A stretch of DNA of 63,839 nt, counting the filler, from Reticulomyxa filosa (lineage: Eukaryota > Protista > Foraminifera): the NCBI GenBank assembly GCA_000512085.1. It is 15 parts of 15 records of this genome, joined end to end, with 100 filler letters (N's around TTAATTAATTAA, not from the genome) between each part and the next. Parts side by side here need not be neighbours in the genome. Positions count along the whole stretch, not along the records: positions 33,930 to 48,459 come from ASPP01005526.1; 14 more parts are not named here. One strand, 5' to 3'. A program made the translations under genes and the position numbers. Below the pieces are notes generated by a model. The model made no database searches, was not told the origin of the DNA, and was given only the letters and a program-made list of their open reading frames with translations. Below are positions 1 through 63,839 of this stretch, piece after piece (the stretch's first letter is position 1; every line of letters starts with the position of its first letter).

Positions 1-27
1 AAAAAAAAAAAAAAAAATTCACTCAAG

Positions 28-424
28 GTATACATACAAACTTTGTCCATTTAAAGAAGCACAGCAAACGGATTCATCACCAATTCGACTTGGGTACAAT
101 ATACATTTTTATTTGTTTTTTTGTGGCTTTCTTTTTTCACTCATCTTGTTTTTGAAATGATTGCTAAATAGAAAATTTGTATCTTTTGATTATCGTAGTA
201 ATCCAATAACAATGCAATTTACAAATGGTCAATCATGCTGGAAAGGGCCACATCGATCATTGAAAGTGCGATTTTTATGTGCAGGAGAACATGAAATAGA
301 AAGCGTGAGCGAACCTTCAACATGCACCTATGAAATGCTTTTCTTGACTCCTTTGGCTTGCCAACAGCAAGAGTTTGATAATTTACGAAATAAAATCCAA
401 CGACAATTTAAGGAAGAACTTTGA
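28..424 (+). CDS. PRKCSH: Glucosidase II beta subunit (PRKCSH-like), C-terminal MRH domain; 5'-truncated
   Basis: Exons 28-93 (YTYKLCPFKEAQQ...IRLG) and 172-424 joined across a GT-AG intron. MRH motifs FTNGQSCWKGPHRS and SVSEPSTCTYEM..TPLAC. Ends in ER-retrieval-like KEEL. Confidence 0.85.
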
Positions 425-2227
425 AGTGTGCAATAAACTTCGTTTTTACTAAATCAAATAAGTCTCAATGCACAATAAATCGCAAAAAATTAGTTTCTGG
501 TTCTCTGTAATGTGATATCATTGAAAACACAATTTGCATTATTTATTACTATTGATATACAACACATAAACCAATTGATAAACAAACTTTTTCTGATTAA
601 ATAAAATCTATTAGCAAGAAACTTTTTCAAGCTTATAAATAAAAAGTACTTGATGCAACGATTAGGATATATATGTTGAGAGTTTTGATTGAACTAATGC
701 AAGTGAACTGGAAAAAAACAAATATAAAATTACTTATGTTGAAAGTAATTAAGAACAAACAAAATAAAAAAAACTCTTGGCAATAAATTAAAAAACATAA
801 GTTCTTATTGGATTTTGCTTTTTTTTATATCTAATTCATATCTTGAAAAATTGTAAATTCATAAAAGTAGTTATTTGTGGTGTTGTTATAGTTTGAATTG
901 TCAGAGTTTGTATTGTTTGAATAGTTGGGATTGCTTGAAGAATTTGAAGAGTTTACATTACGATGTTCATTGATCAAAACGGTCCTTCCTAAAAAAAACA
1001 AAAGCAAAATATATTAATGAAAAAAAAAAAAAATATCTTTAACTTGTTAGAGGAACAACTAGCAAGATTAAACCAAAAAATACTGATAACACAGTAATAT
1101 ATATAATTCCAAAGGTGTATACTTATCAATATATATTATGTAAAGCAAACTAACTATGCTTAAAGTTTGAACTACGATTAGTCCTTCATACGGGCAGCAA
1201 TTTACACAATGACATCTGGATAGCAGTTCGTTTAAGTAAATCTTGAGTTGGTTTTTTCTTTATTGAATCAGAACTAATTAAAAAATTAGGGTAAATGTAT
1301 AAAAAAATGAATTTTTTGAAATTGTAAATCTTTAATTTGTTTTCAATATTTCTTACATTATTTTTAAAGTAACAGAAAATTAAAAATAATATTTAAAAAG
1401 AATTTATTGACATGTATGACAAAACTATTGAGTAACAAAAGTTAGTTTTGTTATAAGACTTTCTGTATGATAAGTGATGACATTATGAATCTTTATTATT
1501 GTTGTTAGACAAAAATATATTTCTTAATAAAGAACATGTTTGTAGAAATAATGATGTGACACCAAACAAGAAAGTATCAAAATTTATAAGTAATATACAT
1601 AATATGGCTACTGTGTTATGTATTACTCATTTCTCAATTGTTAGATTATTGTCTCCTGCGCCAATACAAAAAAAAGGCAAAACGGAGCCAAGAGAAAATT
1701 GAAAAAGTAAAGACAATATTTTTGGAATACAGCAAGTAAATGATAAGAATTAATACAAGTAAATAACAGATAACAAATAACATATTGGCAAAATGAAAAC
1801 AAGGCAAATAAACAAACAAATAATTAAAAACGACAATTTGAAATCAGGTCAATCGAAATTCTTCCCTGTTAGGAATAGTCAATGATATGCAAATGGTAAT
1901 GAAGTCGATAAGTGACTATATCAGCGTAGAAAGTACAAAAAAGAAATAATATTTCAGAATAATGCAAACATATTATATTCTAATGTAAAAATATTATATA
2001 ATTTACATTATAAGAAGCTATCATATGCTAATTGCAGTAATTACAGATCAATAAACAATGACAAGATTAGCATCTCGTGAAAAAATGGTTGCCTTTTAAA
2101 TAGTTTATGATACAAAATTAATAGATGATTTTATGTTGACATTTTTTTACAAGAGACTCTCAACAGAATGGAAACAAAAGATGTTGTGAGTCCAATTTTA
2201 TTTTTTTTTTACAAAAACCAAAAATTA

Positions 2228-2571
2228 CTAAGTGCTATCAGTATCATTGAGTTTTTCAATTGTGTGAAATTTAGATAATTCAGAAACCGAGTCAGGAGTG
2301 GTATCAAGGTTATTTTTGACACTTTCGTAGTCTTGTTTGCGAACGTCTCCCAATCGATTGTATCCAAATGGCTGAAGATTATTATCAGAAGATCGTGATT
2401 TGGATCGCAATGCATTATTGACTGGACTAGAAGGCTGACGTAATTTAGGTAATGGAGTCTCCAAACGATAAGAACCCATGGATGGACCTGTGTGTTTCTT
2501 ACGCAAAATACATATATCACAATTGCCAAAATTAATGACTTGTTCAAATTCATCGACAGTCCATCGAAAAT
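2228..2571 (-). CDS. C-terminal fragment of a histidine phosphatase / phosphoglycerate-mutase-like protein (Det1/AT74-like)
   Basis: Frame is open to the contig edge: FRWTVDEFEQVINFGNCDICIL...SYRLETPLPK resembles the F.WT.E.FE...N..N C-terminal motif of Det1/AT74-type phosphatases. The catalytic RHG motif is not in the window. Confidence 0.55.
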
Positions 2572-2671
2572 NNNNNNNNNNNNNNNNNNNNNNNNNNNNN
2601 NNNNNNNNNNNNNNNTTAATTAATTAANNNNNNNNNNNNNNNNNNNNNNNNNNNNNNNNNNNNNNNNNNNN
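2572..2671. other. Artificial contig linker (44N-TTAATTAATTAA-44N). Identical linkers at 5405-5504, 22386-22485, 29880-29979, 32030-32129, 33830-33929, 48460-48559, 52029-52128, 54981-55080, 56978-57077, 58534-58633, 59796-59895, 61461-61560, 62721-62820
   Basis: Fixed 100-bp structure whose core places stop codons in all six frames. Confidence 0.98.
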
Positions 2672-2929
2672 CCCCCCCCCCTTTGTCCGTCTTTAATTTT
2701 TTTGGAACTTTTAAATGTCACATGTGGTATTAAAATTTAAATTGAATTTTCGTTCCTCTTGCAAACTTCATGCCCCGCCAAAAAACACCCACCTTTTTGC
2801 TAAGTCTTGGAACATGCGATCTAATAATGCAAGCTCTTTTTCATTGTAGCGCGCCCATTGTTCTTCCTTAGAGGAATTCTTTCTTGAATGGCCTGAATCC
2901 TGGTTCGGTTCGCTATGTCCATTACCCAT
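2672..2929 (-). CDS. 5' fragment of an unknown protein with possible N-myristoylation (MGNGHS...)
   Basis: ATG at 2929 reads MGNGHSEPNQDSGHSRKNSSKEEQWARYNEKELALLDRMFQDLAK, then a GT-AG intron; truncated by the contig end. Confidence 0.4.
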
Positions 2930-4059
2930 TTCGAATTTTTTTTTGTCTGTGGGATATTCAGTTTTAACTAGTAAATTTCGTGCTTTGAACTCCAGTTTAT
3001 TATTTAAAAATACAAAAAATATAGATCACGTATCAACTATGTATGAATTATAAAAGGAAGAATAAAAATTGTTTCAAAAGCATAAATTATACATACTACG
3101 TCTAAATTTCTTTTGGGCTTGATTAATTCTTTTTTATCAGTTTAAGTAAAGTCATAATATGGATGAAAAGAAATTAAATTATTTATACTCCACCAACTGC
3201 TCAAGTAGTAGAAGCAGAAAAATAAAATATATTTAGCTTATATTAGCGATCCTCTTCAGTGCATATTTTCAAATGTTATTGATTAACTATTTATAAGAAA
3301 CGAAAAGAGTGGACACTCTGGTTCATTCGCAATTTATCATTACTTTTTATTGTTTGTTAAATAATTGCATTATTTTTAAAAATATGATTGACAACCACTT
3401 TTTGTTAAACAATAAACAAAGACTTTTAATATTTCTTTCATAAATTGTGGAATACCAACGTGGATTTTATTCCAACTGGTTGGTATCTCAGGGCCTCCAA
3501 ATTCCTTAAGAAACTTGGTAGCCCACAAAATACGAAAGGAAAAACAGAGTGAAATTTATTTCAACTGGCTGCCTTCACAAAGACTTTAAAACACCGAATG
3601 AAAATTATAAAATAAACATTTATTCAAAACCCACAATGGAATAAACAATTAATTTACTTTATTGCCGATACTCTTCAGTTTGAGGCGTCCTAAAGGACAG
3701 TTAATTCATCAAAATTTTCATTGGAGCCCTCTGTTTCCATGTTTGAGGGCGTTTCCAAGATATTGAGGACAAAAAAAACACATTTCAATGTTTTTTTCTT
3801 TGTTTTCGTAATTGGCCCGCGCTCGGAAGCCTTTGGCTTCCTCATATTTTTGGCATTTCACTTTCATTTTGCCATTTCGCAATGGGAGAATGTATTTGGA
3901 CATGATGTCCTTTCCCTTTAGCGTTGGCGTTTTTACCCCTATTTTGGCTTTGAGTGCCGCTAATGATGAGTGGTTTATATATATATATATTTTAAAAAAG
4001 AAAGTCAAGATGGTAAACAAATTGTAAGGCAGCCAAGATGTGACATTTATCGAAAGACA

Positions 4060-4560
4060 TTCGCTGCTGAACAAAAGAAAAGGTGTGAATAAGCAACCAG
4101 CGAAAGTGATTGTGAAACCAAAGATACATTGGAAGATTAGATATTAAATACAAAAAGTAAAACGATTCCATAAGATGCCAATTGCCAAGGTGCTTCTATC
4201 CAAGACTGAAGATGTTGTCAAGATATTGAAAGACAATGGATGAAAGTGGAACTATTCGACAAAGGAATTAAGGCAAAAATCGCATTTCAAGCAATACAGG
4301 AAATGATACATATTGAACCATATTGTTCGTGAATTCCCAAAGAAGCGCAAAGTATGTAAGTATTGAGGATTGGCAAATTACGAAGTGGCAAAATAACGAC
4401 ACAATAATGACCCAAGCAAACGCAAATGTGTATTTGTCGAACGCAGCACCCAAGCGAATCATTGTAATGTGATGTGATTCGCAAAGCAAGAGAAAAGCTT
4501 GGTATTAAATTGACAATGAAGATGCATTCCTGAAGAAGAAGGACGGATGAATCATGTTCA
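4060..4560 (+). mobile_element. Degenerate non-LTR retrotransposon ORF1 (gag-like, zinc knuckles), copy 1
   Basis: Broken-frame translation VKRFHKMPI...LNHIVREFPKKRKVCKY*GLAN...KRKCVF...HPSESL; homologous to 4990-5404 and 60560-61000. Confidence 0.65.
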
Positions 4561-4689
4561 ATATTAAAATCACGTAGTCTTCACCACAATTGGACTTAGA
4601 AGTAACAAATGGGAACAGTAATATCGATAATTTAATGAAATCCATTGATCTAATTGTATCGAGAGTTGAGAAAGTTCAGTTTTTGGTTT

Positions 4690-4895
4690 TTCCATATATT
4701 TTATTCCAATTCTATGCAATTAATTTTTGTTTAATCTGAAAAAATGATTTTTTTCCAATCATCTACAGTCCAGTGTTTATATAAATTTGAAAATTCTAAC
4801 CTTGCTTTGATGACTATCATCTAAATCTTTCTTGATGTCTTTTGTAGTTTCGTACTTTCCAATTTTACGCTGAACTCGGAAAGGAATATTCTCAG
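4690..4895 (-). mobile_element. Tc1/mariner transposase relic
   Basis: Minus-strand translation IKARLEFSNLYKHWTVDDWKKIIFSD*TKIN matches the Tc1 RL.FA...W...W..V.FSDE.K motif (first catalytic Asp). Nucleotide similarity to ~37495-37720. Confidence 0.8.
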
Positions 4896-4989
4896 ATTTA
4901 AAAAAAAAAATTTTTTTTTAAATAATATTACTCCATTCATCAATAATATTAACTCTTCTTAAAAAGTAGTATTTTGAAAAAGATTGCAG

Positions 4990-5404
4990 TGCTGAACAAA
5001 AGAAAAAACGAGAAGAAGCAGTGATAAATCCCGAAATTAACAGATATGTCCTGCTTCGAGGTGTATCAATTCACGAAAGTGAAAATAAAATTAAAGAAAC
5101 ATTAGAGGATTATGGGTATCAAATACAAGGGGTGAAACGATTCCATAAAATGCCGATTGTCAAAGTGATGTTATCCAATTCAATTGATGTCGTTAAGATA
5201 TTGAAAGACAACACAAGAAAACGCAAATGTGTCCTCTGTCGTAAGCAACATCCCAATGTGAAGTGATTCGCAAGTAAGAGAAAAATTTGGTATTAAATCG
5301 ACGAGCATTCCTGAAGAAAAAGCATCTCAAACCATTCCTATCAAATCAAATGTGCAGCAGCAAGCAAAGAATTACTCTTATACTGATGCTGCTAAAAGTA
5401 TTAA
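4990..5404 (+). mobile_element. Degenerate non-LTR retrotransposon ORF1, copy 2 (internally deleted)
   Basis: ORF 5021-5266: RRM-like YVLLRGV...LEDYGYQIQGVKRFHKMPIVKV followed by KCVLCRKQHP; shares long stretches with copy 1. Confidence 0.65.
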
Positions 5405-5504
5405 NNNNNNNNNNNNNNNNNNNNNNNNNNNNNNNNNNNNNNNNNNNNTTAATTAATTAANNNNNNNNNNNNNNNNNNNNNNNNNNNNNNNNNNNNNNNN
5501 NNNN

Positions 5505-8500
5505 AAAAAAAAAAAAAAGGTTGTGTACATATTCGCGAAGGGTCTCAAATTCAATAATCTTCTTCAATGCAGTAATGATGTGTGCTACGTCCGATGTCGG
5601 ATTGATTCCGGACAGTATTTGGACTAATTTCGTTTCATCTTTTTTCACGTATTCGACCAACATTTTGCCAGTGATTTGTGTGCGCTGCAATGTCTTCCGG
5701 ACCAACTCTGCGGCATTCGGACCGATCTTTGAAAAGTGTTTGTGATACGCTTGAATCAAAATCGGGAGCTCTTTCTCGTTCATCGAGGTAATTCCACTTT
5801 GTTGTGTGAGGTTATCACTGTCAACTCCATTTGCATCGCCGGTCATAAACATGAGCAATCGATCCAACAGTTGTTGGAACTCGGCTTGCGACATTTGATC
5901 ACCTGCCGCATCGTTCTTTTGATCGGAGTCCTTCATATCGCCTTGTCCGCCCATGCAACTTACGGTCAGGTATTTGTCCTTGTCGGCGATGTTTTCTTCT
6001 GCAAATTGAACCTATTAATTCCAATATTCGAAATACTATCCTTTTGTAGTTTTATGAAAAAAACAAATATCAACAAAACTTTGGATATGCGATAGAGCAG
6101 AGCCTTGTCATTTTGGAAAATCCACTCTTGTGGATTGATGACGATTCGAAGTATGGACCCCCAAGAACCGAACACGGTTCGAAAGGATTCGAGCTGCGTT
6201 TCGGTGATACTTACACCGACTTCGTGTATATAGGTCTGTATCTCACTCAAGTTGCGAAAGCCTTTGGACAGGAATGTGACCAAGAAGCGACGAACTTGGA
6301 TTAGTCCCATCGCACGCGAGTGTTGAATCGGATCGCTTTCCGCAAATGTTTGCAAATGTCGATCAAATTCCTTGTCATTGGAAAAGGCAGTCATGCATTC
6401 CTGAAAGACCTTTCCATATCTGGTGATCAAGCCGAGCCACTTTGTCTCACAGCTTCCGAGTTGTGGCAATCCGTTGCTATCAAAAACAATACAGAATTAA
6501 GGGACATTAGATATGCATTGGTATATTCTGTATTTATTTTTAGAGAGAAAGAGAGAAAGAGATAAAGAGATAAAGAGATAAAGAAGAGAATAAAAAGAAT
6601 AAACTTGTGTATTTTCCAAAATTCCAAAATGTCTTGCATCGTCTTCGAAGCAAATGAACTTACCCATTTCTTGGCCTCCTCCCATTTCTTGTCTTTCCAA
6701 CTCTCATCTTTGTCCTCTTTGTTGACAAGGAGCAATTTCATAGCATTTGTGGCGTCTCGAAGCAATTGAAGCGAATCCTTGCCATCGAAACAGCGAAATA
6801 CATTGTGCAATGCTTCCGCGTAAGTGTCATACTTATTGAATTCCTGAGTGCCTCCATTGGTGAGCAGCACATAGAAAGCCATGAATTGGACCCACGATCG
6901 GAATTGCAACGAGATATGACATGTGGTCATAATGTTGTCCCATCGAATGTAAGTCCAATACATTTCGTCTGTCTTTTTTTCTTCGCAATACTCGATCACT
7001 TCTCGCTTAAACGCGCTAATAAAGTTGCACGAGGTCAATGCGCTCCCTTCGCGCTTGTCATTTGTTTTTGGCATGTCCAAGCCCAACTTCTTCAACAGCG
7101 AGTCCATCTTTTCGATTTCGTCTGTTCTCGCCTCCGTGCTGTGAAACTTGTATATTTTGAGAGACATTGCGTGATCCAGAGTGGCCTCATTCAGCTGCAG
7201 CGTTTCGATCGTCCGGGTGTCGGGTTGATACATCAGTCGGATCTGTGTGTAAATGGCATCGACAGATTTGATCGCAAACTCCAAACTCTTGTTTATTCGG
7301 TCCCCGGTTATCGTTTGATCCCGCAGTGTGCTTTTCGCAGATTCCCATCGTTGTTTGAACGTCTTCAGGAGTTCCGCCAATTTGGACATTGTGAATTCTT
7401 TCTCGTTTGGCTGATGTTGTTCTGAGGATTCCTGATATGCTTTATTCTATGAATTGCAAAGGTTTTTGACATAAACAAATATGTATGTGTGTGTGTATTT
7501 GTTTATGTATGGTATATATGTACCAGTCAACACATTCTCAACTCTCTGTTCGACCAATTGCCACAGACGAGAAGTAACCTCCTTATCCTCTTTCGAAATG
7601 GTGGCAATGGTTTGCTGAGAATACAATGCCTTCAACAGCGCTTGCTCATCAGTATTCACCATGGTAATCTCGTGTTTGGCCCATCTGTGCACATACGTTT
7701 CAAAATCAAAGGAGGGGATATCCCAAGTCAACTCATTTTCGTGTGCTCGCACCCATTGCCACAATTGATACGTATCCAGCTCCGAAAGCGGACGTAGACT
7801 CCACTTCAAGTCATTTGCTTTCAATAAGTCTTTCCACATGATCAGTGCAACGTCCGAATATCTGATCTTGTCGACGTCCAATAGCGTTTGTCGATGGAGC
7901 TCCATCTTTTTCCAGTCATATTTCAGCGCTTTGTCCAGCGTCCATCCACTCCAATTTTTCAACTCTGTGTCTTGTCGAGACATTTCCTCCAACTCTTCTC
8001 CAAATCGTTTGTTGTCAATGAGACAGCCCTCGAAAAAGCATTGCAGCAATTCGCGATTCGCTTTTGCTTGTTGGAACTGAAGGAACAGCTGTTTCAATTG
8101 CTCTGCGTCTTTGTATTTGTCGTGAAAACGTTGCAATATTGCAAAGTTGTCATCCTTGATCAGCAGATCAATCGTCTTTACGATTATTGTTTTGTTGGCC
8201 ATTGCCGAACACAGCTTCACAAACCAGGCCTGATAGTCGTTTAGAATTGACAAGCACTTTAGCCTTTTCGTATTAACTCCGTTTTTTAATTCAGTCAATA
8301 AACTGTAACAAAAAAAAAAAAGTGTTAAACAAGTGAGAGGACAGTGTATCGAAAGCAGAAAGCTTGGATCAAAACTTTAGCAATTGTTGTCCTTCGTCAG
8401 ATGAAAAATACACGATCCATTTATCACTCTCTTGGAATTGTAGCGATTTGAACCCTTCCAACAATCGGTCCATCACACCACAGATATTGTCCCATTGTGT

Positions 8501-11500
8501 CGTCTTCATCCACGTCTTCACTGTTTCGATACATTTTGCACGGTCCCTGTCATCGAGGTATTCAAACTTCCCTCCAAAATGCTGGCTTGTCCATTTCCAC
8601 GTTATCAAACTGAGAACTGTTTCTCTATCTGTTGAGACAGTCAGAGATGCACTTCTGAACACAAGAGAAATATACATATATACACACAAACATAAAGGAC
8701 GTGTCTAACAGAAGGAGGGGAGACTTTTGATGGACAGAATATCCAGTTTTTCTCCAAATTCTTTTTTCATCTTTGGCTGAGACTCAAGGTTCTGAAGGAC
8801 GTCCCATTTCAAATTGTAGGTCTCAATTCGCTTTGCAATATCGATAAAACTAATACCGACTTTGATCCATTTTATGAACAGCTGTTTTGTCTTTTCATTT
8901 GCTTCGTCGAAAAACTAGAAGTAAGCACAAACCACAAACAAAAATCATTCACTCTAATTATATACAAATATATGTATGTGTATAACCTTAATAAGCTTGA
9001 CGAAATAGTCAATAAACAAATTGCTATTGATCAAACTCTCCATGTCTGTGACTTGTTTGAGTAAGGAAGGAGATCCATTCAAAGGAGGGAGCATTTGAAA
9101 CAGTTGATTCAATCTATCGGCATCCTTTTGTGTCTCTGCTTTGCTGATCCAACAGGAAATAAAATGTAAGAAAAGTGAAATGGTCTTTTGGGACGGTGCG
9201 GCGTCTTGTTTAAATGTGATTCGGATCAATGACTGTGCCACCTCAACACCCTTTTCAAATAAAATGGTCCCACCGAATTTGTTAAAGGTGGCCGAATAGT
9301 TTTCTACTATCTTTGCCATTGAACTACAATTGGATGAATTAGTTTCCATCACCTTCAACACTTGAATGAACCAATTTTTGGATATTCACACCAAAAAATA
9401 TGTTGTATATATACATATGTGTGTTCATACAAAAAACAATGAAAGACATACGCTGAAGCAGTAAATCGACATTTTCAGTTTTTAATACAATCAACAATAA
9501 CATTTCCTCCGATGGAAACACTCGAAAAGAACTCAAATACTCGATTTCAATTTCCACTAATGGCAACACTTTATCAGAGATTGACACCATTTCCAGTCTT
9601 TGTTGCATTTTTGGTAGATGCTCCTTTTCAGAATGTCGCTCTGACAATGACAATAAATTATACCACAGCAATAAAAGGAACTTTTGGTGATCCCTTTGTT
9701 CGTTACTCACACGATTGGCTAAGTCGTCTCGAATTGTTGGCAAAAGGTCACCTATAATCGCTTTCAATTGGCTTGCCACCATCTGTGCCTGCAAAAATGT
9801 GGACATATGTATGTACATGTCAGTTGTGTGTCTTTATATTGCAAACATTCACTGTCTACACAAAAACAATGGGGAAAATTCAACAGAGCGTACGTTTGGA
9901 GTTTTCATTTGGGCAATGTGACGATATATATGTTCAATTCCACACGGAAAAAATGCATTGTCCTGAAGACGTAAAAATAAGCAAAATGCAAAGATTGGCG
10001 ATTTGATATGGTCCCAAGAATATCTAGTATTTGTGTCGTCCAGTTTTTTGATGGCCATCTCGGATATTATTTGAGGATGAAAACAAGAATGTTTGAACAC
10101 GTCCAAAGCCAGAGAGAAGGGTATCTTGTCGTCAATATTGTTATAGATATATTCAAAGAGCGCCAGCGAACACTGATATTGATCTTTGTTCGGTAGATCC
10201 AGTTCCACAATGAATGAGCTGTTATTTTTAACAGGCAGTGAATTCACGAGATTACTTTCATGTTTTGTTTTCTTGAAAATGTGCAATGATGTGACGCGGC
10301 TGCGAATTATCTTATGGACACACCATTGCACAGTAGGGGACGTGCAAATGGTAGCAAAGGGGATTTCTGTTGAATTTCATTGGCAAGTGGTTGTTATGAA
10401 AGGAGTACATATATATATATATGTATGTGTATGTGTATACACAAATGAAATGAAATAACCTTCAGTGGACTGCAGAAAATATCTAGTTTGAGACGACTTT
10501 GCAGATGCAAATAAAATGATAACGATAGGATCAAACTGCTCCTGAACATTAATCACGTCGACATTTTGCAAAAGCATACGATGTTGCACAGGTGCAAGAG
10601 GCTTTGAACTCAGTGGCTTGGTTGTAAGCGGACGAGAATCTTCATTCACAGAAGCGCATGGAGGGATGATGATTTCATCACTGGGTTTGGAATAATACGT
10701 GTGATTTGCCCATTCGCAAGCGGTTCGCAATTGCAAGGAGTACGCTGTCGTCGCGGATCGTATCTGACCTGGAATGGACGAAGAGAAGACAGACCAGTCA
10801 TTTTCGACGCCTTTGATCTTCTTTTCATAGCGAATTTTTCCCAGTGCCAATAGTGGCGAACGCCAGCAAATGTGTTTGTCCTTGGAGCTATCGATCGTAT
10901 ACGTACGAATATTTTCGGGAATGGAAGGACTCCATTCTGTTTCAATGGTGTTGATCTTTTCAAAAGAGGGTACTTGAAATAGTAAAGGCGTGCTCTCGTC
11001 AGTGAGTTCATTGATACCAGTCACGCCTCTCACGGTGACCAAGTACTCCAAGCCGCCCTTCAGTCCATCCAATTCCACAAATGTGTTTCGCGTGATTGCG
11101 ATGACCTGTCCATTATGTTGATTGTATTCGCAAATGTGGTATTCGACGTCGGTCGCGCTTGGCGATACAAACAGTGCAGACTGCCATTCGACGCGAGCGT
11201 AATTGGGCGTGATCTCGGTCACGTGTGGGAACAACGGAGGACGGGGACGCAGCGTCCATTGCAAACTGTCATCAAAACACGCCAACGTGGTCACTTCGCA
11301 AGGATAGGTACTTGGAAATCTGGAATGCGAGTCCTCGATGACGATTTCCAATGACAATGTGATTTTCGGTTTTGTGGCAGACGCTTGATTATGGCATATC
11401 GATTGTCAGAAGACAATTTGCGAAGCCACGACATCGATTCGGAACCGTCCTGTTTGATTTCCTCTTCTTTTGTGTCTCTCCAACTTATGGAAATCTGAAA

Positions 11501-12918
11501 GTACCATTTGCTCTTGTCTCTGTTCGGAGACGACTTTTGTGTCGATGGCGCAACGAGGATCGTATGTCGATGGATCGAGTCTAGCACGAATGGCTCCACT
11601 TGCCAAGTCACTATCAATGCCGTGGTTTCAATTCCGAGTACTTTCACATTCGTTGGTCGAATTAAAACTGATTTAAAAAAAAAGGAAAAGTTCAATTCAA
11701 ACATGTCCTTTTCGATGTTGGCACACACACATACATATACATATATATATATGTATATATATATACTTGATACCTGTTCTTTTGACCAACAAAGTCATTA
11801 TGCCTTTTGCCAAGAGTTGCGATGTCTTTGCTCTTCACTGTCGGATTCGTCACTACTGTCTTGCGTCTCTTCTTCCAACGACTCGGTGCTGTGTATCTCA
11901 CCCGCTTTTCCTCTTTCTTCTAACAATGACGCGGCATCACGGAAGCGAACCAATGTCCATCTCAAATTTAGACTGTCATCCATAATATTCGGGATCGTGT
12001 CTCTAAACTCCTGCTTTATTTTGTGTCTTAGCTCTTCAAAGTCCAATTGCTTCAATTGGATATCCTTCCATTCACATTCGCTTTTTTTCAATCGCTTTCC
12101 ATCGTCTACAAACACGCGGACCATCCGCCCTTTTTGCAAAACAAATTTAAAGTGAGTGTACGTCCACTCCAAATTTTACTTCATTGTTTGGAGTTTATTT
12201 TTGTTCAGGGATAAAATATAAATAAAACACTTGGATACGTAGCTCTAAAATAGAGTGGATGTGTCATGTTTATATTGTACCTAATGTTTTGACTAATAAG
12301 ATAATTGCAATTTGTTTTTTGCTTACTCTTTCATTATTATCACTATCACTATCATCTTCTCCTCCATAGTCTAGTATTTCGTCTTCCAGTCCTACATCGT
12401 TGCATATGGTAACATCTGCAGATGTATCTCTCAAATCTTCTTTTGCTTCTTTGAATGTAACTATTTCCCAATTGGGGTCAGATGGATCGTCACTATTCTT
12501 TTTCCTTAAAATTTTCTTCTCTATTTGTTGTACCAACCCATCGTAGTTCAGTTCTTTCAAATGCAAGTCAAAATAGTCACAGTCTTTCTTCCTCTTTTTC
12601 TTTCCGTCATCCACGTAAACACGGACAGTGAGTCTATTGTCTTTTTTTTTTTCAGTTTATCAACCTCGAGATTATATACCTTCAATATAAAGGTCACCTG
12701 TGTTGGATATGTCTCGAAGTGACTCTGATGTCATCAATGTTACAGTTAGAAAGGGAATTCAAGTTAATTCTAGGTTCACGCGTAACGGACATCCTATTTT
12801 CAGTAAACCAACTGATGTGTCTGTGTTCCCAAACACAGAGCAATAATTTCTTTGAGAGCATTTTCGTGCTTGCTTCTAGTATCACTTGATGTGAAACATT
12901 CAAACAATCAGTCCTCAT
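5505..12918 (-). CDS. Large multi-exon protein: two N-terminal PB1/ubiquitin-like repeats, several fibronectin type III domains, long helical region; 3'-truncated
   Basis: Chain of minus-strand exons (within ORFs 12694-12957, 12270-12614, 11798-12172, 11291-11728, 10377-11357, 9849-10331, 9339-9818, 8954-9361, 8369-8689, 7447-8298, 6427-7389, 5966-6469, 5505-5954) separated by short GT-AG introns. FN3 signatures RPTNVKV...LIVTW and PRPP...ARVEW...LDGLKGGLEYLVTVRG. One frame discontinuity near 11365. Start codon uncertain. Confidence 0.7.
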
Positions 12919-13084
12919 TTTTTCTTGCAAACAAAGACCAATTGATGAAAAAGACAAGGATGCACCGATTTTTAAGCCAACAAAAATTTATTTGTCTAAT
13001 GAAAATGAACACGAGAATAAAGCAATTTTGTAGCAAAAAGGAAAAAATCAGATCAAATTGAAAAAACAAACAACACAAAATGGA

Positions 13085-13435
13085 TCAGTTGCATCTCAAG
13101 GCCCAAACACTAGTAACACAAAACATATGTTCATTATTCCATTGAACGGACGAAGAGGAATCAGAAGTTTTATCCCATAAACAACTGCTAGTGCTATGCA
13201 GTCCGGCTCCTGTTCTTTCCAAAACGACGGTGTTAACAACATATTTATATTGAAAATCTTGGCTTTTATTTGCTTCAACCAATTTCTTCAGTACATTTGT
13301 GACAATTCGTTGACACCATTGTGGGACTTTGTTCGCATCAAATTGGCTATCTCCGAGCACACCACTTATTTCTTCGCGCAACAATTCCTCCGTTGTTTGC
13401 AAATCCAAACCTTTTGATTGCGTTGATTGTGTCAT
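13085..13435 (-). CDS. DYNLT1: Dynein light chain Tctex-1 family
   Basis: Intronless 116 aa; KVPQW...YKYVVN.VV.ERTGAGLHSTSSCLWDKTSD...W.NEHMFCV..V is the Tctex-1 signature. Confidence 0.95.
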   Translation of the reverse strand: MTQSTQSKGLDLQTTEELLREEISGVLGDSQFDANKVPQWCQRIVTNVLKKLVEANKSQDFQYKYVVNTVVLERTGAGLHSTSSCLWDKTSDSSSSVQWNNEHMFCVTSVWALRCN

Positions 13436-13743
13436 TGTTTTTTCTTTTCGGGATTCCTTGTGATTTTATTAGCTGATTTGTTCCTGTGCAACTGATTACA
13501 CTTACAAAAATTTTGGCGGGAACAAGATAGGATATTTTTTTGTCGAGACTGAAGCTTGCAACTGCAATTTTCTCAAAGTTATTTAAGCGAAATGATATTT
13601 AAGGAAAAACTCATTACACGAGCATCAAACAATCCTCTTAGTTTCGGTGTCCCAAAAAAGAAAAAAAGAAGCGTTTGATCCTAGTTTATTAAAAACTCAC
13701 TGATTTATCTTTAAAATATTTGAGAGCGTTTTTGAAGGGAAGC

Positions 13744-16341
13744 CTAAGTGCTATTTTCAACATCATCCAAAAGTCGAGATCTTTTGTTGAATGTTTTGTG
13801 TCTATCATCGTTCAAGATTTCATCTTGCCATGTGTGCAGTGTGGGATCATCGACGTTGCTGTATACAGTTGTGCTTTCTGTGCGATCTTCGTACAGGACG
13901 TTATTTTTGTGATGTGTGTTGGTCTTTTTCAGTCCTTCGCTTTCCTCACTGAAGCTTTGAAATTCTTCTTGTTTATTGTCATTGTGATATACAATGTCGT
14001 CTGGAGGTTGTTTGTGGGTGTCTTTTTCGTCTGCAGATAGATCCGCTTGATTGTGGTATTTTTTTGTGATATGGAACAAAATTTGAAATATAAACATCCA
14101 CCCTAGAATGACCGCACCGCTTACACGGTACATCCATACGGGTCCAAAGTGTTCATAAATGTATCCACCCGCAATTGCACCAATACAATCTGCTAGACCT
14201 TTTTTCCCCCAAAAAAGTGAACCGCTTCGTAAAGTAGTTGATGAAAGGTGGTCTATCGAATAAAGCACAGAGCAAAAGAAAAAATAGAATGTTTGAAGTA
14301 CAAACCACTCCAAGTGCCGTTAATTAAGCCTTGAATGGTTCCCTGTAAATAGGAAGGTACGAGCATGGTGCCATATTGTACGCAAGCGATCCAGCAGCCT
14401 GGATAATGGAAAGTGAGAAGAGGAATATACATGTACAATATATATATATATATATGTATATGTATATATGTATATGTCTGTTTGAATATAAGATAGGAAA
14501 AATTGAATACCTGCAAAGGTAAGTCCGTGGAGTGGCTCTAAACATAATATAAACCATGAGTCCCGCGACGTTTCTGGAATGAGCGTGTATCCGTAAACAC
14601 GAACTCCATATGCGATATGGGCCAAGGCCATCAAGCCTTTGTATGATGAATGGGACGAGATGAAGCAAAAGAGTGAGAGTGAAAATAGAAAGCAAGTATA
14701 CAAACCTGCGATGCCAATAGTGGAAAGCAATTTGTGGCTGTAATAAAAGACAGGGGTTTCGCCAATGAAGACCATAGCAAAGATTGTCAAACCACATAAG
14801 ATGTACGAAGCGTTGAACTTGTCCAATAAGAAGAGAAACAAGTATTGTTCTACAAATGACATACCCACACCAAACAGGAACAAGTTGGAGAAGAACACCA
14901 TTGTGTGAATGTCACATGATCCTGCGAGGAACTCTATTTCAAAGTGTCACAAACGTAATGACATCTCACAACTGGTGTGACAGCACAGACACAAGCGAGC
15001 ACAAAAAGGAGCAACGTTGGTCTTGCTTCCAATACCTTGCAACAGACTCTTGCGTGCAATTCTCGAGTCGTAGGATGACAGGGACTCCATTTCCGATGCG
15101 GATATGGCCGAGTTATCGGGACGCGAAATGACGGGAGGGGAGTTGGTGAACGAGGGTGGATCGCGACGTCCTGTGGAGCTGGTCGAACTCCATTCCGAGT
15201 TCTTTGTGAACACAGCGTCATTGGGATAAGGGACGGTCCTTTGCACTTTTTTTTCCAACAAATTGGAGGACGATGCCTGTTGCGACTGCTTCTGCGACGC
15301 CGGAGGCAGCGGTGGAATGGCCTGCATGCCGACATTGGTCTGTACCACACTCTGCTGAGGAGTCAACGTGCCAAAGGTGTCACTCACATTTACACTGTTT
15401 TTCGAAAGATTGGAATTGAAAACCAGATTTGGGTTTACTTCGTTTGCTACCACTTTGGATGGTCGTTGTCGTCGTTGATAGCGCGATAACAGTGGTGCTC
15501 TCTTCTGCTTGTTGGGACGAATCGACGTTTGTAAACCCATCTTCTTTTCGTATCTTCGGATGTACATCGGCAATAAGAGCAGTAGAATCAACCATTGCAA
15601 TAACACACACACGTCATAAAACAGTATGATAAAATCCTTTTGATACAAATTCACCAGGAAACCACATGCCACCGCTCCTAAACCCCAACCAATGGCCGCC
15701 CACAATCGCGTTTCGCCGTATCTGCTCGCTTCGTTTATTGTCTTCGACTCGTCCTTCTTTTTCTTTGATTGGGCTTTCCCATTTTCATTCTGCTCGCCCG
15801 TCGTATGCGTTTCGCTTGTTTCTTTTATCGATATATTCCTTTTCATGTCGCTGTCCTCTTCGTGATTATGGAGATGGTGCTGATGTTGATGTTGATGTTG
15901 ATGTTGCTGTTGCTGTTGTTGTTGTTGCTGTTGCTGATGCTGATGCTTTGTCTTGGTCGGTGTCTCCATCAAAAACTTCAAACATATTGCATCCAACAAA
16001 TTCATACTTGCGCCCAAAAAACATGCCACTGAAATCGCTGCAAACGTGTACCAAAAATTTTCTTGCACTTTTTTCACTAACAATAATGTGTAACAAAAAC
16101 TCGATAGTATTGATCCCACTAACAAAATTGTTAATCGGCGATTCGTGTAGTCACCAAGAAAACCCCAAAAAATCGAAGCGAAAAATCCTATACCAGGTCG
16201 TAACGCCACTAGAATTCCTATTTGCGATGGAGAATAGTTGATTTCATCCAAAAATACAATCAAAAAACGAATTAAAACTCCCAAAGCACAAGCATTCCAA
16301 AAATAAACTGCTCGCAGTACTACTATACGGAACTCCGCCAT
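13744..16341 (-). CDS. MFS transporter, MFSD6 / MFS_1_like family, multi-exon, with polyQ/QH loop
   Basis: SPSQIG.LVALRP...FWGFLGDYT.RR, YGETRLWAAIGWG, LEPLHGLTFA, IQGLING and G.IYE.FG motifs; many hydrophobic helices; GT-AG introns. Confidence 0.85.
15876..15947 (-). repeat. Coding microsatellite (polyQ and QH repeats)
   Basis: CAA/CAG and CATCAA runs encoding HQHQQQQQQQQQQQHQHQHQHQHH. Confidence 0.9.
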
Positions 16342-16698
16342 GCTCAAAAGTTTTTTTTGATTGCACGTCTTGCGCTCTCCTTTATTTGTCTTCTCACTGT
16401 CTTCCAGTGCAAGCTTGGAATGTTGACACATTTACTTGGAGGAGCATAGAAGAAAATTTTAAGTTTATGTTTTTTGTCTATTCTGAAAGTAGTTTCATAC
16501 AGCAATCTCTTTGGTTCTTTGCTTTCAATTTTTTGTGTATCTTTCATTCAATCGTTTGACATTTGTAATAATTTTTCAATTAAGATTGTGTCTTCATCTC
16601 TGCTCGGGAAAACTTTTCAGAGGGTTAAGTTGTTTTACAAGTAAATATCCTTTTTTCGTAAATCTTCCTTCTACGAAAGGAAAAATTGGGGTATACAT

Positions 16699-18645
16699 AT
16701 GGACGTCCTTCTCAAATTTGACGCATTTCGGAAAATTCCAAAAGAATTAACGAATCCTACCCTTCATGGAGCTTACCTAACTGTTGTAGCTTACGTAGTG
16801 ATGGCTCTTTTGTTTTTCATGGAACTGGGCGCATATCTTTCTACTACCGTTCAAAAATCGGTGGAATTAGATGAACACTTTGATGAAGTCAGTTGTCAAC
16901 CACACATTATTTTCTCCTTCCAATGGAGTATGATTTTCTCTGGGAACAAATTTAAAAAAGTTGTTTAAAACACTAAGATTTGAGAAAGCAGAAAATGCGA
17001 AATAAAAGCCTCTTAAAAGGCATATGTTGTACTGTGTCCAAGTGTTGGATTGGATTATTTTTGTTTATTTTTTTGTTAACAAAGCAAAGAAAAAGATGTG
17101 TTGGGTTGTGTGTTTGCATTGGAATGACGAAACGATAACAAAAGCACATATGGATTGACTTTGACGTGCAAATGTTTGAATTGCCTTGTGAATACACACA
17201 CGTCGTGGTAAAAGACATTGTGGGCAATCAAGAGTTGGAAATATTAGACCAACAAATCACGAAAGAAAGGATTTCTGTTGATTCCAATACTTTCAAAGTT
17301 TCCTTTTTTTTTTTTTTTTTTTTTGTTGTGTATTGAAAGTTTACACGTGTTGAGGCCCGATTTGGTCAATAACAAAAAAAATGAATAAAAAACGAAAAGG
17401 GAGTAATCGACGAAGAAAAAGATGCAGAACATCGCGGACTCAATGAAGACATCGACCATCATCACGCACAAACCAAAAAATATGAGCATCCCGAGCTGGA
17501 AGCTGATTGGGACAGCACGAGCGACCAATTTCAACACAATGATTTTAATGCAGTATTGGAATATCACGATTTCACAATGGTCAATTTTTATGCGAATTGG
17601 TGCAGTCATTGCCGAAATTTTGCACCAACATGGAAAGAGGCTGAAGACCGTACTGATCAAATGGAATTTCGTGATAAGAACGGAGCAGTGGTAGCGACCA
17701 AATTACTGCGAGTGAATTGTGTTGATTTTGGGTTTGTTCATCTTAATTTGTTTTACTTTACTTTATTTTATTTTATTTTATATTGTTATTGCCAAACGAC
17801 TCCTAAAAAAAAGTATACAAATCACAATCTCACAATAGAGAACTTTGTGCAAGCATTGGCATTCGTGCTTACCCAACAGTTCGTTTGTATAAGCACGACA
17901 AATCATTTACTCAATATACTGGCCCTCGTGAGGTGCAAGGCATCGTTAATTTTATCACTGATTTCATTCACAACGAAGACACTGGCAAACATGAAGTGGT
18001 CACACATCACAGCTCTTTGCAAGAAGGCTGTCGGGTACACGGAGAACTGCTCGTTCGACGAGTACCCGGATACTTTTTATTGGAAGCAGACAGCAAATTA
18101 GACTCACTCGACCCACGCATGACCAATGTCTCTCATCGTGTCAATCATTTGTATATCGTAGGAGATCGAGATGCCATGCGTGACTACGTCAAGAATACTG
18201 CCAGCAAAGTGACTCAAGACATTTTAAAAAATGTTCAACCTATGAAACGTGCTAACTTTATTACCTCAAAAGCTCACACTGCACCACAGCATTATTTGAA
18301 TGTTATTCCGACTCGATTTGATGATAAAGTTATCTTTTTTATTTTTTTTTATTTTGCTCGCTTTTGTCATCGTTACATTTCAATACATAACAGGTGGTCG
18401 TCTATCAAGCCACGGTGCAATCACATATCGCTGACGTTGAGATAACATCAGTCCCTCAAGCCCGTTTTCAATATATATTCAGTCCATTGTCAATACACAT
18501 AAACACCAAAGGCCGGCCTTTATATGATTTTTTGACTTCTGTGTTTGCAATTATTGGAGGCACTTATACTTTTATTTCACTTTTGGATAAATTCTGGGAT
18601 AGTGTGTCTGTCAGGTTGAAGAAAAACATTGGAAAATTAGGTTAA
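16699..18645 (+). CDS. ERGIC_N + thioredoxin + COPII-coated ERV domain protein (PDI-C / PDIL5-like)
   Basis: Starts MDVLLKFDAFRKIPKELTNPTLHGA (ERGIC_N); MVNFYANWCSHC thioredoxin; EGCRVHGEL.VRRVPG and NVSH.VNHL; ends FLTSVFAIIGGTYTF...KKNIGKLG (dilysine-like tail). Several GT-AG introns. Confidence 0.92.
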
Positions 18646-19077
18646 TCGTTTTGATTTTAAAAAGATAAACCAATCAAAAAATTACTTATCTTTTTTTGGC
18701 TGAAGATTTAATCGTTTCATCCAATTTTTTCTCAAATGTATGGAATTCACTTTCTTCACTAAGGTAACTTAAATCTAATTATTGTTAATTTTTTCGGTTC
18801 CTGTGGCAAAGAATAAGAAAAAGTATTTTCTAATCACTAAGAATTAAAGTAATTGGTAACACAAAATCAATTGTGTACATAAATCCTGTACATGTCTGAA
18901 CAGCTACAGCAATTAACATTGTTCAATAGTTTGTACATCCTATAGACATACGAAATAAGTGCCAACGTTATGCACATCAAAAAACTACATGTTGCACATT
19001 TCTAGAAACCGTTTTGATAATGAAAAGAAGCATTGATTAAAAAGCATTACAAAAAATTCTGCAAACATATACTAATT

Positions 19078-19932
19078 TTATGTATTTTTTATGTGCATCC
19101 CACAGTTTTGGCATTGAGGAAAACGAGATAAATGTTGCCTCACAGATAAAAGTATGGCATCACTTACACCGATTCCAGACAAAGCACTAACCTCTCCCCC
19201 AAATAACACAGTAGGTTGATTGAATGACTCACAAAATTCCTTAACCTCTTCCTCGTTTACTTGTCTCTCACTTTGTGATTTGTCACTTTTATTGCCAATG
19301 ACGACGATTGTTGGTGCTGTGCTTTTTCCTAAGTCATTCTCATGTTTTATCCACGATGCAACAGAACTAAAAGAGTCGTAAAATGTTACATCGTACACTA
19401 CCAAACAAATGTCCGTTTTGTGCGCCTGGCGAAGAGAAAATCTTTCTTTCCCTTTTTTATGTTTTGTTTTTATTATAATTCTTGTTGGACATATTTGAAG
19501 TAAAAAAATACCTGCAATATCAAAGATCAACAATTTTACACGAGTAGTGCCAATATCTACTTTTTTAATCCAAAATTCTGTTCCAATTGTTGAGAGATAT
19601 GTATGATGAAATATATTTTCAACAAATCGATGTATAATAGACGACTTGCCTACACTGCTGTCACCTTTCAGTGCGCATTGTAGTGAAAAATTGTATTTAT
19701 CATCCTCGATCGGGAGAAAACTTGCAATCATCGCAATAAGTTCTAATGGCATTGTGCCTTTTACTTTGTGGTTTCTCGTCCAGTTTTCAACAATCTTTGG
19801 GATTTCACGTTTGATATACTGAGAAGAGCAAACATGGTTGGGAAAAACATATTTAGTTTTTATTAAAACATTATTATCTGCACTGTTATTGGTTGTTAAT
19901 GACTTATTCCGCCGTCCTGTGTAATTTCCCAT
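19078..19932 (-). CDS. Divergent Rab-family small GTPase with N-terminal extension
   Basis: GDSSVGKS (G1), STIGTEF (G2), DIAG|KERF (G3, spanning a 60-nt intron), GNKSD (G4), EVSA (G5). Confidence 0.88.
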   Translation of the reverse strand: MGNYTGRRNKSLTTNNSADNNVLIKTKYVFPNHVCSSQYIKREIPKIVENWTRNHKVKGTMPLELIAMIASFLPIEDDKYNFSLQCALKGDSSVGKSSIIHRFVENIFHHTYLSTIGTEFWIKKVDIGTTRVKLLIFDIAGIFLLQICPTRIIIKTKHKKGKERFSLRQAHKTDICLVVYDVTFYDSFSSVASWIKHENDLGKSTAPTIVVIGNKSDKSQSERQVNEEEVKEFCESFNQPTVLFGGEVSALSGIGVSDAILLSVRQHLSRFPQCQNCGMHIKNT

Positions 19933-20337
19933 TTTTAGAAACAAGCCCTAAAGTCAAAACTATACACCGCGGAAGTTACTTGCCTAATGCTTATTAATAG
20001 AATATCCCTTCTTGTGCTGTAAGGTAGATTATATTTTTCAATTTTATGAGCGAAAAAGTTGAGTTCTTTAAAAAATATAAGAAACTGTGAAAAATTACGT
20101 TATGAAGAAGATTTATGCTCGAGACAGTTGAGTACGGCTTTTTGCTCAGAAAAGGTAAAGATTTTCTGCAACGACCAAGTAAATAATCAACAATGCAGTT
20201 AAACAAGGGAAAATAAGTGCGGCACCTTTTCATATGCTTTTCGTTCGCACAAATAAAAAATGTCAAAGTAATTCAAATAAAAATTAATGTCTAACGAACT
20301 TTATCCAGCGCTTTTTAATTTTTTTTGCATTGAAATG

Positions 20338-21102
20338 TTACAAAAACATTTCGCTTGGTCTTGTTGTCTTCGATGGATCTTCATCGTCGTGGCTCTGCAC
20401 ATCAGAACAAAAGATTTATCGTCTGTTTTTTTAAAGTTGTTACATAGGATTATTAACTCGGTAAGAAATCTTTTGCTTGAGTTTATTCAATTGTTTTAAT
20501 TGTGTTCCAATCCTTTTTACAGCATCACGATCTATATTCCACACCAATCCTAAAAAATAGAATATGTAAAACAAACAAATAAACAGTTACCATCAGCATG
20601 TCGGGTCCACAAACGCAAACGATTATTGGAATTTCTATTTGAGGCAACAATCCCACAAATATCATCCGCGTCGTCAAAACCATCTCCAGCCATTGTCAAT
20701 ATTGTGTTGAACCATGTGCTATCAAATTTGCTTTGGTTGTCTTCTTTGTGAAATATCACTTTCCAAGATCCACCTTTTTGGTTGAATGCATCTTCCCACT
20801 GTGGTAATACCCCAGAACGAAAGATTTGCAAATCTGCTCCTTCAGGTAATTTTGAAGGGGCGCGTAAGTTGTTCAGTACACTATCAACGAACATAAACAA
20901 TTTACAGACTTAAACAAACAAGTTCGTGTGAAATATTTTACCGCCAAAATTCGCTCACTGATCCAAATTCGACAACTTTTTTGACACGTTCTGTGTCCCA
21001 TTTCTTTTGATCTGCTTCGGCTTCTTTTGGGGCACTATACCACAAGGTCCAGCGAAATTGCAACGGTAATTCGTCATTAGGATCAAGGGTATCTTGAGAC
21101 AT
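20338..21102 (-). CDS. eIF4E: Eukaryotic translation initiation factor 4E family
   Basis: Spliced exons give PLQFRWTLWY...SVSEFWR|VLNNL.APS.LP...FR.GV.PQWED.FN.KGGSW...DDICGIV...RLRLWT...SYR|SHDD. Confidence 0.93.
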
Positions 21103-21773
21103 TATATTCTTGTATTGGAGATGTATAATTTTTCAAAAAAAAAAAGGATCTTTATTTTTTAGCACGTCGTTCGAAGTACCAACATTTAGCGCCAAGTTCA
21201 ATTTTACACAACAGCCAAGAAACAAAAAATATTTGTTAATCTAAAATCTGATTTGCAGGAAGAAACTATTTGGTAGTTAGTTTGTGTTATTGGAGGATTG
21301 TGTAATGATTTGTGAAACAAGATGTTATACTTTTCCACGAAAATTATCCAATCACCAAAAAACACACAAATGGAAACCCAACCTATTGAATACCCGACAA
21401 ATGAATAAGTGAGTCATGTTTCGTCCTCATTTACTGTACAACACACTACATACGTAAACAAGAAAATGAGGCAGCCCAAAAAACAAGTATCAAAAAAGCA
21501 GACAAAAATGGGAAAAAAGGAAAAATGGAATCAATGAGGGCACCATACAACAGATTTTGATTCCAACAACTAGTAGCGAAGGGTTTCATGAAGAAATAGC
21601 AAACAAATAAAAAACTCCAACACAACAAAACAAACAGCCAAAGCCCTATTGTTCCATCAAAGGGAAAAAGGATCAGTAGGAAAAAAAAAAAAGAAAGAAT
21701 AGTACATACTACTTTTCATTTTTGATTCCTTGTATTGCCACTTCAATCCAAAGCAGACCTTTTTTTTTTTTTT

Positions 21774-22385
21774 TTACATTACGAGACAACCTATCTCACA
21801 AAAGCCAACAAGACACACAGCAAGAAATGTATGGTCGTTTGATTTAGCGAATGAAATAAGATATATTGTTTCGTAAGTTCATACAAGCACCGCCTTCTCT
21901 GGCCATATGTTGCTGTAAATATTCCGCAATGTCATTGTGGCCCGTTTGCTTGGCATAGTCAATGGGCATTTTCCCTTCATTGTCTTTGATATTGGTTTTG
22001 GACTTTCTATTTTCGACCAAGTCATGAACAAATTCTTTATCTCCTTGGGCAGCCGCACAATGCAAGATTGTGCGCCGAGCGAACTTGCCTTCGCTATTGA
22101 TGTCCGCGCCGTTTTGCGCCAAATACTTGGCCGTCTCATAAAACCGTAATTCCTTTTTGTTTACAAAGTCGATGCAATAGCTCAAGGCATTGAACCCTTC
22201 CGAGTCTCTTGCATCAGCATTCGCATTGTGTTTCAACAATACCTTGACTGCTTCCAGACACCCTACTTCCGCTGCGTCCATCAATGGCGTGCGTTTCAAT
22301 TTGTCCAATGCATCCACGAAACAATTTTTTCCAATCAAAAATTCACACATCTCTGCTTGACCATTTGCTTTAGTTTTTTTTTTAA
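21774..22385 (-). CDS. Ankyrin-repeat protein C-terminus ending in a CaaX box; 5'-truncated
   Basis: Ankyrin repeats (RTPLMDAA, GFNALSYC, RTILHCAA, GKMPIDYA). A GT-AG intron after GGA adds mini-exon 21774-21790, giving ...GGACCLVM*. Confidence 0.85.
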
Positions 22386-22859
22386 NNNNNNNNNNNNNNN
22401 NNNNNNNNNNNNNNNNNNNNNNNNNNNNNTTAATTAATTAANNNNNNNNNNNNNNNNNNNNNNNNNNNNNNNNNNNNNNNNNNNNTTTATTTTAATGTTT
22501 TAAAATTTGAGATCAAAATTGTGAAAATTTTAAAAATATCAAACAATTAGAGAAATTTATAAAATTGTTAAAATTAAATAATACAAAAAAAAGGTTCGTT
22601 CAACCGTAACCCAAGTTTTTTTTGTGGGTTTTTTAGAAGTTAATAACAAACACTTCACATGATGGCAACTAAATCAGCCCGAACGAGAGTTTTTTTTCAG
22701 CCCACAGTTGATAGCGTCTCAATTTAGTACACTCACACACAGCCACAAATGAACTGTCTCGCACAGTCACAACCATATTTCAAATCAAATTTTGTGCCCG
22801 TCGACAACATTAGCCAAGAGTAATGTTTTCACATAAATTCCAATGGTCCTTTCTTTAAG

Positions 22860-25800
22860 TTTGTGTGCTTGCCAACGCTTTCTTTTTCATTCTTGAACAA
22901 TGGCTTAATCTTTTTTTTCCGCTGGTTGTATCCACACTGGTACGAGTAAGTTCTTGTTTTTGCGGATCATTGATTAAATGTGCCAATTGCGTTTTGGACA
23001 TAGGATCACACAATCAGGTCTCTTTCATTGTAACAAATTTGACAGTCAACTCTTATTCTCTTTCTACTTCTTGATGCTATTCATTTTACACAATCATGAG
23101 ATATTTTCTTGTAACTAAAGAGAAAAAAGAAAAAAAAAATGTTTTTAACTTGAATGACTTTGAGCAAATCTTGTATAAACCTTGAGAGCACATCAATTGA
23201 ATTTTGACACATCACAAGTTTCATATCTTCCACCAAGCCAACACGAATGTCATACCAACTTCAATCGCTGAAGTGCGTCCATGCACCTCTGGCGTTGACA
23301 TCGAAGGCACATACAATATCATAACAAATACATGCAAAAACAACAAACACCAATATCCAATCAGTTGGATATTTTCATATAATTCATTTTGGGAGTGAAA
23401 GTTGTGTTTGACTGCAAACACATAACACTACATTGCTACTTGTGTTCATCATTTCCACGTACAGCATCTATATGCACCTCCAAGGAATTTATTCTGTTGG
23501 TGCTCTTCACCAGCATTGCCTCTGCGTGGGCGTGGACAAATGGCTTGCTTCCCATGATATTCAAAGCTAAAAGAAATAACTCCACACGAAAAGGTCAATG
23601 TTCACATTGCCTTGGCTGATACATATTTACAATCACTGACAATATGATACAAATGACGTATAAATCCAATTTCGTACGCTTTTTTTGTAGCTTGAGCAAT
23701 GCAGGATCGCGTGTCACAATGAATATTTTCTGCAGAATAGCGACCACTCCACTATCTCCATAATTCTCTGCTGCGGTTGTCCAATGGTAAAATCACATTT
23801 ACATTCATTAAAATCACAGAAAGGTTTTCTCGTTCCTTTCTTTAATTGCATGGATCGATTTGTGGATTTATCACGAAGCAATCCATTTTTGTGATGTAAT
23901 TGCGACATTTACCAAAGTTGGACAATCACAAGGTCTCAAATGTATTCAGTCGATGGATACTGATTCACATCACTTCCTTTATAGACGGTAGTGGCTCGTA
24001 ACACTTTACACCTACGGCCATTGATGCGGTCATGACTTACTCTCTGTGGTAACACGAATTTGGGGGCAATCAATTTGAGCATCGTCATTGCCAGAGGTAC
24101 CCAAGTGTCTGCAACAGCACTTAATACCAATGTTTACAACCAAAGACACAATATTCAATGGAATACTTGTTACACACGCTGACGCATTGCTTTGAATCAC
24201 TTGTACAACCGTTGAAACTTTCACCTGGGCCTCAAGGTTTCAATTGGATATAATTTTCTGGATTGTCGTCTTCTGTCTGTTATTCGAATATACAGCCGCA
24301 GGAGGAGCCAAGCAATGATACGTCGATTACTTTTCCGTACATGTCAATTATAGTGACGACCACCTCCATTGCGCCAATAGACAAAATAGTCCATATTCGA
24401 TGTTATCGTATTGCACAACCCATCACTGGCTCGAATGACTTGGTTGTGCACATTGCATGGGTACCGCATGAAAATAGCAGCCATTGACTACCATTGTCGT
24501 CGTCTCGCCATATTTGCGCCAGTTGCGATTGCGCACGCATTTCCATTTGAAAGCAATATTGGACCATGTGGAATTTGAATTTATGTCGTTGTCTGGAGGG
24601 TTATTTGTTTGAAATGAAATTGACTGCTTTCCAGATATGCAACGATTGTGCACACGTATCTTGATATAGCGTTTTGGAGGCGATGTTTGAATGTGCAAAG
24701 ATATTCAATATGTGTGATTATTGAGACCCTTGATTGCAAATATCGATGGGTATGTTCTTTTGATTGAGCTGCTGGTCAATTTCTATATTGCTTGCTTGAT
24801 CGAGAATAGATAAAGCAAAATCTTTGCGCGTTGTTGTATGATTGCTCATCAAATTGGGAGTGAGTCAGAAGTATGGTCAACAAATATCCATGTACTTTCG
24901 ACGTATTTGCACACAATAAAACCACAATTTGCGCAAGCGTTGGCATCGACAAAACAGTTTGTGGCAATTGAGCAACAGTTGAGTTAAACCCATGTGGTGA
25001 AAATAGTGTATTGTAGACTGTATTACAAGCAATAAATCCCGCGCATTGCGCACTTCTTTTCGGCAATCCATTTGAAACATTTTTAATACCCTGAATTAAA
25101 TCGATAACAATGTTTTATAAGAAGGTGGACCACTACGTGACTTCGAATTGAAATAAGACATTGTTACAATTAAATTCTTCGACGATATATGGTCCAACAC
25201 GCGAAAGAATGGCAATAATCTGAAATTTTTTTGTACTGTAATATTCAAGCCCACTGGTCACACGACTTTCGCTTGATTGTTGGTACAACCCATTGCATTG
25301 TTCCGTATTCGCAATTAAAAAAATGGGTAAATATATTCGCATCTAATAACATTTACACACATCAATACTGTGTTGTCACATCCTTTATTGTATCCACAGG
25401 TTGAATTCACTCCCTTTGCTACATTGATGTAAATATCAACAAAAAATAATCCACGCTTGAGACTGCCTGCAAAACGTAATGTACCAATTCTTGCTGCATA
25501 AAAGATTCGCACTCCTATGCATTGACAATAAAGATCTTCCTCTTTCTTCACGCTTGAGAACTTGTCACAGTTTGTCGCCGTGATTCATTTCTATAATTTT
25601 GCGCCACTTGCGATTGTTAACGAATATGTGCACTATAATTACTGTTGCAAAACTCCGTACCTTGATTTTGCGATTATACCTATATCATGCGTTTTAATTC
25701 GCAACGTGTTATCTTTGCCACTTTTTGTACCAGTGATAATTCTCCATTTGACTTGCAACCCGGGGTCTTTGTTACTGTAACATCGTGTTCAGTATTTAAC

Positions 25801-27190
25801 GCTATTTGTGCGACAGGCTCGTTCTTGTTCTTCACTGTCAATATAATTAATCAGTGTAATTGGGAAAACACGATGAACTGGCACACTCCAAAACGACTTT
25901 TCAACAGCAATAATGGCCAGAACACATTGGCAGCTCGCAACACGTACCGTCTTCACAACTATAGCATAAAGTCGTGAAAAGATTTTGTATGATGTGTCGT
26001 TGAGAATACCGAGATAGTTACCATTTGATCTTGAGTTGGTTCAAATTTGAGAATCGTGTCGAGGAGGATACGAAGAGTACAAGAATATGAAGAACTGTCA
26101 CTGCGGCTACAGGAGCAATTTTCGATAATTCCACTTCGCACTAATACTCATACGTTGGACTGATCAAGTTAGCGTAATAGCAGTGATAACTGCAAACCAA
26201 AACCCAAAAACCAAAAATTTTTTCTGTCTCCTATGGCTTGGACGTACATGCCTGGACATGATTGTATATGATGACGCGGTAAAGCGCAACGAACAAATAA
26301 CGGTTGTTATAATATATAACATATTTTCCACGACATTCTTGATAATCACATACACCTCGAAAAAAAACTGATGATCGCATGTACTTGAGCGCGAGCACGA
26401 CGAATAACTCGGTCCAAATTCGGCCTCGCAACAAAATGGGCGTGTAGAAACATTTGGGGCAGATGTTGACGGATAGCACGAATATTGGTTTGATGGTTGA
26501 GTATATCCATGTGAAAAAGACCACGTAGGTCGTTGCATAGGACAGCAACATAAGTGGCGTGCTGAAGCGCAGCTCGACTGACGCAGGTACAACGAATAGT
26601 TGTTATCCACAGTACATGGGTTCTCAAAACCCAGCCCACAACAAATGACCCTTTGTCTCACTACATTGCAAGGCAGATCCATCGCGCTCATTCCTCCCAA
26701 CGAAATGATTTTGGCGCAATTTGAAGTCTTATCTGGATATACGTTCAAATCTCCAAAAACACCAACAGTTTCGGCTAAGTTCGGCAAGTCTGTATTTCAC
26801 AAAACAACGTATATTAATGACAACTTTATTTTTTCTATTTTTTTTTTAAATTGTGTTGAATTACAATAACTGCAAAATGAATTTACTTTAATACGTAAAG
26901 TCTCCGGGACAGTCGAACTGTCCATCCCAATTTCTTACATAGTCTCCACATATGCTCATCTGATAACAAATCTCTTGATTGCATCGCGATAAGTTTTCAC
27001 ATGATCATCCAAATGTACTTTTTTCGTTTGCGCCTATATGTAAAAAAAATACTTATTTTATTGTTAAAAAAAAATTGTGGAAACACACAGGGGTGGTATG
27101 GAAATGAAAAGAACGTAGAATGTGAGATGATTTTTTTGTAATTGACCTTGTTGATATTCTGCCGCTATCATTGCTTCCAATTCCTATTTT
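22860..27190 (-). pseudogene. Long degenerate coding-like region (large, possibly extracellular/membrane protein), many stops and frameshifts
   Basis: Coding-like GC content over ~4 kb with only short broken ORFs; residual GT-AG introns at the ends; hydrophobic segments near 23220-23600. Confidence 0.45.
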
Positions 27191-27239
27191 TATTTTAAAC
27201 AAGTCAATATATATAAAAAATTATTTATTTTACTTAACT

Positions 27240-27970
27240 TTTTATTGTTTAGATCATCCGATCTAATATTTTTGGAGTAATAGCTCCATATTTAAAAAAA
27301 AGTTTTTTTTTTTCTTTTTCTTTTTTTTTCCTTATTTTCTTCTTTTTTTCTCTTTATTTTCTTCTTTTTTTTCAACAACTTTTTTTCTTATTTCTTTATC
27401 TTTTTTTTCTTCCCTTTTTATTCTTACTTCCCTCTTTTTTATTCATATCTTTTTTTTTTCTCCGTTATTTTTTTTTTTTTCAATAATATTTTTTATACAT
27501 CTTCCCCCTTTTTTTCCCTCCTCCAATTTCTTCTTCAAAAACCTTTGGATCCTTGTAAAGCTGTACAAACACACAAAAGATTGTTTCAAAAATTTTTAAG
27601 ACCAACAAAAAACATACATGTGATGTTGAGTTCAAACTTTTTTTGTTTATGTATGTAGGGATGGTACAACAAAAATATAAATATAATTTTTTCTTTGTGC
27701 GGGGGAATTCCTATGTATTACACAAATACACAATCACACTATTTTGATAAAACAAAAACGTAAATATATAAACGTAACATACCTATATTTTTTTTTTTAA
27801 AACCAGGTGGTCTTCGACCCCATTTTTTTTTGTGTGTTGAATGAAGGGGCAAACAGGTAACGGTTTTTTGTGGACGGGAGATTCCTATACACAAGCAAAT
27901 ATCATATTGATATTTTTATTTAAAAAAATATATATATATAAACCTTTTTTGCTCCTTTCGGAGACGAAGT
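27240..27970. repeat. Dispersed diverged repeat or paralog, copy A (partner at ~54190-54980)
   Basis: Collinear shared blocks (ataaaacaaaaacgta, cttc.acccca, ctcctttcggagacg) next to a T-rich tract in both copies. Confidence 0.6.
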
Positions 27971-30023
27971 GGATCCGACCCGTTTTTGCTCGTCGTTGTG
28001 GTGTTGTCGTTTTTGTCCTATGTTATTTTTTATACGTTAAAAAAAAATTATAAATTGTTTTTATATATTTGCTTCAAAAAACAAAAAGTATATACATATA
28101 TATACGTATGTTAAAAAATATTTAGATACCAATTGGCCGTGTCGTCTTGCTTTTGATCGACCGGAAAATTTTTTTTTTTTGCGCAATGTGCAGTCATTGT
28201 GATAAGACCGCACTTTTTGCACTGCCATATACGGGCCTTTTTTTGCGACGACATAATTTGTCACGCCCAGCCATTTAGCAATGCGTCTATAATTGACGCA
28301 ATTTGATATAAGGGCAGAAGACATTGAACATCCACATCGGCTAATATTATTCACACTACCACCATAATGGCCCTTCCATTTTCCAAAGTATCTAGGGACC
28401 ACATAATGCCCTTTGGGTGTCACGTTGTCTGTTGCGCTGGCTTGCGTAATGCCATTATAACATTCACTCACAGTTTATCTTGGTCGATCATACCATCATT
28501 GCACTTGACAATATCAGCCTGCCTTCCACAACAACTTTGCCAATCATCCCATCGTTTGTGCTTGCATTGTCTTGCTACGCATGTCGCCATCGTGGCCTTG
28601 ACTTGAGCAAAGCATTCACTCTGAGAGTCCGGCGTGTTGTCTATTGTTTTTTTTTAAAAAAATTATAACATTAAAACATAATGCAATTTTGTGTTGTCAA
28701 AGTTTTAAGACTCCATCTTTTTTTTTTAAATTGAAAGAAAGACATAATGAACTTACTGTAGTGCAATGTCACAATCTAGTGACTCTTTTTTTTTTTAATC
28801 TTGTGACTGGGCGCGTCTGCTGCCCTTATATTCCAAATATGTGTAATGGTAGTGTGTTGATGATTGGTGCAATACTTGATTTGATTATTAATTTGATGAT
28901 CGATGTGGTAATAGGTGATTGTTGTATTGCATTGGCACCCGTTGGACTTGGCTGTTGTTAGAGGATTTGTTTGGTGTTGACGGCCAATTTTTATTTTTAT
29001 GTTGGCATCATTTAGGGGGGGATATTGATAAGGCGTGATCATCCTGCAACGCCAGCACAGACTCCTACTTGACCAAAAAAAGAAGAAAAGGGTTTTTACG
29101 ACTACGTAACTTTCGTTAAAAAAAAGAAACTTGTAATTCTCAATTTTGATCAACATATTTCATCAAAATAAATACTTTTAATTCAAATATTTGATCAAGA
29201 TAACTTTGCAACACTTTTCATGCCAACAGGAAAAAAAAAGTTCTCGGCTAAAAAAAGTTTTTTTTGAAAATCTAAATCTAGCAACATTTAAACAAGACCT
29301 TTCAAATGAAAACTAGTACTGCGTTATTGTCCCTTGACATCTATGACTTTTTCAGTTTTTTTAAGCTATTCTTACGACGCTGTTACAACGAAAACACATT
29401 AAAGAGCTCCTAAAGTTAAGTTGAATATTAACATACTTTTTTTCATTTTGAAATAATAGTACACAAAAAAAACAAAACAAAAAGAACAGACTTCAAATGA
29501 AACAAAAAAGGAAGTCGAGACATAATATTGTGCAGAAATTAGAACTAATTTCACAGTCAAATAGTTTGCGATTATCAATGAAAAGAGAAGACAATGACAT
29601 CCCTTTTGTAATCATTTTTTGCAATCAAATGATTGAATTAAATAATTTAAGAATCATTCCAATGTGGTTGTTGCTGTATTTGTAAATCTTATAAGGCGAC
29701 ACATGCAACGACAAAACTGTCGTCCTACGATTATTTGGCTGCTGGACAAGAGAATCACAAATATCACAAAAGGAATGGCCAATACTCTGGCGCACTCTCA
29801 ATTATTCTTAGTTGGTGCAGGCAATGCCTACAAAATGGATAATTAAAAAATAGGAGGTGATACACCTCTTTTTTTTTTTNNNNNNNNNNNNNNNNNNNNN
29901 NNNNNNNNNNNNNNNNNNNNNNNTTAATTAATTAANNNNNNNNNNNNNNNNNNNNNNNNNNNNNNNNNNNNNNNNNNNNTATATATTTGAAAATATAATA
30001 TATCTGATTGTTGTTTTATTATA

Positions 30024-30440
30024 GTGGAAAAAGCAATTTCTTTATTAGGGCGTCAAGACAAATTGACTTCTAGTGATGATAAAGATTTGGATGATTGTAT
30101 GAAAAATATATTTATTATAATATAAATATATTTATTTTGTTTGTGTGTATTATAGTACAAAAAAGTATTGCTGAACTAGGACGTCAAACATCTGAAGAAA
30201 GAAAGACGAAAAGCAAGTAAATGAAGACAAAAAAGAAAATAACAAGATAGTGATTATAGAAAAGATGATAATGATGACAAAAATGATGATTCTATAATCA
30301 TTGATAAACAAAATACTGATTTTGAACCATTATCTTTACAACAATCTCAATTATCACAACAACTACAATCACAACAGACATTGTCAAATCAATCAATATA
30401 TCAATCAATATATCAATTCAAATCGACATTACAAAAAGGT
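30024..30440 (+). CDS. Internal or 3' exons of an unknown low-complexity protein
   Basis: Exons VEKAISLLGRQ... and LQKSIAELGRQ... (internal repeat) joined by a GT-AG intron; continuation needs a -1 shift near 30200. Confidence 0.35.
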
Positions 30441-31329
30441 CCAAAGAAAAAGGAAATAATTGTTTTATGTTTAGTTTGTAATTATATAGTTTTGATTTTA
30501 TGTTGTGTTAGATTGACTTGTATTGGATTAGATTGTGTTGAATTGTGTTGGGTTGAATTGTGGAGAGTTGTTTGCTATATGTTGAACTGTATATTATTAA
30601 TTTGGGTTGAATTGTATGTGTTGATTGAATGGAAAAAATCAATTATCATCATAAGATATCATTTTTTTATGCGTTCAGTTTTCTTTGCAACATAATGTAT
30701 TTATTTTTAAATAATTCAATTTACTGCATTTAAGCTGGATTTTTAATCTATTAAACTTCTTTTTGTTTTTTTTGTATTTTCAATGATTCTAATCATTTTT
30801 GTAGGCTATACTGTTCTATTTTTTGACATAACCAGAATGTATCTTATTTATATTTTTTATATAAATTTGTAATGTTAACTAATTCTGATGTTTCAAATAG
30901 ATTTTCTGCTCACTCCATTTTTATTCTCAAATGCTAACCTTTTGACAAGGGCAATATCTATTACCTGGTTTAATCAAGTTTCTGTTATCTTCTCCACAAG
31001 TCTTCCTTGTGACATGTTATCATTTTAACCAACTTTATGTTACAAGAAATACCGGTAATTACCTAGCTATACTTTTTTAACAATAAAAGTGATCGTCATG
31101 AGTGATATTGTAGAAGTACGTAGAGGAATTCAAAATCAATGTCTTGAATTTACTTTGAAAAAATCTCCTTAAAATATTTCAAGAGTTAATCCTACAATTA
31201 TTGTACACAACTTTACTGAAAAGTAGTTTTAAACTGCAGCGAAGAACAAGGAGTCAGAACAACAAAAATTTTAAAGTTTACACTTGTCTTTTTTGTGTCT
31301 TCTGTTGTTTATTCCCAGTGCAGTTTATC

Positions 31330-31978
31330 ATGCTTTCGTTATTTCGAAGAAGAAGTGCAGCCTTTGTGAAATCGCAAAGCAAGAGATCAATATGTACTTC
31401 CTCAAAAGCGCTCCCTCGCCGGCACGTAAGTTGCGGCTTGTCCGTATTTGTGATAAAGCGTCGTTATGCGAACACCAGCGCGGCCCAATCTGTGTTCGAG
31501 ATGAAAACACAAATCGAAACGCCAATGCTTTGGTAAGTTTTAAACGCTTTTTTTTTTGTTGTGGAATACTTATTATTATTTTTTTTTTTTTTGCACACAA
31601 CATACCCCAATCTGACGAATAATGATTTGTGTTTGATAACACCACAAACACACATAAAAATGAATTCAGCATGCAATGTGAGCAAACAGCGCATAACCAA
31701 GGATGCACACAGCAAGGAATTTGTGGTAAAATTCCCGAAGTGTCCAACTTGCAAGACATGTTAATATGGTCCAATGGAGCATTGATCGATTATGTAAACA
31801 AAGTGATTGGCGGCGAGATGAACTTATCAAAAGAGGTACGAGAGGATTTCCGTGACCATGTATTGAACAGCATGTTTTCAACTTTGACCAATGTCAACTT
31901 TGACGACACTCGTATGATCAGTTATTTAAGAAAAGGTGATTCTTTTTTGAAAGATTTCAAAAGTCTTACCAAATCCAA
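31330..31978 (+). CDS. hcp: Hybrid cluster protein (HCP / prismane / hydroxylamine-NO reductase), 5' part, with N-terminal presequence; 3'-truncated
   Basis: Exon 31330-31532 + intron + exon 31670-31978 gives MLC|MQCEQTAHNQGCTQQGICGKIPEVSNLQDML (the N-terminal four-Cys Fe-S motif of HCP) and MFSTLTNVNFD. Confidence 0.93.
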
Positions 31979-31992
31979 GTTATTCAAATTTT

Positions 31993-32029
<37 letters not shown>

Positions 32030-32991
32030 NNNNNNNNNNNNNNNNNNNNNNNNNNNNNNNNNNNNNNNNNNNNTTAATTAATTAANNNNNNNNNNNNNNN
32101 NNNNNNNNNNNNNNNNNNNNNNNNNNNNNTTTTTTTTTACAAACTTGTTGGATCTCTTCACACTTTAAATCAAAATACTTCCCGTTAAATTTTTTTCTGA
32201 TCCCTTGCTTTCCATCATTTTTGTGAGCACGTGCATATGGATGTCCATGTGAAATAGAGAATTTATAATCCTTATAGTGATTTGAACATAGCCAATATAG
32301 ACACATACAACATGCCAATTATTGTTTTCATTTCATCTGTCGAACAACTATCCAAAATTTGAAGTTTCACCAGTCAGTCAAAACAATCACTTAAAAAAGA
32401 TGCCAGCAACAAAGAAAGTGGTATTGTTGCCATTCAAAAAAGAAATAAAAATAACAAAATAGAAATATGAAACTTACTCTTTAAATAATACAACGATGAA
32501 AAATTGTCATGCAAAGGAAAATCAATTGTATTTAACCACAGCTATTGAAAATTTAGAGTTGCTTCAACTAAAAAGACAACCAAATTCGTCCGAAAATAAA
32601 AAATCGCAAATATTGTGTATTGTAATTATTCATCAACACGAATTGTTAGTAACAAATCTCAGACACAATACAAGCAAAGCCAAAAAACACACCAAAATGT
32701 TTCGATGGTACAAAAGCAGCTTCACATTTCTGGAAAAAAAAAACCCCGTTTTTTTTGGGGGAGAAAAAAACATTATGTAGCTTACAATACACACAAACAA
32801 ACACTGCTTTTTCAAAATAAATTATTTGAGGGAATAGATTAGTAAAAGAAACACTAACTACAACAAAACCAGCTCAGATCACGAAAAGGAACAGAGAGAG
32901 AAGTCACTGGTTTGGTTTTGTTTACACTAATTTGTGCATAGGATATAGACATTAACCTCAAACTTTGTGAACAATGGAATATCTTTTGCGT

Positions 32992-33829
32992 TTACAAGTA
33001 AATTCCAAAAGGAAAGGTCTCTATATACTCCCGATTGATCTTAACAAAGTATGCTTCGTCAACATACTCATCGCTCATAGCACAGCGTAAAGGTTCCCCA
33101 GGATGAGCGTAATTGCACCGTTTTCCAAACAAACATAATCGAGAATCACTTCGAGCAGGATCGCAACATGGCTGTGTTTTGTAATTTGCAACACGAGCAC
33201 GATATTTCATCTCGTCAAAGCCATGTGCAAAATGGCACCTCCGTCCATAAGTGCAATGTCCTTTCGAAACCCAATTTTCGCACAATTCCGTTTTGTACAA
33301 GTCCGACTTTTCTTGAGGATAACCCCTTTTTTTGTTACGACGCCGGCCACTTGTTTCGTGACCGTTGTTGTTATTGCTATTGTTGTTATTGTTATTGTTG
33401 TTATTGTTGTTGTTGCTATTGGCAATATTGACATTCCCATCTTCGTTTTTGATATTTTTATCATCGGGGATTGAGTTTTTGTTCAGAGTATTCGTGTTTA
33501 TGGTTATATCCTCTATTATCATACGGCCGACATCGCCATCGTCATTCTCTTGTTTTGAGTTTTGCATGGTTAATATTTCACGAAATGTGTTGTAATTTCT
33601 GGGACCGTCTCCAATGTCAATGGTTTTTATATATTGTCTGACTTTGCGTAAGTGTGGTAATTTCATCATTGTTTCTTCTGAAAGTCGCTGGAAGTGGTTT
33701 TTGCGCAGTTTCTGTCCTTCTTTTGTCTCACCACCTTGACTTCTTTGTTTTTTCCCCCTCCCCCCCCACACAGAGGGAAATTGTGATTGTGTGAATGTAG
33801 TCACATGATAGCCTTGCATTGTCACTGTT
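32992..33829 (-). CDS. Tandem CCCH zinc-finger RNA-binding protein (TIS11/ZFP36-like); 5'-truncated
   Basis: YKTELC-x8-C-x5-C-x3-H finger followed by YKTQPC...C.FGKRCNYAH; polyN tract at ~33363-33420. Confidence 0.9.
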
Positions 33830-33929
33830 NNNNNNNNNNNNNNNNNNNNNNNNNNNNNNNNNNNNNNNNNNNNTTAATTAATTAANNNNNNNNNNNNNNN
33901 NNNNNNNNNNNNNNNNNNNNNNNNNNNNN

Positions 33930-35572
33930 CTTTTTTTTTTTTTTTTTTTTTTTTTAACATGACAGTAGCGTAAGCCCCTTTCCCAACACCTTGCCAGTGG
34001 GTTCATAAAAATCCCACAGCCAAAACGATTCATGCTGGACAGTAGCACAATACTTTTTTGGTTGGTGATGAGGTTGTTTTGCGAGATGGTTGTGACTGTT
34101 GTGTTTGGGTTTGTCTGACTGATGAAGGGAGTTGCGCTTGCGACAATGTCCTCCAGATGTGGCTGTCACAGGCATAAGCATGCGAGAGGGATGCATATGT
34201 GCACAGTTCACACTGGCCACCGAAAGGTGTGCATTGTGGTCATGATCATTCGAATCTGGTTTGCTTTCGGCCACACGTTCCTTTGCTTGCACATTGGCAC
34301 TTCGAATTTGACCGCGTTTGGTCTGCGTCGCTCCACTGTGCTCTTCGTTTACGCTATTTTGGAGAATCACTATCTTACACCGCACATATACACACAAGAC
34401 GTACATACTCCATTTGCGATTATTCAAAAAAAAAAAAAAGAATAAGTAAATAAAAATAAAATAAATAAATAAAATTACCATCTGCCGAAAAAGTGGTTCG
34501 TAAAGTAGTATTGGTTGGTGTGGATGCCATGGAGTAGGAGATATCATCTCTATGTTCCATGTTGACACTATGATCGGTGGACTTGCAAGTTCCGTGCATG
34601 AGTGAGTCTTGTGAGACGTTGGAAGGTGTACAAGCTTCAACGAGCACTCGACACTCGTCAGTCTCTGGTGTTATTATGGCAGCTGTGACAAGTATCACTC
34701 TCTTGTCCTTTTTCTTTGTCTTCGTTCCTTTTGCATTGTTACATCTTTCGTTTGTTACTTCCTTGACTGTTTGCTTCAAATGATCGGTCTTGTTATCAAC
34801 ACAGTCATTCTGTCCCGCCACCAACAACTTTGGCTCCTTCTCCAATTCACTTTTCAATGTGACCGTTTGCTGGCACGTTCCCCTTGTATTGTTTTTTTAA
34901 AAAAAGAAAATTCGCTCACTTCCCTCCCTTGCTCTCAACATTAAAAAAAAAACAATATACGTATAGATCCGTACGTAATTCTTTGATGTATGCTAAAATA
35001 AATAAAAAATGAACACAAACTTATTGTCTGCTTGAAAGTTGCATTGTACTGATGCACTTGCTTCGTTCAATGTACCTGTCATTACATTAAGAACCAAAAA
35101 AATTATGTCCTTTTTTTTTTTTTGGCATTGAAATCTTTACAACAATTTTTTTTAAAAAGTAGACCAGGACTCAACTTGCTGTACGTACACGACTAATTTG
35201 CTTTTATTCATACACACAATAATTTTTTTTGTTTTTTTTCTCTAGTTTTGTTTTGTTGGGACTTACTTGCATTTTAGAAAATTCCATGGCACAGTTGGTA
35301 TCATTGGTCGCTTCATGGTTCGAAGAGCCGCCCAGGTACACATTTGCTGTATCCATGGTACTCGGAATAATCTTTTGGCTGTTCTTACTCGTCACTGCAC
35401 ATGGCAATGGGGAGCATTTCAAGGTGCTATCCATTTTGTCACTCGTCTTGTTCTGAACGTATACACTCGTGCTTGTAGTGGCATTTCGGGTAATGTGAGC
35501 GCTGGTTTGGTGTACGTTGGGTTGCCTGATACATGATTGTTGCAACATTTGTCCTTGCTGAACACATGCCAT
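33930..35572 (-). CDS. Probable protein kinase: long low-complexity N-terminus, kinase domain cut off by the contig end
   Basis: Multi-exon from MACVQQG (35572). The last visible exon ends WDFYEPTGKVLGKG, the start of subdomain I glycine loop. Confidence 0.5.
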
Positions 35573-37023
35573 TTATCACAAAGTGAAAAGTGATATTTTC
35601 ATAACAAATAAAAAAAAAACGATTTTGTTCAAAAACTTTTCTTCAACTACAAACGGGACAAAAAAAAAATATTTTTCTGTCAAACACTTTTTTCTTTTCA
35701 TATGAAAGGGAAACAAACATTTTTGGAAGAAATAGCTTTTTCGATGTGATCACGATTCTTCGAGTTTACTTTATCTTGGGCAAACACCTGAGAGTCACTG
35801 TCTTGAGGAGATGTTTTTTGCAACGTGTTGAGGAAAAATTTTTGTTTTAATTTGGAGAACATCTTAATACAGGAGGATGTTAAATTCTTTGTTAAAGGTC
35901 AATTTATGACAAGTGAATAACAGATTTGAAAAGGGAAAACAACTCTTCCCCAATAACAAGCGCACTGTCGTCCAAACACGCAAAATAAATGTATAACAAG
36001 ACATTAATTAACTGCAATCAGAATTTGTGAGTTCTATTATTTTGATTTGTCGTGTGTTTGGGAACACCTTATTTCACGGAAGATTAAAGCTTAAAATGAA
36101 GCAAATTTGGCAGTACGAAAAGCATGTAAAGCTGTCAAAGCTGATACAATCAAGAAAGTACAAAAGAGAGCTATGGATCAAGTTCTGCAAAAAAAGACTC
36201 AATTTTAACTTATGTTTGAAGAGAAAATTGCTTTTTTTAAATAAATCATTTACTACAAAAATTTATCCAGCCAACAATCTTTAGTTTGGAAAAAAGTACA
36301 AATCATGGTAAGAGTGTTTTTTTTAAACAGTATATTGCTAAACTGATTTGTAGTTTCAACTAATGAGGTTATAATATCAGTCGGAGTTTTGCATGTTAAA
36401 GAGATATTTGATAAATTCTTTTTGAATTACTTATACCAAAATCTGTATCACTAAAAGTGCGAAGGTTCATGGATTAAAACTGCTTACTTTTGTACTGCGA
36501 TTAGAACTTACCAAAAATATGGTGGTAGTGCGCTTTTTTAGTAGTGGTGCACTTTTCGTGGTTGCAAATGTATTAGAGCAAAATTTACGTTCTAAATAAC
36601 CACGTGTACATATATTGCAATAATATTTTCGTTCAACAAAGGAAAATACAGAACAATACTTCCAGATATACTGCCAATATTGGAGTGAGCCATGAAAAAC
36701 AGAATATTTTGTAGAAGAGCCTGAATTTAACACAAAAAATGTTTACAAATCAGAATAAATTGCCAATCATGTGAAATGCACAGTGCAGAATAAGCCAATA
36801 TTGTTATGCAGCATACATAGAAATAAGCAAACAAAGTTTAACACTACCTATCGAAAAACAATATGAAAATGTCAACGATTTATTCATGTTAGATGAATTC
36901 TAAAAAGAACTCTAATTAGCAACATCGTAATTGGAGTAAATTGAAACGCAAACCATCCAGCATGGTTAGACCAGAAAACAAACTATATTGGATAAAGTAT
37001 ATTTGATTTTATTGTTTCAACTA

Positions 37024-38095
37024 CAGTAGATTGAAAAAAAAACTGCAATAACTAAATGGCATTATGTGAAGAGAATCGATTTTCTCAATGAAAAATAAAG
37101 ATTTAAACCTAATTTTTTTTTTAAAACATCTACTAATCTTGTATTTTTTAAATATGAAATTGGTTTTATAATAAGTTTTTTCTAGGTTGATCAAAAATAT
37201 GATTTTTTCAAATGATTTTTAAAAATTTCGAATGAGTTCATATAAATTGAACTGTATTTTAAATAAGAAATTTTTAAATCTTTTTATTTTCATTTTTGGA
37301 ATCTTCAAGTCAAGTAGATACTTTTTTAAAAAATTAGACTTATATCTTTCTTAATTTTTAATAAAATTTTGAAATTTTTTTAAAAAATATTTTTTTGTAA
37401 TATTTTTACCATTTTATTAGTTTCATTTTGCATTGATTAAAGATTCAATTCTAATTGGTATTGACTCAACGATAGCTCGATATAGTTGAGTCCAGCGTTT
37501 ATATAAATTTGTAAATTTTAACATTACTTTGATATGACTAAATTTAAATCTGGCTTTTTCTTCTTAGTTATTACTATCAAACCATTTCTCTTTACAGTTC
37601 ATAAGAAAATTTGATTTCACAATCGTCATCTAACTCTTTCTTGATGTCTTTTAAGTTTTGCACTTTCCAGAAACAATCTATATCACAATTTTACGCTGAA
37701 CTAACAAAGAAATCTTCTATGACATGCTAGATCCAGCTTTTCTTTTTATGGTTCCATTACACTTATATGACGCCAGCCAAAATCGAAGCGAAGCTATACT
37801 TACATTAAATTTCTTTGCGACATATCGAATGCTATATCCACCAACCATCATACTAACAGCAACTCCTTTCTTAAAAGCAATCAAATGTTTCATTTTAAAT
37901 ATCAGAATTTTGAAATGTCAATTAAAAATATCAACAATAAAAAAATTAGTAGAAAAAAATTTAATATTTAAAAAATACAATATTAGTATATATATTTTTT
38001 AAAAAATTATGTTTAAATCTTTATTTTTCATGGAGAAAATCGATTATCTTCATATAATACCATTTATATATGTCAGTTTTTTTTGCAATCTAATG
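37024..38095 (-). mobile_element. Internally deleted Tc1-like DNA transposon with ~165-bp imperfect TIRs and TA flanks
   Basis: Left end TA|CAGTAGATTG...AATCGATTTTCTC.ATGAAAAATAAAGATTTAAAC mirrors right end ...CAATCTAATG|TA. Internal decayed transposase N-terminus (YSIRYVAKKFNVS..., ...KKKPDL...LKFTNLYKRWT). Confidence 0.85.
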
Positions 38096-39131
38096 TAGAA
38101 GCAAAATCTTTACGATAAAAAAAGAATTGGTGTGACAATAGTTGTTTTGTCCTTTATGTGCTGTTTTTTTATGATTTTTTTTTATGGTTAGTTCAGTTTT
38201 TTTATCTTTAAGATTTTTGACTGCAATTTTAAATTTGATTTTCGAAATAGTTTCATTGCATTGGCTAAGAAGAAAAGGCTAACTTGATATTGGCGAGCCT
38301 CGAATTTATAAACATGTACTAGCACCTGATCGCATATGATAAAAAGGTTAATTAATTCAAGTATTACACAATTTTCATTAATTCCGCTTGCATTGCTCAA
38401 AGGGTGTCATTTGAGACTCTGATATTTGAATCAATCTTAATAATTATTTATTATTAATTTTAAAACAATTCATTCTACTCCAAAAAAAAAGGTTTTTCAC
38501 AAAATTACTGGATCTATTGTTCCTTTTATCCCTTTAATTTTCCATTTTGTATTTGCCAGTTGCTTATCATTTTTGTGCATCAATCAAATAAAAGCAAGAA
38601 TGGTTGATTTATTTCTTCTAAACAAAAAAATAGAGTCAATCCAAAAAAAAAATAGACAAATAATTCAAATAAAATATAAAAAGACAAGTACTTTGAAATT
38701 CAAGCTTGACTACACACTTTTGTGTTATGCCGTTTTTGACTTGGCTATAGCAAATTTTTCTTGGTTAGTTGTTTTTTTTTGCTTTAGAGTTTTCTGGCAC
38801 ATTTTTAAAAAATTAAACAATTTGTTTTCTTCCTCAAATAACGCTTATCGTCAAAAAAAAGACGTTTTCAAGATTTTTGAACTCACTCGAAATTAAGATA
38901 CCGTACATGATATAACGACAGACAAATGTGAACACAAACAAATTTAAGATAAATCCTAGACATTATTAAACCACACAACCGTTACTGTCGATGTTTGAGA
39001 ACAGTTCTTCCGAACTAAAAAAAAGGGTATTCCACGAGCACGGAAACGTAGCGCTGCTTGTTTTTTTTTCTGTTTTGTACTGGAGGAATTGACTCTCCAT
39101 TCTGCACATTCTTAACCAAATAAAAGCAGAA

Positions 39132-42100
39132 ATGGTTTGTCTTTTTAGTTGGAAAAAAAAAATTTGGAGTGAATCCAAAAAAATCATACCTAACAAAACA
39201 CAAAGAACAAGTACCTTGTGATTGAATCCTATGGAGAAGAAAAAGCAATATTTAAGCCAACTGGGCTACGCAATGATGGAAGAATGCTAGACAACTCCAA
39301 AGAAAGCAACTGGGAAGAGTTGTTGAATACAATCAAAGAGAAGTTCCATCTGACAACCAAATCCTCACTTCTTTTAGTAAAAAAAGATAACATTGATGAT
39401 CACGTCGACAATGATGATGACCTATTTGATCTTTGGAATGCACTTATTAAAGATAAAAAGGAAACATCCTATACATTTAAAATGGTGTGTATGATTTCTC
39501 TTTTTAAAAAAACAAATAAATAGAAACAATACAGTATTAATAAACTAAAAAAAAAAAAAAAATAGAGATGTTTGGAAATAACAAAAGAAGGCAAGAAAAT
39601 AGAGTGGTGTCCAAAAGGATCGACTGACCCACAGTTTTATGGTGCAATGGAACAGCAAGACTGGACACAACATTTTGAAGATTTAAAACAATTAATTGGA
39701 GGACTGTCAGACAGTGAATATTTAGAGAATGAAAGTCAAAATAATAAAATAGAGACTGCAGATGACTTGAAACGTATTTGGGCTGATCGATATGACGAAA
39801 ATGACAGCAATAAATGGTCTTTGAAACTTCAAGTCAATTCAAATTATCTGACGGAAAGTGTAACGGAGCCAGGAGTTGAGGGAGATACAACTGTACAAAT
39901 TCATGGGGAAAAAGGGGAAGAGAAGGAACAAGATAATGAGGATTACAAGGTAGCAGATAGCAATACAGTCAATCTTAAAAATAACAGCAACAACATAAAA
40001 AAAAGTGACAAAATAGAGGAGAAGAAAGGAGATAAAACATCCAATGAAGGCAAATCAAAAGAAATACAACAACTACAAGAACTCAACGACGAAGAAGACG
40101 AAAAAAAAGAGATAATAAACAAACCAATTCAAAAAAAGGAGCATTTTGACATAAAATTGATGTTAGAGTTTGTGAAAAAGGCAGAAGAAGCAGCAGACAC
40201 AATTAAAGATCAAAATGTGATATTGATGTTAGGAGGCACTGGAACTGGAAAATCAACATTAATTCATTTTCTGGCCGGATCAACCATGGAAGATCAAATT
40301 GTAGATGGAAAGCCCCATATAGCCCCAGTGAAAGTTAAAAATAAAGCATTGGCTAATGTTCGTGCAAGTGCAGATGCAGCATCCCAGACACGATATATTA
40401 CAGCTGTTCCCATCAATTTAAAGGAGATGAATCTGCTTGTAGACATAGATAGTGTTGTCCTTTGTGACACTCCTGGATTTGAAGACACAAGTGGTCCTGA
40501 AGTCGATGTTGCAAATGGCCTTGGGATCATTCGAGCATTACAAAATTGTAAAAGTGTCAAACCTGTGGTGTTGATTAGTTACACTGCCTTGGGCAATCGA
40601 ATGAGTTGTGTCAAGGAATTGGCCCGTACACTCGTGTCCATTATTCAGTCCATCGAAAATCATCTCACTTCATTCTCGTATGTATTTACCAAACTACCCG
40701 ACGATAAAAAAAAATTTATGCACTCATTGGTGAGGGATACTTGGCAAAACGTGAAAGACGAGCCAGATGAAGGATTCAAAGCCATTTTAAAGGACATTGC
40801 CAAGAAAACACAAAATGGTGTGATCGCACCAAATTTAGTGAATGATTCACCAAATCCTTTGATAGAGAATCTTACCGATATAAAGGATTTCATTAAGAAT
40901 CCTGGAGAGGTCTTTCAACCTTTTGTTTCCGAAAGTTCCAAAGGAGCAGTCCAAATGCAAGTGCAGAAACACAAAGAACATATTTGGCAGGCCTATCAAA
41001 ATGAAGATTATAATGTTGCTAAAACAAAGTTGGATGAAATCATAGACCTGAATAATGTATTGAAACTTCCAACAATTGAAAATGAATACAAGGATATTGT
41101 GAAAAAGTTGACCAATGAATGGAACAAAAAAAGTGAAAATGCCAAATCGATGTTCAACGAACGTATTGCATCTCCGCATCTAAGCAAAAATGATGTATTG
41201 GCTTATCAGAAAGTCGTAAATGAATTTGTTTCTGCAAAGGAATTACGCAATAATTTGAAAGATGCAATTTGTGGCGAGTCTTTAATTCAAAATATCAATG
41301 AACAAATGCAACATTTGATTAATGCAATTGAAGAGGAAAAGGAAGGGGACGAAAGCATATTACAAGCTCATTTGGATAAAATTGCACAAGTGCAAGCCTG
41401 TTTCCCTGATTTTAGTGGTTCTTACAATGAAGCTTGTCAAAAACTGAAAAAGAGAGCTGTAAAGTATGCGGATGAAGCAAGAGAATGTATTAAAAAGAAT
41501 AAATTTATGGAGTTTCGAAAAGAGTTAGAGAAGATTGGAAAGATTTTGATTCTTCAAGAACATCTTCGTTCTCTCATAGATATTAAAAAAGAGATCAAAG
41601 ATTTGGAAAATGAATTATTAGCTCATCTCAATAACGTTTCAGGTGAAGGATATGATGTGTTGAAAAAGGCAATAAAAGAGGAAAGCGCTCCACCAAAAGA
41701 GGAAAAACATGAAAAAGAAAAAGTTGAAATAGCGAATATTCGAATTGAAAGACTTGACAAAACTGCTGTCGATATCTTGAAAAGAGCATTTCCTCTCTTG
41801 GAGGAAGCAGCAAATGCATTTGACTTGCCTTATGAACATGTTGGACTTGACAAGTCGACAAAAGAGTTGGTTCGTTCGTTTGTAAATCAAATGATTGGAT
41901 ATTTTGAAAAAGTTAGACAAAAGATTGCATACCTTTTTGAAAAGCAAAGATATCAAGCATTTGATGAAATTAAAAAATTTATTTTGGTGATGGACGAGCT
42001 TCGAACCATAGAAGCCGTAAAACAAAGAACAGGAAGTCAATATTTTCAAACTATCGAAAAGATATTTGGTTTTGTGCGCGATGTCCAAAAAGACATTGAC

Positions 42101-45100
42101 ACAATACTCAATTCTCTCAATAAGCCAAGCGTATCTTTTGATTATAATCGATTGTACGAATGTGTCTTGTGTATAAATCAGTCGGAGTGGATTGACGAAC
42201 GTCAGGAAGATGGCAGCAGCAATTTGAAGGAAACCGTAAAACAAAAGTTGACATTACATTTACATGAATTACAACAATTGAGTGAAGAATTAGAACTCGA
42301 TTTGGACCATCCTGAACTTCTCAAAGAAGCTCGTAATATCTTCACCCATCTTGGAAATTTGCGTCGTTTGGAAGTGATCATTCCAAAATTAGCTCCTTTT
42401 CGTCAAAAGGTGAGTATCCTATTGGAGCAATCGGTGCGAGCCACATTGGCTACAATTCGTCGTGAATTTGCATTGAACACAAATGTGTCAAATTATGAAA
42501 AAACGAGAGAGGAATTGATCCGACTCAAACCATGTGCAGAGAGTATTCAAAATGCCAATTCATACCTGCAGAAAAAGAAGTTTGAGAATGTGAAAGATCT
42601 TGACTCCAAAATTAATGCAACCAAAGAAAAATTAACCAACATCGAAGTTAAGATTAAATCAAAATATCAACCGATTGCAAATAAGATACAACCAACTGAG
42701 GAAAAAATTTCACAATTGGAAAGTATTAAACAAGAGTATGGAAAAATGACTTCCAAGCCAATGCATAAAGATGCAATGAGATATTTGAATGCAAGAGGAT
42801 ATAAATCAATACAAGCTGTGGAGGAGGATATTCGAAAAGGACAACAAAATTTGGAAAATTTATCAGAAGAAGGAGCGATAGTCAAAAAAAGCTTTCAAGA
42901 ACAAGTGAAGGAATTAAAAGAAAAACTGGACAAGGACGAACAAGTAAAGAAGGGATACGAAGCACTATTACAAAAGGGAATGGCATCATTGCAAAGCATT
43001 ACTGAATCATTAAAGGACCATGGCTTTTTGGAAAGTGAGGTGCAAAGATTAATTAACAATGAAAAAGAGTTGAACGATAAAATTCGTCAATGCGAACGTG
43101 AAATTGCAAAATTAAAAAATTCTGGACACACTTTTGAAGTGTTGAATGCTGCCAGAACTGTAAAGGTGTTGCAATATTTGAAAGAGTGTAAAACCACTGC
43201 CTTCCCTGTTGAAACAACAACAGCAACAGATCAATCTGATAAAAATGGCAATGAAAGTAGCAACAATGAGACGAAAGAGGATGAAAAAAAACAAACAGAG
43301 AATAGATCAGTAATCCCTCTGAGACAAGAAACCACAAACACATTGGATTTGGTGGAAGAATTTTTACGAAAGTATTCCATCTTTGTTCAAAGTCAACTCA
43401 ATTCTTTGAACTTTACCGAAAGTGAAGCAACATCTAACAATGATGATGAAAAAGACGATGACAGCATAGGCATGATTGAAAAAGTCGAAAGTATTTTCAA
43501 CCGATTTACTGAAGTAAAAAAATTGCAAAAAGATTATCCCATAATATTTGCATACTTTCCGCAAGATATAATTGAACTATTTGACAAACGATTAAAAAAA
43601 ATGTATTTGGATCTACATGATGAAATGATGAAATTAGCAGCCCTGGAAAGCACTAAACCATTGAAAAGAAAAATCGCAATTGCCAGAGCATTGAGTGTAT
43701 TAGATGACTTTGCTCAATCCAATTATAAATTTCGTGAGCTGTTTTTAGATTATCAAACCAAAATCTACAAAGATGTAATTGATATCAAGCAGGTATTGGA
43801 GGCAATTGAAAAGCATGAATATCCAACTGTTGCCTCTGAATTGATTCGTATTCTACAAAATATTGAAGATCCAAATGTGAAAAGAGCATTCGGTAATATT
43901 AAAATCTCTTTATCGCGCTCTTTAAATACTTTGGCCAAAAGTACGCTGAAGAAAGTGTTACTGCTTGGGGAAGACGAAGTGGATTTGAAAAAAGTGACAG
44001 AATTGGTAGATGACTTAGGATATATCAAAGATGCACAACACTTGGTAATCCAATTTGTGGATGAGGTAGCACAAAAAGAAATTGAAAAAACAGCAAACAA
44101 AACGAAATTTGCCATTGGAAGATGGATGAAAGTGGTATTGGATACATTCGATGCATCTGTGAATGCTTTGAATTTTTTGGAAGCGGAAAACAAAATTATG
44201 CTGGTTCAAAGGATTGTTGATATTTTAGGAGATTATTGTGAACCTGCACCTTTAGACAGTGAAAAAGATGTGAAGAAAGGACAAGAGGGTAATGGAAACG
44301 AAAGAACAGAAACGATCACGAGTCGCGTAGGAAAACTAAGGAAAAGAATTGAAAACAAATTACAGGAAATTGTGGATAAATACACAGGCATCGACCTGAC
44401 TGGACACACGTTTAATCCTTATGCTTCATCTCCACCCAGAGAAATTTACGAAAAACTTTACACAATAATGAACAAGGGCGCTTTATACAAAGATAAATGG
44501 AAGGAAATTGAAAATAACATTATTCTAAAAATTCGAAAGCAATTGATCGAAGCTCGTGAGAAAGTGGGTACTTTACGTACTTGGGAAATTGATTCTTATA
44601 TTCGACTTTGTAGGACAGTATTAACAGTTTTACCTGACCACATGAGAAATATGCTTGAGGAAGAGATCAACCAAGGTGAAAAAGATATATCACATGAAAC
44701 AGAAATTGCTGCAGGAGCAGTAGCCAAAATAGTTGACAACAAAAATATAAACGATATTAATCAATTTTTAAATAAGTGCACAGACAATCAAAAAAAGATG
44801 GTCGAAACAAAAGTTGCCACAATGGCTCGAGACATGACTGCAGGCATAGAGCAGAAATGGGCCAACGAAGATATGATGGGGGCATTGGAAAATTTAAAAG
44901 AATTGTATAGCTTGAAAACGTCAATAAAAATGGCAATACCCGATCTCGACAATTGTCTCAAAGCTGCAAAAGTCACACTCACCAATCAGGTCGAAAAGGC
45001 ACAACAAAAAGCAGTGGCCAGTTTTGATGCATTTAAGCGTTGTGAGGTTGGAGCCAATACCATGGAGCCAATTGAAAAAGCACTGGACTTGGTCATTGAA

Positions 45101-48100
45101 TGCATGAACTTGAAAGGTGAAAGTGACGAATTAATACCATCTAATTTTGAAGAAAAATTAATGAATTAGACAGAAACACTTCCGACTGTTTTGCATCATT
45201 GCGACAAAAATATAGTACCAATTTTGAGCAAAAAAATGTGTATGACTTACAAAAAGTATTGGACTGCATGAAAGAAGTTGGCGATAAGACCCCCTTTTTG
45301 CAAAAGATAATGTCGTTTAGACAAAAAAAGGGATATTGGGATAGTCCTGAAAATAAAACGACCTCTGATCTGTGGACGTATTCGGAAGCGAAACTTGTTC
45401 TCAATAATAATTTGGAAAAGATGGTACGAGAGACAACCGATAAAGGACTCTTCAACGAAACCACCATTAAAGGAAGCGATACGGAACGAGATAAGTTTTT
45501 CCAAGACATGAAAGATAAACTCGAATTTATGCAGAAAATGTCTCAATGCAAAACTCATGTCACAAGCGTTGATAAACTAGAGGAGTGCTCAAAACAATTG
45601 AAAAAGGATATACAAGATATTGCTAAGAAAATGGAAAAAAATTCCAACTGGTCCTCCTCGGATTGTAGCTATCTTAGCCAGTGTTACAGGTGTTTTCTTG
45701 CCATGAAAAAACATGCCGTATTTCCAGATCTTGCGAAATCCCAAGTTGAAATTATTAACTCCATTGTGAAGACACGAGTTACGCAATTGGAAAAAGAGGC
45801 AATGGATAACTTGTATCCAAATATCCTAATACCTCGCTTAGTGGAAATGAAAACCATATCCGTGCATCTTTTCAAATTTAAACATTCCATTAACAAACTT
45901 ATTGATACACTAGTAATTGCCTACAAAAAAAAGAGCAATGGGGGTGTCGATATTGCAGCATTAGCAACACAACTCGAAGAAGAATCAACCGGAGTGGGTA
46001 AGATGATTGTTGCTGAGCATAGTGTGTTCAAAGGATTCTCTGTTGCGCTATTCAATCAGAAAACCCTGGCACATGGAATTGACTATGTTTTGGAAAAGAT
46101 TGAAGCAAAAGGTGATCCAATAGATACATCGAAATTAAAGAAAATGTATGATGAATTTAATACAAAATATCGCAAACTTGTGCAAGATAATCTGGCCAAA
46201 ATCAAAAATGACTCGAAGCAACTCAGTGTATTTGCAAATAATGCAAGAATGTGTGCTCGTGGCATCAAACAAATACAAGACAATGAAAAATGGGACGCAA
46301 GTGTTCGAGACAGCATCCCTGAAATGATGGCTAACATTTTTGCGTTGTGGACACTCCAACATGTACAATACTATCATGATGCACAAGGAGTGGAAGGTCA
46401 AAATGATTATTTGGTACAACCACATCCAGCTCAAGTGATTTCCATATTCCGCATGTTGGGTGTTGAAGAGAAAAAAACTGGATTGACAAATCACTTAATT
46501 CAAATCGGAACAGGAGAAGGAAAATCAGTTACTTTGGCAGTCACTTGTTGTATGTTGGCATTATTTGGATTTGATGTGAGCTGTGCTTCATACAGTGAAT
46601 ACTTGAGCAATAGAGATTTCAAAAGTTTTGAGCAATTGTTCAATATCTTGGGCGTAATTGATCATATTCATTATGGCACATTCAACAAGATTTGTGAAAG
46701 GATTATCAATGAAGGAGGTGATGTGCGCAAACTTGTGGAAAACTTAATCCTTCCAGATAATGAAAAAAAATCTAATGAACTTGAGCGAATCATTCGTTCA
46801 AAGATACTTTTGATTGATGAAGTTGATGTATTTTTCAACAAAGACTTTTACGGAAGCTGCTATTCACCTGCAGCTACATTGAGGCATGATGCCATCACCA
46901 AACTTATTGACTTCATTTGGAAGAATAAAAACTCATTTTTGAAATTGAAGGATGTAAAACAATCCAATGAATACAAGGCATGTTGTAATGTATTGAAAGA
47001 ATGGGATTCTTTGTTGGATGAAGCGATTAAAGATATGTTGAGCGATGTTCAAAACTTTTTATCTCATGGATATCAAGTGAGTAATGATAAAATTGGGTAC
47101 AAAGAACAAGACAGTATTTCTTACAATATTCGATATGGTTACAAGACTTTATTTGCGTATTATCATGAAAATGCACAAAATAAAATAAGTGCTGAAAGTT
47201 TAAAAAACAATATATTCCTTTCATTTCAAATTGGAAATTTTTCTTATGCCAATGTTCCCAAAAGTTTCTATCGTATTATGGGTGTGAGTGGGACATTGAA
47301 AACGTTGAGTAAATCTGAACAAGAAGTGGTAGAGCAAGATTATCATGTTTCCAAACATACTTACATGCCATCTTTATTTGGTGACAATTTTCTTGTCTTT
47401 GCACAACAAAAGGATGTTTCTATTGTTCGTGAAAGCAATTATTTCATTATGCTTAAAGAGGAGATTGATACACGTCTTGTTGGAAAAATTCAAGAAACAA
47501 AGCGAGCTGTGCTGGTGTTCTTTGAAACCAAAAAACAACTAATGGAGTTGTATGAATCGTCCAATTTTTCTCCAATTAAAGATGATGCAATTGTAATGAC
47601 TGAAGAAATATCTCCCGACGCCAAAGAATCTTTCATTAAGCGTGCCACTAGTTCTGGTCAAGTGGGATTATTCACCAAAGCATTTGGAAGAGGGACGGAT
47701 TTTTACTGTCGTGATCAAATTGTGGCCGCCAATGGTGGACCACATGTGATCCAAACTTTCCTTTCTGAAGAGTTGTCTGAGGAAGTGCAAATCAAGGGAC
47801 GTACAGCAAGACAAGGAAAACCTGGTTCTTACAGTTTGATGTTGTGTGACAAATCACTTGAGAAATTCTCGATTACACAACAAGATATTGAAAATGCGCG
47901 TAATTTAGGCAACTTTTATTCAATGCTCGATGCAAAACGAAATGAATTCTTCAAAGCTCAATACGCTGAGAACAAAAAATTTGTGGAATATGCCTCAAAA
48001 GAGCACGAATTGGGTGAGAAATTAATTACAGCTGTAAAAAAAAATGATGTAAATACAGTGAAGAAAATGTTATGTGAACGGAACAGAGGAACGGAAGAGA

Positions 48101-48459
48101 AAAAATCTTCACGTACAATAGTGCTTATGGATGCAACTGGTTCGATGGGCCATTTGTTACAAAAAGCTAAAAATACAGTGAGCATAATGTTTGAACGTAT
48201 TTCAACTATTTTAAAAGAAAATGGAAGATCTCCAAACAGCTTCGAAATGCAATTTGTTGTGTATCGAAATTACAATGCTCCTGAAGATATGATTTTGCAG
48301 TGCTCCACTTGGGAATCCAAACCTGAAAATCTTCGCAATTTTATGGAATGTATTGAGGCTGACTATGGATGGGGAAATGAAGCTATTGAAATTGGATTGG
48401 CCCATGTCAATAGAGAAAATAAGAAAGAAGCTGTTTCACAGATCATTTTGATTGGGGAC
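39132..48459 (+). CDS. Giant (>3,000 aa) protein: 2x PB1-like, TRAFAC/AIG1-like GTPase, helical/coiled-coil stalk, SecA-type SF2 ATPase, vWA; 3'-truncated; one frameshift at ~45155
   Basis: ATG 39132-39134, introns 39135-39205 and 39485-39565, then ORFs 39572-45169 and 45199-48459. GTPase G1 GGTGTGKS (40232), G3 DTPG (40466), G4-like FTK (40685). SecA motifs QIGTGEGKS (46501), YLSNRD, IDEVD (46813), GVSGT, GRGTDF (47686), QIKGRTARQGKPG (47788). vWA MIDAS DATGSM (48130). Confidence 0.9.
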
Positions 48460-48880
48460 NNNNNNNNNNNNNNNNNNNNNNNNNNNNNNNNNNNNNNNNN
48501 NNNTTAATTAATTAANNNNNNNNNNNNNNNNNNNNNNNNNNNNNNNNNNNNNNNNNNNNTTTTTTTTTTACCAGAAAAAAACAAATAAAACGTATAATGT
48601 TTTGATTTAATAGGATCAATTTTGATTATAAAATTTAATCAATTAAAAAAAAAAGCTGGCAATGATTTGAGACATTAAGATGACATAATTTTGATATTAT
48701 TAATCTCCAGCAGATTACTATACTCAAATAAGACTATCCCGTTTTTGCCTGAAATACATATCCCAAAAGGCAATTCATTTAATCTAGTACAAACAAGCTA
48801 AAGGATAACATAGAACCCGATCAAACAGTGCACATTATTTTGTAAGAAAAAAAGACAAAAAAAAGGAGCTGGTTGCATTT

Positions 48881-50420
48881 CTACGTGCTATTTGTGAATA
48901 ATTCCCGGAAACCTTGTGAGGTTGTGACTAATTTGATTTTTAGTCCAGCGTGTCCACTGTCAAACACATAAGGAACGACCCATTTGGATCGATCGATTCC
49001 AAAGAATCGTTTCCAGTCCAAAGAGGTGTTACTCGGAATAGGAAAGCGTTTTGGACTATAGCTCATACGTTTTGATTTGAAGCCTTTGTGCTTTGTCCTA
49101 GCCACTGAATTCAAACGAGGAAACGGTATTTGTTCAACTTTCTGCATATCACAGCCTAAGAAATCGATCAAAGGCTTCCATTGCCAGTCTTTGAACACGT
49201 ACGAATTCAGAAGATGATCGCCAGATGCCGGGCCGGTCACGTTCGGATGCTCTTCGCCAAAATTTATCACTAGCAGATCATGAGAGCGATTGTGCTGTTG
49301 AAAGTAATCGATCACAAATTGATTGTGCAGTTCGTATCTTCTGGCAACAAGCATTGCAAATTCTTGGTCATTTAGTCCATTTATTGCATAATTCTTTTTA
49401 CTTTGGCGCAGATATTGTATATGACTATTTGCTATCTCATTCACCGATCCACGAGTAGTTAATATATACTTGCTATTTGGATACCACTGATCAAACACCG
49501 GAAATAAAAAACACCACGGGCTGTCCCCTTTTTTTTTTTTTTTTTTTTTTGCAATAACAGCAACAAAATGTGCAAGGATAAACCGTAAGAGTAAAATCGT
49601 GCAAGAATAAAAAATGTGCAAGGATAAAACACGGCGCAAGGATAAAAATGTGCAAATACAAAACAATGTGCAAGGATAAAAATGGATAACTTCCCCTACT
49701 TGCACATTATCTAGATATATATGTATATATATAAGTACCAAATGCTAGGGCATGAAATGTGTCGTTTCGAAGTTGGAACAACAATTCTGAATGCTGAAAA
49801 ATGTCAATACAAATGTCGTTGATTGATTTCCAAACCATAGAGGCATCATGAACGTACTCCCACAATCCGGTGTGACGACAAGAGTTGTCGCCGCAAAAGT
49901 AATCAAGATATTGAAGGGCTCGCACCAAACTCGTCGTTCCCGTTTTCATGAGGCCGATCCCAAACACTTTCCCTTGGTGTTTACAATGAGGGTTTCGTGG
50001 CAACTTGGATTCGCTTTGTGGGCTCAAAGGTACGAAGGAATGTATCCTTTGCACTATCTGCTTTTCGATGAGGGATTCATCGTAACCATAGACAAAAGGT
50101 GACAACGTGTCATCTGGTAACACAACCACTGATGTAGCCAATTGCTTTGCAGAGGCAATAAAATGCAAACGAAACGTTGTATTAACTCTCTCAACGGGTA
50201 ACAGATTGTAAACGAAATTGTTTAGTGCTCTGTAAACCTCATTGTCAGTTTTCCACAAATACAACCAAACCAAAGGGAACACGTGTGCCATTACTATCAA
50301 GCATACAAACAACCAACACTTGGTTACACGACTTTGCTTACCCCGATGTGAGGCTTGAATATTGGAGGAATGGTGTGCATATTTTCTCTTTGGATATTTT
50401 TTTGATAACGACACTTTCAT
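48881..50420 (-). CDS. Type II membrane sulfotransferase-like P-loop protein (Sulfotransfer_4-like)
   Basis: N-terminal TM helix; KVFGIGLMKTGTTSL.RAL..L (PAPS-binding loop); after an intron, GDSPW...YPNSKYILTTR and W.PL..FLG...PFPRLN. Confidence 0.85.
49565..49685. repeat. Intronic imperfect tandem repeat (aatgtgcaaggataaa-like, ~6 units)
   Basis: Directly visible repeated units inside the sulfotransferase intron. Confidence 0.8.
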
Positions 50421-53400
50421 TATTATATTTGATTCTTCACATTAGGTTATATCCAATTGTTGGTCCCCATGTTATTAGGTTAAAGCTTCGGTTTTTTTTA
50501 AGTGAAAATCAGTATTTTCAATCTACTGTTCATAGTTAAAGTTTTTCATTGAGCAAACTTGCTTTTGCGATTGTTTTCAAATTGCCGAACATCGTCTACA
50601 ATTCTTGCAAGAGTCAAATTTGGGCACTGATTGGGACATAAATCGACAAAGAAAGCTAAAAATTGCCTTAAAAAAAAGAAAAAACATATTGTTAGTCTTG
50701 CGTGTTTGCGAGTGACAACATGATCGTATTCCATAAATAACAGAAAGACGTATGCTCAAGGATGAGATTAAATGTATGAAGAAAGCGACCAAATGCAATG
50801 AAGCAATCTTCATCTACACAACAAACAAGTATCGTTGCATAGCTTCACACTTCCAATTCCACAAAGCACAAATCCTTTTCTATAATCAAGTTGTACAATG
50901 ACATGCACGTTACTATCGCAATCCACACCACTGGCAATGCGCACAACTCAAGTATTCATGACTTGAAAATTTTAGTTATACGCTGTCCAATCGTCCAATA
51001 ACAGCAATAATACCACCTTGCTATCAGTTGCTCACACAACATTTCATGGCATTTATTTCCATTTATATTAACCCTTTTATTTCGATTCTATCTTGTCATA
51101 CACGTACACACTGTTTTGATCTAATTATAATTATATCTGTTATTTCAAATGCGTTCGCTTGAAAAATATTCTAGTTTTTGCAATGGCCATTTGGATGATT
51201 GCACACATATTGTATTTGAAATATTATATATTGTGATGAATGCTTATGATTTACTAAAAAGACAGAATACGGTTCTGAAATGTTTATACTTTAAATTTTG
51301 AAATTATTTGCTTATGTTGACAACGCGCTGGGGAACTTAATCTATTCAAGAAGATATGATTGTTCACTTCAGATACGTGAACAAGCAGAAAACGAGACTT
51401 GCAGTCTGTTGTCAAAAAACAGACATTACAAAAACGAAAATAAAAAAAATGGAACTAACAACCCCCTTGTAAACGTCATCTTGGTTGATTATTTGATAAA
51501 AGTTGTGTTCGATAAAACAAATAAAATCACAATCATTTACTTAATTGTGCATCAATGAATAAAAAAACATTTTTTTATTTGATTAAATGAAAACTGGGTC
51601 ATTTTTAAAAACAGGTTCAAAAAAAATAAAAAATGACCCACAATTTAAAGAAAATGACCCACAACTTTAATTATTCTTGGATATACAAGATCCTTCGTTT
51701 TTTGTTACATTTTTGCAAAAAATAGTTTATTTGTGATTGACATGTGTATGATTCTTTACCTTGATGGTTTTTTTACTGTTGCAAAATTCGTTTTCAAAAA
51801 TATTGACATCCGAAGTGAAATTAAAAATTTTCAGCTTGCATAGAACTCAAACAGCACTAAATATACATAACAATGTCGCAACTTTTTCTCACTCTCATTC
51901 ACAAATTGAATTAATTAAATATATTCTGTTGAAACATTTTTTCATCCAAGCAAACAAATTTCAAATAAAAAGTTATGTTTTCTGCTTTTTGTTACCAACG
52001 ATCTTTCTTTTGTAGTATGTTGTTTTTTNNNNNNNNNNNNNNNNNNNNNNNNNNNNNNNNNNNNNNNNNNNNTTAATTAATTAANNNNNNNNNNNNNNNN
52101 NNNNNNNNNNNNNNNNNNNNNNNNNNNNAAAAAAAAACATTTTAGACGGACAACACACTGCATTGAGTAGTTTCCAACCTTTGACTGTTTGAACTTCGCT
52201 TGCACTTAGTCCACCGACAGGTATTTCAACTTTCCCATTTGTGATGGACAATTTTTGAAGATCTGTATCATGATGTATTTATTCAAAAAAAAAAAATTAA
52301 CTTGGTTTCACATTGTTTTAACAATATCACATAAAAATAGAAACAATTATCAAAAAAAAAGACGTACCTATTGATTTCAATTATGATTCAATTTGTTGAT
52401 GTTATGGACACTTCTACTTTTCTAAAAAAGTATATGCATCCAAAAAAAAACAGCAGCATCGACTCTCCACTTGACAATTGACATCCAATAACATTTACTT
52501 GTTCATCATTGAACAAATATCAAATATCATCATGGAGGAAATGATATGTGCAGTGCTTGTGTTGTGGCTTCACGGAATTCAATTTTTTGACGTTGAATTT
52601 CCATCAACAATTCGGATTGTGATTACCACTTCTTCATTTTGCACCGCCACCACTACTGTTGATGTTGTTACTATTGTTGCTGGTAACTCGCTGCAGCGTA
52701 AATGATAATAGAACAACAGCACATTGTCCATCGGCTTCCAAATGAATCTCAGACTAGAAGAAACCTTCATACTGTATATTTAAATGAATAGCATCTTTCC
52801 ATCATGGCTAGTCCACTTCCAAATAACTATTTTAGGCGACACACAATGTACGTATATCAATTTTATGTATGTTGTTGGTTCTATTGATTATAAAAAAAAA
52901 TTTAAACTTTTTCAAGCGATTGAACAAACACGATTTTGATGACATGAACATGAAAGTGGAGAACGCAATTACGCAGTCAATGATTTGTGACGTTCTGCTG
53001 ATCAATTCTATACCTCGACATTTGGTGTCTTCTTTGTCAATGTTCAACGTTTTGAAGACTGTGACTGCTCCCAATTGGCTTTTTCATTGTGTCAACGAGA
53101 TCGTCGAGTTTCCACTTTACGTTCCTTTTGCCCAAGTTCTTGCGGCAACTTCATAATGCTGTTGCTGATGCTACTGTTATTGCTGTGGTCGAGAGTAAGC
53201 ATAGCACATAATTTTTTTTTTTTATCGTTCAGTGCCATCAGATCTGATTATTGACGACTAATGCTACGTATATCTCCATAAAAAATTTTTGCGTGATCTT
53301 TTTTTTGCGATCTTCGTTTTGATGGCCCTTTTCGATTCAGGTAATGCACCTTTTCTATCGAGAGATTCGACAATTGTATGAAGCATATCTTTATGTTTGT

Positions 53401-54189
53401 ACATGGTTTTTTTTAAAGAAGTTTTTTGTCTAATCACAAAAACACAAACTATTTATTTATAACAGCTTTGGACCTTTCGACATATCGAATTACACAAATA
53501 CACTAGCTCAAACGACTTTCTGGCAATCATTCCCATAATTTTGCGACGATTGCTACACTTTTCCGAATATTGTCTTTATCACTTGCCACCGAAACTTGTT
53601 GTATCCAGACAAATCCAATGAATAATAATTACTAGTCGTCAAATCTTTGCCAACTAATAATGTGTCATACACGCGTATGGCTTTTATATACTCAATCTAT
53701 TGGTGAACATCTTCATCAATACGTATAAAGCGTTTCCCAAGTCTTTTTCTCTATTTTTTTCCCTTTTTCATTCTTTTTGATTCCCAAATTACATATACAT
53801 ACACAGACAAGTCTCCAATTATAAATTTGTTGTTATATCATTAAAAAAAAGACATGTTATACGATTTAACGCAACTTTTGGGCCAAATGAATAAAGTCGA
53901 TGTTTGATTATCCAATACTCACACGATCCAACACTGAAACAGCAACGCCAACGACCGGAACATAACTTGCAACCAACTTGCAAACACCGGAACACAGTTT
54001 ACGACCGGAACAGTTTACGACACCATGAACGCACTATCTCCAACTGAACAACGATAATAATCCAAATTGCGCGACTAAATCCAAAATTCCAACAATTTCA
54101 CCACACTTTCTCCATGTACAGCAAATCGTTTCTATCATTATATTAAATGTTTTTTTAAAAATAAATAAATAAATAAATATTTAACTTGG

Positions 54190-54980
54190 CGCAGAAAAAA
54201 AAATTAATTTTCTTTTTTCTTTTTCATTTTCTTATTCTTATTCTTTTTTCTTTTTTTTTCTTTATTTTTTCTTTTTTTTCTTTTATTTTTTTCTTCATTT
54301 ATTTATTTTCAATAAAAATTATTCCCCCCTTTTTTTAAATCATTTTTTTCCCTTTCAACATAATTTTTTCCCATCATTTTTATTATCATTTTTCCCATTA
54401 TTTTTCAAATCATTTTTCTTCATTTTCCAATTATTTTTCCCATCATTTTTCTTCATTTTCCATACTTTTTCCCAAAGTTTCCCTCTTTTTTCCCCAAATA
54501 TTTCCAAAAACAAAAAAAAAACATTTTCCATTTCTTTGAATCTTGCAAGTCTATCCAAATTACAAATAAATTTTTATTTTTTAAAGAAAAAAAAAAAATT
54601 TAACTTGGTCGACGGAGCCTGACTCCAATTTCAAATCAATTTCTTATTTTTTTTTTCTTTTCAAAAAAACGACATTTTTATTCTGAAATAAATTTGGTAC
54701 CAAAAAAACTATTTTGATGGGGGCATGCCTATTTAAAAATACAAACAAATCAAATTTTTATAATAAAACAAAAACGTATAAAAATATACACACCCTTTCA
54801 TTTTTTTTCCATGCGATATGGACTTCAACCCCATATTTTTTCTGCAGGAGAGGTAAAACACAATTTTTTTTTTGATATGCTGGTGACGGCTGTTGTCAAA
54901 CAACCCAAAGTTGAATATATTAAAAATAAATAAATAAGTAAATAGATTGCAAACCTTTGTGACTCCTTTCGGAGACGGGG
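54190..54980. repeat. Dispersed diverged repeat or paralog, copy B (partner at ~27240-27970)
   Basis: Same collinear blocks as copy A, ending ctcctttcggagacg at the contig edge. Confidence 0.6.
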
Positions 54981-55080
54981 NNNNNNNNNNNNNNNNNNNN
55001 NNNNNNNNNNNNNNNNNNNNNNNNTTAATTAATTAANNNNNNNNNNNNNNNNNNNNNNNNNNNNNNNNNNNNNNNNNNNN

Positions 55081-56977
55081 AATACATATATATATGTATA
55101 TACATTTATATACATTTATATATGTTTGCAAGGATACAAGGAAAAGATCATACCGCTGTCACGACGATGAAAGTGGCCGAAGAGGTCACGATCGTGATAG
55201 TTTTCATTATCATTGTCATGATCATTTTCATCGCTCACATCAATGCTGAGTAGAGAAGGCGCTTGCATGGCCAAAACATCAATCATCACCGTTTCGCTTT
55301 TCGTTGGCTCGTGGCTCGGTTCGCGTCCGTGGTGCGTGTCTGTGCCTTCTTCGTCGCCGCTGTTGTAACTCGATGCCATTACTTCGCCTTTGTTCCCCCG
55401 CCCGTCATACCATGCACAATTCAAACACACATTACACCAATGCCATGTGGCACAATAAATAATATGTACAAAGAAAAAAGAGGGATAGAAACAGAGTGAG
55501 GATAGTAAACAATCAACAAAAATAAAATAAAATAAAATAAATCGAAAACTGCAAAAAGTGAATATGAATCGATTGGTGTCACTGATTTCAGCGTCCCAAA
55601 CCGAGTCATCGAATCGACTTTGCAGTGTTTTGTCCACAGCACTTGCCATATTCGCCAAGATGTGGCTAGGGATACCCATTTTCTGATGTTTCAATCCCAA
55701 TTCCGCCAAATATTCGAACAGTTGGTGATGCTGATGTTCATAAAAGAATTTCAAGATGCGATCCATGTAGTCAATGATCTTCATCGACAGTTGTTCCATC
55801 CGCGCGAGTTTGTAAATTTGGTCGCGTTGAGTCGTTTCCAAGCCAACCACTAATTCGGGATAGCATCTCATTGAGAGTTCTTCTCGTTCTTGAGTGGACA
55901 AGACTTTCACATTAGTCTTTTTTAAAAAAAGGGGAGGAGGATTTATACGTATACTCAAAAGTATAAAAAAAAAAAAATACAAAACTGTCCAAAAGGTCAA
56001 ATACTTTTCAATACATTCTTCATACTCACGTAAAATGACAAAGGCGTCATAATATTTTTCCATACGTTGACTAATCTCTGTCAAACTATAATCGAGCACA
56101 ATGCAGCGCAGTACTTCCATGACGACACGCAAAGACTCTCTGACGGAGAGTGTGAAGTACACTTGGATGGACGCTTGGTCTCGACGGAAAGAGCTCAGAC
56201 TCAATTCGATGGCACTGCATAGTTCGAAGAACAGATCGGTGTTGTCGAGCCCACCCTCCATGTCACTGCTCTTGCTACTGTTTGCACTGGCGCTGCTCAG
56301 TTCATTCAACTTCATCCACCACTGTTGTCTCAGCGCCAAGCACATTGCCATTTGCTTGCGTTCCATTAACTCCGCCACATTCCACATCTGCGCCCCGTCT
56401 TATTCCTCGTGTCTACACGTTCGTGTGTCAGCGTCGATGAGTTTTCCGCACCAGCACCAGCGCCAGCATCGGCAGGTTGCTCTACGTTTTCGTCGATTGT
56501 TTCAACACGTTGCTATAATAAAAGTTACCACAAAATATTATATGCATATACATATATGTATACGTATACTTATTATTTATTACAAGCATGTAGGTAATAA
56601 AAAAAAAAAAAAAAAGGTAGATACGTAGTTATTGAAAGAAATACACAACACACAAACAGGCTGAAATGAAACTTGATGTCGAACCTTGTTGGATTCCTGT
56701 TGTTGCTCAGTGTCACTATAAATCGTCTCCAAGGTGTTGTTTGACGGGGGTAAAATGACGCTGCTTGTGGGATTGTCAGTCTCGTCTGCTGGCTTCGTCG
56801 TCGTCGTCGTCGTCGTCGACGCCGTTGGATCTAATTGGTACCGCGCCACTATTTGATCCTTTTCCAATGACATCATGTCTTGCTCCATTGCTAGTAGCTC
56901 TTGCAAGGTGCTACATGTTTGAGTCAGTAGTGTCCCCCACGAGGGCAATTTACTCTTGTCGCCAGAAATATTTATTC
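55081..56977 (-). CDS. Multi-exon protein containing a globin-like domain; truncated at both ends
   Basis: EQLSMKIIDYMDRIL...LAELGLKHQKMGIPSHILANMASAVDKTL...WDAEISD|TW matches globin E-H helices with proximal His F8 (LG.KH..MG). Confidence 0.65.
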
Positions 56978-58799
56978 NNNNNNNNNNNNNNNNNNNNNNN
57001 NNNNNNNNNNNNNNNNNNNNNTTAATTAATTAANNNNNNNNNNNNNNNNNNNNNNNNNNNNNNNNNNNNNNNNNNNNAAATTCAATTCATGAAATTTTAA
57101 AGTGGGTGCTATGTCGATATAATTTCGCAAAACAAAAAAAGCAATGGCAAAATTATTTTGGAATTGTCGATTTTTCCGACTTTTGAAAGCTTTCAAACAG
57201 AATCAAACATGATTCTAAAAGTTTTTTTAAAAGTGTAATTATGAAATTTTAGATGACAAACGTGGATATTCTACTACATTGGCTTGTATGTGCTTTTTTG
57301 TAATTGAAGATATGTCTAAAATTGATTGGGTTGTCAAATCGTCTAACAATGTGGAAATTAAAAACTTTTTGCTTTTGTCTTTTGTACGTGCACTATCAAA
57401 AGAGAAGGCGTTCCAAACTTTTTTTGGCTAACGACCAGTTTTGATACACGGAAATAGATAACAGATAATAAGAATTCAAGAAAAACAAATAAAAAACACA
57501 GGAACAGCCAAAAGTTTCAAATACTTGTAAAACACAAAGCAGCACGATATTTGTCTTTTTTATTGATGAAGAAAAATTGGGGTCGATTCTATTCGAAGGT
57601 TGATTGTTTGTCCAAAAAGGAACGCGTGCTAGCTATTCCAACACATCTTCGCAATCCTTGAACTAAGTGATTGAAATGTTTCGTCTCTTAAAATTTTCTT
57701 TTTTTTTTACAAAAGATCACCTTTTTGTTGACAAGTCAATCTTCCACTTGGAACAATGTAATGTAAACCCATTTTTGAATTAGCAGAGTTCTTCGTTTTG
57801 TAATTAACAGAACGAAAGTTTCACTTTTATAGGACAAGACTCTATCTTTTAGGGAGGGGCTCTGAAACCACTTTTGTCTAACTTACTTCACACTTTTTCT
57901 CATCTCTTCTTATTTGCATTCTTTGAAAAATTACTCAATGTTTCTGTAGTACACTGTAGTTTGATCAAAGTGACGGTCAGCATGCCTCAGACGCTAAACA
58001 GTTTTTTCAACAAAATAATAGTAATAATCTTTCAATAATTTTGATTAAGTTGAATGTTATATTTTGCAACAAATCAAATAACTTTTCAAACAAAAATTTC
58101 AAGATTAATCTGACAAATGTTAAATAAAAAAATTTATTTTAAATAAAATATTTTTGAGTATAATTTTGATTTGACACAAAAACGACTCAAAATACCAAAA
58201 ACGTCAATAACAGGAACATTATTAAAATGTTGAGTCGTAATGCTCAACATTGTCAATAATTTTTTTTTTTTTTTATTGAATCAATCTTCACAGTTCCTTC
58301 GTCTTAAATAGATATGTCAAAAAAAAAAAAATGTTTACTTATTTTTTTTTTTGACAAATAAAATAAAAGTATTGACACAAAAAAAAACAAAATAAAACAA
58401 AAATACTATCGAAACTGTCCAGTGCAATCGTTAAAGTCGTCGTTATGGGCAAAACGTCGTTGTCAATTGACCTCTACATTGGCGGAGGGAGAAGAAGAGA
58501 ATGTGAGGGATGCGACTGAATAAATTAAAAAAANNNNNNNNNNNNNNNNNNNNNNNNNNNNNNNNNNNNNNNNNNNNTTAATTAATTAANNNNNNNNNNN
58601 NNNNNNNNNNNNNNNNNNNNNNNNNNNNNNNNNTTTTCTTTTAATTATTTTTTGAATGGACCTTTTGGTGTAAGATTTTTATGTCTTTCTTTTGTTTTTG
58701 TTTCTTTTTTTGAGTACTGTTCTATTTCTTAGAACGAGTTAAGGATGAAGCGAGAGAGTAGTCCACACTCGACACGCCCCCATCTAAAAAATAAAAAAA

Positions 58800-59680
58800 A
58801 GCAATTTAACATCAAGCATTCGAACAAGAATTAAAACAGCTCAGAAAATAACTGAACACATTATCATTGGAGAAGATTGTAATGTAATTGCAACGGAAAT
58901 TGTTATTTGAAAAACATCAGGACACGGTAAAGAGTATTGACTCATTGCATGAAGGGAATACCAGGAATCTATTTAAGGTATTGAATATCAATAAAATCTG
59001 TATTATTCCAGCATTGGTGAACAAGGAGACCATTCAGTGGCAAGATCAGATGCAGATAAAGCGTATCTGTTGGCAAAGACATTTGCAGAGCCACCTTAAC
59101 CTCCCAAAGATGTGGATGAGAAGCATTATGAGATGGTAGAAAAAAATATTAGATTCAAGTGGCATTGGAATTGGATATATGCCAATTGAATGGAAAAAGG
59201 CAATATTGTGCCTTGTTATTGAGATTGACTGAGATAGTCCACAAGTCATTCGATTGCAATTCAGTTACTTATGCAGTGTTGTTAGACATCTGTTTGGAGA
59301 AATGGATTAAGATACAAAATGAGAAATGAATTTCAACTAGATTGAAGATTATATTGGTGGATTGAATGGTTGTATTAAATGGAGTCATTCAGAATGGATT
59401 GAATTCAATACTGAAGTCCCTCAAGGATCTGCTTTATCCCCAATATTGTTACTATTGCATATTAATGACCTATCGACAGTGTGGCATGTCTGCTGATGAC
59501 GTGGCATTGTGGATATCAATATTTACAAGCGATGTAAATGAGATTATTACAACAAAGTCTGGATGCAGTATCTATTTGGTCCAATCAATGGAAAATGTTG
59601 CCGGCAGCTGATAAGACACAATGCATCACATTCAGACATCAGAGTAAAAAGAATTTCCCAAAGATGAATTCATAACTGAA
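58800..59680 (+). mobile_element. Degenerate non-LTR retrotransposon reverse transcriptase (ORF2)
   Basis: Broken-frame motifs AVLLDI, VPQGSALSPIL.L.HINDL, (F/S)ADDVALW and LQQSLDAV..W..QWKM...DKT are LINE RT core motifs. Confidence 0.85.
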
Positions 59681-59689
59681 TATATCATG

Positions 59690-59795
59690 CATGTTATTGA
59701 ATGATCGTGATGATAAAATCTCTTCGACATAACACTCCAGATCTTTCTGTTTCACTCCAGTGATGAACATAAAGATACTGGAAGTTATAATCGAT
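59690..59795 (-). mobile_element. Fragment of the same LINE, AP-endonuclease region
   Basis: Shares tcactccagtgatgaacataaagatact with 60211-60238; translates YLYVHHWSETERSGVLCRRD. Confidence 0.5.
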
Positions 59796-60209
59796 NNNNN
59801 NNNNNNNNNNNNNNNNNNNNNNNNNNNNNNNNNNNNNNNTTAATTAATTAANNNNNNNNNNNNNNNNNNNNNNNNNNNNNNNNNNNNNNNNNNNNGATAC
59901 TGCAACATCTAGCAGTATCTGAAAGAAGTATGCAGCTGATCATTCCACAAGGAGGAGCCAAATTTGTTTTCACAACCGTTGATTGATCTCGCCGTACAAC
60001 CTTTGAGATTTATTTTTTTTTTGATATTTTAAAGATTAAATTAAAACTTAAAATTTTTCACTTGTTGTTATTGATTGTGTGTGAGTTTTTTGATATGTTT
60101 TGTTGATCTTTTCCTTTTTTTTGTTTTTTTTTATTAGAGTACTGTGTTCCTTTTGGGAAGAGATGCTCATTTTAACTTGGATAAGATCTCATTCTTGCTA
60201 AAAAAAATT

Positions 60210-61000
60210 CTCACTCCAGTGATGAACATAAAGATACTAGATATTATGTCCTTCTTGCAATAAACAGATATGGAGCTTCTTCTGATGCAAGTTTTATTCT
60301 AACGTTGGACCTTGAAATAATCTGCTAATATTATTCTGGAATACCAAGTGACTACTGATCAGAGGCCTGCTTGTATATTGGTATTCCCGATGTTAATTTC
60401 CCGTTGTGTTAATTGATTGCAATAAGAATTTTAATTTCTGGAATGCTGATGTAATCTCTGCCAATTCACACCTTAACAATGAGATTTTATCATCATCAGA
60501 TTTTTTATTTTTCTTTCGTTTTCGAGGTTTATTATTGTTTCATTGCCATTTAATCTTTGTCCTTTGGCAGCATCAGCATAAGAATAATTCTTTGCTTGCT
60601 GCAAATTCCATTTGATTGTTTTTTTTTGTTATTTTTTTTTTGATTTATTGGAATGACTTGAGCTTTTTTCATCAGGAATGCATCTTTCTTCCTTGTCAAT
60701 TTAATACCAAAATTTTCTCTTACTTTGCGAATTACATCACATTGCAATGAATCACTTGGATGCTGCTTTCGATATAATACACATTTGCGTTTGTTTGAAC
60801 CATTCTTGTGTCAGCATTTTGCCGCTTCGCGATTTGCCAATCCGCAATACTTGCATACTTTGTTCTTCGATCGTTGGCGTATTCGTACACAAGAATTGTT
60901 GTCGAACTTACATATTTTCTTCCATACATTTTTAAATATGACTTCATCAATATTCTTTTCTTCGTTTTGTTGCATACTTGAGCTATGCAATACAACTTGA
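60210..61000 (-). mobile_element. Degenerate LINE: ORF1 zinc knuckles followed by the start of the ORF2 AP-endonuclease
   Basis: VCKYCGLAN.EAAKC, HPSDSLQCDVIRK, then LVFQNNI...LHICLLQE (APE motifs I-II). Confidence 0.75.
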
Positions 61001-61139
61001 ATGCTGAAGATTGACTCTTTGCTTTTTTCGCGATTTCATCAGTTAATCCACTATCTGGCATCTTTCGTTTTATGCAAATTATTGGATGTTTAACATTCAT
61101 GTGCTCATATAAAGGAATTCACTCAAATTCATCTGTATA

Positions 61140-61330
61140 ATCTGTTACACAACAATTATTAGGCCATCTTTGGAATGAAGCAGAATCACACAAGAAGAGA
61201 TTGGATAATAAAAAAATTGCAATGTGCAAGATTCTTGGGATTATAAATTCCACTGCATACACTGTAATGTAATCTCAAATGCAACATTTGGAATTTCGAA
61301 GACAACAAAAAGAAGTGAAATTATCACAAA
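61140..61330 (+). mobile_element. LINE ORF2 post-RT fragment
   Basis: YTTIIRPSL...KKRLD...IAMCKILG...LEFRR resembles the conserved region downstream of LINE RT. Confidence 0.55.
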
Positions 61331-62178
61331 TTACTAATATAATTGCAAAATTGTCACATTCTCATTTGACAGATTGAGTGAACCAACGACGACCCCGAAA
61401 AATGACTTTCAATTTAAATCTCTTTCAAAATACAACTCTTTTATTAAAGTTAGTACAGTANNNNNNNNNNNNNNNNNNNNNNNNNNNNNNNNNNNNNNNN
61501 NNNNTTAATTAATTAANNNNNNNNNNNNNNNNNNNNNNNNNNNNNNNNNNNNNNNNNNNNAGAGTTATTCACGTACAACAGTTTCGGAAATACATTGTCA
61601 TCATCTTCTGGTAATCCTGCAAACTTAGACGTCATTTTACCGGGGATTTGTTTGATATTTCCAGCCAAATTAGATAATCAGTTTGTCAAAATGGAGGAGG
61701 GGGGAAACATAAAATCCTTTTCAAAAAATCGAACCTTTGTGCTGCAAAAAAAACAAGACAGCAAATACAAAATTATGCAATGAGAAAATTTGGGTGGATA
61801 AGTGCTGTGATAAAGTAGCACAAAGTTTCCCAAAATATAAGAAAAGAACGAATAAAACTTGTTTTATGTTATGACTGCAGGACTTTGTAAACTTTGGCTT
61901 TCATTGTTTTTAAACGGAATAGTTTATTACATATTATTGGCAATATTTTTTTTTTTTTTTTTGGCAGGCCTATAGCCTTGTACCAAATTAAAAAAGGAAA
62001 GTACATGAAGCAATAATATGAATATGGTTGTGTGAATTTGCTTTTAATTATGATAGAAAAGAAAGTAATAATGAAAGATGTGTTTTAGAAAAAGAAGCAC
62101 AAGTAGAATTTTCCAAGGAAACTACAAAAATAAAATAAGCAAATAAGCAAATCCGAAACTTGTCAAGTTTTTTTTTGA

Positions 62179-62687
62179 ATGGCTACTGTATCTCAGCAAT
62201 ATAAGCGTGCAACCTCACTAGAGCTTTCAGACATGCCCTCACAAATGAGTACAAAATATAATTATCATTCGAAGACATACAATCTGCCGGTGATGACATC
62301 GTCGCACCCAAACACACGGGTGTCGACTCCTCAAAGCATGACGGACGAGTCCGACATGCAAAGCGAGATGATGTTGTCATATCCGGACAAGATAACAGAA
62401 GAAGTGCAAGAGGAGATGTCGCAAGAAACGAACGAGTTGTTGGAAGAGAAGAAAGTGGACGAAGCAAAGGAAGTCGAGGCGGGGATGGAACCACAAAAAA
62501 AAAGTGCCGTGTTTAAAGAGCAAATAAAAAGCCGATTGTCATTCCGACGAGGATATAAGCAAACGGACTTAATGTTGAAAAACACAATCTTGTGTCATGG
62601 ACGATTGGTCGGTGGGCCACAGCGACACAAATATATTCAAACTTTATGCGTTATTATTATTCCCATTGCTATTTTCTGTGCAAAGCC
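62179..62687 (+). CDS. First exon of a DHHC palmitoyltransferase (ERF2/ZDHHC9-like), with long N-terminal extension
   Basis: KNTILCHGRLVGGP...TLCVIIIPIAIF matches the N.F.C.GRL..GP motif preceding TM1 in this subfamily; the DHHC motif itself is not in the window. Confidence 0.65.
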
Positions 62688-63209
62688 GTATGTATATATA
62701 TATATATATTGTTTATAATANNNNNNNNNNNNNNNNNNNNNNNNNNNNNNNNNNNNNNNNNNNNTTAATTAATTAANNNNNNNNNNNNNNNNNNNNNNNN
62801 NNNNNNNNNNNNNNNNNNNNTCCAAAATTGCATCCAATTGAAATACAAAAAGGTTCTAGAATAACGAAATATTAAAAACATAATTGGAGAAAGAAAGACA
62901 TTGACATGAAATATTATTTAATTTAATGACAAGTATGGTTTATTATAAATTAATTTCAGATTTAGTATTTCGTAAAAGTAAAATAACAAATACACGACAT
63001 AAAGGGATTTTCAATTTGCAATAAACACTGAAAAAGGGATAGAGTTTTATCAAGTTAATTGATCAAAATATATAATTTATGTAATTTAGGCAATTACATA
63101 TTACCAAAATTTTCTTAACAACACATTTCGTTATTCTTAATAAAAAAAACTTAACCATTTTTCATTTTACATCAAAGAAAGCCTTAAGCAAAAAAACAAA
63201 AAAGTTGAA

Positions 63210-63425
63210 AATGATAACTACTTAAAACATTCACTGGACACATAAATTGTGTATGCTGTTGAATATTCAATTTTATTCATCTTCCACCAATAACTCTAAA
63301 AAGCCATAAGAATAGCAATTATTGTTGTTACAATCTCCACAAATGATGATTTCGTGTTTGTGTAGCACACATTGAAATTCAGAAAGTGGAGTATGTAACT
63401 CCTTCAAAGTTTGAAAGAGGTAATA
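63210..63425 (-). pseudogene. Kelch-repeat family pseudogene
   Basis: LFQTLKELHTPLSEFQCVLHKHEIIICGDCNNNNCYSY then frame decay; resembles the N-terminus of the expanded Kelch family recalled from Reticulomyxa. Confidence 0.65.
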
Positions 63426-63839
63426 AGTTGAATTTGTTTAGTTTGTACAGTTTTTCTTTCAGGAGATTTTTGTATTGTATTTTGATGAGGTCATGTTGTT
63501 AATGCTGACGAAGTATTTTTAAATATTTTAATTTTTAAAAAGGAGATGTACATGACCCTTTTTGAGAAAACAAAAATTTTTCTATAAACATTTTTGCTTT
63601 GGATAAAACATATTCTTAAAAAAATGTAAACAAGGTCCACATCTTCATCCTTTTGGTTTCATTGCATTATACAATGATTGGAGTTTTTAATGATGTTCAC
63701 AACTAGTTTTTTTTGTTCAAAAGCTTTTTGTGTAAAGTCATGCAACCAGCATTTTGTAAAAAAAACTTTGGAAAAGAAATATTTTTTATTGTTATGCTGT
63801 AGAATAACAAACTTTACCACAAAAGATTTTTATTTGAAT

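What the first reader, a model, noticed from the sequence alone, without database searches (positions are those of the whole stretch)
39132..48459. Giant GTPase + SecA-type ATPase + vWA fusion: candidate protist immunity/conflict machine
Seen: one gene of >3,000 codons carrying, in order, two small PB1-like domains, a P-loop GTPase (GGTGTGKS / DTPG / FTK), well over 1,500 aa of helical and coiled-coil sequence, a full set of SecA-type SF2 motifs (GTGEGKS, YLSNRD, DEVD, GVSGT, GRGTD, QxxGRxxRQGxPG) and a vWA domain with MIDAS (DATGSM). Known: SecA is normally a ~900-aa bacterial/plastid translocase motor; AIG1/GIMAP, GBP, VLIG and IRG-type GTPases act in cell-autonomous defence; vWA domains often serve as substrate adaptors for NTPase motors. 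Inference: this is a cytosolic (no evident signal or transit peptide) two-NTPase machine in which the GTPase and stalk assemble on a membrane or target, vWA captures substrate, and the SecA-like motor threads or extracts proteins. I know of no functional characterisation of this architecture, although related uncharacterised SecA-like giants may exist in other eukaryotes.
Basis: partly seen in the sequence, partly recalled or inferred. Interest (0 to 1): 0.9.

Follow-up and report, generated by a model that had tools for sequence, protein, structure and literature searches.

The report
Giant GTPase–SecA-like–vWA gene family member
This foraminifer gene really does encode a protein of over 3,000 amino acids that joins a GIMAP-like GTPase, a long helical stalk, a SecA-type ATPase motor and a vWA domain. 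It belongs to a large, widespread and uncharacterised family shared by protists, rotifers, Hydra and obligate intracellular bacteria, so it is a good lead, but its function is still only inferred.

Summary
The piece is a whole 14,530-nt contig of Reticulomyxa filosa.

The gene is not one clean ORF:
- It has an 81-nt GT-AG intron (39485-39565).
- A one-base-short A-run (45153-45157) splits it into two frames. GenBank therefore ends RFI_06773 there.
- The contig end removes about the last 120 residues of the vWA domain.

Paralogues read straight through the break at protein and DNA level.

Fold prediction supports three of the domain calls:
- a TRAFAC GTPase, closest to GIMAP but nearly tied with other TRAFAC GTPases;
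- a SecA-like motor (Z 29.8 to SecA, against about 22 for DEAD-box helicases);
- the start of a vWA fold.

The PB1 call is weak.

The ATPase lies outside true SecA/SecA2 (100% support) and has no Pfam match to SecA's wing/scaffold or preprotein-binding domains.

The family has about 990 clusters at E<1e-30. R. filosa has at least 11 paralogues. Other members occur in rotifers, Hydra, Tetrahymena, Arcella, and in Legionellales, Coxiellaceae, Chlamydiae and Rickettsiales. N-termini vary (U-box, C2, ankyrin, jacalin+GBP).

The literature mentions it only in passing, as "eukaryotic-like SecA". An immune or host-microbe role is plausible but untested.

The parts
39218..39484 (+). First beta-grasp / PB1-like module (exon). 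The true start codon upstream is unresolved. The annotated ATG at 39132 is joined by a doubtful mini-intron that removes residues conserved in paralogues.
   Evidence: Pfam PB1 E 0.0011, 19.3 bits, below the cut-off. Conserved in R. filosa paralogues. Sequence read.
39485..39565 (+). 81-nt GT...AG phase-0 intron containing in-frame stop codons.
   Evidence: Sequence. The GenBank model P0001 skips 27 codons here. Flanking residues (KM | RCLEITKE) are conserved in all paralogues.
39566..39850 (+). Second beta-grasp / PB1-like module.
   Evidence: AF2 model residues 1-92, pLDDT 74-93, topology beta-beta-alpha-beta-beta-alpha-beta. Conserved in paralogues.
39851..40138 (+). Lys/Glu/Asn-rich linker, predicted disordered.
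   Evidence: pLDDT below 50 for model residues 93-189. Sequence printed.
40139..41131 (+). TRAFAC-class GTPase domain with helical extension. G1 GGTGTGKS 40232-40255, switch-I SQTRYIT 40382-40402, G3 DTPG 40466-40477, G4-like FTK 40685-40693.
   Evidence: AF2 pLDDT around 90. Foldseek top hit GIMAP7, E 5.7e-7. VIA: GIMAP4 Z 13.0, GIMAP7 Z 12.8, then HflX, EngB and Era at Z about 12. Motif residues are invariant in 50 homologues.
41132..46290 (+). About 1,700-residue helical middle region ('stalk') with no recognisable domain. It contains the frame break.
   Evidence: No Pfam hit above threshold. Collinear with paralogues. It is the most divergent part between paralogues: 56% amino-acid identity, dS about 0.85.
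45153..45157 (+). A5 homopolymer one base shorter than in the paralogue (A6). This shifts the frame and creates the stop at 45167-45169, where GenBank ends RFI_06773.
   Evidence: Three-frame translation compared with paralogues P0002, P0004 and P0007. DNA alignment to L023. L023 has an uninterrupted ORF across the equivalent point.
46291..47913 (+). SecA-like DEAD motor (NBD1, an insert at the PPXD position, NBD2). Motifs I, Ia, II (DEVD), III, V and VI are intact.
   Evidence: Pfam SecA_DEAD and Helicase_C above cut-off. The only PDB sequence hits are SecA. AF2 pLDDT 88. The top 36 Foldseek hits are SecA/SecA2. VIA Z 29.8 with 520 residues aligned, against about 22 with 320 aligned for DEAD-box helicases.
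47914..48108 (+). Long single helix plus a short helix after NBD2, in the position of SecA's scaffold helix. It leads straight into the vWA domain, and Pfam finds no SecA wing/scaffold (SecA_SW) match.
   Evidence: Model helices 539-580 and 584-594. No SecA_SW hit in Pfam.
48109..48459 (+). N-terminal half of a vWA domain with MIDAS residues (D-A-T-G-S 48130-48144; GNE 48373-48381; final D of ILIGD at 48457-48459). Cut off by the contig end.
   Evidence: Alternating beta-strand and helix elements in the model, residues 604-720. 9 of 16 full-length homologue C-termini hit VWA_4, 7 hit VWA_2 and 5 hit VWA. Homologues extend about 120 residues further.

Best explanation
Shown:
- This is one nuclear gene of the foraminifer Reticulomyxa filosa. 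The public annotation splits it because the assembly is one A short in a homopolymer, and the contig end truncates it.
- It encodes a soluble protein of at least 3,050 residues. In order it carries two small beta-grasp (PB1-like) modules, a disordered linker, a TRAFAC GTPase closest in fold to GIMAP/AIG1, about 1,700 residues of helical stalk, a SecA-type DEAD motor with intact catalytic motifs, and a vWA/MIDAS domain.
- It is a member of a large, previously uncharacterised family of roughly 3,000-residue proteins with this same core.
- The family is expanded lineage by lineage in R. filosa, rotifers, Hydra and Tetrahymena.
- The family is also present as stand-alone genes in obligate intracellular bacteria: Legionellales, Coxiellaceae, Chlamydiae, and, as a GTPase-less form, Wolbachia and other Rickettsiales.

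Inferred:
- The protein is a cytosolic, nucleotide-gated remodelling machine.
- GTP binding by the G domain, helped by the N-terminal beta-grasp modules, would control self-assembly or recruitment.
- The MIDAS site of the vWA domain would hold an acidic residue of a target protein.
- The SecA-like clamp would use ATP to pull on or unfold that polypeptide.
- Three observations point to the interface between eukaryotic cells and intracellular microbes: the variable N-terminal heads, the paralogue expansions, and the repeated exchange with intracellular bacteria. Eukaryotic copies would serve cell-autonomous defence or surveillance, and bacterial copies would act as effectors or mimics.
For: Gene structure.

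Domains.

Family size: 4,064 cluster representatives at E<1e-3 and 990 at E<1e-30, many of them 2,900-3,600 residues long.

Named eukaryotes, several on chromosome-scale contigs, with signs of tandem copies (near-consecutive Tetrahymena locus tags on one contig; RFI_03864 and RFI_03866 on one R. filosa contig).

Bacterial distribution: 17 of the 18 GTDB loci are labelled as intracellular lineages or as unclassified Gammaproteobacteria or Pseudomonadota. The exception is one Actinomycetota MAG.

Bacterial context: the gene sits in true bacterial chromosomal surroundings with housekeeping neighbours and no conserved partner gene.

The GTPase and SecA-like modules co-occur in almost all clades.

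Variable N-termini: U-box in 3 of 51, plus C2 and ankyrin. One member carries a jacalin lectin plus a bona fide GBP GTPase in place of the family GTPase. A deep clade carries a DnaJ J-domain.

dN/dS is 0.38 overall.

Literature: the phage WO eukaryotic association module lists a 'SecA' domain closer to invertebrates than to bacteria (PMC5062602). L. fallonii lfa2470 [SecA DEAD-like] is listed among eukaryote-derived genes (PMC4256840).
Against: - There are no expression, localisation or biochemical data for any family member.
- No sequencing run could be listed, so a single transcript and the true A-run length are unverified.
- The closeness to GIMAP is marginal: Z 13.0 against 11.9-12.1 for HflX, EngB and Era. 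There is no AIG1 Pfam hit.
- The G4 motif is T-K-x-P rather than N/T-K-x-D, so guanine specificity is not assured.
- Paralogue expansion and domain shuffling are compatible with immunity but do not prove it.
- A J-domain in one clade fits general protein quality control equally well.
- The G-domain homodimer prediction gave no verdict.
Confidence: 0.45

Rival explanations
1. The family has a general cell-biological role rather than a defence role, for example protein quality control or disaggregation, or organelle, membrane or cytoskeleton remodelling in large or syncytial cells. The SecA-like motor and vWA domain would act on endogenous clients.
For: A deep clade carries a DnaJ J-domain between the GTPase and the SecA-like motor. 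The SecA-like plus vWA core is strongly conserved, at 47-56% identity between foraminifer, rotifer, ciliate and gammaproteobacterium. dN/dS of 0.3-0.4 still indicates purifying selection. Other motor-plus-MIDAS machines, such as midasin, are housekeeping (my own knowledge).
Against: The named members come from only a handful of eukaryotic lineages. Copy number is lineage-specific. N-termini are variable and include a lectin plus GBP and a U-box. Intracellular bacteria and their mobile elements have acquired the gene repeatedly. These features are unusual for core housekeeping genes.
Confidence: 0.3
2. This particular copy is a decaying pseudogene of the family. The frameshift at 45153-45157 would be real, and no ATG precedes the conserved N-terminus in frame.
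For: The assembly as deposited has A5 where the paralogue has A6. An in-frame stop at 39191 lies just upstream of the conserved N-terminal residues, with no ATG in frame.
Against: 1,087 codons downstream of the shift remain open. They are 81-84% identical to paralogues and all catalytic motifs are intact. dN/dS in the SecA-like part is 0.35. A one-base homopolymer miscount is a common assembly error.
Confidence: 0.15
3. The contig is bacterial (endosymbiont or contaminant) DNA, or a very recent non-functional transfer, rather than a working foraminiferal gene.
For: Close relatives exist in Legionellales and unclassified Gammaproteobacteria, at 48-56% identity in the motor. Bacterial lineages are basal in the SecA-rooted tree.
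Against: There is a GT-AG intron with in-frame stops. The contig has AT-rich flanks (25-31% GC) with no bacterial genes in 5 kb upstream. At least 11 divergent paralogues lie on separate R. filosa contigs and form a starred clade of their own.
Confidence: 0.04
4. The ATPase is a bona fide SecA translocase working with a SecY channel.
For: SecA is the only PDB family hit by sequence and is the top structural match.
Against: Identity is only 14-21% in the structural alignments and 23-25% in tblastn segments. The family is separated from SecA/SecA2 by a branch with 100% support. There is no Pfam SecA_SW, SecA_PP_bind or SEC-C hit. After the scaffold-like helix the chain continues into a vWA domain. 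The motor is embedded in a 3,000-residue soluble protein.
Confidence: 0.01

Closest known systems
SecA / SecA2 preprotein translocase ATPase (bacteria, plastids)
   Same: It shares the two-lobed DEAD motor with motifs I, Ia, II (DEVD), III, V and VI, an insert at the PPXD position, and a long helix after NBD2. VIA gives Z 29.8 over 520 aligned residues, and the top 36 Foldseek hits are SecA or SecA2. Atlas TM by query is about 0.6 over 500-537 residues.
   Different: Identity is 14-21% in the structural alignments. The protein forms a separate clade. Pfam detects no SecA_SW (wing/scaffold), SecA_PP_bind or SEC-C region. The motor is fused to a GTPase, a stalk and a vWA domain. The protein is soluble and encoded in a eukaryotic nucleus.
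'Eukaryotic-like SecA' genes of Wolbachia prophage WO (wHa_3920/3930), Megaira and Rickettsia plasmid 'SecA-like domain proteins', and L. fallonii lfa2470 [SecA DEAD-like]
   Same: The Wolbachia and Megaira loci tested here carry the same SecA-like module: Wolbachia loci at 30-34% identity and a Megaira plasmid at about 31%. The literature notes the wHa and lfa2470 genes as eukaryote-like and of unknown function.
   Different: The Wolbachia versions tested here lack the family GTPase and the vWA domain, and they come as two adjacent genes. I did not test wHa_3920/3930 or lfa2470 themselves.
GIMAP/AIG1 and other large defence GTPases (GBP, VLIG, IRG)
   Same: It shares the TRAFAC G-domain fold with GIMAP4/7 as the top structural matches, and a DTPG-type G3 motif. 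One family member carries a true GBP domain at the same position.
   Different: There is no AIG1 Pfam hit. The Z-score lead over Era, HflX and EngB is under 1. The G4 motif is atypical. The G domain is part of a 3,000-residue protein with a second motor.
Midasin/Rea1 and MoxR-vWA pairs (ATPase motor plus MIDAS domain)
   Same: The logic is the same: a motor joined by a long linker to a MIDAS domain that grips a ligand. In midasin the ligand is a ubiquitin-like domain (my own knowledge). Here, beta-grasp modules sit at the other end of the same protein.
   Different: The motor here is SF2/SecA-like, not AAA+. There is no sequence relationship beyond P-loop matches. Any contact between the beta-grasp modules and the MIDAS site is pure speculation.

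Membership tests
Bona fide SecA translocase | DEAD motor (NBD1/NBD2) with SecA-type motifs | tested here: met
   Pfam SecA_DEAD 38.3 bits, above the 24.6 cut-off. Motifs located. Structural Z 29.8.
Bona fide SecA translocase | Preprotein cross-linking domain (PPXD, Pfam SecA_PP_bind) | tested here: inconclusive
   No Pfam hit. There is an insert of about 150 residues at the right position, and about 170 more residues align to full SecA than to the motor alone, but only in high-rmsd alignments (6-7 A).
Bona fide SecA translocase | Helical wing/scaffold C-domain (SecA_SW) and C-terminal SEC-C tail | tested here: not met
   No Pfam SecA_SW or SEC-C hit. The model shows one long helix and then the vWA domain.
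Bona fide SecA translocase | Falls within the SecA/SecA2 clade | tested here: not met
   The family is separated from Alkaliphilus SecA and L. plantarum SecA2 by a 100% SH-aLRT branch about 1.8 substitutions per site long.
Bona fide SecA translocase | Works with a SecY channel | not testable with these tools
   No partner gene is visible. Bacterial homologues have housekeeping neighbours only.
Giant GTPase - SecA-like - vWA family (unnamed; UniProt 'SecA family profile domain-containing protein') | Collinear homology over GTPase, stalk, SecA-like motor and vWA | tested here: met
   P0002 aligns over 2,840 residues at 69-74% identity. Distant members cover 80-90% of the 1,865-residue query. GTPase and motor profiles hit the same proteins.
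GIMAP/AIG1 GTPases | TRAFAC G-domain fold with G1, G3 and G4 | tested here: met
   Fold matches. G1, G3 and F-T-K are invariant or nearly so in the family. G4 is T-K-x-P, not the canonical form.
GIMAP/AIG1 GTPases | Match to the AIG1 family profile, clearly closer than to other TRAFAC families | tested here: not met
   No AIG1 hit in Pfam; only weak MMR_HSR1 and RsgA hits. GIMAP Z 13.0 against 11.9-12.1 for HflX, EngB and Era.
PB1 domain | Match to the PB1 profile; beta-grasp fold with an acidic OPCA motif or a basic cluster | tested here: inconclusive
   19.3 bits, below the 23.6 cut-off. 1 of 10 paralogues matches. No PDB profile hit. The predicted topology fits. An acidic D-rich stretch is present, but I did not test whether it is an OPCA motif.
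vWA domain with MIDAS | vWA profile match and D-x-S-x-S ... T ... D metal site | tested here: met
   Homologue C-termini hit VWA_4, VWA_2 and VWA. D, T and S of D-x-T-x-S and the later D are invariant in the family (invariant or nearly so). The window's copy is cut after the strand ending in ILIGD.

The most novel reading that the evidence does not exclude
These giants are a new class of eukaryotic cell-autonomous defence machine. They would use a SecA-derived polypeptide motor, gated by an immunity-type GTPase and aimed by a vWA/MIDAS domain and swappable N-terminal heads, to extract or unfold proteins of intracellular bacteria or viruses. Legionellales, Chlamydiae, Coxiellaceae and Rickettsiales (including phage WO) would have repeatedly captured or donated copies, which they use as effectors or decoys against this pathway.
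Probability: 0.3. Interest if true: 0.85.

Novelty: new variant of a known kind. Interest (0 to 1): 0.7.

Why it matters
SecA-type motors are known only as Sec translocase engines. Here the same motor is built into a conserved, soluble protein of about 3,000 residues, together with a GTPase and a MIDAS domain.

The family has about a thousand sequence clusters. It spans forams, ciliates, amoebae, rotifers and cnidarians, and also the main groups of obligate intracellular bacteria.

If it acts at the host-microbe interface, it would be a new arm of cell-autonomous immunity in early-branching animals and protists. It would also explain the 'eukaryotic-like SecA' genes of Wolbachia phage WO and of Legionella.

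Tetrahymena and Hydra are genetically tractable, which makes the question testable.

Tried and rejected
- Sequencing runs for the locus: none was listed, so neither the frameshift nor the transcript structure could be checked, and read laying was not used.
- Complex prediction on two copies of the G domain gave no verdict. It is not evidence either way.
- The protein-atlas search on the helical middle region gave no usable hit.
- PDB profile searches gave nothing informative. The GTPase alignment produced only P-loop-level matches to midasin, ABCE1 and SRP54. The PB1-like alignment found nothing. The vWA alignment found nothing.
- Phage collection: no phage WO hit, only a weak vWA match.
- Upstream 5 kb: no Pfam domains, tRNAs or notable repeats.
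- I considered an intron at the ORF2/ORF3 junction and rejected it. Paralogues are collinear through the site, and a single extra A restores their reading.
- ROCO-type 'AP-GTPase' conflict systems (PMC8195603) are a different GTPase family.
- Direction of transfer between bacteria and eukaryotes is not settled. The SecA-rooted tree puts bacteria basal, but those are long branches.
Full report
**What the piece is.** The range 33930-48459 is a complete 14,530-nt contig of the freshwater foraminifer Reticulomyxa filosa. The 1,975-residue GenBank protein RFI_06773 (P0001) matches it at 100% and comes from a contig of exactly this length. Coding GC is about 34-37% and the 5 kb upstream is 25-31% GC. 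That upstream stretch has no recognisable gene, tRNA or notable repeat.

**Checking the observation.** The + strand carries three long ORFs: 39218-39523, 39572-45169 (1,865 aa) and 45199 to the contig end (1,087 aa).

The first two ORFs are in the same frame. They are separated by an 81-nt GT...AG intron (39485-39565) that contains stop codons. The public model removes it, and the flanking residues are conserved in every paralogue.

The second junction is not an intron. Paralogues P0002, P0004 and P0007 read '...NFEEKIKE(M/L)D...SLQQKY' without a break. The window gives '...SNFEEK' in one frame and 'INELD...SLRQKY' in the next. At DNA level the paralogue has GAAGAAAAAATC where the window has GAAGAAAAATT, so the A-run at 45153-45157 is one base short. 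The paralogue's contig has an uninterrupted ORF across this point.

The 1,087 codons after the shift are open and 81-84% identical to paralogues, with all catalytic motifs intact. A homopolymer miscount is therefore more likely than decay, but no reads could be obtained to prove it.

Homologues continue about 115-130 residues past the last residue of the window, so the contig end cuts the vWA domain.

The 5' end is unresolved. The annotated ATG at 39132 is linked by a 26-nt mini-intron that deletes residues (VIESYGE) conserved in paralogues. In the conserved frame there is a stop at 39191 and no ATG.

**Domains.**
- *SecA-like motor, sequence evidence.* Pfam gives SecA_DEAD (38.3 bits) and Helicase_C (25.3 bits) above their cut-offs. 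By sequence the only PDB family hit is SecA.
- *SecA-like motor, structural evidence.* An AF2 model of the C-terminal 720 residues is confident (pLDDT 88, pTM 0.84). Its 36 best Foldseek matches are all SecA or SecA2 (E 5e-19 to 3e-10), and the next matches are DinG, UvrB and DEAD-box proteins at about 1e-8. VIA-align gives Z 29.8 with 520 residues aligned to SecA, against Z about 22 with about 320 aligned for eIF4A-type helicases. The ESM Atlas search agrees.
- *What is missing relative to SecA.* After NBD2 there is one 42-residue helix, then a short helix, then the first alternating beta-strand and helix elements of the vWA fold. Pfam finds no SecA_SW, SecA_PP_bind or SEC-C. The insert at the PPXD position may be PPXD-like, but I could not isolate it.
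- *vWA.* The call rests on full-length homologues: 9 of 16 hit VWA_4 (best E 8e-10), 7 hit VWA_2 and 5 hit VWA. The D-x-T-x-S and distal D residues are invariant in the vWA alignment and invariant or nearly so in the wider one.
- *N-terminal model.* Overall pLDDT is 80.6. It shows a beta-grasp-like module (residues 1-92), a disordered linker (93-189) and a G domain with helical extension.
- *GTPase.* Foldseek ranks GIMAP7, SMG9, GIMAP1/2, mitofusin, Toc34, GBP1 and atlastin. An exhaustive VIA search gives GIMAP4 Z 13.0 and GIMAP7 Z 12.8, followed closely by HflX, EngB and Era. It is therefore a TRAFAC GTPase fold, with GIMAP nearest only by a small margin.
- *PB1.* Sequence support is weak.
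- *Solubility.* No transmembrane segment is predicted.

**The family.**
- *Size.* An exhaustive search with the C-terminal ORF finds 4,064 cluster representatives at E<1e-3 and 990 at E<1e-30. Many are 2,900-3,600 residues long.
- *Named eukaryotes.* Members include R. filosa, bdelloid and monogonont rotifers, Hydra vulgaris, three Tetrahymena species and Arcella. R. filosa has 13 annotated entries and at least 11 distinct GTPase-bearing copies. The Hydra genes lie on chromosome-scale contigs. The Tetrahymena genes have near-consecutive locus tags on shared contigs, which suggests tandem arrays.
- *Bacteria.* A scan of one genome per GTDB species found 18 loci. Seventeen are in Legionellales, Coxiellaceae, Chlamydiae, Wolbachia or unclassified Gammaproteobacteria/Pseudomonadota, and one is in an Actinomycetota MAG. 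Plasmids of Megaira and Rickettsia endosymbionts carry related 'SecA-like domain proteins'.
- *Bacterial context.* The gene stands alone among housekeeping genes with no conserved partner.
- *Architecture across clades.* The GTPase and SecA-like modules co-occur in almost all clades. The Wolbachia-type branch lacks the GTPase and the vWA domain.
- *Variable N-termini.* The region before the GTPase ranges from about 80 to about 870 residues. It carries a U-box (3 of 51), C2, ankyrin, or nothing recognisable. One member has a jacalin lectin plus a genuine GBP GTPase in place of the family GTPase. A deep clade inserts a DnaJ J-domain.

**Phylogeny.**
- The family is cleanly separated from true SecA/SecA2 (100% support).
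- Rooted on SecA, the basal branches are bacterial (Megaira, Wolbachia, Legionellales, Chlamydiae) plus the DnaJ clade.
- All named eukaryotic sequences sit in a short-branched crown clade (95-99% support). This clade also holds a U-box gammaproteobacterial group next to bdelloid rotifers and a Legionellales sequence near Arcella.
- Each eukaryote forms its own expansion clade, and their order does not follow the species tree.
- This pattern indicates repeated horizontal transfer. The direction is uncertain because the basal bacterial branches are long. Published work read the Legionella and Wolbachia genes as acquired from eukaryotes.

**Evolutionary rate.** Against paralogue RFI_15929, dN/dS is 0.38 overall and 0.29-0.40 in the GTPase, stalk and motor. 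It is about 1 in the short N-terminal module and linker, but that rests on few changes. dS climbs from 0.04 at the 5' end to 0.86 in the distal stalk and falls back to 0.31 in the motor. This is a mosaic that suggests gene conversion among paralogues.

**Interpretation.**
- *Shown:* a real, conserved, multi-copy eukaryotic gene with the stated architecture; a SecA-derived motor that is not a translocase SecA; and a family shared with intracellular bacteria.
- *Inferred:* that it is a GTP-gated, ATP-driven protein-remodelling machine aimed by its vWA domain and N-terminal head, and that it acts in host-microbe conflict.

The conflict reading is favoured by four things: the expansions, the head-domain swapping (including lectin plus GBP and U-box), the moderately raised dN/dS, and the association with Legionellales, Chlamydiae, Rickettsiales and the phage WO eukaryotic association module. 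It has no direct support. A quality-control or cell-biological role is a serious rival.

**Literature.** Full-text searches found no description of this architecture. There are only passing mentions: a 'SecA' domain type in the phage WO eukaryotic association module with invertebrate-like homology (PMC5062602; PMC9203015), and L. fallonii lfa2470 [SecA DEAD-like] in a table of eukaryote-derived genes (PMC4256840). The AP-GTPase systems of PMC8195603 are ROCO-type and unrelated.

**Verdict.** This gene is one more member of a family that already sits in the databases, but the family itself is an uncharacterised new use of a SecA-type motor and deserves experimental follow-up.

Noticed in passing
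window 39566-48100 compared with L023 3277-11871: Synonymous divergence between this gene and paralogue RFI_15929 is strongly mosaic. dS is 0.04 in the second PB1-like module, 0.18 in the GTPase, 0.85 in the distal stalk and 0.31 in the motor. This suggests gene conversion or recombination among paralogues.
   Followed up: partly
window 39132-39241: The public model RFI_06773 starts at ATG 39132 and uses a mini-intron of about 26 nt (39211-39236) that deletes residues (VIESYGE) conserved in paralogues. In the conserved frame there is a stop at 39191 and no ATG, so the real start, possibly a tiny 5' exon, is unresolved.
   Followed up: partly
L022 1-10799 (Candidatus Megaera polyxenophila plasmid CP113870.1): Two adjacent giant 'SecA-like domain protein' genes lie on a Rickettsiales plasmid from a Euplotes symbiont. 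One is about 15.7 kb and the other 4.8 kb. Wolbachia locus L016 likewise has two adjacent SecA_DEAD genes.
   Followed up: partly
P0236 (metagenomic, 2,649 aa): This family member has an N-terminal jacalin-like lectin and a bona fide GBP GTPase domain (56.5 bits) where the family GTPase normally sits.
   Followed up: yes
P0049, P0050, P0053, P0054 (metagenomic, about 2,600-3,100 aa): A deep clade has an RsgA-like GTPase, a DnaJ J-domain in the middle, the SecA-like motor and, in P0049 and P0050, a clear vWA domain (44 bits in P0049). This hints at Hsp70 recruitment.
   Followed up: partly
ESM Atlas search with model mfdf33cb6d6d2 (row 7): A cluster of 543 'SecA P-loop/SecA DEAD-like' proteins is 87% eukaryotic, most commonly chordate. 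It matches the model as well as true SecA does (TM 0.61 over 528 residues). SecA-like motors may therefore also exist in chordates.
   Followed up: no
PMC5037449, table of differentially expressed transcripts: A Daphnia similoides transcript annotated 'SecA DEAD-like domain' is listed among the most significant differences between sexual and parthenogenetic females. I did not check whether it belongs to this family.
   Followed up: no
window 33930-39130: The 5.2 kb upstream has no recognisable gene (25-42% GC) and begins with a T25 run at the contig start. The ORFs on the - strand have no Pfam match.
   Followed up: yes
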